A stretch of 61,928 nucleotides of DNA, filler included, from Basidiobolus ranarum (taxonomy: Eukaryota): the NCBI GenBank assembly GCA_040143965.1. It is 7 parts of 7 records of this genome, joined end to end, with 100 filler letters (N's around TTAATTAATTAA, not from the genome) between each part and the next. Parts side by side here need not be neighbours in the genome. Positions count along the whole stretch, not along the records: positions 1 to 8,783 come from JASJQH010000921.1; 6 more parts are not named here. One strand, written 5' to 3'. Below the pieces are notes generated by a model. That model made no database searches. It was given only the letters and a program-made list of their open reading frames with translations, and was not told the origin of the DNA. The position numbers were made by a program, and so were the translations under genes. This document shows, one piece after another, positions 1 through 61,928 of this stretch. The stretch's first letter is position 1; every line of letters begins with the position of its first letter.

Positions 1-1227
1 ATGGTTATTATGAGCAGCTAAAGTGTACATGTAGACAGCATTTTCAAGACTCTCATCAACTCCTATCCCATTTTGGTAACAGTATCCCAAAGAATGAAGA
101 GCGAAAATATTGCCCTGTGCAGCAGAAGCAGTATACCATTTCACTGCCTCCTTCACATCCTTCGCCACACCAATCCCGTTTTGATAACAGAAACCGAGAT
201 TGTGTTGTGCTCGGGCATGACCTTGAATAGCAGCTCGACGATACCACTGAGCACCTTGAAACTCATCTTTGGAAACGCCAATACCATTCTGATAACAATA
301 ACCAAGGTTACATTCGGCCCAGGGATAGCCTTGTTTAGCAGAACAACGATACCATTCGGCAGCTTTTGGTTGATCTTTATCGATTCCGATTCCATCTTCG
401 TAACAATAGCCTAGAGAGTTTTGAGCAAATGCGTTACCCTGCTCAGCAGAAATTCGATACCATTTAACCGCTTCCACTGGATCTTTCTTTACTCCAATAC
501 CATCTTCATAACAGTATCCAACGTTGTAAATGGCAACTGATTCACCTTGTTCAGCTGCTTTACGATACCACTGCATGGCCTCTACTTCATCCTTTTCAAC
601 ACCAAACCCTTCACCGTAGCAATAACCTAGTATTCCTTGGCCCCGGGGATGTCCTTGCTCAGCAGACTTTTTGTACCATTTAAAAGCTTCCACTTCATCC
701 TTCGGAACACCAATACCATCATGATAGCATACACCTAGACAGTATTGAGCGGCAGCATTACATTCTCGACTAGCGGCATGGAATAACCATTTAAGAGAAT
801 CCTTTCCTTGTTTCTCAATACGTTGTTGCCACAAATCAGCCTCAACCCAATCAATTTTAACGGATGGTCGACCATATTTACGTAAAAAAGTCAATCTAGC
901 TTGTGCCAAGCCATCTCCATATTCAGCAGATTTTATGTAGTTTGCCTCAGCTAATTTAAAGTCTCTTCTAACACCGAGGCCAAACTCATAACAAAATCCT
1001 AATACAGCTCTAGCTTGATGATTACCAAGCTCAGCGGAAAGTTTGAAGTACTCAGCAGCTCTACGTTCTTCTTTTCTAGTTCTACCTTTACCAAAGAAGT
1101 ATCTTTCTCCTAACTTGAATAAACGAGAACTTTCTTCGCCAGGAGACTTGTTCGAGCGATATTTCTTGTTAAGTCGTTCCAATATCTTCTTCGACCGGGT
1201 GACCAAGTAAGTGGTTATAGCCGTCAT
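1..1227 (-). CDS. Sel1-like repeat (SLR) protein, intronless, 3' end runs off the window
   Basis: Manual translation from ATG at 1227 stays open to base 1 (409 codons): MTAITTYLVTRSKK... It has about ten 36-aa repeats, e.g. AQYCLGVCYHDGIGVPKDEVEAFKWYKKSAEQG and AQNSLGYCYEDGIGIDKDQPKAAEWYRCSAKQG. Absent from the ORF track because there is no stop. Confidence 0.93.
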   Translation of the reverse strand, partial: MTAITTYLVTRSKKILERLNKKYRSNKSPGEESSRLFKLGERYFFGKGRTRKEERRAAEYFKLSAELGNHQARAVLGFCYEFGLGVRRDFKLAEANYIKSAEYGDGLAQARLTFLRKYGRPSVKIDWVEADLWQQRIEKQGKDSLKWLFHAASRECNAAAQYCLGVCYHDGIGVPKDEVEAFKWYKKSAEQGHPRGQGILGYCYGEGFGVEKDEVEAMQWYRKAAEQGESVAIYNVGYCYEDGIGVKKDPVEAVKWYRISAEQGNAFAQNSLGYCYEDGIGIDKDQPKAAEWYRCSAKQGYPWAECNLGYCYQNGIGVSKDEFQGAQWYRRAAIQGHARAQHNLGFCYQNGIGVAKDVKEAVKWYTASAAQGNIFALHSLGYCYQNGIGVDESLENAVYMYTLAAHNNH

Positions 1228-2282
1228 GATATCAATGTATTTGTATGTATAAGTAAATAAACGACTTCTTTCTAGTAGACAAAAACGTTGTTACAAAATT
1301 ATTGACGGTAGCGTCAACTTTAACTGGGAAGAAACAGTAAGAAGAACGAGTATGGTAGCAAAGAATTGAGTTTTAAAACGAATGCTTAAAATGAAGTAGT
1401 ATTATCTTGACTAGACTCCTACTGAATTCACAGTTTATCAGTTATTAATATCTTCGATTTCTAATAAGGATGGTTGAGAGTAGGGAGTAACTATATATTA
1501 GAAAATCTGACAACTCGTGAAGGATAATACAGTGTAGAAATGTAGGGATGGAAATAGAGTGTGGGTGTAAAGGGGGGCTTTTCAGAGTATGAGGGAGAAT
1601 AAGACTGACAATGGGAGCTATTGTGAAACCAGGTTGTTATGAAGAAATTTAGATCATGTAGATTGAGTAGACCAAAGCTATCTGAGAGCGACCAGGTCTC
1701 GAGCTGCATGAATTGGTGAATCAATTGATTTTTTAGCCAATATGTATAAAATAAATCCCATTACTATGTATGTGTTAATGTCGGCGTGATGGAAGGCATC
1801 TATTTTGTGTATAGACTGAGACGGTGTAATTATTAATCGCCATAGACACATAACATAATTATTAGCCTTGCCTATATCGGGAATTTCTCAAATCACTGCT
1901 AATTACGATGCAACATTGAGTGCAACCAACTCCGCACCCAATTTCGCTAGACAAGACCTGGCTCCTACTTGTCTCTATATATCTGGAACCTCTCCCTTAT
2001 ATACTTGTCATATGTTGCCTTCATACCATACAGTTTGAAAATCATTTCCACTTGTTTAAATGTTGCTTAAGAATTGGATTAAATAGACATCTTTCCTAAT
2101 CTAATGTTGATATCAAGTATGAGTCAATCTTAATCATAATGTATACTGACTGATACTTGTAATTAAACCTGCCACCATACCTATCCTGAAAAATTTCAAA
2201 TAAAACTAGGAAAGTCGATTAAAAGCATGGCCAAGACTCGGCAGTGTCCCTTTGAAACTCAGAAACAACAAACGGAAACAGC

Positions 2283-3800
2283 ATGTCCTTTTCCGAAGCT
2301 GAAAGAGAACAAGAAAAAGCTTTAGCTTTAGAACTCGCTACGACAGCTCCACAGTTCCCACTCTTTTGGCAACTAGGGATTCAAGATGCCTCAGCAGTGG
2401 TTGATCAAGCCAAATACTTGATAAGCGTAAAGAATACCGAATTCGATATGGTGGGTTTTGAAAGTTTTGATAAACTCCCCTCGACTGAAAATATCTATCT
2501 AGTCATTTGTCGCGCAATAGCTTACCCAATGCTTCGTAACGCACAGCCACAACGTCCTGAGCAAATCTTTTGGGATTCGAAAGATGACTGTGGTATATCG
2601 ATAAAAGAAAAGGAAGTCCTTTCTGCTCTACTGAAGGAGAAATTACAGATACAGCTCTCAATACAGTCAGCTCCTGTTGAAGCACCAGTAAAGGCCGTAC
2701 CAATTCCCAAGAGTTCACAGTCGAAATGCTATGTCTGTGAGACTAATCTATTGAAGCGTTTTTGTTGTAGCTATTGTAAAGCAGTGAAATATTGCGGGCG
2801 TGGCTGTCAAATTAAGGATTGGGAACAACACAAAAAACTCTGTTCCTTGTTGAAGAAAGCCATGGAAAAATCCAAAGAATTGGGAGAATTTCCATTTACC
2901 TTCACTAAAGAAGGATATTTCTCAGAAGATAGTAATCTGGCCCAACATGAAGCTCTTAAGGGCTTTTACGGAGAAGGATATTGGAGAGAGGAGTTTCTTG
3001 AAGGACTACCGTGTCCAATGAAAAAGGCCGAGTGTAAAATCACAGATCCTGTGAAATTAAGTGGAATCTCTAGTACATTGCTTCCCTTTGACAAACCATT
3101 TGGGAAATGCACCGGATTCGCTGACACACCCAAAGCAATACACAACTGGGCAGATTTTTACAAAGCGAGAGAAATCGTATCCTCTGATCCAATTGCCTTA
3201 CTCTTAACACATCCACTTACAGTATTTCACATAATCGCGCATTTATGTCGAAACGGTTACTCCACTGAAGTCTCAACCACGCCTGGCTCATATATATGCA
3301 TTCATCTGGTCAATTGATATCCACATCACCCTAGTATGGGGCCAATTTACCAGTCATTACTGCCGCTCTTTCCCGGTGTCACACTGGACATATTCATGAT
3401 ACACCAGGATGCTCATAAGCCCGACTCCCTCTCACAGGAATACAAAAGCGAACAATTCGCTTCATGTGTCCGAATCCATACAGTCCCTACGACCTACGCC
3501 AACTTCCCTATCGACCAATTCCCACCAGATGTTGTGATCGGTTACCAGATGTCTGATTTGATTTCGATGATCCATAGAGATGAAATCAGCAAATTGATGA
3601 GCACTGCCAAGAGAAATTTCTATGTTGAAAGTACTGAACTAGGCTGTCATATGGTGCGTGAATCTTTAAAAGCCTGCTTAGAGCTTACACCTAGCTTAGC
3701 ATGCACTAGCAACCCTTTTCGTCAGCCGTACCTGAGATTCTTACCTTCTCTTTCCGTTCCCTGCTACACAAATGCTTTTGTGTTGGGATATGGAAAGTGA
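2283..3800 (+). CDS. ZMYND15/MSS51-family MYND zinc-finger protein interrupted by one in-frame TGA (3315-3317); possible pseudogene or recoded gene
   Basis: MYND finger CYVC..CSYCKAVKYCGRGCQIKDWEQHKKLC; family motifs WADFYKAR, LLTHPLT, NPFRQP. ORFs 2283-3317 and 3336-3800 are in the same frame. Confidence 0.82.
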
Positions 3801-3911
3801 GTGACTTTAAATTTGATGTTTTCTTTATCCATTTGCAATATATTTTACGTTGACCAAGGTAAATCCATTTTTGAAGTTAAATCCCTTTATTAGTGATTGA
3901 ATGGCTAAGGT

Positions 3912-5431
3912 TTATCCCAGCATATCATCTAGCCAGGTCTCCAGGTCGTCCTCTTTTGTAGTGGAAGTTGCTTTGGGAGAGATCCCTTTAGATAAGCGTG
4001 GTATAGGACGTTGGTTTGTAGGAGGCATTTGAACTAAAGAAGATATCATTCATTGCGTTAGCTGAATAATAATGACCAAGCATTTGTCGATGTGTTCAAT
4101 ACCTGGTTTAGCATCCAGGTCATCAATTGATAGTAGAAAATCAAGCTCAGCATTTTTTGTCTCTCCTTGGTCTTTTTCCAGAAATAAATAAAATGAGCAA
4201 CGTGTAAGAGAATCTAAATCATTTACCTTTTGGATTGCTTGTAGAGGACAGACGGTTCTTGTTATCTATCGTCGAAAAGAATGTAAGTTTTGTAGACAAA
4301 GATTGGCAAACCATTGTGAGTTACCATTTGACGGCATTGAAGATATGTGACTCTGAGGTCTAGTTAAGGGTGAAGGTGTATGACTAGAATTCTGGATAGC
4401 AGTGACTTCATTTAGATTAGGTGAGATATTCTTGGATCGAGTCGGTAAATGAGTGGGTTTGATGTTTTGTGAGAGTTTATCAGACTGCCGAGGATATTCT
4501 TCTTCATTCAGCTCATCCTCCTGCATAGTATGAACATTTCAACATTAAAGATTCGATTCCTACCATTACTTTCACTCGACTTACATTCCATTCTATCTCC
4601 TCCTCAAGTACAAGTCGTTCACTTACTGCAAGTGTTCTTAAGGAGCTTTGAAGATCATCGAAATCAATGCTCATAAAAGCTTGATAATTCTAGAATACAG
4701 TGAAATCTCCATATCAGTGAAAAAGTTTGAAAAGAAAAGATTCGAAAGTCACTTGAAACAACCTTTTGGTTGGGTGCTACTGGCTCATTAGAATCCAGAT
4801 CGTTCCATTCCTTTTCTTCTTTGAACTTGAAGTAAGCATCAGCATCTAAGTTGTCATCTGTATAACGAAAAATTTCAATATAGTCGACTTTGTTAAGCTT
4901 TTAACAACTACCATAACCTGCTTTTTCTAATAAAGAAAGTAAACTTTTCATCTCCCTTTCAGCACTTTCCTCAGCCTCCACTTGCATTTCCTCTACGGAG
5001 AAAGAGATTGAATACATGTACACTGAGATAATAAACTATTTTATAAACCTTCAGCAGTAGGTTCTTCATATCGAGTAGCGTTACTTTGAAGTTTTCGTCG
5101 AGAAAAAGTGGGAACTTTCTCTAGATTTTCTACCTCCTCTTCAGACCCACTTACTTCCTCTTCTTGATTAGGTTGTCCAACTTGAGGTGGTCCTAGTGAT
5201 TTAAACTAGTATTAGTAAAAACCATTGACTATAAAGTCACTTTAATAAACTTCCATATACCACTTGTACCACCTCTTCCTCTGCCTCTTCCGCGCCCTCT
5301 ACCACGTCCACGTCGCTTTTCAAACCCTCTTCTATCTTTCTTTAAAACAAGATCGTCACTTAAAAATAAGTTTTGGTTACTTTCTACTAAATAGGGGTAA
5401 GTTGGAAAAAATAAAGAAAAGTCTACTTCAT
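3912..5431 (-). CDS. Aven-like RGG protein, multi-exon (start codon and exon edges approximate)
   Basis: Exon translations: RRGRGRGRGRGRGRGG, FSRRKLQSNATRYEEP, AYFKFKEEKEWND, IDFDDLQSSLRTLAVSERL, AELDFLLSIDD, C-terminal EDDLETWLDDMLG* (TAA at 3912-3914). GT-AG introns separate these blocks. Confidence 0.8.
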
Positions 5432-5878
5432 TTCATAGAGATTTTGGTCAGTCTTGGTTAAGAAAGAGTGAGATACTTTTATTCAAATTGAATTTAATCA
5501 TTCACATATTTAAAACCACGAAACTATTTCTATGCTATGTAGTGGCTTGGATATGTTGAAATTTTACGTTATCCTTAGATATGCAACATTGGATTTTTGC
5601 AAGCAATAAATATTTAGACGAGGACATAATATTCCTTGTTGAATCATTAGATTTATTGTTAATCAAATGGTTGAAAGAAACATTCGGAGACATTCAAAAG
5701 ATCATTTCCCAACAAAATTCGACAGAATATACTTTATTTCGTTTACAAAAAGGCGAAATGAAAACTTTTCCTGACGATATTTCGCAAAAAATAAAATTAT
5801 CTTGGTAAAAGATGAATGACTGGTTCTAGAAGTACATGGAAAATCTTAGAAGGGCTTGGGAATGATATGTGAGGATGT

Positions 5879-7366
5879 TTACAATTCATCGTGCTCGGGG
5901 TTCTCCTCAGCTTTAGGAGTCTCCTCCTCAGTCTTTTTAGGGGTGGCCTCAACCTTGTTGACAGCGTTGTTGCTCAAGAATTCGATGAAAGATTCTTCGG
6001 TTCTATCACCATCGTAGTCAACAATTTCCTTATCTTTACCAGCCTTGAAAAGCTTGATAGTAGGGAATCCTTGAATTTGGAATTCAGCGTTGGCTGGAAG
6101 ATCATTGGCAGTGGCATCCATCTTGGCAATGACAATCTTATCCTTGTGTTCGCTGTAAGCGGCACCAATCTTCTCATAGATAGGAGCCAAGTTTTTGCAG
6201 TGACCACACCAAGGAGCGTAGAATTCAACCAAAACATCCTTCTCTTGGTCGTAAACAATCTTCTCGAATTCATCAGCAACAACAACCTTAACAGGGGCAT
6301 CGTTCTTCTCGGGAATAGGTTCAGACTTGATGGAGGCTTCGATGTCACCAGCTAAGAAGCTCTTGACGAATTCACCAATGTTAGCGTTAGTGATTTCCTT
6401 GGATTGGTCGAAAGGATATTTGGCGTTGTTGATGGTGTTTTGAATAGCCAAAGCGGGCCACTCAGCCTTAAGGTTAAGGGAGTCGGCGTGACCGGCATAC
6501 TTAACAGCGTCAATGAAGACGAAGTTGATCTTGCCCTTTTGCTCTTTGGCAATAGGGGTAAGAGCCTCGGTAATGGTCTTGCGTTCTTCATCATTGGAAT
6601 AGAAGATGTAGGTGAGGGGAAGACCAGACTCAACATAAGTAGAGTAGTTCTCAGGGCCAATCTCGTCCATAAGAGGGACGGAGCTGACACGAACGAACTT
6701 GGCCAATTCTTCAGTGGTGATCTTTCCATCGAAAACATCCTTACCCTCATCGAATTTCTTGAAGAGGACAACACCGGATCCCTTGATGTCGAACTTCTTC
6801 AACACTTCAGGATCGACGGTAGCACCGAAAACGAAGTCATCACGCATATCTTCGGCAACTTGCTTGAGGGCCTTGTATTCTTCAGAATCAGCAGATGAGA
6901 AGAAACCAACAACAACAACATTATCGGAATCCTTGAAGGTTTCAATAGAATCAATGGTGACCTCGGAGAGGGAAGGGAGGGTTTGCTTCTTCATGTAGCT
7001 AACAATTCCGTCGGCCTTACGAGGACCGTTGTAGTCACTAGGGCTTCCTTCTCTGAAGACCTTCAAAGTAGGGTAACCAGTAACTTCATACTCTTGGCAC
7101 AAGTCCATCTCAACGGTACAATCGACCTTAGCGAGCTTGATTTCTTGTTCCTTGAGGGTGGTAGCGGCTACTTCATATTCAGGAGCCAAGGCCTTGCAGT
7201 GACCACACCAAGGAGCAAAGAACTCGACGAGGATAAGCTTCTCGGGGTCAACAGTAGATTTGAAAGAGTCCTTGGTAAGGGACAATACATCAGAGTCTTC
7301 AGCAAAAGCAAGAAGAGGGGCAGATAAAAGAGCCAAGGCTGTGACAAAAGAACGGAAAGGACGCAT
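5879..7366 (-). CDS. PDI1: Protein disulfide isomerase (ER), intronless
   Basis: Signal peptide, two APWCGHCK thioredoxin sites, a-b-b'-a' length (495 aa), C-terminal HDEL. Confidence 0.97.
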   Translation of the reverse strand: MRPFRSFVTALALLSAPLLAFAEDSDVLSLTKDSFKSTVDPEKLILVEFFAPWCGHCKALAPEYEVAATTLKEQEIKLAKVDCTVEMDLCQEYEVTGYPTLKVFREGSPSDYNGPRKADGIVSYMKKQTLPSLSEVTIDSIETFKDSDNVVVVGFFSSADSEEYKALKQVAEDMRDDFVFGATVDPEVLKKFDIKGSGVVLFKKFDEGKDVFDGKITTEELAKFVRVSSVPLMDEIGPENYSTYVESGLPLTYIFYSNDEERKTITEALTPIAKEQKGKINFVFIDAVKYAGHADSLNLKAEWPALAIQNTINNAKYPFDQSKEITNANIGEFVKSFLAGDIEASIKSEPIPEKNDAPVKVVVADEFEKIVYDQEKDVLVEFYAPWCGHCKNLAPIYEKIGAAYSEHKDKIVIAKMDATANDLPANAEFQIQGFPTIKLFKAGKDKEIVDYDGDRTEESFIEFLSNNAVNKVEATPKKTEEETPKAEENPEHDEL

Positions 7367-8247
7367 AATAATTGATATTCACAATAACTGAGAAGTGTAA
7401 GGAACACACTCTATCAGAACGATTATTTAAATGGAAAGACCCTGCTCAGATTGGCTACTATTAGACCCAACATCATCAGTGCGAGGAGAGGTTGATTTGT
7501 CAGGGAGCTTTGAACCAATCACTGCCTACAAACACAGAGATGTTTATTATCGAGGGTAGTGTTAAGCTGCCATTGGGTACTATTGCCTTATGCTTTCAAC
7601 GATCCAGAATGAACTACGTGGATTTCTGGTCCGATACTTTTGGTCGAGCATCCTGTAATATAACCAATACTTTCATGCCGACAGCCACTGTCGACTTTTA
7701 TATTTTAATTACCAAGTGGAGGATTAATTGCGCGACGAACAGGATAAAGCGTCGAGTTCTGTCAAATGGCATTAGAAATGCGCCTGTAAATTTGGTTAAC
7801 AATCGGTTTATTTTGCAATTAGCAAGCTAAATTACTGAAAATGAAATATATATAGAATAGTAGCGAAGACCAAAATGGGATAAAAGATATTAACCGATTA
7901 TTCAATTCTGTAACCATTGGATGTGTTAATAGAAAATTACAATCAATGCTTTGTGCTGTGCTTGTTATATTCAACTGTTTTGATCATACCTGGCTGCAAG
8001 AAAGTAAAAACCAATGGAATGAGATAAGGACAAGTATATGCAGGAGAGCAGAAGGGTTTCTATATTCCAGTTTCCCTTTGAAGACTCTATTTCAAATGAG
8101 CCTCTTTGATCAAGGAAAGGGAGAGAAAATGTTTTGTATAAAAAGCTACAAGAAACTTTTCGAGTAAATGAAAGTTCAAAATTGGTTTTTACAAATTTTG
8201 GAGTAAATGGGGTCGGTCATACTATCACAAGCGCTTTCTCATGAAGC

Positions 8248-8783
8248 TTAAGATTCTTGTTTGGTATCCAACCCCTCCATTATTGCAGGCTCAGGGCTAG
8301 GACTCTTTACTAATGTTCTAGTTTCAGGTAGATCCGTTTCGGAGCTACTAAATGATTCCGAGTCATAGTTACTACTGGGGTCTATCTCTCCATGAACTCT
8401 CATGTGTTGATGCAAATTGTCACTCCTGGAGAATCCTTTTCCACACTCTTCTATGGGACAAAGGTATGGTCTTTCTCCCGTGTGTGTACGAAGGTGTCTC
8501 TTTAGATGCTCGTAGCGTTTGAATCTTCTTTTGCACATACCAAATGTGCACATGTAGCTTTTTATTTCCCCGGTAGACTGTCTTCGAGCTGGCAAATATG
8601 TGCGATGATAAGGCTTTTCACTTTGATCAAATTGATACGAGGATGTGGTAGGTGCTGTCCACGTAGCATTACGAATCATGGTTCTGTTTCGGCGTTGTTT
8701 ATAGCCCATCGGACCTTTGAATGTGTTGAGTAAATTCATACCTGGTCTCATACGGATCACTTGATCCCATCTCGAGACCACAT
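8248..8783 (-). CDS. C2H2 zinc-finger transcription factor, probably 5'-truncated by the contig end
   Basis: YMCTFGMCKRRFKRYEHLKRHLRTH-TGERPY-LCPIEECGKGFSRSDNLHQHMRVH; ORF abuts the N linker. Confidence 0.88.
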
Positions 8784-8883
8784 NNNNNNNNNNNNNNNNN
8801 NNNNNNNNNNNNNNNNNNNNNNNNNNNTTAATTAATTAANNNNNNNNNNNNNNNNNNNNNNNNNNNNNNNNNNNNNNNNNNNN
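8784..8883. other. Artificial contig linker
   Basis: 44 N + TTAATTAATTAA + 44 N. Confidence 0.97.
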
Positions 8884-9079
8884 TTTCTTTTCTAGTTAAC
8901 AAATCCTCTTCAACAAAACCTTTTTCTAAATATTTTTTATCTAAATTTTTTTGTTCACCCAAAATTATTCTTTGGACAAAAATTTTATAAATTGAAACAA
9001 ACAGGTCGTCGAAATTAACATAAGGACAGATATAACTCCAGAACACAAAAAAGAGGAATTTTTATCCTCCAAAAATTGT

Positions 9080-9924
9080 GGTACCAGGGTTGGCAATCAT
9101 ATTTGTTAATGACATTGATTTCCTTGGGCTTATCAACTGCAGATGGGGCATATGCTGCTTGATTTACTCTTCCAGGGCACTAGGTGGTATTGAAGTCAAA
9201 CTGTCTCAGTTAATCATTACATCTTGTCATTTTTGTTGATAGCAATTTTTTAGTGCTGACATGCTTTGGAGAGGCATCCTCTATTTTCACAGCAATGTTG
9301 GCTCCTTCTTAGTAGTATTGCCAGACTTTGAGGCAATTAATAGTGGCAATTGTTTCCTTTTCATGAACCAGATAGTTCTATTCAGAACCATTTATCTTCT
9401 TGGACTAAAAGGCAAATAGGTATTTCCATCATAAGCAATCTGGAAAAAAACTCCTCCTATGGCTTAGTCTGAGGAATCATTAGTGAAAATGAATGGCAGG
9501 TTTAAATCTGTAATCTTTAAAGTTGGTAACTTGGCTAGTTCAAGCTACACAGATTGCAAGGCTTCTTGACATTAACAGCTAGTCAAACTATGATAGATTA
9601 GAAAGCTACTTGATATTGATAGTTTGAAATTAGGACACTTTCCTTGTTGGGCAGTTTGATCAATGGGACAGATATTGTGACAAATCCTCTATCAAATATG
9701 CTGTAATAGGAAACCATTCCCAAGAGAACAATAGTTCTCATATGGTGGATGGCTGTTTCCAATTCTGAAATACTTCAACTGTTTGGGGAACCATGGCTAC
9801 TCCTGAATCAGTGATAATATGTCCTAGATTTTCAACTCAGTCCTTCAAGATACCACATTTGCTGGGTTTTCCATAGAGTGGGTTTACTTGGAGTTTCTCC
9901 AAGACTTTCTGTACTTGTTGTACA
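9080..9924 (-). mobile_element. Degenerate Ty3/gypsy pol, RT C-terminus and RNase H (distal part of a split element)
   Basis: Minus-strand translation gives HVQQVQKVLEKLQVNPLYGKPSKC...LGHIITDSGV and LKITDLNLPFIFTNDSS; many stops. Confidence 0.75.
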
Positions 9925-12680
9925 TGCTAAAATGAGCATTGCCTAAATACCTATAAAGCCATATATAGCTTAGTACTTTGATATAAGGTATTTCACTGAG
10001 ATATTATTCATTATTCCCATTCAGAATTCAGTCATTATACTTACCAACTTGGATGTTCTCTGATATAAAATTTTTCAAATTTATGCTAGAAGCCCCAAAC
10101 ATTGCACATATTCTCTAGGGACCTGCCTTAACACATTCTACCTATAGTATGCTTACATCTTGACAAACCTATAAATTTCAACTTTCTACTCAATAAAACA
10201 ACAAGTAGAACAGCCAATTTCATAAATGCTCCCAACCACTTCCAATAGGCTCCCAAACACTTTAACCAGTTATGAGCCTCAAGCTTGGACTCTTGGGAAT
10301 GTCTACTTTTTCAAGGTCATGAAAATTTTCCCTCTTCTGAAAAATTGGATGGAATCAATTAGCAAGTTTGGAATGCAAAAGTAGAAAAGCGGCTGAAAGA
10401 AAAATAATTTTGGCACACTGTAATTGGAGAAGAAAACAATGCAAAACTATCTGGAACCAAAGTTTTACTCCAGGTAAAAAAAGAGCAAATTGCCTTTAAC
10501 ATGATTTGTCTTGATGTTAAAGACAAATTGCTAATTCAATGTTGAAGAGCTGAAACTGCCAAGAAGATATGGGAAGCCTTGGAAGACATCAACCAAACAT
10601 GTTTTGCTGCCAACACAAAGCTTCTAAAAAAACAATTCTTTAACTTCAAGAAATAACCAGGAGATAACATCAAAGCACTGTTTAATAGAGTCACTCTTTT
10701 AGTGGATGCAATGGAATGTATTGGGGTACCTACTACTGATCAATGTATTATAGTTATACTTCTGAATGGCCTGCCATGCAGGTTTCAGAGACTAGTAATG
10801 GCTCCAGCATTTAGAACTGAAAATATGACCTTAAATTAATTATTTGGTAGACTTTTGAATGAAGATTTATGCAAGTTAGGATCCAACCCAATGAATCATG
10901 AAAATGCTTCAATTGGCTATATTAAGCCTCCCTATAATGGTCAAAAGCACTTTAAGTAGAATAACAACACCTTCTATGATTACTGTACAGAACTGGCCAT
11001 TTATGTAAAGATTGCTTTAATAGATTTGCAAAAGAAGAAAAACATACTGAATCTGGGAATGTGGTTATAGCAGAATACCACTAGTTCATATCTGCTCTAT
11101 CTATAACTACCAACAAGGATTTTCAGATGTGATAGATTGATTCTGGAGCCTCCCAGCATTTCATAAATGAAAATATTGTTTTTTTGGAGTATAGAGAAAT
11201 TGCAACTAGAAAGGTTTTCTTGGAAGATGACTGCACATTAGATGCCATTGGATTGGGAACAATACAAATAAATTTTACTGGAGCTTTTGAAGAAAAGGTG
11301 TACTTTTAAGGATGTACTACATGCTCCAGATATTGCCAAGAAATCAATAATTGTAGGCAAGGATATCTCAGAATGGCTAAAATTCAATTTCAACAAGTTA
11401 GAATGCACCATCAATGATTAAAATGAAAATTATTTAGCTTTGGCAGAAAAGCATCAGAACCTGTACAAACTTATATATGATCCAAGAGGTTTATAGATGT
11501 AGATAGGTTGTACCAAGCAAGACACTATTCAATAATGGCCTGAGAGATTTGGCCATATTGGATGTTATTATCTGAGCAAAATGATAAAACATTACCTAAT
11601 TTCTGGAATTCAAATTAACCCCCCCTGCCAACCTAGATAAATTTGTGCGGGTTGTATGCTTGTCAAACAAGCCAGGTAACCAGTTAAGAGCTCTGCTTTA
11701 ACCAAATTTCTCAAAAAATTGGATCCAATTGCTTTAGAGTGGTGTTGACCTATTCAAAGTTTATCTGTTAGCAGAAAAAGATATTTAATCATATTTATTG
11801 ATGATTATACAAGATACACTTGGTGCTACTAGATGGAAAGAAAAGAAGAAGCTCTCATTATCTTTAGAGATGATGAAACACTTTTGGAGACTGAAACTGG
11901 AACTAAAATCAGGAAAATATGTATTGATAATAGTGAAGAATATACCTCAACACTATTGAAGCACTTTGGCAAAGTTCATGGAATTAAGCAAGAGGTTGCT
12001 GCCCCTTATTCACATCCACAAAATCGAATTGCTGGAGAGGTTCACAGGACTGTAATAAAAGTTGCCTGATCTATGATAAATGCATAAAATTTATCTGATA
12101 ACTTTTGAATGGAATCTATTGCTGCAGCTGCATATTTTAAGCACAGGAGTTTAATAGAACTCTGTCTAACTCCACACCATAGCAAGTTCAGCTTGGAGTT
12201 AAACCTGATTTAAAATATTTCAGGATCTTTGGATGCATCATTTATGTCAAAATTCTGACCAAAAATTGGTCTAAATTTGATGTAAACTAAGAAATTCTTA
12301 TTTCTGTGTTATAGTACCCCATCCAAGGCCTACAGAATCTATGATACCAAAATGTATAAATTAATCAAGTCTAGGGATGTTTTGTTTAATAGTTATAAAA
12401 TATTTTCATCCAACATGATCTCAGATAATGATGTAGATCAATTTTTTCCTGATTCAATCATTCAAATTGATTCAAGCCAAACAATGAAGAAGATGGCATT
12501 CCTATTGACTATTTAACCATCAATGGCTGATGAGTACCAGGCTTTGAGTGAAAATCAAACTTGGATTTTAACCAACTTATCTGATGATACAAAATCAATT
12601 GGCTGCCAATGGGAATTTAGAGTTAAACAGAACTCTGATGGCAATAGAGTGAGATACAAGGCTACACTTATTGAAGCAAA
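9925..12680 (+). mobile_element. Degenerate Ty1/copia element: 5' LTR (about 9925-10267), PBS, gag, protease, integrase, truncated RT
   Basis: PBS-like AGTTATGAGCC at about 10268; IDSGASQH protease, KRYLIIFIDDYTRYTW and APYSHPQNRIA integrase, KSIGCQWEFRVK RT start. LTR matches the solo LTR at 32570-32919. Confidence 0.85.
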
Positions 12681-12889
12681 CATATAGTAATTAGGCTTCA
12701 CTTCATTGGAGAAATTATAGAGAAAAAGTTTTTGACCTAACTTATTGTTCTACAGACAACATTATTGCTGATATAAAAACTGAATAATTAGCTAGACAGA
12801 TATTATAGAAATTTGGACCTTCCTCAGGTTTGGTTTTAATAAATGATTATTGATGGTGATTGTTACAATTAGCATAGCTCAAGTGCCTA

Positions 12890-14560
12890 TATAGTCAGAT
12901 ATATGTTCTCTGTTGGATCTGATTGAATCACAATACAAGATTAATTTTGCTAAAAATATTTGCTCCATTAAGGTGATTCAATAGCTCATCTATCCAAGTA
13001 ATAATATATTTGCTCTTCATGGTAACTGAGTTCAGTGCTTGATAGTCAATGCATATTCTTAGGGTTCCATCTTTCTTCCTGACAAACCACACTGGTGCTC
13101 CACATAGTGACTTACCTGGTCTTATCTACCCTTGCTCCAAGAGTTAATCAATCTGCTACCTAAGTTCTTGTAGCTCCAAGGGACTAATGCAAAGGGGTGC
13201 TTTGCTCACAGATTTGCAGTCTCCTATATCACTTGCTTGGTATATTCCTCAGGCAGGTCAAAGCTCTGTCAATTCCTCTGGAAATACATCCTATTGTTCC
13301 TTCAATATTTCTGACATTGCATTTGGGATATCCTTTAACTCTTTCTCTAGCAATACAGTAATTAGAAACATATCTTTAGCTTTCCTGTCAGCTCAGCTAA
13401 ATTGACAGTTACAGGCAGATATGTCACTCTTTCAATGGGTCTTGATAAGGTTGTACTCCATTTAGGTTGGGGAAAGCCAATCAGTACTGCCTTCTTTTGT
13501 TACAGTAATCTCATCAGTTTTCCAATCAATATTTGGATTATCAAGAAATAGCCAAGTCTTTCCAAATATGTAGTCCAACATACAGCTCTCAAACAAGTAA
13601 GCTTGTATATCATAATTGTAGTCTCTTATAGTGATCTACAAGGGACTTGCAACTTCACATATGTAGTGTGTGTTTCCTTCTGCAGAAGAAACTGTGGTAG
13701 TAGGAGTAGGCTCTCTGTAGATTCCTGCTCTATTGTCAAATTAGGAGAATATGTCCTCTTCTGATGAACCTGAGTCAATCATGACTCTGGTGGTGGCTCC
13801 ATGGATAACCCTGTTGAGATATAGGAGTGGTCCTTAATTTTCAGTCTTGTTACAAAGGTATTCCACAGTCTATTGCAAAGTGACCTCACAATCTTCTTCC
13901 TGATTGCTTCCAGACTCTTCCATAGTTTCACCAAAGTTAAAGGTTTTTTACACTCCTTTACCTTTCTGTTGTGGCAATATCTAGCATAATGTCCCTTTTT
14001 TGGCATGGAAAGCACAATTGTCTTTGCTTACATTCTTCAGAAGTTTTCTCTCTGTTGATGAAAACAATCTCCATGGGAGTTCCTTACATTCGTCTCCTGG
14101 GGTATATTAGGGGCTTTCTGTTCTCAATAGCATATGGTCTTGCTTCACCATACATGGCTGTGTTATAAGAGATTGCAATCTTGATTGCTAGCTCTAAGTT
14201 TTCTGGGCCTGGTAGTTTACTTCCATATTGGATCTTCCTTTCAATCCATTGGCAAAGTGCTGCACTTGGTCTAGCTTATAGAAACTTTTGATGTGGCCCC
14301 TGAAGCCTGTCAATTGTTAGATATATTCCTGCCTAGTTTTTCTTGCCTCAACTGAGTTAATTCTCTTTTAAGCCATTACTGCTGATAAGGTTATTCAAAG
14401 CCATCCTGAATCTCTTGGATAAACAGTTCCCATGTAGTGATTGGTGGTAGTTTGCATGTAGCTGCTGCTCTAGCTCTGTTGGGAAACCACTGAAGGGCTG
14501 CATTTTTTAGATTGCTAGGCTGCATAGTATAGCTTGCTGGCATGCCATTGTAAGATTACT
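12890..14560 (-). mobile_element. Degenerate Ty3/gypsy gag-protease-RT N-terminus (proximal part of the split element)
   Basis: Zinc knuckle CFPCQKKGHYARYC, protease [33 protein letters not shown]. Confidence 0.85.
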
Positions 14561-14799
14561 GCTTGACCTACTATGACTGACTACTAGTACATTATATCAA
14601 AGCTGACTAATCCTTATGGTTACCTGGATAACTATTACTGACGGTACCAATGATACTGATACACAGATAGTACTGTTGTACTGCTAACACTAAATGCAAC
14701 TCAACTTAACTAATACTTGAGCTGCTAAGATTTAGCAATTTGTATTAATATAATTCTTCCCAAATATATCTTGCAGCAGCTTGTAATGCAATTGATTAC

Positions 14800-15960
14800 T
14801 GCCACCAAGTAGAGCTTGCTAAGGGAAAGATCCAACTGATCAGCTGCAGTAAACAATGATACTTATTCAAATAACCAAGTACATGTTCTTGTCATCATGA
14901 CCAGGCTTGTGACAATAACAAAATAGGTTTTCAATCTTCTTGTTGGAGCTCTTTGAATTAACACAATGTTTATTTGAATATCAAGCTCTCTGCTCTCAAT
15001 TGAGTTACATCTTTGTATGGTTCTTTCTTGTGATAGAGTGACTTGGTGATTATACAGAATTCAGTAAGTAGCACTTTTTCAATTTTCTCCATTCTTTATG
15101 ATAATAGTAGTGAGGCTTGTTAATATACATTCAAGCAACATACAAATAAAGTCAACTATTTTGATGATATTTCCTATGTTGTCAGCTTTGGACAAAAGCT
15201 TTCTGCATGTTGATAGTCTTGGTAAATGTATCTGAGTTGTCCATTTTTGGGAACCCTACAGTTGTCCTATGTGAAACAAGCAGCTTTGTAGTATTAGTTA
15301 CTGGACAAAGAGTTTTCCAGGTCTGCCAGACCTCATGAGGTTGCTCTACATGCTGCACAAATATCAATTGAGCATCATTCAGAATTGGCAAATTAGCTGA
15401 AGGGCCTTTCTCTTGCTTTCTTCTGGAGTGAGCTAGCTCCTGTGGCTTACAGCCATCTGATTAAGCTCCAACACCAGTGGCAATATGCCAAATATTTTTC
15501 CCAGTGAGCAATGTCTTCAATCTATTGCCCCTATGTGTAAGGTCTTCCCCATTAAAGCAGCCAAAGTTGCTCACACCAGTGTCTGTCTTCAGAGAGATCT
15601 ATGGGGCATATAACTTGATGGCAGATGGCAGATTCCTACTGATATAGCAGTTGCGGTGTATTTCTCCAGCATTTAGCTTCTGTACAGTTGTTGTCATTGA
15701 GCTGCCTATAGATTGAAGATAAACTCAACATGTTCAAGGAGTGGAAGGCTAAAGTGCCACATATAACAAAGCAATATGTAGTGGCTTTGCTTATTCAATC
15801 TCTGATCATTTACAACACAGTTTGAGCATTCATGAAGAACCTTTGCTGCTCTAATTAACTCAAAAGCTAGGTCACTGTCACTATTTGATTCACAATAGTA
15901 CAATACCTGTTAACTATCAGTAAAGTAAATCAGAAGTCAAAATCACCAGTATCTACAACA
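14800..15960 (-). mobile_element. Copia gag remnant with PBS-like site and probable LTR
   Basis: ILNDAQLIFVQHVEQPHEVWQTWK (UBN2-type gag), knuckle CYCHKPGH, PBS-like AGTTATATGCCCC on the minus strand at about 15603-15615. Confidence 0.6.
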
Positions 15961-15974
15961 TGGCAGGTAGATAA

Positions 15975-17545
15975 TGTAAAAATTAGGTAAATGGCAACTC
16001 ATTATTTAGTAGTTGGTTCATTCATATTCTGATGATTTAGTACTCAGTTCTGTCATTCACAAATATGTGTATATTGCTCTAATTGATAGAAATATCAATC
16101 AGGTCACTTTTACCAATTTTCACTATTTTCTCAAATCTTCTCCAATTCACCTCAAATTGTCACCCAAGCTTAACAAGCATGTTTTTTATGATCTAAGCAT
16201 GTCCAATAGTCTTACTTCATAGCAAACTATAAATAGGACATGTTCAATTTAGTAAAACCTTGGTGTTTAATTCACAAATCCAAATCTTGTGCAAAACACT
16301 TCTGAATCCCCTAAACACTTATTTCAGGTTATGAGCCCCAAGCTAGCTGATAAAGGAATGTCTACCAGTACTATTATCAAAATTTTTGCATTTGCAGAGA
16401 AGGTTGATAGTAAAGACTTTTATCTTTGGAAGTTCAAAATGCAAATTGTGCTTGAAGATAAGGATCTTTGGGGATTTGTTACCAGAGAAGAAATAGTGCC
16501 AAAGGGACAACTGAAAGCTTCTCTTGCCTTTCACAAGAATTAGAAGAATGTACTCGGTACACTTTGTCTACATCTCAGAAACTCTCAATTAAGGCACATA
16601 CAATCAGCCAAAAATGTCCAAAATGTTTGGGAAATACTTGAGGGACTATATGAGACTAAAAGTCTGGCTAATAGGCTATGTACAAAGAAAATATTCTCAA
16701 TTCAGATGAATTCTGATGATTTAATGCTTATTAATATAAATCAGATAAAAAATATGGCAGATCAGCTCTCATCCATTGGAGCTTCTCTAAATGAAGATAA
16801 CTTAGTCATGACACTACTTAGGAGCCTGCCAGACAGGTTTGGAAGCCTCACAATTGAGCTAGAATCAAGATCAGAGCCATTAACAAAGGAATATGCTGGT
16901 GCTAGGCGTATGAATGAGGAATTAAGGAGATCTAAATCTCAGCAAAACAGTGCAAAACAGGATTTTTTTGGAGCTGTAAAACATCCAACAGGATTCAATA
17001 GTGGTGCCCCTAGTAGGACATCAATCATATGCTAGTATTGCCAGAAACCAGGCCAATTAATTGGATATTGCAGAAAAAGGATTTTTGCCAATAAGCTAAA
17101 ATCAGAACCGGCAAATCAAGTAAGCACTGATAGGAATCATCTATTTGTGTCTGCCCTACCACTAAGCATTAAAGAAGACTTACAAATGTGGTACATTGAT
17201 GCATAAGTGTCCTAGCTATGTCAAACAAGAAAGATTGATTTTCCAGCTTGAAACCAATCCGAACAAGAAATGTCTACTTAGGCAGTGACTATGCACTAGA
17301 TGCAGTTGGTAAGGGCACAGTTGTGCTCAATTTAGATCATAATTCAGCTATATCATCTGCAAAATTGGATGATGCACTCTATGTTCCAGATATAGCCTAG
17401 AATCATTTCTCAGTAAGCCAAGCAACAGCTCAAGGACTCAATTTTGAGTTTAGCAAGTCTGGATGTACTCTCTCAGATCTGAATAATACCAAATTAGCTA
17501 ATGGGATCAAAACTCAAAACTTATACAAGCCAGAAATCACTAAAT
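15975..17545 (+). mobile_element. Degenerate Ty1/copia 5' part: LTR 15975-16326, PBS, gag, protease
   Basis: TG...TTTCA LTR followed by GGTTATGAGCCC (16327-16338); FYLWKFKMQIVLEDKDLWGFV, LVMTLLRSLP, CxxCxxxG knuckle, WYIDA. Same family as the elements in contig 3. Confidence 0.87.
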
Positions 17546-17659
17546 TACATCTGCGCTTTAATAGATACCCATTCCTTCTAAACCTGCAACCTGACTATAG
17601 TTTCGAAATTTTAGGAAAAAAAATCTCCGCCAAAGTCGAATTTAGCATCGAAAAAGGTG

Positions 17660-17759
17660 NNNNNNNNNNNNNNNNNNNNNNNNNNNNNNNNNNNNNNNNN
17701 NNNTTAATTAATTAANNNNNNNNNNNNNNNNNNNNNNNNNNNNNNNNNNNNNNNNNNNN
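17660..17759. other. Artificial contig linker
   Basis: N44-TTAATTAATTAA-N44. Confidence 0.97.
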
Positions 17760-19120
17760 ATACTGATACTTTCACCCTGAGCATGATTTCAGCGCAGGTG
17801 TGCTCCATTGGGAACTCCCAGAGTGTATAGCAAGGGCCTATAATCTCTAAGCATTGTGACGGATGCAGCTGGGAATGTATTGAATACCGGCATAGATTCA
17901 GTCTATTTTCTTTAAACCTGTAATAAAGTTTTTAATAGCATATACAAAATCTTGCTATACATGCCATGACAAGCAATAACAAAGCAACGTGGCAATTAAT
18001 GCAGCATTCTGTAACAACATGAGCTAATTGTGGAAAAACAAAGCACTAGGTGCTACTCAGTAGGTTCTTGACTGATACCATGTTGTGAATCCTGGGTTTT
18101 TGCAAGCCACAGGGAATTGGACTAGTAAAGGCCTTATCATGAAACATCTCAAAAATGTGCATAATTACTAATTTGGAGAAGAAAGAAATGTAGTTACAGC
18201 TATACTCAAGGTGTAGGAAGTGTTAGTGTACACAGTTGACAAGCCATAGTATATTTTCCAAAAGGCTAGATTTTACTATATAAGCAAGCTGCAGTGCACC
18301 AATGATATCAGAAGAAATGTAATTGAATTGGCATTCAGTCTGGTGTTGAATGTGCAAATATATGTGAGAAATTTAATCTAGAGTGTCATAATATTGCAGG
18401 CTATCAGTATGCCAGAGGAATGTTGATATAGCAATGTTGGGCTCTGATGAAGATATTGCTGCAAACTCAGGATGGATATGAGGTTAACCTGGGGTATTAC
18501 GTACTTTAAACAGTATTCAGAAGAATAAATTACAGAGTCAGGGACTTCAAAGTTCAAATTAGCTTGAAAGTGGCTATTGTATAAAATGTGGGTAATATTT
18601 TTCCCACATATGTTGACTATTGTTTCATGATATTGAAGCCTATCATTTGCAATTGAATGTGAGGTCTTCAAGTTTCACTGTTGAAACTGAATAAATAGAT
18701 TAAAATCAAATCCAACTTGACAAGTTTATGATGATATGCAGATTGTCAACACCTAATGGATTAAAATTGTGATGGTTTTCTTGAAATGACCATTGTGAAA
18801 CTTTGTTTAGGATTTAATCAATTTTGTAAGCTTCTAACTGTTAGAAATTGTGAATGGATTGAGTGAATTCAAACTAATACAGTGGCTCTATTTTTTATTG
18901 ACAGACACTTTTGTTTATTTGTAGTCAAAATGTTTGAATTAAAAGAACTTCATTCCTTTGTTCAACATACAACTATTTTATGCTATTACTGTTTCCTGAG
19001 GTAATAAGTGATCATAATCAAACCAAAGCCATTGACGGCATAATTAATTGCAATCAATTTCATTTACATATGGTATGCTAAGTGGAAAATATTGGATAAT
19101 TCAAACAGTACGTATAATAA
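17760..19120 (+). mobile_element. Highly decayed CpG-poor repeat, possibly a hAT transposase remnant
   Basis: SIVTDAAGNV at about 17850 resembles the hAT 'VTDNAANM' motif; STRCYS resembles 'TRWxS'; no intact ORF. Confidence 0.3.
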
Positions 19121-19134
19121 GCAACCACAGAGAA

Positions 19135-22100
19135 TCTCATGACTTTCACTTTTGGAAATTCGAGATACAAATGGTGCTAGAGGAAAAGGACCTTTCAGGA
19201 TTTCTTACAGGAGAAGAAATGAAGCCAAAGGGGCCATTAGCTGCTATCTATGCCTTTGACAAGAAGCAGCAGCAAGCACTCTCTATATGTTGTCTACATC
19301 TCAGAGACTCTCAATTGAGGCACATATACTGAGACAACAATTTCTAAAAGCTTGGGAAACACTTGAGGGACTATACATGCCTAAAAGTCAGGCTAATAGT
19401 CTATATCTTAGATAAAAATCATTCTCAATTTCAATGAATTTTGAGGATTCTATGGCTAATCATAAGTAATAAATAAAGATCATGGCAGTTAAGTCCACTC
19501 CACCAGTGCACCTCTAAATGAAGATGACTTAGTAAAGACACTACTTGGGGGCCTGCCATATGAGTTTGTAAACCTCATAATGGCCCTAGAATCAAGATTG
19601 TAGCCATTAACAAAGGAATATGTTGGTGTTAGGCTTTTGCAAGAGGAATTAAGGACATCTAATTTTCAGCAAAATAATGCATTTGAGGCATTCTTTAGAG
19701 CTGTAAAATTTCTGACAGACTTGAATAATGGGGCTGTTAGTAGGAAGTCAATCATCTACCAATATTGCAAGAAACCAGGCTGTTTAATCAAAGATTGCAG
19801 AACAAGAATTTTTTGCCAAAAGCTAAAATTGGAACAGGAAATCAAGTAAGCATGTATAGGCATCATCTTGTTATGTTTGCCCTGTCAGTAACAGCCAGGG
19901 AAGACTCAGAAAAATGGTATATTGATTCAGAAGCTTCCCAGTATATGTCAATCAAGATAGATGGGATCTCCAGCTTAAAACTCATTCAAAAGAGGAAAGT
20001 CTACTTTAGTGATGACTATGCATTAGATGCAGTTGTTAGGGGCACAGTTGTGTTCAGTTTCGACCAAAATACAGCTATAACTTAGAAAAAATAGGATGAT
20101 GTACTCTTTGTACCAAATATTGGCAAGAATCTACTGTCACTAAGCTAAGCAGCAGCTCAAGAACTAAATTTTATGTTCAGCAAGGCAGGATTCACTATCA
20201 CAGATCAGAACAATATGAAATTAGCTAATGGGATCAACACTCAAAACTTACACAAGCTAGAAGTCAGCAAATTGCATCCTGAGGCTGCAAGAGTAGCCAA
20301 GCCCAGTTAAATATGCTACCAGATGTGGCAGAGAAAAATAGACCATATTGGGCAACATAAATTGACCCAAATGATCCAAAATCAGCTTGTTTCTAACTTA
20401 GAAATTGAAAATATCACCAAATTAGATTGGTGGGAAGGTTGCATATATGCAAAACATGACTAACAATGATTTTCAAGCTCTGGAGAGCTTAAATCCATGC
20501 AGAAGATTGCCCTGACTTATTTCAACCTATATGAGCACGTGCAAAATGTCTCACTAGGTGGCAAAGGTGCTTCATGATCTCTGTTGAAGATAAAACCAAA
20601 TAAACTTGGGTTTTTTTTCTCAAATCAAAACCTGAGGCCTTAACTACACCTAAGCACAATAAAGCATGGGTAGAGAAAGAATCAACACAAAAATAAGGGT
20701 ACTAAGAAGTAAAAAGGTTGAAAACATTGCTTTAAAGATTTTGCTAGTTTTTGTTCTAAGCATGTAATTAAGCAACTAACTACTGTACCTTATACTCCAC
20801 AGCACAGTGGAGTTGCAGATTATGCTAATAGAAATGTAGTGGAGACAGCAAGATCAATGTTGCATGATCAAAAGTTAGATTACCAATATTGGGCTTAATC
20901 TGTCTGCACTGTAGTATCTGTCAAAAACAGATACCCAACAAGGTTATTACAAAATTCTACATGATTTGAAGCCCAAAATGAATCAGAATCAAGTATTGGT
21001 CATCTATGGATCTTAGGTTGCACCATATTTTGCCACATTCCAGCTCAAAAATTTTCTAAGTTGGAACTCAAAAGCAGTAAATGCATACTTCTTGGTAACT
21101 GCAATAAATCTAAGGCCTACAGATTGTTTGATTCCTAAAATCAGAAGTTAAATAAGTGCAGATAAGAAATTTAGGATGAAAAAACCTTTTTCACCTCAAA
21201 TTACAGCTCTTGGCCCAGTAGGCACCATTCAGGAAGTGTCTGCCATGATTACAGCTGAATTTGCGCCCTATTCAACCAAATATTACGCCCCAATCACATA
21301 AAAGGATGATTTAGGGTCTACAAGGTTCTCCACAAGGAGGAATAAGCCAGGGATCTGGTTGAACACTTCCAACAATGATGTTTATGCTTATGCAGCTTTC
21401 TGTGACAAGCCATAGACTGTAGATCAAGCTCTGAAGTATACAGAATCAAACTTATGGGAAAGAGCATAGACTGATGATCTTTCTTCACCTCAGGACAATG
21501 ATACATTGGTTTTAAGTCCTCTACCATCAGGAGTTTAGCCAACAGGTTGCAAATGGGTCTACAAATTCAATGAACAAGCTGATTGAACTATAGGAAGGTA
21601 CAAAGCAAGATTAGTTTTGAAAGGTTATTCCCATAATCCAGGAGTTGATTTTAATGACACATTTACTCCAATAGCAAAGTTCAGATTCATTCAGTCATTT
21701 TGGCACTCTCAGCCATCCATAACCTTAATTTACATTAAACAGATGTAAAAACATCCTTTCTAAATGGAAATCCTGAAGAAGAGATCTATATAGAGCAACC
21801 ATATGGACTAGTGGCCCCAAAACACCCTGATATGGTTAGAGAACTGCTAGAATTATTATAATGACTCTAGCAAGCATGCAGGACATAGTACAACATGAAT
21901 GATACCTTTTTGGAATCACTGCGATTCCAATAATGAACAGCAGATCACTGTATTTGTATTAATAAAGCTGGAAAGTGGATCCTTATCTTGGCACTATATG
22001 TGGAGGACTTGATTATATGCACAAATGATCTGAAAGCACCAAGTTACAGAAAAAGCTGCTTTTCAAAGCAATTTCAGATGCTTTATGTGGGTGAATTAAG

Positions 22101-23088
22101 TTGTTTCCTTGGTATCTCACACAAGAGAGATAAACCCAATCCAAACATCATGCTGAAAGCATTTAGATACTTCTTAGACATCCTAGAATGCCTCTGCATG
22201 GAGAATAGCAAGCCTCTATTGACACCAATAGATATAGTGTGAAATTAATGAACATTTCATTTAATTTGGCCTAATATAACTAAAATTAAAGCCAGGAGTT
22301 TCCATACTAGTCCATGGTAGGTAGTTTTATGTATACAATAGCTGAAACAGATCCAGATATTCCTGTAGCCACCGTAACTGTCTTCCAATAACTCAACCAT
22401 TCAGGATCTGAGCACAAAATAGCAGCAAAGCATATATTTGGGTGTTTGTGAGGAACTGTAGATCTAGTTTTGGAATACTTTGGCACTACTACTGCATGAA
22501 ATTTTGAAAGCAACAATAATGCAGATTGGGGAAGAAACCTTGATCATAGAAGATCAACAACTGGGTGTACTTTTCTCTACAGTATTGGAGTCATAACTTG
22601 AAATAGCAAGAAGCAAACAACTATAGCACTTTCTACTATAGAAGTAGAGTATGTGGTTGCCTAAGCTACAATGTAAGAAGCTATGGTTTAAGGAGATTAT
22701 TTACTGCCTTTGCAAACATGCAAAAAAGCTCTATTGCTGTATTTTAAGATATTCAAAGTTGTATTTCATTAGCTTAAAACACTGCTTTTCAAGCTAGAGC
22801 AAAACTTACACATATTAGGCATCATTTTGTTAGAGAAGCAACAGAGAATGAGATGGTTCAACCTGTCTATAAACCTACTCAAGAAATGATTGCCAACATT
22901 GTGACTAAATCTTTAGCTGAAGCATAATTTGAATTATTAATTGATATGTTAGGTTTGAAAGAAATGCAAAACAATTAGTTGAGTAGAAATGTTGAAATTA
23001 AGTAAATAGCAACTCATTATTTAATAGTTGGTGCACTCACATTGTGATAATTTAAAACTCAACTCTGCCATATGAAAACATGTGTTTA
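19135..23088 (+). mobile_element. Near-complete dead Ty1/copia element lacking the 5' LTR; 3' LTR starts at 22990 and is interrupted
   Basis: gag FWKFEIQMVLEEKDL, WYIDSEASQYM, TVPYTPQHSGVA, GCKWVYK, DVKTSFLNG, LALYVEDL (YVDD), NADWG RNase H; purine tract then TGTTGAAATT. Confidence 0.9.
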
Positions 23089-26000
23089 TGATAAAGGTGC
23101 TTTGGGGATTTGGAAGTGTTTTACACAAGATTTGTATGTGTGAATCAGACACTTAAGTTTTATTAAATTGACTATGTCCTATTTATGATTTACTATGAAT
23201 TAGGACTATTAGATATGCATTCATCACAACAAACATGCCTGTTAAGCATGGGTTAAAATTTGAGGTGACTTGGAGAAGATTTGAGAAAATAGTGAAAACT
23301 GGCAAAAGTGATCTAAATGATATTTCTATCATTAAAAACAATAAACAAACATTCTGAATGGCAGAATAGGGTGCTAAATAATCAGAATACAAATAAGCTA
23401 ACTACTAAATTATGGGTTGCTAGTTACCTGATTACAACATTCCACTCAACTAATCATTTTGTATAGCTTTTAAACCAAATTTATATCTTAATACTTCAAA
23501 TTGTGCCTAAGCTAAAGGTTTTGTTACAATGTCAGCAATCGTTTCTTCTGTAGGGCAATAGAAAAGTGCAACTATACCATTCTCTATTGCCTCTCTAACA
23601 AAATGAAGCCTAGTATCTATATGTTTTGGTCTAGCATGAAATGTAGGGTCTTTAGCTAAGAAAATACAACTTTGATTTTCTTCAAATACTGCAATGGCAT
23701 GATTTTGCATTTATCATAATTCGGAAATTAGATTCCTGAACCACATAGCTTCTTGTGTAGTATCAGGGGCAGCCATACTCTCTGCTTCTGTAGTGGAAAG
23801 TGCTCTGGTTGGTTGCTTCTTACTATTCCAAGTTATGGCTCCATTACCATAGAGAAAAGTGTACCCAGTTGTTGATCTTCAATCCTCAAGGATTCTTCCC
23901 CAGTCTGCATTAGTATAGCCTTCAAGATTTTGTGCACCCAGAGTTGCAGATTATTCCAGAACTAGATCTACTGTTCCTCTCAAATACCTGAATATTTGTT
24001 TTACCAGTGTTTTGTGCACAGATTCTAAATTATTGAGATTTTGGCTGACATTTCCCATTGCCACAGCAATGTCTGGAGATGTTCCAACCACTGAATATAT
24101 AAAACCACCACTGTGGATTGATATGAGAACTGCAGGCTTTGATCTGAGTCATATTGAGTCAAATCGGATGAAATTTTGATTAATTTCACATTTAGATCCA
24201 TTGGTGTTGATACCAGCTTGCTATTCTCCACATTGTAGTGCTTTAGGATGTTTAGGCTGTATCTAGACTGAGTCAGCATATTTTTGGATTGAGTTTATCT
24301 CTTATGCTTTGGATTCAAAGAAAATAACTTAATTCACCCACAGCAGTCATCTAAAATTGGTTTGATGAACTACTTTCTGTTGGATTTGGTGCTTCCAGAT
24401 CAATTATGGCTATGATCAAGTCAGCCACATACACTGCCAAGATCAGGAACCCATTTCCAGTTATATCAAGGCAGATACTGTGATCTGCTGTGCATTTTTG
24501 GAATTCTAGTCATTCAATATAGGTATCTATCTTATGGTTCAATGCCCTGGGTGCTTGCTTGAATCCATATAGCACTTTGTGCAGTTTACAAACCATATGA
24601 GGGTGTTTTGGGTCAGCAAATCAATCTGGTAGCTCTCTATAGATCTCTTCTTCTTTATTTCCATTTAGAAAGGCTGCTATTACATCATTTGATATATATC
24701 AAGCTTATGGGTGGCTGAGATTGCCAGGATTGAACTAAAGGGGCTGAACTTAGCTACTGGAGCAAATGTTTTGTAAAAAGTTTCTCCTGGAGTCTGGGAA
24801 TAACCTTTGCAACAAATCTTTATTTTTACCTTTCAATGGTTCCATCAGCTTGGTCTTTTACTTGGTAGACCCATTTTCAAACTATTGGCTTTCTCCCTGC
24901 TAATAGAGGACTTGAAAACCATGCTTCATTGTCTTGGAAAGAAGAAACTCATCAGACATTCCTTTGTGCCCTAATTTTAATAAAACACATTGCAGAACTT
25001 GATCTAGAATCTGTGACTTGTCACAGATTGCTGCAGAAGCATATACATCTTCAGTGGAAGTGTTCCACCAGTTACCTGGCTTATTTCTCCTTCTGGATGA
25101 TGTTCTGCATCCTTAATCATCCTCTGAGAAAATGGGACTGGTATTTTGGTTGCGTAGTGCTGAAATACAATTGGAAATTTGTCAGTCACTTCCAAAATAG
25201 TGCTGATTGTGTTTTGTGGTTCAAGAAATGTGATAAAAGGTGATAACTTTGCTTTTAAACAAAAATCACATCTTTGCACTTAATTAGCTTCTGATTCTAG
25301 GTATCAAACAGTCTGTATGCCTTGGATCCATCACAGTAACCATGAATATACATTTTCTGCCTTTGGGTTTCAATTTAAAGCATTTTTGAGTTGAAATTAG
25401 GCAATATGTGTGAAACCAAAGATCCTGCAATGATCTGCACTAGGTTTTGATCCATATAGGACTTCAAATGGAGTTGAATTTTGCAGCAATCTTGTTGGAC
25501 ATCTGTTTTGACATAGACTGCAGTAGATGCAGAATCAGCCCAACAATGATAATATAACTTTTGATTATGTAACATTGATCTTACCATCTCCACTATGATC
25601 CTATTAGCACATTCTGCAACTACATTTTGCTGTTGAGTAAAAGGTACAGTAGTTTGTTACTTAAGTCCATGCTTAGAACAAAAACTAGCAAAGTCTTCAG
25701 AGCGGTATTCTTCCCCATTATCACTCCTTAGTAGCCTTATTTTTTGTGCTGATTTTTTCTCAACCATTGCTTTGTTGGGCTTGAATGCAGTTAAGGCTTC
25801 AGATTATGAACTGAGAAAGAATATAAAAGTATATCTAGTTCTATCATCAATAAAGGTCATAGAGAAGCTTCTCCCACCTTGTGAGATGTTGTTCATGGGC
25901 CCACAGAGGTCAGAATGAACCAGGGCAAAGTTCTGAGAGGATTTATATCTCCAGAGCTTGTAAATGGATGTCTGTGATGTTTTCTATATGCACAATCTTT

Positions 26001-26524
26001 GCAGAGATCCAAGTTAGTGATATTTTTAATTTCTAAGCCTGAAACAAACTGTTAGGGCAGACACATATAGATGATGCCTGTCAGTCCTTAATAGATTTGC
26101 TTGTTCTAATTTCAGCTTTTTGGCAAAAATCCTTATTGTGCAATCATTGATTACATGTCCTGGTATCTTGCAATAATGGCTCTGATCTTGATTCTAGGGC
26201 AATTATGTGGTTTGAAACTTGTCTAGCAGGCTCCCAAGAAGTATCATGACTCAGTCAGCTTCATTTGGAGGTGGTTCAATGGATGACAGCTGATCCACCC
26301 TAGTTTTTATCCAATTTATATATGAAGCATAGAATGATAAGACTTCATCTGCATTGAGACTATTGTTAATTAAGATACAGCCTATCAACCCAGCTTTTAG
26401 TCTCATATAGTCCCTCAAGTGTTTCCCAAGCAGTTTGGATGTTTTTGGCTGAGTGTATATGCAACCATTGAGAGTCTTTGAGATGTAGCCAAAGTGTAGA
26501 GAATGCTTTGCTCTGCTTCTTGTT
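23089..26524 (-). mobile_element. Second dead copia of the same family in opposite orientation, 3' LTR 23089-23439, internally deleted, cut by the contig end
   Basis: FHARPKHIDTRLHFVRE...ADIVTKPL RNase H end, RT and integrase remnants; LTR is the reverse complement of 15975-16326. Confidence 0.9.
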
Positions 26525-26624
26525 NNNNNNNNNNNNNNNNNNNNNNNNNNNNNNNNNNNNNNNNNNNNTTAATTAATTAANNNNNNNNNNNNNNNNNNNN
26601 NNNNNNNNNNNNNNNNNNNNNNNN
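26525..26624. other. Artificial contig linker
   Basis: N44-TTAATTAATTAA-N44. Confidence 0.97.
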
Positions 26625-27624
26625 GGTGCTGAGCTGTAGTTCAATAAATTTAGCGAAATATGGAAGAAATGTGTTGAGACTAAGTTCTATATCATCTTTT
26701 ATATAACTAGTTGGTGGACCCTGATATCTCTATAGGTTAAAGAGATAATGCCAAGATGATTACTTACCATATTGAAGCCAGGATAACAGACCATATGCGT
26801 GATACGAGATTATGGTGTTAGGGTACAGCACCTCTTGGCGTGTCTCATCTGCCTCCGGACCAAGCTGGCACTGTGTGCAGACGCCCAGGTAGGATCTTCG
26901 ACTTCACCTTTTTAATACAGACGTCGCGGGATAAAATGTGATCTCCGCAGGGCGCCTCATTAAACCTGACTTGTTCTGTAGGTATTAATGCAAAGTCTGG
27001 ACAGTTGTTAAACCTTGCATTGGCGTTTTACTGAAATTTTATTAGTTTAATTTCAGCTACTATTTTGTACTACCAACATTACTCATCACATCAAGTTACA
27101 CAGCAACCAGCTGCGGATTCATTCCCAAACAGAGTTCTGGGCTGTAAATAAGGTTTGTGATTCTCTAGGCATCTGATATCATTAATGCCATCCCAAATGC
27201 AGTTTGGAATGGTGGTTTTATGCCTTAAATGTAGAAAGTCAAAATACTCCTGAGGATCATTAGTCGATTACTATTCCACCAGGATCTCTAAACCATATCT
27301 TGGGTGGATTCATGCCAATCCGCTTCACATTATTCGCTACGTTTATAGCAGCTACTTGGTCTTAGTAACTCTAATTCCAATAATAATTCAGGCTTAAGTT
27401 CATTAAGCATTTGCTTGCAAGCAAACTGGGAGAAATACGGGTCAATGTATTATTACTGATTGAAGCACTGCTCTATTGGTTGCCTCGCTCCTTTGTTATA
27501 AATATCTGCGGATATGCAATGATTGGCAAATGATCCATTGAATAAGCATGAAAGAAACCCAGAGTCACATGATGCCTTAGAGTTCAAAAGGTGCGCAATC
27601 CTCAACCTTCAAAGCAACAACAAT

Positions 27625-29357
27625 ATGGCACCCAAAACTCTTCTTTTTGCGCTTATTGGAAGTTTAGGAGATACGCTTCCGTTTCTGGCAATTGCCGAAT
27701 ACTTGACTTCTCAAGATGTCAAGGACCAACAACAACAATATGAAATTATCATTATGGGACACCTCGAACATGAACCGCTAATCTCTTCATATGGTTTTCA
27801 ATTCGCTCCTATTCATGGGTCACTTCTGACTGCTATGAGCAACCTGACGGAAAAAGAAGGAAAGCAATCAGGGTGGAATCAAATGACTTCCTTGAAAGTG
27901 GTATTTGGAAATACGTTCAAACAATGGTAATTATATACTATTTTTTTACGAACGTATATTGCTGAGGGTTTTGGGGCTTAATGTTTAAGGCGAAGAATGA
28001 AATAGTGACTAGTAATATTAATGCTTGATTAATTTAAAGGCATAGCGATATCCTAGCTGCTTGCAATAAGTATCAACCGGACCTTGTAGTTCTTGCAACA
28101 TTCCCCGCAATGTGTGGAGTCCATGCAGTCCGGGAAATGGCAGCAAAAAGTCCAATTCCATACATTGTTATTCACACAGTCCCAACGTTTCCTACCTCCG
28201 ACTTTGCCCCACCTACCGGTGGTGTAAGTACCCACTTTGATATCCTACTGGTTGCATAGTTAATTCAAATTCCATATTTATAGTTTGGATTTACTTTACC
28301 TTTTGGGTTTCTCAACAAGGCCACATGGTCATTGCTCTCTGTCTTTAACCAATACGTGATGATGACACCAATTCTAAGAGATTTGCGACTTGCTATTGGT
28401 CTCCCACCCACAACTCCTGAGGAAGAGGCGGCTCAACGTCATCGACGCGATTATGAGGTTGAAACATTATTTATCTATTCGCCAAATCTTTTACCTACAC
28501 CAAAAGACTGGCCAAATACCCACAAAGTTATTGGTAGTCCTTATTTACATCGTGATCAAAGATTCTTGACTACCAATGATCCAGCCAAAATATACCCAAA
28601 CAGCTCATACAACCCTCCAGAGAGCATCAGTACATTCCTAGCATTTGCACAAGAAAAGAAACTTCCCGTGGTCTATGTCGGATTCGGATCTATGTTGGGA
28701 ATGGTAGTTGATCATGAACATTCAATGAAGTTACTCGACTCCTTTACCGACGCAATTCTTCAACTCAATGAAGAAGAAGTCCCAGCGGCGTTAATCTTCG
28801 CAACTAAAGGATTTCCAATACAAAGTGACTCGAGTCAATTCCAGGACAACTCACATGAAGCGATTATATCTTATGTCAAGTCACGATTACCTCCCAACTT
28901 GATGAAATTCGCTGATCACATCTTGTACTCACCCGACTACATTCCTCATTCCTACTTATTCCCCAAATGCGACTTTATGGTTCATCATGGTGGAGCGGGA
29001 ACAGTCCACGCCGGAATTATGCATTCAATACGACCACAGTCTACTTCCACTACAAACGGGGCTGATATTGAGGTCACATATGAGGGTACACCATTTTGGG
29101 TGGTACCGTGCAGCACAATTGCTGATCAGCCATTTTGGGGAGGTCTGACACATTCGTTAGCTTTAGGGCCCAAACCAATTCCATTTAACGCAATCAATAC
29201 TGATAATGCAAAGGTAGCCATCAAGAGCGGACTGGAAAACAAGGATTGGCGGTGGAATGTTGGCAAGCTAGGAGTACAAATATGGAAGGAAGGGAATCCA
29301 GCTGAGAAAGTTAGAGAGACCATTGAAAGGGTGTTGCTGGACTCGAAGCAACTTTGA
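27625..29357 (+). CDS. GT1-family glycosyltransferase (sterol 3-beta-glucosyltransferase/UGT80-like catalytic domain), 3 exons
   Basis: MAPKTLLFALIGSLGDTLPF (GT28-N motif), PKDWP, PVVYVGFGSM, IPHSYLFP..VHHGGAGT, DQPFWG; introns at about 27927-28039 and 28225-28283. Confidence 0.9.
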
Positions 29358-29829
29358 TTTAAAAAATTGGAATATGCCTTTTATCAGCATGTTTCTTGAA
29401 TAAAAACCGAAAACATACGCAGACACCAAGTTTATTTAATGTTGACAGTAAGGTATATAGGTATGTAGAATAAGGGAGAAAAGTATCATAGCTGATATTT
29501 GTGATGATTTGGTAACTATTGGGTTAGGGTTGATGCACATTACGATGGCTCAAATATCAGAGTGCCTTTTTTGAGCAGCGAGTTAGCACACGGTGAATTC
29601 GGTGGTTAATTTGCTATACAAATATTGTTTGGAATGCCCAAATAGTATTTCTAAGACCTTGAAAAATGGACTGAGAATCCTTCGTACTTCAATTTGACCT
29701 GTGTCATCGGTTGAAACTTAATTCTAGACCTTAATAACAGAGTTAACAGTATACTCAGATTACCCGTAGAATCTTGAGCCAAATCTCCCTGTTTCCAAAA
29801 TAATCAGGGATTGGTCCGACGACTGAAAA

Positions 29830-30798
29830 GAAATATTCTATAAGATTTCAATTAAATGTGCCTCTATCACATGTACCAAGATAACGAAGTGCTTCCGGAT
29901 CGTCCAGTAATCATTGGTTTGTAAGATGGCTCTACAAACACCTATAAATCCGCATCTTATCAATTGTTTTACCACCGATGCGTTATGGTGCGTTGTAACT
30001 TTTACAGCCTAGTCCGGAGGTTCGAAAATGAAGTCAATTCATATGGTGATTTGACTGATTCGGTGTGTTGATAGCTATTATTGTTACTTACGCGGCTGTT
30101 TAGTCTTCATATACGATGGCGCACTGTTCAGTAGATGCTCACACAATGCAATTCAATGGCATATAAATAATGCCTATAGTACTTTTCGGGCCGAGTCTTC
30201 ACAAAACTATGGGGTGCTTCCCTCCCTATCTTTAATGTAAGACCTTAGAATCGTATGTAGAATGCTGTGCTATGACAGTGAGTGAGGTTTTGTCATATCA
30301 TGCGTTGCGTTAGAATAGTCAGGTGAATAAATTCATTTGTCCTGCGTTGTTGGTCTTGAGCATACTATAACATAAGATGCTTCCGTAACACACGAAGCCT
30401 TTATTAAACTTGGCTACATTCGTAAGACTGAAGATACCACACAACGCCCCAAAAATAATCCTGATTAAAAATATACAACTTCTGATTTCTGTGTTGAAAG
30501 GCATTTAGTCTATTTAGTTAGACGAATAATTTTGGTATTTTGTTCCGAATTTTGAATTTATGATCAGGCTTACCCAGGCTTTGTCATTATCTAGTAGAAT
30601 TGGATGTAAAATGGTGTACTACGACTGAAATGTGAGAATCCGTTGTATCATGCTTTGCGTTATAAAAGTCAGTCAAGTAATTTCATGTATCCTACGTACC
30701 TGTGATACCCGTAGCCTCTGTAGACGTCTTGGCAATCTAACTGTACTCACTGAATACCAGAATTTGACACCGTTGAGCTACACACATCTAAGCCATAC
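29830..30798 (+). repeat. Copy 1 of a direct duplication (partner 34725-35384)
   Basis: 30535-30798 is nearly identical to 35131-35384; 29830-30210 is a diverged match to 34725-35128. Confidence 0.88.
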
Positions 30799-30996
30799 AG
30801 TTACACAATCAACAGAAAGCTAGATGTAAAACCGCCAGCATGGAAATCAACGTCACTATATGTGAGTGTGATTATTTGTCATTTCCAAATTCAATCCTTC
30901 GGAAGGCCACCCAGATATCCAAAAATAAATAAAGTACTCGCTCACGCTCTCCCTACTCGATGTAAAATCCTTTGCTACTTGCTTTGTTTCCAACTA

Positions 30997-31595
30997 TGGT
31001 GAAAGTAGAAATTCCCATGTATACGAAATATGTTCAAAATCGATTCCTATTTACGTGCATCTTAGTATTGGCTATGGTGCAAGGTATATTATGCTACCCA
31101 GGAGGTAAAGAAGGTGACTTCCAAGACCCTTCCGCCAGCGTTGCGCCGAGTCCCACTTTTGTCAACACCCCGTACAATAGTAAAACGAGTATTATTGCTA
31201 CAACTTGGATGGCAACTCCTATTCCTACTTCAGCACCAACGTATAGCAATAACAACAGTGAAAGTCACCCAGGAATCCCGTTGTGGAGTATGATTGGAAT
31301 TGGCTTGAGTTGTTTTGCACTATTTAGTGGATGCTTTGTCGCGGTACTCAAACGTTGGGGGAAAAACAACACTAATCGTTCCTACGGTAACCCTCCCGTG
31401 CAAGTTGAAATGGGATCTGAGCGTTTAGAAAGTTATGAGGAGGCTATTACGCCTTATCAGCAACCTCCACCAGCATACAGCTACGAAGTCAAGCACTTCG
31501 AAACTGTTGTCCTTCGTAGTGTGGGCCGACAACCCGAATATCCAAACTACACAGGATATACAGTTTTTGGACAGAATTCCAATAATAGTCGTTGA
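30997..31595 (+). CDS. Small single-pass membrane protein with Ser/Thr/Pro-rich ectodomain and cytosolic PPxY motif
   Basis: Hydrophobic signal FLFTCILVLAMVQGILC, S/T/P stalk, TM LWSMIGIGLSCFALFSGCFVAVL-KR, PPPAY. Start is 30997 or 31018. Confidence 0.72.
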
Positions 31596-31859
31596 GATCG
31601 TACATATTTCGATAATAGTAAACCCCTAAATCCTTTGTAATTATCTTGGCAACTGTTAACGTTGGTAGTCAATTTGGAAATGCTGTGGTGGTGGATAGAG
31701 ATTTCCCATATACTCATGTAATCATTAAAATTTTGTAAACTTTCAAATTAAGTAACTCGGGTCCAAATATTTATCCTTTCATTAGCTACAGAGATAAGAT
31801 TCCCTGTCATGGTTATTTTATTGAGATGTTAACTTGCGTCTTGTGTTACTGACTTTTGA

Positions 31860-33960
31860 TGAATCATGGTGTTGGGAGGGCTTTTCGATAAGTTTGCATG
31901 TCATCTTGAGTTTAAATACTCAAGTTAAATATCAATAATCTTTTCTTCTAGGATATCCTATGTAGTCATCATTTCCATGTGGTATTTCCTAGTAAAGATT
32001 TCCAATATAACTCAACAAAATTCTTAAAACAAACTATTTTCAATTTCTCAAACGCAATATACACTTGGATAACATCTAGCTATATTTTCAAATGATTCAG
32101 CTCTCTCTGTTTGTTCATTTTCAACACTAATGCATATTGTTCTCAATTCCATGGAATTATACATGGATATTCAATATTTTGGAGGCTTTCCTGAACACAT
32201 CCAAACAATATTGAATATCAAGTGGTTGATGTCCCCTCAGCATACCATTTGGGGTTCTAAACATTTCACAGCAAAATGAATCAGGGAAGTAAATGGCAGA
32301 GCATTCTGAATGTACCATGGATTGGATTGTCCACCATAATTTGGTTTAGAGGAGATGATAAACAACTTTTAAACCTTTTCAGAGAACATTGCTTGATTCC
32401 TGATGGATTCTTTCCAAAATGACACAGGATTGCAATCTGAAAGTGCCTGGTTTGTGAAAGCTTGAAAGATTGGTAATTACCATGAGTTTGAATAATATTC
32501 ATTCATTGGCTTGATAAAAAATATTTTGACTTCTACTGGTAGTCCCAATGTAAGTGATAGAGTAGTGTTTGTTAGAGTATTTGGGAGCCTGTTGGAAGTG
32601 GTTTGGAGAATTGGAGAAATTAGTAGTTTTCACTTATGGATTTATTGAGTATTCAGTTGACATTTATAGTTTTGTCAGGATGTAAGCAAACTAACGTGTA
32701 GAGTGTGTTAAGGAAAGTCCCAGGAACTTGTATGCAAAGTTTTAGGGCTTCTAGCACAAGTTTGAAGAAATCTATATATCTGAAAACCTCCAAGTTGGTG
32801 TCAAAATTCTAAGTAAATTCCGATATCGAATAATGGGTGATATCATAGTTCAATATAGGATAACTAAATACTAAGCTATATATGACTATATAGGTGTTTA
32901 GGCAATGTTAATTTCAACAGTGTTTGTAGCATATGCAAGAGTATTATGAGATGCCGAAGTTAATTTTGAGTGTTGTGAAGTTTAAAAGTTCACTGTGCTA
33001 ATTACTCCATATCTCAGATGGAACCTACTATTGATACGATTTTGACCCATGTTAAACAACTTGGAGATGATATAGGTAGTAGCTATGATTGTACAGTTGG
33101 CAAAAACATAAAGAAAATTAATGATATACTTGACACTTTTGCTTGACCAGCAGTCAATGTTCATGAATCCTGGTTCATAGCCTAGTCCCGCAAATTTGAT
33201 TTCTAATGATGATTGAAGGAGGATACTAGTAATCATGCCCTCAGTTTGATAGTACTCAAATAGGATATACACTAGCGCTCATAAATGATTCCTTTTCTTG
33301 CATCCATATTTCATTTGACAATATCTCTGCTTTCACTCCATGCTTCAACTTGATATTTGTCACATAGCCTAATCCATTCCCAAATAATGGTCTTTGATGT
33401 TACGAAGGCAATTCCGTTACTCTTTGTGATGCTACATACCTTAGTATTCATTACAGTTTAGTGAATCAGTTTCGAGCTGAAATTATCGATTGCTGGTTAT
33501 ATTTCTAAAAATATGTTCTAGAAGTTCCAAATCCTTGCCATTATCATTCCATATTTCATGTATTTATTGTTTGATGGCACCAATCAAATCTTTTGGGGTT
33601 ACTCAAATATGGATGTCAGTCTGCCAAATTATCCAAAATTTAATATAGTAAAGTTTTCTATAAAAAAGAGCTAACTCTAATATCCAATTCAAAGAACCAA
33701 TACAATAACCCAAGCATGCAAAAATCCTATCTCCATTGTAATGAGTATCCACCTACCAATGCGATATTTAATATTTGAGATGGCTATTACTATCAAAGTA
33801 ATCTGAGTAAGCAAATCTTTCAATACTAGTAATATCGCTTGCTTGCTCCAAAATTCGATGGCATGCACTAAATAAATTCACCTGGGGCAAAGCACGTTAG
33901 CTGGTTGGGTGAACACACATTGCTCTGCCATTGAAGGGACTCCCACAAAAATCAAGTTTC
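31860..33960 (-). mobile_element. Decayed hAT-like (DUF659-type) transposase remnant
   Basis: NIDCWSSKSVKYIINFLYV resembles hAT 'DGWT...LINFLV'; CpG-poor; many stops; boundaries approximate. Confidence 0.45.
32570..32919 (-). mobile_element. Solo copia LTR with 5-bp target-site duplication
   Basis: TGTTAGAG...TTTCAACA flanked by GTGTT (32565-32569 and 32920-32924); reverse complement aligns with the LTR at 9925-10267. Confidence 0.92.
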
Positions 33961-34724
33961 TTGATGCTCACACTAATATCAGGGCCAAAGTCACGAGGGA
34001 ACTATACTATTAGTCATACAGGGTCTTAATTAGATAAGATGCCCTTTTTATCAACAAAGTCACAGTGAAGATCAGAGAGTGGTGAGATATGAGATGGAGT
34101 GTTCAGGTTACACTTGATTCCGCAGAATTGATCAGATCTGGAAGTATAATGCTGGTGTAGACACTATGGACTATGAGCACTGCATGTGCAATGGTGAGCA
34201 GGCAACAGTGGTTATCTAGGGTGCCAAGGATCATATGCATCGGTGTCATAATGTTAGCAAACAAACAACACGAACATTAAACAAGGATAATCTAGCCGAG
34301 AAAGTTTGAGTGGTTAAGATAGGGTAGTGCAGGAATTTGAACAACCATAATTTAAAGGATTAGAAATATCTTGGAGAAAACATATAGAATCGGAGTCTGA
34401 CCATTATCAGCATGTTGTTTACATAAAAATCGCAAATATCTAAAGTCATCAAGTTTATTCCACTTTGAAGTCTAGTAAAGTAAGTAAGAGCTTTGATAAT
34501 TGTGGGTTCATGCTGACTATCAATGTTCAAAGATGAGTGTTCAACATCACCATAAGGTTGAGCAGCGAGTATATGCGTTTATGGTCTGGAATGATCTTGA
34601 GCTCCATTCTATCAGTAATAACCCGAATGTAGACCCGTAGTAGACCAACAGGCATGTTGAGGTTGCTCATGATATGTTCTAGCGCATGTTTTCAGAATTA
34701 TCAGGGATTAGCCAGATGGTTGAA

Positions 34725-35384
34725 AAGAGAATTTCTATAAGATTTCCATGTGCCGCTGTCACATGTACAAAGCTGATGAAATCACTCCCTAATCTAATTG
34801 GTTTGCAAGGGGGTTTGACAAACACCAACAATGACAAACCAAATCTATCCTATCAAATGCTCTACCACTGATGCGATGTTGTGTGTTGTAACTTCCACAG
34901 CCTAGCGCAGCGGCTCAAAAACTAAGTTCCCAATCAATGTGGTGATTTTACGTGTGTGGAGAGGTATTGCTATATACTATTGCTACTGACACGGCTTTCA
35001 GCCTTGTAAAGAGCATGCCGTAATGGTACAGCGACCTGTACCGTAGATGCACATGATGCTCAATTCTATGGCATATAAGTATCCATTGCACTGTTTAGTT
35101 CTTTTTATCGAGTTTTTACAAAACTGCGCGGTATTTTGTTCCCAATTTTGGATTTATGATCAGGCTTTGTCATTATCTAGTAGAATTGGATGTAAAATGG
35201 TGTACTACGACTGAAATGTGAGAATCCGTCGTATTATGCTCTGCGTTATAAAAGTCAGTCAAGTAATTTCATATATCCTACGTACCTGTGATACCCGTAG
35301 CCTCTGTAGACGTCTTGGCAATCTAACTGTACTCACTGAATACCAGAATTTGACACCGTTGAGCTACACACATCTAAGCCATAC
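34725..35384 (+). repeat. Copy 2 of the direct duplication, cut by the contig end
   Basis: ORF track shows twin peptides MRIRCIMLCVIKVSQ (30632) and MRIRRIMLCVIKVSQ (35218); the DNA match is visible by eye. Confidence 0.88.
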
Positions 35385-35484
35385 NNNNNNNNNNNNNNNN
35401 NNNNNNNNNNNNNNNNNNNNNNNNNNNNTTAATTAATTAANNNNNNNNNNNNNNNNNNNNNNNNNNNNNNNNNNNNNNNNNNNN
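35385..35484. other. Artificial contig linker
   Basis: N44-TTAATTAATTAA-N44. Confidence 0.97.
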
Positions 35485-37798
35485 CTGTAGAAACACCGAA
35501 GGAAGCTAAAGTTCAAAGTATATACACCACTAAGGAAATTTTTAACGACCAGCACAAGTTTGGTTACGTTGGTTTATGCTCTTTGGTTCTCTCGGAACTC
35601 GAGAATACTCTTGCCGATGACAGTGAGCTGAGTGCGGCAAGGGGAAGTTGGAACAACTTTTCAAAGAGGCTTGTACATAAACTTTTTCGACATATGGACA
35701 TAGAAGCAAAAGGTACTTGAATTGTTTTATGGTAGAACTTGGTATTGATATAGCACATCCGACTGATCTTTGATTCCTTCTAAGAGCAAGAGATGATACA
35801 TCAACTCAAATCTCACGATGTTCTGGCTGAAGATATGTGTAAATGCTTAGTGGGTGAAGGGCGAAATTTGACTGTTGAACCCCTTGCGAGTTCTCCAGGT
35901 TCGCAAAATTTCACCGATATTCAGCACTCAATTACCATCGATATTCGTTGGACTGTTATATGTGACCTGTTTCTATTGTGTATATCGGATAACATGTACG
36001 ATTCGCGAGCACGCGTTTTACTTAAGCGAGTAGCTGAGCTATTTGACTTGGATTGGTCCGAGGTGATTTACTTGGAAATGAACATTACTCAACAGTTGCA
36101 ACTGTATGAAGTTGCTGAGACTCTAAAGCACGACCGAGAATCTCTCGGGCGTAACAAACAATACAAAACGAAGAGATTGATGTTGATGGGACTAGCTGTA
36201 ACAGGTATATCAAAGTCAGCTATCTGTGCCGGTAGAGGGGCTAATGTAGATGTTGGCTGATATTTAGGGGGTAGTTTGGTTCTTGGGCTCTCTGCAGGAT
36301 TATTGGCTCCGCTAATCGGAGCGGGACTTGGTGCAGCCTTTACTGGCATAGGAGTGGGTGGGACAACTGCTTTTCTAGGGAGTACAGGTGGAATTGCATT
36401 GATTACCACTGGCGGTGCTGTGACGGGAGCCGGTGAGTTAAGCTTTATAGATTTCTTGAAATGTCTATTGGGTACTAACACTCCAGTATTTAGGAATGGC
36501 TGGTATGTATCGAGCTGATCAGTTTACCACTTAGCTTTGGTTAGATCATTCCATAATAACGTGTCGCATTTTAGGCTTTAAGATGGCGAAGAGAACCAAA
36601 GGAATTAGTACCTTTCAATTCATTCCTCAGCATGACCGTAAACGTGCAAATGTGCTGATCACCATAGGTGGATGGCTCGCTACTGATGACGATGCTACCC
36701 TTCCATTCTCAACCGTCGATCCCAATAACGGCGACCATTTCAGTTTATCTTGGGAAACGGAGGTTTTGAGAGAATTAGGAAATGCTTTGAAGATGATCGC
36801 TGGAGAAGTAATAAAGAGAAAATTGATATTTCTAGTTTGTGAATCGCTTATTAATAGAAATCTTGCTTACAGGTTGTTAGCTTTGCAACTCAACAGATAT
36901 TACAACACACCATGCTCCACGCGTTGTTGGCCGCCTTAGCATGGCCACTAGCTCTTACTAAAATTGGCTATTTAATTGATAATCCTTGGTCCATTGGGCT
37001 GGACAAAGCTCGCAAAGCAGGCCTGGTATGTTAATCATTTAATATTCCACATTATCACGCATGATTTTAAATATTCCTTTTATTCGAAATTAGGTTTTAG
37101 CAGATACTTTACTTAATCATGTACAAGGATATAGGCCCGTGAGTCTGGTTGGGTTTTCTTTGGGTGCTCGAGTAATATTCTACTGTCTACTGGAGTTATC
37201 GCGTGTTAACGCTTACGGAATAGTTGAGGATGTTTTCCTGTTTGGAACTCCTGTCACAGCTAGTACAAAACAATGGAAGCAATGTGCCAGCGTAGTTTCA
37301 GGAAGATTTGTAAACGGCTACGTAAAAAGTGACTGGGTGTTAGGTAGATATTGTTCAATAGTAGTATTATTACCTGGTTGATATATCAACATCTCTCTTT
37401 TAGGATTCTTGTACCGTGCCAGTGCTGCTGGCCGTCCCATTGCTGGCTTACAACCGGTAGCTGGTGTATCTAACCTTGAGAATATCGACCTTGCCGACAT
37501 CGTTAGTGGACATCTTCAATATCGTCCGTGCATGCCACTCTTGATGAAAAAAATGAAGATTCAAGTGAGTAAGGAAAACTTCGACGAACCGGAGCAAGAA
37601 AAAAAAGCGACTTCTTTAAAGGATAATCTTTCAATAGATGAAAATTTCGAGAAAGTCAAGCAGGAATTACAAGCAGCTGGATGCGAAGTGAAGGAAATAG
37701 AAAGCACTTTGCCAAAGCTTATTGTACAAAATGAGACTGTCAAAGATGAACCTAAAATGGATTTGGCTTTTCCTCGACCAGCTCGTTGGCGGCGTTAG
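35485..37798 (+). CDS. DUF726 / TMCO4 (Mil1-like) alpha/beta-hydrolase-like membrane protein, 5'-truncated, multi-exon
   Basis: IDIRWTVICDLFL, YDSRAR, GLSAGLLAPLIGAG, IDNPW, RPVSLVGFSLGARVIFYCL, DWVLG.LYR. Confidence 0.92.
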
Positions 37799-38091
37799 TT
37801 TTTTCCTCGGGATTTTAACGGATTAAGAATTATTTTCTTGTATTATAGTACTAATATGATGTGACTGCAATAGATTTATTAAAAATAAATTCCTGTCTTG
37901 ACTGGCCAAAAAAGGCCAGCTTTCCGAAGACAATAATAAAACCCGCTCAGGTTTCTCAAATAGATCAATTGCAAAGACAATGCATCATCCGAGTATAGAT
38001 GTGATTGAGAGATCCATCTTTATGGATAAGCCACTATTCGTTTAGCGGAAAGGTACAGGTATAACAGAACTTATTGGCACGCAATTTAGAA

Positions 38092-41657
<3,566 letters not shown>

Positions 41658-42844
41658 GGCTGCAGAAGTGACTGAAAGAGCTGAAATTGTATTGACTTGT
41701 CGATAAATAGAATAAAATAGGGAGACGTTATGGCAACTATAGCTCTAGATATCACCACATTAAATGGTATCGACGTAGCTAGGCTTGCTATATAAATGGA
41801 ACAGAGTTGGCAACACTACAAAAATCGATTTTGTCCCTTCATTCAGGGGATAAGCTTAGATCTGCTCACGTTAGATTTTAAGAAAATATTTTATGATCAA
41901 GTACAACTCAATGCTAGTCCAGGCAACTTGATCACAGCGGCTTTAGTAGTCCAATCACAACTCAGGGTAGTATATTTAAATTGAAGTGATGGTACCACAG
42001 CGACTTCATGATGAGACAAACATTTGTGACTTTTATTATTGGAAGGGTCACCAATTTACTTTTCTAGAAGCCCATCCAACTTAATAATAGCTTTGGAATT
42101 TCTTTTCATCCCTACAATGACGATCACGATTGAAACAAAGAGGTTCTATCCCTGAAAATCTGGCACGGAAACATTCTCTCATGAATAGCTGCGCCACATT
42201 AGTGGTTCAGCTGGTACATGATGAACGTATACACTGTTCAAGAGAATTTCAATTCTCAAGCCTCTCTGTCACGTTAAATCTGAGCACCAGGTGAGTGCAA
42301 TCAGTTAAGCAGAACCAAGATTCGTAGTCTATTGCGCCGATTACTATGACATACCATAGTAGCACCCCATCTTAAGATTTAACTTCTTAGAAAGACATAG
42401 ACTTCCTGGTAATTACGTGTGTGTACACTTTCAGAAGCATTCTAGTAGATGGATGGATATCTTCAGGTATCATTGAGACCATCGATATTAGTAGATTGAT
42501 AATCTAGTAATAAATCTCTGAAACCTACTTGTATGCATTGCTCATACAGTCTATTTATGGGCCTTTGAACAAGTCAGACTATGCGGTTGAATATAAGTGA
42601 AGCCTCGAGTCTGCTGAAGTTAAACCTTGGATTCTATTGCCAATACAAGTCGCTACCAGAACCTGTCTGAAGGATCAACTCACTCGTATCTTCGAATTGG
42701 CCTTGATTTGCCAGAAAGTGTAGCTAACTTACGTGAAATCCTTAACCAATGTTGGCAGGCTGCCCACTAATAGGTAACTTTCAGAATGCTAGAAACTTCG
42801 GCGATGGTCTAATACTTGACTGAACTTTTCTAGAGATCGATGAT

Positions 42845-44207
42845 ATGGAGGCCATAGACCCCAATGATGATATAATGGTAGGTGAGGAAGGGATGTTTGA
42901 ATTCGTGCTTGATGAAGAGGATATCACTCAAGAGGATTGCTGGGCTGTAGTTACTTCTTTCTTTGAGGAGAGAGGTGTAGTAAGACAACAGTTGGACTCT
43001 TTCGACGAATTCATTCAAAATACGATTCAAGATATTGTGGATGAGAATGCAAATATAGTGATAGAGTCATCATCGTATGGGTGTGACCTAAACATTGTAA
43101 ATAAATTTTGAATAGATACATATCTTCGATTTATTATCAATATTCTTTTTTCTAGACTCAGTATCAGGTGCATTTCGGGCAAATTTACCTATCCAAACCC
43201 ACAATAACTGAATCGGATGGTAGCGCCAGTCCCATATCCCCTCATGAAGCACGTTTACGTCAACTAACGTAGGAACCTATCGTAGTATATAAGCTCTTAC
43301 TTTGACTTACATAATGTAACATTATATAGATACTCTGCTCCATTGTATGTGGATATGAGAAAGTGTGTAGATTCAAATCCTAATGAAACAAGTAATCGTA
43401 GACTCACAGGGCACTCATCTCTGAGCAGTACAACGGAGCAATACGACAAAATGTTCATCGGGAAGGTGGGCAGTCTCTTGAAGTCACTGTATTAAATTTA
43501 CTCCAATTGATCCGCCTATTTGCTTCACTTAGATTCCCATCATGCTACGCTCTTCTTTTTGTATTCTCGCAGGACTAGAAGAAGCAGATCTACACAATCT
43601 AGATGAATGTCCTTATGATCAGGTTAATTTGAGTAGCATTCCTTAACGATTCACCTATATTGAGCGACTTTATTAGGGAGGCTATTTTATTGTTAACGGA
43701 TCAGAGAAGGTTCTTATTGCACAAGAGCGAACCGCGGCCAATAAGGTTTACGTTTTTGCAAAAGCCCCTCCATCACCATACAAGTTTGTGGCAGAGGTCA
43801 AAAGTGCCACTCGTAAAGGGTTCAAATTGGCTAACTCGGTTTCTGTACGAATGCTGGCCAGTCATACGAACAAAGGGGTAATTATTGCTTATACTTCAAT
43901 ATTTCAGTGGTAATTTTCATCAATATATTACTTAAATCGGATCTAGGTGTCTGGCCAATACATACGGATAAATCTTCCTTACATCAAGCAAGATATCCCT
44001 ATCGTGGTTGTCTTTAGAGCTTTTGGGGTTTTAGCTGACAGTGATATATTAGACCATATTTGTTATGACAAAAATGATTCCTTAATGCTTGAATGTATGA
44101 AACCATGTATTGAAGAAGCCTTTGTCATCCAAGATATGGAAGTAGCTTTAGATTTCATAGGGAGGAGAGGTATTTATGTCGGGGTTACCCAAGAAAAAAG
44201 AATTAGG
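42845..44207 (+). CDS. RPB2: RNA polymerase II second-largest subunit, 5' part (cut by the contig end), multi-exon
   Basis: [96 protein letters not shown]. Confidence 0.95.
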
Positions 44208-44237
44208 TAGACATATACGCTTTACCCTCTTTTTAAA

Positions 44238-44337
44238 NNNNNNNNNNNNNNNNNNNNNNNNNNNNNNNNNNNNNNNNNNNNTTAATTAATTAANNNNNNN
44301 NNNNNNNNNNNNNNNNNNNNNNNNNNNNNNNNNNNNN
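44238..44337. other. Artificial contig linker
   Basis: N44-TTAATTAATTAA-N44. Confidence 0.97.
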
Positions 44338-45244
44338 GGTGCCAGTAGAACATCTGGAAATAAACGCGGGCCAAAGGTATTCCGTATTGGTGGTGACCAA
44401 CCAGTCAATTGACAATTACTTTATGAAAGCTAGTGCTAGATTCCGTGCATCAACTCCCGAAAATGGTCTCTCTATCCTCCACTACGAAAGAGCAACAAAC
44501 CCAGCAGTCAATATCCGCCCTGCACCTGAAAAGATTCCCAATATTCCATCTGGTACACCATTTTGGGAGTTCAATAAATTCAAGATGCTACCACGACATG
44601 CACTACCTAGCCAGTTAAATCATCCCAGCTTCCCTGGCCATTATGATCGAGAGATTCTTATGACCACTTCACAGCGTAAACTTGATGATGGATCAATCCG
44701 TATGTACCTCAATAACATTACTTTTGAAGAGCCTATGTCTCCTGTTCTGCTAGATTTATATGATGGGCAGAGATCTCGACACCCCAGCTACCACACGGTG
44801 GATCGCATTGATGGGTACGATGTTACCAGAAGAACCATTCCAGTGAAATTGAATGAAGTCATTCAGATTGTTATTCAAAATACAGCTACTACGACAGGAC
44901 GTTGTGACCAGCACCCATTCCACTTACATGGACACTCATTCTTCGACATAGGAGGAGGAAACGGGCTCTACTCTCCTATAGAGTTATCACGTCAAGTTGA
45001 GAATTCCTCAACACCACTGCTTCGAGATGTCATATCTGTCTATCCAGAACGTGATGATAAAAATCTAAAATATTCACCCGGGACTCCTTGTGGGTGGCGT
45101 GCGTTCCGATTCATCGCAGATAACCCTGGAGTGTGGATATTCCATTGTCATGTCACTGCGCATATGATGTTAGGGATGCAAACAGTATTCGAAGTTGGAA
45201 TAGAAAACTTGAATTATAATTCGGTATATCTGCCTACTCCTTAA
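44338..45244 (+). CDS. Multicopper oxidase (ascorbate-oxidase-like), C-terminal part
   Basis: GQRYSVL, HPFHLHGH, ADNPGVWIFHCHVTAHMMLGM with axial Met. Confidence 0.93.
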
Positions 45245-46092
45245 GTATTGATGTTTATGCTTTTTTTCTCTACAATATTTCTTTGTCTACTTGAATAATG
45301 CATGGAACTGCTTCTTCAGTCTTTGTTCTCTCCCCTCTCAAAATAAATCTGGTCGTTACTTTGCTCTGATTTCACCTTGAGGTATCAATCCATTCTGAAG
45401 ACAATTGTTTAGTAAATTCTCCATGCTATGGTGTAGAATAAATACTATTCTTCTCTACTCAACAATGGTGCCCTCAGTAGGAAGAGAGAATGCCATTTCC
45501 CACTCTTTGGACGAAAAAGGGATTACTTCTACCTCATAGAATAGGTATCTTTTATAGTGTTTTAGGAGATAGAAACAGAATATCTCATTTGTAAATCAGA
45601 AATATATGCGCAATACTGAAGTTTAAACTGAAAAGGATCGAAATGAAGATCAAATAATTGCTTATTAATCGACACCATTCTCACAAATGTATATAATTTA
45701 TAATATGAAAAGATAAATCAAAACTTAGGACATCTTAGATTACAATTTTACTCAAGTTCCCTAAATTATCCATTTCAGATGAGAATTTCATTCAGAATAA
45801 TTTTGGATCTCAACCATAGACATCTATATTATGGTGCTACATCATTTCGTACCAGATCAAAATATATATATCACTGCGTCATTCAGATGAGCCCTTGATC
45901 TTTCTTCCAAACCACAAAGAAGCAAGTCTAATATATTTCGAGGCCTAAGTACAATCAGAGGAAGTGAGATGGCTATAGTGATCCTAGGCAGACATCGAAC
46001 AATAGAGAAAACCATGATGTGCAATGTAAGGTATATGTAAAATTAGACTTAAAGAATAGTGTTTAGGTTTGGAAGTCTTTTTAAAAAAGAGC

Positions 46093-48070
46093 TCAACTGT
46101 CCGTAACGAGTTGTCTTTGAACAGTTAACAACAAAGAGTCTATTTCCTCATAACTTCCATTGTTTGCGGTAAATCTACGGTGGCTACGTGAATCAATATG
46201 CTACATATGATGCTAAGCGTGAGTAAATGCTTAGGAGAAAGTAGATATGATACATACATACCTCCTCCAAATCATTGAATTTGAGCCGACAATTCTCACA
46301 ATACCCAGGTTTACGGGCCACCTTGGTCGGTGGAGATGGCATCCTTTTAGAAGAATCGAGCGCCATTTGCTTCCACATACCTACCTTTTTAATGCTCTTA
46401 CCAGGGTCTGATGCGTTTTTCTTAAATTTATCAACATCTTTGGGTTGGAGACAACTCATAATCCTGTCTCTTCTAGTCGCGGAGATATATGCGCAAGTGA
46501 ATGAATTCACCATACCAGAGGCATTGGAATTGATAATATTGTTCAAATTGGTATCATAAGAGGGATCTCGCTTAAATGTAGGTGTATATAACTTTTTCGG
46601 GGAAGCAGTCATGAGTTCTTCATATGCAATAAACGGGCAACGTCCCTCTATATTGCGGTATATTTTTGGCCAAGGAGGATCCTGTCCGTCAGCTGGGGGT
46701 GCAAATTCACCAATCATGACAGTCCTATATGTTCGAGTAGTATCTTCAACAAGTAGGAAGATTTTCTTGAAAATATGAATATCTGGTACGAAACTGCTTA
46801 GATGTCCGGCACGCGTGCATAGTTCATAGGTCTTCTCGTCTCGTAAAACATCGGCAAGACTTCGGTTCGTTTGTATCAGAGTCGACAAAGGGGTGTGCAG
46901 CAAATGCTTTAATATGTTGTTTAGCTCTGAATTTTGTCTAGTTAAGGTATTATCAAACAGCATGTGGAAGAATACCATTTGGGTTTGTAAAAGGATACTG
47001 TCGATACTCCATACTTTCATTCCCCATTGCCGACCTTTGTTGATGATATTGGCTTTGGAGCTTGAAGCACCGAATACTGGTTGGCTAACCTATGTTAGTA
47101 CACTATTTAGTATGTTTTGAGAGTGGAGGATTTGGTATATACGGGGTACTGTACCTTTCCGGGGGAATATATTTTCAATCCCTGGCTCTTTCGAATCCTA
47201 TATTTGTTGATAATGAGTCAATTCCAAATGTCGAGCAGTTATAAACCGATATTCAAAACTGACTTGGAGGCTGAGGATGGTATGATGCTGGTTAGTGAAG
47301 GGTTCAGTGATATTCGATTTTTCAATTCTTGGATTGTTTGTTCAGCCCGTGGTTCAATGCTATTTGCTATACCTTTTGACTTTCGACTAGCCTTAGATAA
47401 ATTACGAATATTACTTTGATCAGGACCTTGGGCAAATACTTCAGATGTATCCAGAGGTAGACGAGGTGAGATAATTGTCGGTACATCTATGTTACGTAAT
47501 TCTTTTTCTAGAGGGGGGATGGATCCAGTACAAATAAGGTGAGTGACCTTGGTTGAAAAAAAACATTCAACTCCCTAAAAAGCAAAGAAAAAATCATTTA
47601 CTCAGTGAACAGCGTTGCTTCCATTAACCATTCAAAAACCTTACTCCGCCTAACAATCTGATCTTGTTTACAAATGACCTCTGCAACCTTTCATCGACCT
47701 GATCGAAGTAAAATGAAAAAGACGGGAAAGCTTTTCGATACGTCCTAATCCAGTGGGATAGCTCAGACCCTACTGTACTAGCTATTGGAGTACAAGTTTC
47801 TCCATTAGTATGTAAATACTTACTCTGGAGGGTCGGGTTTTTTGGTAGTATGGTATGTAATTCATTGGGGGTTGGAGCCGAGAAAAGTTGGTTCTCGGTA
47901 CTAAAGCTTATTCGACGTCTCTTTTTGCATATCTCAGGAACTTCAAGTATCATGGCATGAGTTTTACATGCCATACTATTAGGAATGTTACGTTCATTTG
48001 GTAAGCTTACTTTCAGGGCTGAATTGGCGGTATTGTTTTTATCGTCAGTAGCTATTCTCTTTGATTCCAT
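46093..48070 (-). CDS. DBF4: Dbf4/Dfp1 regulatory subunit of Cdc7 kinase, multi-exon
   Basis: Motif N: YRKAFPSFSFYFD..LGG|VECFFSTKVTHLI, QWGMKVWS. Motif M: LLVEDTTRTYRTVMIGEF. Motif C: KPGYCENCRLKFNDLEE|HIDSRSHRRF. Confidence 0.9.
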
Positions 48071-49826
48071 GCTCGACAGACTGCACAAATGAGAGACGGG
48101 TTCCACTAAGCTTGACTAAATTTACAACCAGATATTTCATTCAGTACTGAGTACTAGTATATTTCGGTTTTATTCACAACTCTACTCTTTATGCTTCCAT
48201 TATTAAGATTTAATTTGACAACTAAGAACAACTGACTATTGAGATAATCAGGTTATTGTCCAAAATAAACCAACTGTCTGTAGCATTGTAAGTTATTTCA
48301 ATCAAACAGCCTTTATTCAATGATAAGACCCCTTGAACACCAGCCCTTTCTAACCAATAAAGCCATTGATGTGTAAACCGAGGATATACATGATTTGCAA
48401 CGAGCAGTCAACATCAATTGAGCGACCTCAAACTCAAATCTATAAAGGATTGGATTGTCTCTTTGATGAAACTGAAGTATGGCCAAGAAAGACTCTTTGT
48501 AGGAAACCAGTACATTGCATCAGAATTACCACGAAAGTGCAGGTGGAGCTCTAGATTAAAACCTCATACAGATCTTCACAAATCCGTACCATGCAGCAAC
48601 AAACGTAGAGCGCAAAAACCGATTCCATATGGAGTTGGTTATACAACGAGTATGATGCCAGGGAACTCGAGGATTCCTCATAACTATGGTGATCAACGAT
48701 ACTTCAAATTTGAGGGACGTTATCTATGCTTATGGGCATGATGTTCCATGCGCTCCCATCTGGTTGCAACCAACCTGAACAAAGATGCCAGCTCAGGTTT
48801 AACGATTGTTTCCGGCAGGGATCCGATAAGGGCCTTGTGTGAGCTGAATTAGCGATGGTTAAATGTAATCTGGTTTGGAACCTATGGCTTAAGCAAGAAT
48901 AAGAATGTTTAGTATTTTGCAGAGTAGGCCAGTCAACGTCTTTCTGATTTATATTAAATTCCAGGATTCATAGTTTGAGGTATTTCTATACTAATCTGAA
49001 CAAGTCCAGTCCTGTTATGCCTCACTATTCTGGCGTAAGTGACGTTCATTCCCAACCCGCGGTGTCACTGGCCTGCAATGGCGATACTGAAGCATCCGCA
49101 TCCGAGTCGAAGGGGAAAGCTGTGGAGAAACGTAGAAGCTCTTCGTGAAGAGCTATCTTCTTCCCTGCTGCTTCTGAGTAATGGCTATTGAAACGCAGCC
49201 TGACAACCATCGTCAGATGCATCATGATATTGGCAATGTGAGAGAAAAAAGCCTAGTGTGTGGTACAAATGCCCATTTCCTATACAGGATTGGGTGCAGT
49301 TCCCTTTTTAAGATTAGTTGCGAATACGTCCACATTGCCAACGCTCAGATGATGATAGAATTGTTTCACTGTAGATCTAATGGATGCCATCTATGTCCTT
49401 GAGTAAATGATCTCGATACTTTAGCGCAGAACACTCTATTTACCATGGGAGCATTCTGGCAGAATATTCGCAGCTATCACAAAACTTGACGATGATTTGG
49501 TATGTAACATTGAACGAAACCATGGAACACAATCATACCAATTACCGAAAAAGGTAAAAGTGCGAAAAGAGTCGTCACTTAATTTGAACTAAATACATGG
49601 AGTCGATGAAGAATTTGAATTCCACAAAGTCTAATTGTATTAGACTCTCCTTGCGTTCTTTACTCTTGACTTCGGTTCTCGTCAAGAATAGTCCACCCTA
49701 GTTAGCACATCTAATCTCTTTTGTAAATACAAAGTCGACCTTTGTCATCGGTCCTAAATCTCCTATCCAAGTGACTCATTCAGGTTACTTGTCAACAAAT
49801 TACGTGCGCTATACCTCAATAAAACC

Positions 49827-52327
49827 ATGATTTCTAACAAAGAAACTAAGACTTTATTTGAAACGCCCCAACCCCCGCCATACACTCGGAACTCACCCGA
49901 GCAGAATCGAGCTACGACCGCCGCCACTTTCACCCGACCTTTATCGCCAAATCAACGTCCAAATTCCGTATGTGTTGACCTGAGCGATGTGAATTTCACA
50001 TCTACGCTTGACCGAAAAACTATAGCCCAGGCAGCGGAAGCTCGTAAACGTTTCTCGGCAATTACTCTTACTCGTCGTTCTTCGAGACTTACTCTTTCTG
50101 TAACTATTGAAGAAATGGCTACATGGGGAACTCAAGAGGAGCAGATACCTCTTAATACCAGCAACCCTGATATATATTATGGTAATCTTATTGTAAGAAT
50201 GTTACTGCATAGACTGTGACTAACATATTTAATCTACTGTAGACGATATGTATGCTGAAAATATAAGCAATGATAATACGTTGCAGTCAATTGAGAACAG
50301 TTCGAGTGAAATCCTTGTAAATGCACTGGAGCAAAGTCCAACACTAGGGTAATGATACGCACTACCTTTCCTGAAATTCCAAATGACTAAAATTCAAGAA
50401 ATTATCTTTCGTAGTGACTGTAACTACGATTTTTCCTTCAACAAGATCATCGATTTTTGTTTCATTGGTAAGCCCATTGATATGGCGTTAAGGTGGATAC
50501 TGCAATTTCATTTGTCTGATGTCAAGTGATTTTACTAACGAATCCTCCATTCCGTTCAATTTTCGAAATCATAGGAAATTCCTTGCATACTACGACCTTC
50601 CCAAAGAGGCTCAGCAAATTGATAGAGTAATGCAAGCGTTTTCTTTAAAATATCATTCGGAGAATCCACACCTTTTCCTCCATCCAGGTAAGCATTTTGT
50701 ATAGAATTGTTCCGTGCGCTCCTTGAATGGGATGTATTGACTCTCTTTGAAGACATTGTTTATTCGGTAGCATTTTCGCTGATGCTTTTACACACCGACG
50801 CACATAACAAGCATGTTAAGCGGAAGATGTCGAAGCAACAATATGTTCGTCAAACGCGAATGGTAGAGCAGGGAGATATCATTGCCCCGGAAATTCTAGA
50901 GGTACCAAAGAATATCAACTTTTAGATGTATGCGGCATTTTGCTAAAAGAACTCCTTCCCTTCTAGATCCTATATGATAATATAACCACAGTCGAGTTCT
51001 CACATGGTGATCTGTTTAGCCCAAATAACAAATCCAAGTCTTCAAGAGCTTCTTGGTTTCGTAAGATATTGGAAAAAAACCCCACCGTTCGAAGCCCATA
51101 CGATGTAATGTATCATGAGTTCCATTGATAGGAGCAACTAAGAATATTCACGCGTTACTTGCCATGACTATTATTGTAGGTATCCACCAAATATGAGACT
51201 GACATGCTGGCATCCAAAGTGAGCGTGTTTGAACCAGAACGTTGTCAATACAGCTATCGTGGTTGCCAATCGATCATTAGAGAGGCATTTCTTAAAACCG
51301 CCTTCCGACTGAAAAGTAGTTCGATCGTGGCCTCCTCTTTGCCCAATCACTTGGAAACCAATGACTCTCAGAACTTACCCTCATTCAAGATTTTCCATGA
51401 GAATGATGATCCATTCTCCATTCTCAAGTGCATCAAGGCTGGTCCTCTCCGACGAAAGTGTGACCTTACACATGGTGGAAAACGAGCCAATATCCGTAGC
51501 TGGAAACCCCTATGGATGGTCTTGAGCGGTAACCAACTAATCTTTTTTCCAGAAGGGCTATCTAAAGATTCGAAGCGGACGAGCTCCCATATTTTGGATA
51601 CGGTAAGTCCTGTCCACGCTTTATATTCCCCTCCAGAGAATAGCTGAACCAATGCATGGTATTCAATAGAATCGAATCTCCTCCATCAAGCCTCATTCGA
51701 CCATCTCAATAGACAATTGCATAGGTTTGATAGATAGAGATTACAATACATACCCGTATGTCTTTCGGTTCGTTACTCCAAACAAACAGCAATACTTGTT
51801 TCGATTCGATTCGGAGCGAGAAATGATCGATTGGATGGCGAAGATTAACTATGTAGCTACCTTTTCGACGATTGAACTCAAACCACGCGGTGACGAACTA
51901 GTGAAAATGAAAATTCTCGAGTTTTCATCTTCTGAAATCGCTGAAAACGAGCTTCAAAGACGTATCTTGGTTCAGGTAATTCGCTAACCATATCATACTG
52001 CTATTTCATCTAATCAATTGACACCCACGAACTTCTCAGAATCATATCGAAGAGTTTAATAACCGCATCATCAAATGCCAAATACAGCTAGATAACAATA
52101 GTCGTCTGCAGAGACAAATATCTGTGATGATTCCAATCCAGCGACGGACCCAACAGAAGGCCATCGATACCGCTGCTGATATTTCTCGTCGTCTGAAAGA
52201 AACCTACTTGGAGGTACAGAAATGGCAATGCTATAAGGAGATCCTCGAAGCGGATCTGGTGATAACTGAGATGATCTTGGAGAGATGCCATGGACCAAAA
52301 CAATTAGTGTGTAAACCCAATGCCTAA
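49827..52327 (+). CDS. Sec7-PH domain Arf guanine-nucleotide exchange factor (Syt1/EFA6-like), multi-exon
   Basis: LPKEAQQIDRVM (glutamic finger), AFSLMLLHTDAHN, PH domain AGPLRRK...RSWKPLWMVLSGNQL...EMIDWMAKINY. Confidence 0.9.
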
Positions 52328-52637
52328 AATCATCAATACTATTCCATCGTATCTGTTTATATTTAGCATGCATCTCGCACGTATACTATGTGCACAATTA
52401 TGTAAGGTATTATTCAATTCATCACCAGTGCTAAACCTTACCATAATAAAGTGAACTGAAAATACGCAGCGAATTTACTGAATTTGACTTTATTCATTTG
52501 TACAAATTGGGTTAGTACAAGGGGAACATCAATATTTGACTGCTATAAGTGATAAAGTTATTGGTTGCTACCTATCTTAGCTTACTTGTGATCATGACTG
52601 TAAGTAAGCAGTGGAGATTGAACTTTGTACAAGATGT

Positions 52638-53083
52638 TTAGTAATTATGTCTTGTTGTGTCATGAATATGTTGTACTCTGGGCTCTTCCATGTCGTATGC
52701 CCGAGATCCCCATTCAGGATTAGGGTTCTTCGATAGACGAGTCGCGCTGTCAGTTATACTGCCTGAATTAGATTTGGCCTTGGCATTTTCAATGTTGTTC
52801 ATTAATTGCTCGTCCATCTTCATCATGATCTCTTGCATTTTAATGGGCACTTGCTCTTCGATAACTTTCCTTACCTTCGAATTGATGATTGGTGAAAGTA
52901 TCTTGTAAAGCATGTCCCTTTTAGAGTCATGGATCTTAAGTTTAAGGTCCTTCGCAGTAGTACGAATATCTCGTACAACATACACATGACTACGACCAGT
53001 AACTGGATCAGGTGTAGGTGTTGTATTCAACGTCATGTCCATGGTTATACCATCTTCTGGCATCAGAAGATCAACATATCCTA
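52638..53083 (-). CDS. C-terminal fragment of a HAM1/DUF4449-like protein
   Basis: LKLKIHDSKRDMLYKILSP resembles the family's C-terminal motif as recalled; ORF is open to the contig end. Confidence 0.55.
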
Positions 53084-53183
53084 NNNNNNNNNNNNNNNNN
53101 NNNNNNNNNNNNNNNNNNNNNNNNNNNTTAATTAATTAANNNNNNNNNNNNNNNNNNNNNNNNNNNNNNNNNNNNNNNNNNNN
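53084..53183. other. Artificial contig linker
   Basis: N44-TTAATTAATTAA-N44. Confidence 0.97.
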
Positions 53184-53485
53184 TAGTGCACGGTTCTTTT
53201 CTATCCATCCTTTACGATCACTCTCATATTCCCTCTCATGCGATACTTCACCCTTTGGTAGAGGAACCGTTGGTGCCTGTCATAAGCAAAGATACATTTT
53301 ATGTCAGATACCTGTGGTGTTAGGAGGGGATGCTGAAAAGATAAGCTGTTTACCTCCGCAAAAGATTTGTATACTGGTGTAGGGGTGCTCTTAGCAGCAA
53401 GAAAAGCAATCACAGCTACTCCAGCACCCACTGTAATGGCTTCCAACAAATGAGCGAATACGTTTCCTGATGAAACAGTAAGCAT
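53184..53485 (-). CDS. Probable cytochrome P450 N-terminus (2 exons, cut by the contig end)
   Basis: ATG 53485; TM anchor AITVGAGVAVIAFLAAK; phase-0 intron 53353-53277 (GTAAAC...ACAG); then Pro-rich APTVPLPKGEVSHEREYESDRKGWIEK, open to the contig end. Confidence 0.6.
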
Positions 53486-55703
53486 GTTGTATATTGTGAA
53501 GCAGGTGCAATTACTCAAGTAATGGGGGGAGGGTTGTTTCTAGGAATGGCTCACGATATGCTTTTATAAAGAAAGAGATCTGAATTGTAGAATTGAATCA
53601 ATTGTGTGTGACTATTACGAATTATTTTATAGGCTTCAATGTTCTTTGCTATTAAGATGTGGGGAATTCCGAACGGAGCCCCTGCCCCCCCTACTCATTA
53701 CTTATCAACGAGTCTGATCATACTGTTTCTAAGATTTATTGACACAATTAATGACGCATTAAGTCAATTCTCTAATTTCCACTCGCTGTGTCGTATTAAA
53801 TCATTTCCTGCAAATGGGGAGTTAAGGGTAAACACAGATATCTCCACAAAATTAACGAAGTTTTATTAAGGATTTCTCAGCAAACATAATAAAGTGGCAA
53901 ATGTTGATAGAATCCATTCAGCAACCGGAAAGTGTAGGTATCTGATGAATGGGTTACATTATTTTGCCTCTTTTTAGAAAGAGGATGGAGTACGCATTTC
54001 TTCAATGCTATGGAATCAAGGATGCTCCTTGGAGTGCTATTTTTCGTGGTCAAAATATTCATTTGAGGAGCGCATGGATCCTCTGCACATTAAGGGTGTG
54101 AAAGCTTTCTGTCCAGTTGATCTATGTCAGTATACTAAGGTTGTTATATGTCAGTTGCAAAACGCTTGTCCAAAGAAAACCAAGTTACAATGACAGCAGT
54201 GATCAGTGAGCGTTAGCTCTTAGCATTTCTGTGCATAACTATAATCGAATTCACATAATATATTGGCCACAAGAAATGGATGACATCTATTGTATGTACT
54301 GGTATATATTAACAGTGTATTCTGATCGGTCAAAGTTACATTGTTGACATACCTTATACTTGGAGTTTCTTATATCATTATCATGGCCAATCTATTCCCT
54401 CTTAATACTGAAAAACCATGATAGGATTGCTTTCTTGGAGCACACAAAATAATTATAGATATTTCTTAATCAATATTGGGGACTGTCTACTGGCTTCTCT
54501 TCTTCTATTATATCTTATTTACAAAGATTGCAAGTGCTATAAATTATCACTACAACAGTGCATTCCACAACTGTTGAACTGCAGTCGCAATCGCTTGGAT
54601 GCATCATTATGTCTTCTATCATCTACATTACATCTCCGATACGAATCTGAACAAAGAAATCTGAGTGAAAGCAATTACATATTCGCAATGGGCCTAGATT
54701 TATAGCAAGAGAATAAAGTTCCACCACGTAGACGGGAGATGCATAAATATGGAAAGTGTAATATAAGAGAAAGTGTGTCTACAGTGCTACTGACTCACTT
54801 TGTAAGCATATGGATGTTCAATGCGCTGACGGTGTTTCATTTAGAGGTAAAAGAAATAGTATTGATAGTAACTTACTACCAAATATGCTTTGATGTCCCT
54901 AGATCACCTGCAGCAAGAATGAGAAGGATCGATATGAACGTCAATCTTCTGATTCTTGATCCAAATTCACAGTTGCTTAATGCACTCCTAACTCTTGCAT
55001 AGCTGATCCGACTTTATCTGGGATGGTACTTTGACTTACTATTCTCAGGTCATGATCCACAACTAGAGGCATAATACGGCAGCTATTATAGTGTTATACT
55101 CAACTGTATGTACACCAGAATAACTGAAACAATGACTGGATCCGCAAACTTGAGTCAAGCTAAGAAACTATGATAGCATCATTAAGAACACATATTCAAC
55201 GATGCATAATTAGGATTGACATGAATCCAGAGTAATTTGTAGCACTCATTACACTGTTCCTGCAGTCATCATATATTCTAATCAAGGGGCAACCTGCATG
55301 TATAATGGTTGGTGAATGAACATTCTTACTATTCGCGGATGAACAATTCAAATTCTTATGACGATTTGCAAATTTTCCATGATGCTCAAACACCAACGCT
55401 CAACAGTTGTGTATCATGAATTGATAGATATTCGGAAGTAGACAGGCTACCAATGGAGGAATCCGAATCTTTAGTGATGGTGGCTAATCTCTATTCTCCG
55501 TAGACATAAAGTCCTACCCCTAATACTAAACTTGGGTTAGGATGAAACTTGATATTCATCTCCAGGATAACATTCTATTTGTCTATAAATATCCCTAAAC
55601 CGCCTTGTGGTTTGGATGCTAATAACTCCCTTTTTGATACCAAAGCAAGCATAGCATCAATAAACACTACTCCTACAGTGAATCGCTACATAGCATTCAA
55701 AAC

Positions 55704-58700
55704 ATGGCCTCAATTCATGAAAACCGGAAAAGTAAGTACACTGTTAAATCCACAGGGCTACTGATAGATGTAGAGAAGAGAGAGCCCCAAAATCTTTCTG
55801 ATGTCATCCTAGAAAAAAGTTCGGAAGAAAAGCCAGCCACACCAACAGTCAGCTTGCGAGAGCTATTCAACTTCGCTACTAAATTTGACTGGATTTTGAT
55901 GTTCGTTGGTCTTCTGGCGGCATTAATTTCTGGTGCAGCTGTGCCCTTAGAGACGTCAGTATCCCATTCAGTTATATTATGACTTTCTAATAATAATCAA
56001 AGCTAAACTCTTGCTTTTAGGGTCCTCTTGGGTCACTTGATCAATACCTTTAAGGAATTCGGGATAAAAACCGCGTCTGGAGTAGTTACCCCTGAAGATG
56101 TCACTAATTTTCGCACAGAAGTGAATAGTTGCGCTTTGTACTATGTATACCTTTCCATTATAATTCTATTCACCACATACGCTTATATGTCTACTTGGGT
56201 CTATGCTGGTGAACGACAAACCAGAAAAATACGGGAGTCCTATCTGGCTGCTGTGCTCCGTCAAGAGATAGCTTGGTTTGACAAGTTCGGGGCTGGTGAA
56301 ATTACTACGAGAATAACTAGTGATACTAATTTAATTCAGGATGGCATCTCCGAAAAGTTTCCGCAAAGCTGCACTTACCTATTTACTTTCATATCAGCAT
56401 TTATCATTGCTTTTACGTGTAGTTGGAAGCTTACTTTGGCCCTTAGCAGTATTATTCCTGTTATGGTCACATCCGCTACTATCACAAATATATTTGTTAG
56501 TAAATATGTGCAGCGAGCCCTAGATCATTACTCGGTATCTGGAACACTGGCCGAAGAGGTGATATCATCCATTCGAACTGCAACCGCATTTGGTCAACAG
56601 AAAAAGCTCTCTGAGATGTACAATCAAAACCTAGAACTGGCTAGAAAACAGGGCGTCAAGAAGGCTCTGGCATCCGGTATCGGAATTGGCGTGATCTTCT
56701 TTACTCTCTATAATGTATACGGTCTTACTTTTTGGCTTGGTGGAAGACTGCTAAATAGTAACGATGCTAATATTGGAAACATATTCAATGTCTTATTTGC
56801 AGTCGTTTTAGGCGCCGTTGCTCTAGGACAAATCACACCAAATCTTCAGGCATTCGCTCTCGCACAAGGTGCAGCAGCAAAACTGTACGATGTCATTTAT
56901 CAGATTTCTGCCATCGATTCATCATCCAAGGAAGGTATCAAACCTGCGGAGAAAACACATGGCTTGATAGAATTCCGTGATATTCATTTCACTTACCCAT
57001 CCCGCCCGAATGTTTCAATTTTGAAAGGCGTTAGCATAACTGTCAAGCCCGGAACGACGGTTGCTTTAGTTGGAACTAGCGGATCAGGCAAATCCACCAT
57101 TATTCAGTTATTAGAGAGGTTCTATGATCCACTTGAGGGAGAAATCCTGCTAGATGGATGCCCTATTCAGTACTTAAATGTTCATTGGCTTAGACGTCAA
57201 ATTGGCTTGGTGTCACAAGAGCCGTCGCTCTTCAAGTGCACTATCGCAGAGAATATAGCCCATGGTTTAATTGGAAGTCCGCACGAAAATGCAAGTATGG
57301 AGAATAAGATGGAGCTAGTCCAAGAAGCCTGCAAAATAGCCAACGCGCACGATTTTATAATGTTGCTGCCGAATAAGTATGATACTCATGTAGGTGAAAG
57401 AGGTTTTCTGCTTTCTGGTGGCGAAAAGCAACGTATTGCCATTGCTAGGGCCATTGTTAAAGATCCACGTATCCTCTTATTGGACGAAGCTACATCAGCG
57501 CTGGACACCCAGTCAGAAAGTATGGTTCAACAAGCTCTGGATCGTGCTAGCTCTGGTAGAACCACGATTGTAATTGCCCATCGCCTTTCAACCATTCGCA
57601 ATGCTGATCAAATCGTGGTCATGGAATGTGGGCAAGTTGTGGAAACGGGAACACATAATTCTTTGTTGAGAGAAAAGGGTTTCTACTACAAATTGGTCGA
57701 ACTACAGAATGTCGGCCATCAAGGTGAGGAACCTAAAGTTTCTCCGTCGACTGAGACTGTATCTATCTTCAGGCCCAAATCCCACGATTTCGACTCCTCA
57801 CAACAGATCAATCAGCCTCTCATTACTTCAGTTGGTAGTAGGAATGATATCGAAGAGGCCTTTGTCCCACAGTATTCATTCACTTACGTTTTCTATCGTG
57901 TATTCTTGCTAAACAAACCGGAGTTAAAATTCATACTTGGTGGATTGTTTGGCTCTATAATATCAGGAGCTGCATACCCTACTTTCTCTATTATATTTGC
58001 TGAAGTGGTTACTATGCTAAGTAGCGAGAACGACAGCGAAATAATTACTCGTAAGACGTCTTTCTGGGCTTTACTTCTCTTGGGCAATTCGATTGTGATA
58101 CTGATAGCTTATACTACCCAAGGGGCTTTCTTTGGAATATCTGGAGAAAGATTGTCGGAGCGAATTCGAGCCATGTCATTTGCTAAAATGCTGAACCAAG
58201 AAATTGGATGGTTTGACCGTGAAGAGAACAACACTGGTGCTCTCGTATCTGCTCTATCTACTGATGCCACTCAAATTCAAGGAGTCAGTGGCTCTACAGT
58301 TGGCACAATACTGCAGGCGATTGTCAATATCGTTGGTGGAATCATAGTCGGATTGGCGTACGGTTGGAAGTTTACTGTCGTAGTGATGGGATGTATTCCA
58401 CTCTTAATAGGTACTGAAATGATTCATATGAAAGTAATTGAAGGTAATCAAAAAAAGACTAAAGCCGCGTACGCACAGTCAGCGCAACTAGCGTGCGAGG
58501 CTGTATCCGCGATCAAGACTGTAGCATCTCTTACTCGTGAACAAGATGTCTCTCGGGAATATCATATTGCATTAGAAGAGCCAGTGAAAGCTGGTAAGCG
58601 AAACGCCTTTGGATCGTCATTTGTATTTGCTCTCTCACAAACGATTCTATTCCTAATCAATGCTCTTGGGTTTTGGTATGGAGGAAGACTATTATCTACA

Positions 58701-59669
58701 ATCACTTATTCTGGTATAGCTACTATTCCGGAATATGAAGCGAAACAATTCTATATAGTTTATTTGGCACTTATTTCGGGCTCTCAAAATGCTGGTAATA
58801 TATTCTCGTTGATCCCTGACCTAAGCAAGGCCAAGCATGCTGCCAGCAGAATAATTACCTTGTTAGATCGTCAACCTATCATCGATGTTGCGAATGCTCA
58901 AGGTGATAAAGTGAATTCAGTCGCAGGCCATATTACCTTCCGGAATGTTCACTTTCGCTATCCTACCCGTCCTGAGATTCCGGTACTTCGGGGCTTAGAT
59001 CTCGACATTAAGCCTGGACAATTTGCGGCATTAGTAGGGCCCTCAGGTTGTGGTAAGAGTACAGTAATTAGTCTTACAGAGCGTTTCTACGACGCTCTAA
59101 CTGGAAGTGTCATGATTGATGGACAGGACGTGTGTCACTTGAATATCAGTGATATACGTAAGAATATAGCCTTAGTCGGACAAGAACCCACACTCTATGA
59201 TATGACCATTAAAGAGAATATTTGCTTTGGACTCACTGAACGTGTTCCAACAAAGGCAGAAATCGAACAGGCTGCTCGGGATTCCAATAGTCATGATTTT
59301 ATTATGTCACTTCCTCTAGGATATGATACCCCTCTTGGTGGCAAAGGTGCCCAACTCTCTGGCGGTCAAAAGCAACGGATTGCAATTGCTCGTGCGTTGA
59401 TTCGACAACCCAAGATTCTGCTACTTGATGAAGCAACGTCAGCTCTGGATGCCACCTCCGAAAGTGTTGTCCAAGCTGCTCTCGACAATGCCTCCAAAGG
59501 ACGAACGACCATAGCAGTTGCACATCGATTATCCACTATCCGGAAGGCCGATGTTATCCACGTATTTAAAAATGGAGTGGTTAATGAGAAAGGCAGCCAT
59601 GAAGAGCTTATGGCCCTCAAAGGCCAGTACTATTCCCTCGTTAACCAACAAAATCTGAGCATAATCTGA
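55704..59669 (+). CDS. Full-length ABCB1/MDR (P-glycoprotein) transporter, one intron 55955-56020
   Basis: TMD-NBD-TMD-NBD; Walker A GTSGSGKS and GPSGCGKS; signatures LSGGEKQR and LSGGQKQR; LLLDEATSALD twice. The intron restores the frame. Confidence 0.96.
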
Positions 59670-60499
59670 ATGAGAGCATATGCAGTACTTTCTTTGCATT
59701 CTAACCTATACAACACATACAATTTAGTCCATAGCAAAGTCCTGATGTGTACTATTCATACAGTAATACTAAGTGGCGACACCTTTGTAAATCTTGGTTT
59801 TACTACGCATCCGGAAATGTCATGTACATGTCTACATTTGTAATTTACCTTCGTTCCGAAGCCGCTAATATCTCTACGATACGAACAGAATGACTTTGCA
59901 TTCACAAATATTAATAATGTATCACAGCATGTCTATGCGTTTACTGTAATATGGTTAAGATAGCAAGATATTAAAGGCAATGTCAAATTCTTATTCTCCT
60001 TACCGTAAGCTCACTTCGAAGTTGTGGTATCTTTGTCCTGGCTTAGTTAAAAAGGTTAAACTGATGGGCCGTGAACGTTGTAATGTTAATGGCCATATTG
60101 CCTGTGAACTCTGCGGATTATCTCGTGAATTATCATGTACACTCTACTGCTAATATCACATTTATTTTTTTGTGTCTTAATCTTTAAGCTTGTGGGTATG
60201 CTAAAGGCGCGATGTCAGGTCAGACCTCCTGTAATACCATAATTTCAGCATAGATGCAATCCGTGAGATATTCTGAAACAAATGAAGTCTTTTCAGTTCG
60301 CTATTGACCGTATTTACTAGACAACATATCAGTCAAATTTAAAACATCAGTTGTGTGCTCTTGCAATAGTTCTTTGAATTAGTATCCTTTTTTCACACTA
60401 TACTATGACATATCTGTTGAAATCTGTAATTTAACAATATATCTAAAATGGAAGATATAGAGCAAAACTGCTTCTGTATCTTAAATTGCTGGGTCATAT

Positions 60500-60800
60500 C
60501 AGAACCTTATAAGTCTAGGTATCAGGTATAAGAACATCTAAGTATAGCCTGATTAGATACTGGAATATATGGACTGATCTTAGAGTACCTTGGTAGAGTT
60601 TCGGCGGTCTCAGGTTCAAGAATTGGCCAGGCCAATATATCTTTGTAATGGACTCCAACTGAAATTTGAGTTTTTTTGCTTTCAGTTGGCCCTATAAATC
60701 TTGAGGGAAAAATAATTGGCTTACGGATTGTTAAATTATTCATAACTTCCGAGCATGGCTTATTATTTGCATTTGATCAACAATCCAAGTGAATTAATTG
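60500..60800 (-). mobile_element. Possible Helitron Rep remnant
   Basis: WIVDQ followed (other frame) by IRKPIIFPSRFIGP resembles Helitron 'QYIVD...GKRIILPSSFxG'; spacing shorter than expected. Confidence 0.25.
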
Positions 60801-61733
60801 CTACAGAGCACAATCAGTGTTCAAATAACTGTCAGTATGCTGTAATGATGTACGTGTTGGAATATTGTCAACTGATACGCCAATATTGAAACAATGACTA
60901 AGTGTAGAATATGAGAGTTTAGTATTGAATATAAGGCTAGATCAACTATCATGAGCATGCTTGCGAAATATCATTGGTATCCCAAGGCTAGTAAATACTA
61001 ACCAAGCATATGTAACTATCTATATATGTTTCTTGAATATTAAATTTACACATCTAAGCAAGTATCTATCAAAATGTCATGTCCTTTTGTTATAAGAAAG
61101 AGTGTTTTGAAAGCTTTTTGAGCATTGAGAAGATCTGTCAAAGAATTTAGACAACCTACTACAAAAATACCCTTTGCCATGAGCCCAACCCTATGTGAAC
61201 CGCAGATATGGCTTCCTATATAAGTAGAGAAGACCAAGAAATTTGTTAATGGAAAATACTAAATCAAGAATATATGTACTTAAACTAATTTACTGACAAT
61301 CCTGCATTCAAAAATATATAGTATCCCAAAGAGTGATCAAATAACTTTCCTTAAGTCCAAGACTTTTATTGGGCTCTTGTTAGGCTATGTGGCAAGTCTT
61401 AAGTAGAATCACAGATTAAATGCAGAGATATTATCATTTGAAAAATGCAAGCGAAAAAGGTGAATCGGTTATGAGCATCACTATATGTTTCCCAAGATCA
61501 AAGAGTTTTATTCATGAATAAGAAACTGTAGCAGTATAAGTAGCTGGTAAGAGGGGAATGGCTAACTCACTTGTTATTCAATCGAATGACCGAGTTAAAT
61601 AGATCAATAAGTCAAATATAATTTTAGTGCAAGTATATTGAGTTAACATGCGATAAGTAAAACCAATATTAATTCATTACCACAAGATAACCAAAATGCA
61701 ATCACATGTCATACGAAACCAAACTTAGCATGG

Positions 61734-61928
61734 TTACTCCCGACTGGTGAATATTAGACCTGTCCTGACTGGTGAACCGAATCTAATATTAAGCATTTGA
61801 GCACCCACTGCAGGATCTTCAAATTCAACTTTCGAATAGGCAGTGACGATCATACAAACGACGGTTTTGATCTCTTGAATGGCTAAGTAACGACCTGGAC
61901 AAGAACGTTGTCCAACACCAAATGGAAG
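61734..61928 (-). CDS. Cytochrome P450 C-terminus (gene enters from beyond the window end)
   Basis: LPFGVGQRSCPGRYLAIQEIK...LIFTSRE*, with the heme-binding FxxGxRxCPG motif; not in the ORF track. Confidence 0.92.
   Translation of the reverse strand, partial: LPFGVGQRSCPGRYLAIQEIKTVVCMIVTAYSKVEFEDPAVGAQMLNIRFGSPVRTGLIFTSRE

Follow-up and report, generated by a model that had tools for sequence, protein, structure and literature searches.

In the early-branching fungus Basidiobolus ranarum, the gene at positions 3912..5431 on the minus strand of the window (the whole stretch of DNA analysed, 61,928 nucleotides) very probably encodes a homolog of AVEN, judging by the positions and phases of its introns and by those human residues for which a source was available. 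By analogy with its animal and plant counterparts, this AVEN-family member is most likely a disordered partner of a FOCAD/RST1 scaffold and of the SKI complex in mRNA surveillance.

On the sequence evidence the gene is real. It consists of ten exons separated by nine GT-AG introns of 55-73 nt each, and the spliced exons give a single frame of 315 aa with no internal stop. The earlier note had proposed a multi-exon gene with six named blocks, and both points were borne out, since the minus strand carries the blocks in the proposed order, from the RG tract at 5312-5268 to the terminal block at 3956-3915. The protein is acidic, disorder-promoting types make up 72% of its composition by residue count, and it is predicted to be mostly disordered with short conserved blocks. 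In the RG tract (aa 18-32, 15 aa) there are seven RG repeats and just one RGG. The least certain piece of the gene model is the putative 5-nt exon 1 with its ATG at 5431, which is identical in the second copy of the gene, L002. An alternative first-intron acceptor at 5380 was rejected in favor of that at 5359 because of a 7-bp insertion in L002. The features of the gene are as follows.

3912..5431, minus strand: AVEN/RIPR-like gene, 10 exons, 315 aa, modelled
5427..5431, minus strand: exon 1, 5 nt, putative start codon, the same in L002
5261..5358, minus strand: exon 2, RG tract at 5312-5268
5049..5192, minus strand: exon 3, acidic stretch and block 1 (5106-5062), which matches the human K113/R120 spacing and RIPR 59-66
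4918..4992, minus strand: exon 4, predicted helix with an LLxxA block at its end, followed by phase-1 intron 4 (human c.445/446, phase 1)
4763..4857, minus strand: exon 5, block 2 (FxEEKE-W, 4834-4805), common to human AVEN, unseen in RIPR
after exon 5: intron 5, phase 0, human counterpart c.516/517, phase 0
4585..4689, minus strand: exon 6, amphipathic helix block with ERL at its end (4677-4597), ungapped 27-aa match to RIPR 164-190
after exon 6: intron 6, within the bracket for human intron 4
4325..4520, minus strand: exon 7, Ser/Pro/Thr-rich, fast-evolving linker, 20/78 identical over exons 7-8 to the Basidiobolus meristosporus protein P0003 (ORY00425.1)
4227..4265, minus strand: exon 8, 39-nt linker exon, placed by splice sites and frame only
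4103..4171, minus strand: exon 9, leucine-rich block 4 (4151-4122), which matches the repeated LD-x-LL blocks of RIPR
3912..4033, minus strand: exon 10, entered in phase 1, as is human exon 6 (c.973/974), with the acidic WLD block (3956-3915) at its end
3914-3912, minus strand: stop codon

The human counterpart of the leucine-rich block 4 is presumably the nuclear export signal. The leucine-rich export signal of AVEN is described as conserved, with no coordinates in the available part of the report (PMC3847313).

The assembly contains two copies of the gene, the second of which (L002) is cut by a contig end. The exons of the two copies differ at 34 of 666 sites with no gaps, whereas the introns differ at 54 of 389 sites and by 14 gap bases (Fisher p 1.4e-6 versus exons). 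The 222 codons compared carry 24 synonymous and 10 non-synonymous changes, a dN/dS of 0.098. The gene is under purifying selection relative to its second copy (dN/dS 0.10). The whole locus is present twice in the assembly, once in the window and once in L002 and L018, at approximately 90% identity and a dS of approximately 0.2. Gene order is conserved between the two, a pattern that fits a hybrid or duplicated genome. An intronless protein disulfide isomerase gene (5879-7366, minus strand) lies immediately upstream on the same strand as the AVEN/RIPR-like gene, and this neighbor is upstream in both copies (second copy at L002:1-204). The neighboring zf-MYND gene (2286-3800, plus strand) has an in-frame TGA at 3315-3317. 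Its second copy (L018) has Ser at the TGA position but needs frame changes, and both copies look damaged or mis-assembled. The window is made up of contig pieces of approximately 8.8 kb with runs of N between them (8784-8883 and five more), and the contig of the gene covers 1-8783 only.

A protein search with exon 5 returned two candidates, one of which was P0003, a hypothetical protein of 204 aa that is annotated as partial and carries a precomputed match to Pfam PF28377.1. It is 47% identical to the spliced protein over 220 columns (pairwise E 9e-57), conserves blocks 2-5, and spans junctions 5/6 and 6/7 exactly as in the gene model. Identity is concentrated in the blocks (24/27, 29/35, 14/23 and 11/14) as opposed to the linkers (20/78 and 5/26). 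Unlike the window gene, the deposited model of P0003 begins at exon 5 and is without the RG tract and block 1. The protein of the window itself had no record in the protein collection searched with the exon-3 and exon-5 queries.

Searches with single exons were uninformative as to family. Pfam profiles, in a set that is without PF28377, gave two weak unrelated rows for eight exons and none for P0003. None of 14 word-search candidates for exon 3 reached E<=10, and a HMMER search with 33 aa of exon 3 against 1.84 billion representatives found nothing at E<=0.001. The best ESM Atlas match to exon 3 (0.88) was unnamed, and PDB searches with exon 5, exon 3 and P0003 gave nothing meaningful. No animal or plant protein was reached by the single-exon database searches. 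A degenerate DNA pattern for block 1 had 0 matches in viral contigs, and its one match in a metagenome contig was rejected as chance because it contains a stop and no other block. Strings of the AVEN motifs were found neither in the main texts searched nor in one ubiquitinome supplement (PMC7801436).

Since single exons are too short for significance at the scale of a database, the human data were taken from the variant table and guide sequences printed in the supplement of PMC11864970 (part of the rows), with human motif letters beyond the sourced positions taken as background. One guide sequence reads F-A-E-E-K-E; R156 and E159, which the table lists, fix its position at residues 157-162. 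The fungal block 2, F-K-E-E-K-E, is identical to it in five of six residues. At the sourced human positions, 10 of 24 residues are identical in the fungal protein, or 6 of 20 without the anchors. The K113/R120 and L196/E201 spacings are kept; human W118, which corresponds to W61 in RIPR, is not, and is Ala in the fungal protein.

Three human introns are known exactly from splice variants: c.445/446 in phase 1, c.516/517 in phase 0 and c.973/974 in phase 1. The human introns were projected onto the fungal protein through the nearest block with a tolerance of three codons. The distance from the projected site to a same-phase fungal intron is 3, 2 and 2 codons, respectively, so that all three exactly known introns are matched. 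With random placement and the phases kept, 215 of 300,000 trials reproduced all three matches; with the phases drawn uniformly, 74 of 300,000 did, and exon permutation reproduced them in 701 of 500,000. The phases-kept and exon-permutation trials give a simulated p of 7e-4 to 1.4e-3 for the three-intron match. A fourth human intron, bracketed at c.604-621, also holds a fungal intron within its bracket; all four were matched in 31 of 300,000 (phases kept), 6 of 300,000 (uniform phases) and 157 of 500,000 permutations. These p values are optimistic because the tolerance was set after looking at the data, as the anchors were chosen, and because six of the nine fungal introns are in phase 1. Human intron 1, we assume, does not match a fungal intron. 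Introns that agree in position and phase, together with the sourceable human residues, support the AVEN homology proposed in the earlier note.

The two proteins are also alike in general architecture. AVEN (human/mouse, Q9NQS1, 38.5 kDa), which partners FOCAD and the SKI complex, is similar in size to the fungal protein, and both have an N-terminal RG tract followed by the K..R spacing, FxEEKE, L-x4-E and a terminal acidic block in the same order. They differ in the RG region, which is 15 aa in the fungus and 73 in human (residues 1-73), and in the number of introns, nine against five in human (six exons, from the exon column of the table).

The fungal protein also resembles a plant protein. 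Arabidopsis RIPR (At5g44150, 356 aa), which we take to be identical to CER16, has RST1 and the SKI complex as partners. Its sequence was used as printed in Supplementary Fig. 3 of Lange 2019 (PMC6711988). By eye, RIPR has the blocks SN-x-x-RY-acidic, the exon-6 helix, LD-x-LL and a terminal DD-x-x-x-WLD in the fungal order. The exon-6 helix aligns over 27 residues without gaps, ends in ERL in both proteins and scores 38 with BLOSUM62 (hand-scored). For four chosen RIPR motifs, all four best matches fell at the expected ordered places with a summed score of 98. Shuffling 3,000 times gave 45 +/- 6 (maximum 75), the highest of 125 other-frame tiles reached 67, and the reversed protein scored 59. 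These statistics depend on short motifs and hand scores, and the four motifs were selected with the data in view. Because the motifs were picked for matching, the ordered-segment estimate for the 315 x 356 comparison, P ~0.008 on hand-scored blocks, is the fairer figure. Single blocks have E values of 0.09-5, none significant alone; the terminal WLD block reaches E ~1.5e-4 if both ends must coincide (terminal diagonals). Human W118-x-R120 corresponds to W61-D-R63 in RIPR.

There are also differences. The N-terminus of RIPR is rich in Lys, His and Ser and has no RG tract, in contrast to the fungal protein, and no clear FxEEKEW block is seen in RIPR by eye, whereas FxEEKE is common to the fungal and human proteins. 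The LD-x-LL block occurs in several copies in RIPR. Because it has blocks in common with each, the fungal protein looks like a bridge between AVEN and RIPR. The comparison suggests that these supposedly unrelated RNA-decay helpers belong to one ancient family. The match to plant RIPR and the link to FOCAD and SKI were both missed by the earlier note.

A search of the genome with DUF3730 (Focadhesin/RST1) gave two candidates, which turned out to be successive exons split between two contigs with a shared 111-bp overlap at 99%. Ski2_N was found in the same genome with 58.5 bits, above its cut-off. The two genes are as follows.

L006:84-2027 then L012:3221-7331 (G000:C623, C1123), minus strand: FOCAD/RST1-like gene, ten-exon model, ~1,830 aa, helical-repeat
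L009/L011 (G000:C9463): Ski2 gene, Ski2_N and DEAD domains, cut by a contig end

In the FOCAD candidate, DUF3730 positions 1-82 (22.2 bits) and 105-151 (15.8 bits) occur in order; both pieces are below the cut-off of 30.3, and each is the sole Pfam match of its frame. The candidate is 1,830 aa long, as compared to 1,840 aa given for RST1 in the accessible part of one report (PMC6711988) and 200 kDa for FOCAD (PMC4561382). The deposited protein, named hypothetical, covers just the first 647 aa. The ESM Atlas ranked the N-terminal part with HEAT proteins of the MMS19 type. The Focadhesin domain PF11229 was not found in a profile search of the genome and the candidate, the homologue search with the candidate was empty, and its PDB search gave nothing meaningful. 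AlphaFold2 without an alignment gave a pLDDT of 41.6, and complex prediction for the first 647 aa with P0003, a pairing of two species without alignments, scored 0.00, a value taken neither for nor against an interaction.

As reported in the accessible part of one study, AVEN and FOCAD were, the SKI complex aside, the only proteins recovered by tandem purification of SKIV2L in mouse cells; AVEN and FOCAD form a stable pair, the binding of AVEN to SKI is transient, and AVEN was proposed to prevent ribosome stalls (PMC7083229). FOCAD and AVEN are described as stabilising each other and SKI in the available portion of PMC11864970, and RIPR as binding RST1, SKI7 and SKI in that of PMC6711988. Human AVEN without residues 1-73 still recovers TTC37, SKIV2L, WDR61 and FOCAD approximately in step with the bait (SILAC, PMC4561382). 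The conserved fungal blocks fall in the non-RGG part of the protein, the part of human AVEN that still recovers FOCAD and SKI.

From the animal and plant proteins, the fungal protein would be a small disordered adaptor that pairs in the cytoplasm with a FOCAD/RST1 helical-repeat scaffold associating with the SKI helicase complex. Its short helical blocks would dock on FOCAD/RST1 and the SKI complex at stalled ribosomes, and the RG tract may add RNA or ribosome binding. The module's targets would be stalled or structured mRNAs, where it would either keep stalls from occurring, as proposed for AVEN, or pass fragments to the exosome, as RIPR does. The direction of action is not transferable because the effects of AVEN and RIPR loss differ, according to the available text of PMC8116306. 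A SKI-complex cofactor is known in a fungus, Ska1 of S. cerevisiae and its close relatives; it is described in the accessible source as restricted to budding yeasts and competing with ribosome binding, and is likened here by description only.

The earlier note had pointed to a role in translation through RNA G-quadruplexes and DHX36. If its main job were to bind G-quadruplex RNA via the RG tract and act with a DHX36-type helicase in translation, independently of FOCAD and SKI, the retention of the N-terminal tract in both gene copies would fit, as would the binding of the human RGG/RG region to G-quadruplex RNA and polysomes. The recovery of DHX36 by human AVEN needs the RGG region, with an H/M ratio of 0.37, but its enrichment is weak (normalised 1.09, 3 peptides) as compared to 6-9 fold for the FOCAD and SKI subunits (PMC4561382), and the available part of Tuck 2020 names no helicase partner but SKIV2L. 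Furthermore, the fungal tract is short, the strongest conservation lies outside it, and RIPR carries other blocks with no RG tract. This role is therefore probably not the conserved core, and we consider it unlikely as the main job. That an RNA or ribosome role is older than the apoptotic role, as the earlier note also proposed, is supported. The least probable reading, and a very doubtful one, is that the protein regulates cell death by way of Bcl-2-like or Apaf-1-like partners, the role in which AVEN was first described in mammals. The stretches of human AVEN that bind Bcl-xL and Apaf-1 do fall within the conserved part, C-terminal to the RGG motif, but BCL2L1 and APAF1 are absent from the human AVEN interaction table (PMC4561382). 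A search of the Basidiobolus assembly, in contrast to the human host of AVEN, found no match to the Bcl-2 family, a weak negative in a fragmented assembly with silent controls. To our knowledge, the Bcl-2/Apaf-1 pathway is absent from fungi.

The possibility was also considered that this is a non-homologous, disordered fungal protein, and that the likeness of its short acidic and leucine-rich motifs to those of AVEN and RIPR arose through chance or convergence. All the blocks are short and compositionally common, the single-exon searches of whole databases brought up neither animal nor plant proteins, and post-hoc choices enter every statistic used. However, the order of the blocks would then have to be a coincidence, the WLD block is terminal in both the fungal and the plant protein, three introns of the same phase lie beside the same blocks, and a partner-like gene is present in the genome. 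Chance or convergence is accordingly judged improbable.

AVEN has been called conserved from mammals to flies and, in the accessible part of PMC8894942, metazoan-specific. The available sections of PMC6711988 state that RIPR has no homologues outside flowering plants and that RST1 is absent from modern fungi, and those of PMC8116306 that RIPR is unrelated to AVEN and that RST1/FOCAD is not in fungi. Neither a fungal AVEN nor homology of AVEN and RIPR was reported in the literature searched, a scope that leaves most subscription journals and orthology databases outside, and PF28377, IPR026187 and PTHR16524 appeared in no paper searched. The novelty claimed in the earlier note stands as to that literature, and is reduced as to annotation, which partly exists in fungi in the match of PF28377 to the B. 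meristosporus ortholog. Because PF28377 covers that protein, the fungal range of the family may already show in databases.

The preferred reading remains that of a FOCAD/RST1 and SKI partner of the AVEN family. The Basidiobolus protein probably unites AVEN with RIPR and places FOCAD-AVEN, as a module of SKI surveillance, far back among the eukaryotes. With slightly less confidence than in the proposed function, we favor the joint proposal that AVEN, RIPR/CER16 and the fungal protein form one family, in which FOCAD/RST1-AVEN/RIPR would be an ancestral SKI cofactor module kept by early-diverging fungi and lost in yeasts. The blocks common to the three kingdoms would be FOCAD/SKI-binding surfaces, and the RG tract and G-quadruplex binding would be animal and fungal features absent in plants.

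The four or five short conserved blocks are mutation targets for mapping the binding of AVEN to FOCAD and SKI. Such a map bears on the synthetic lethality between PELO and FOCAD/SKI that is pursued in cancer, as described in the accessible part of PMC11864970. The FOCAD/RST1-like gene in Basidiobolus bears on the claim, found in the available parts of the published reports, that fungi, or modern fungi, are without RST1/FOCAD. If true, the joint proposal would do away with the view that the partners recruited to FOCAD/RST1 differ between plants and animals, and would explain the absence of the FOCAD-AVEN layer from yeast, the main model of SKI biology.
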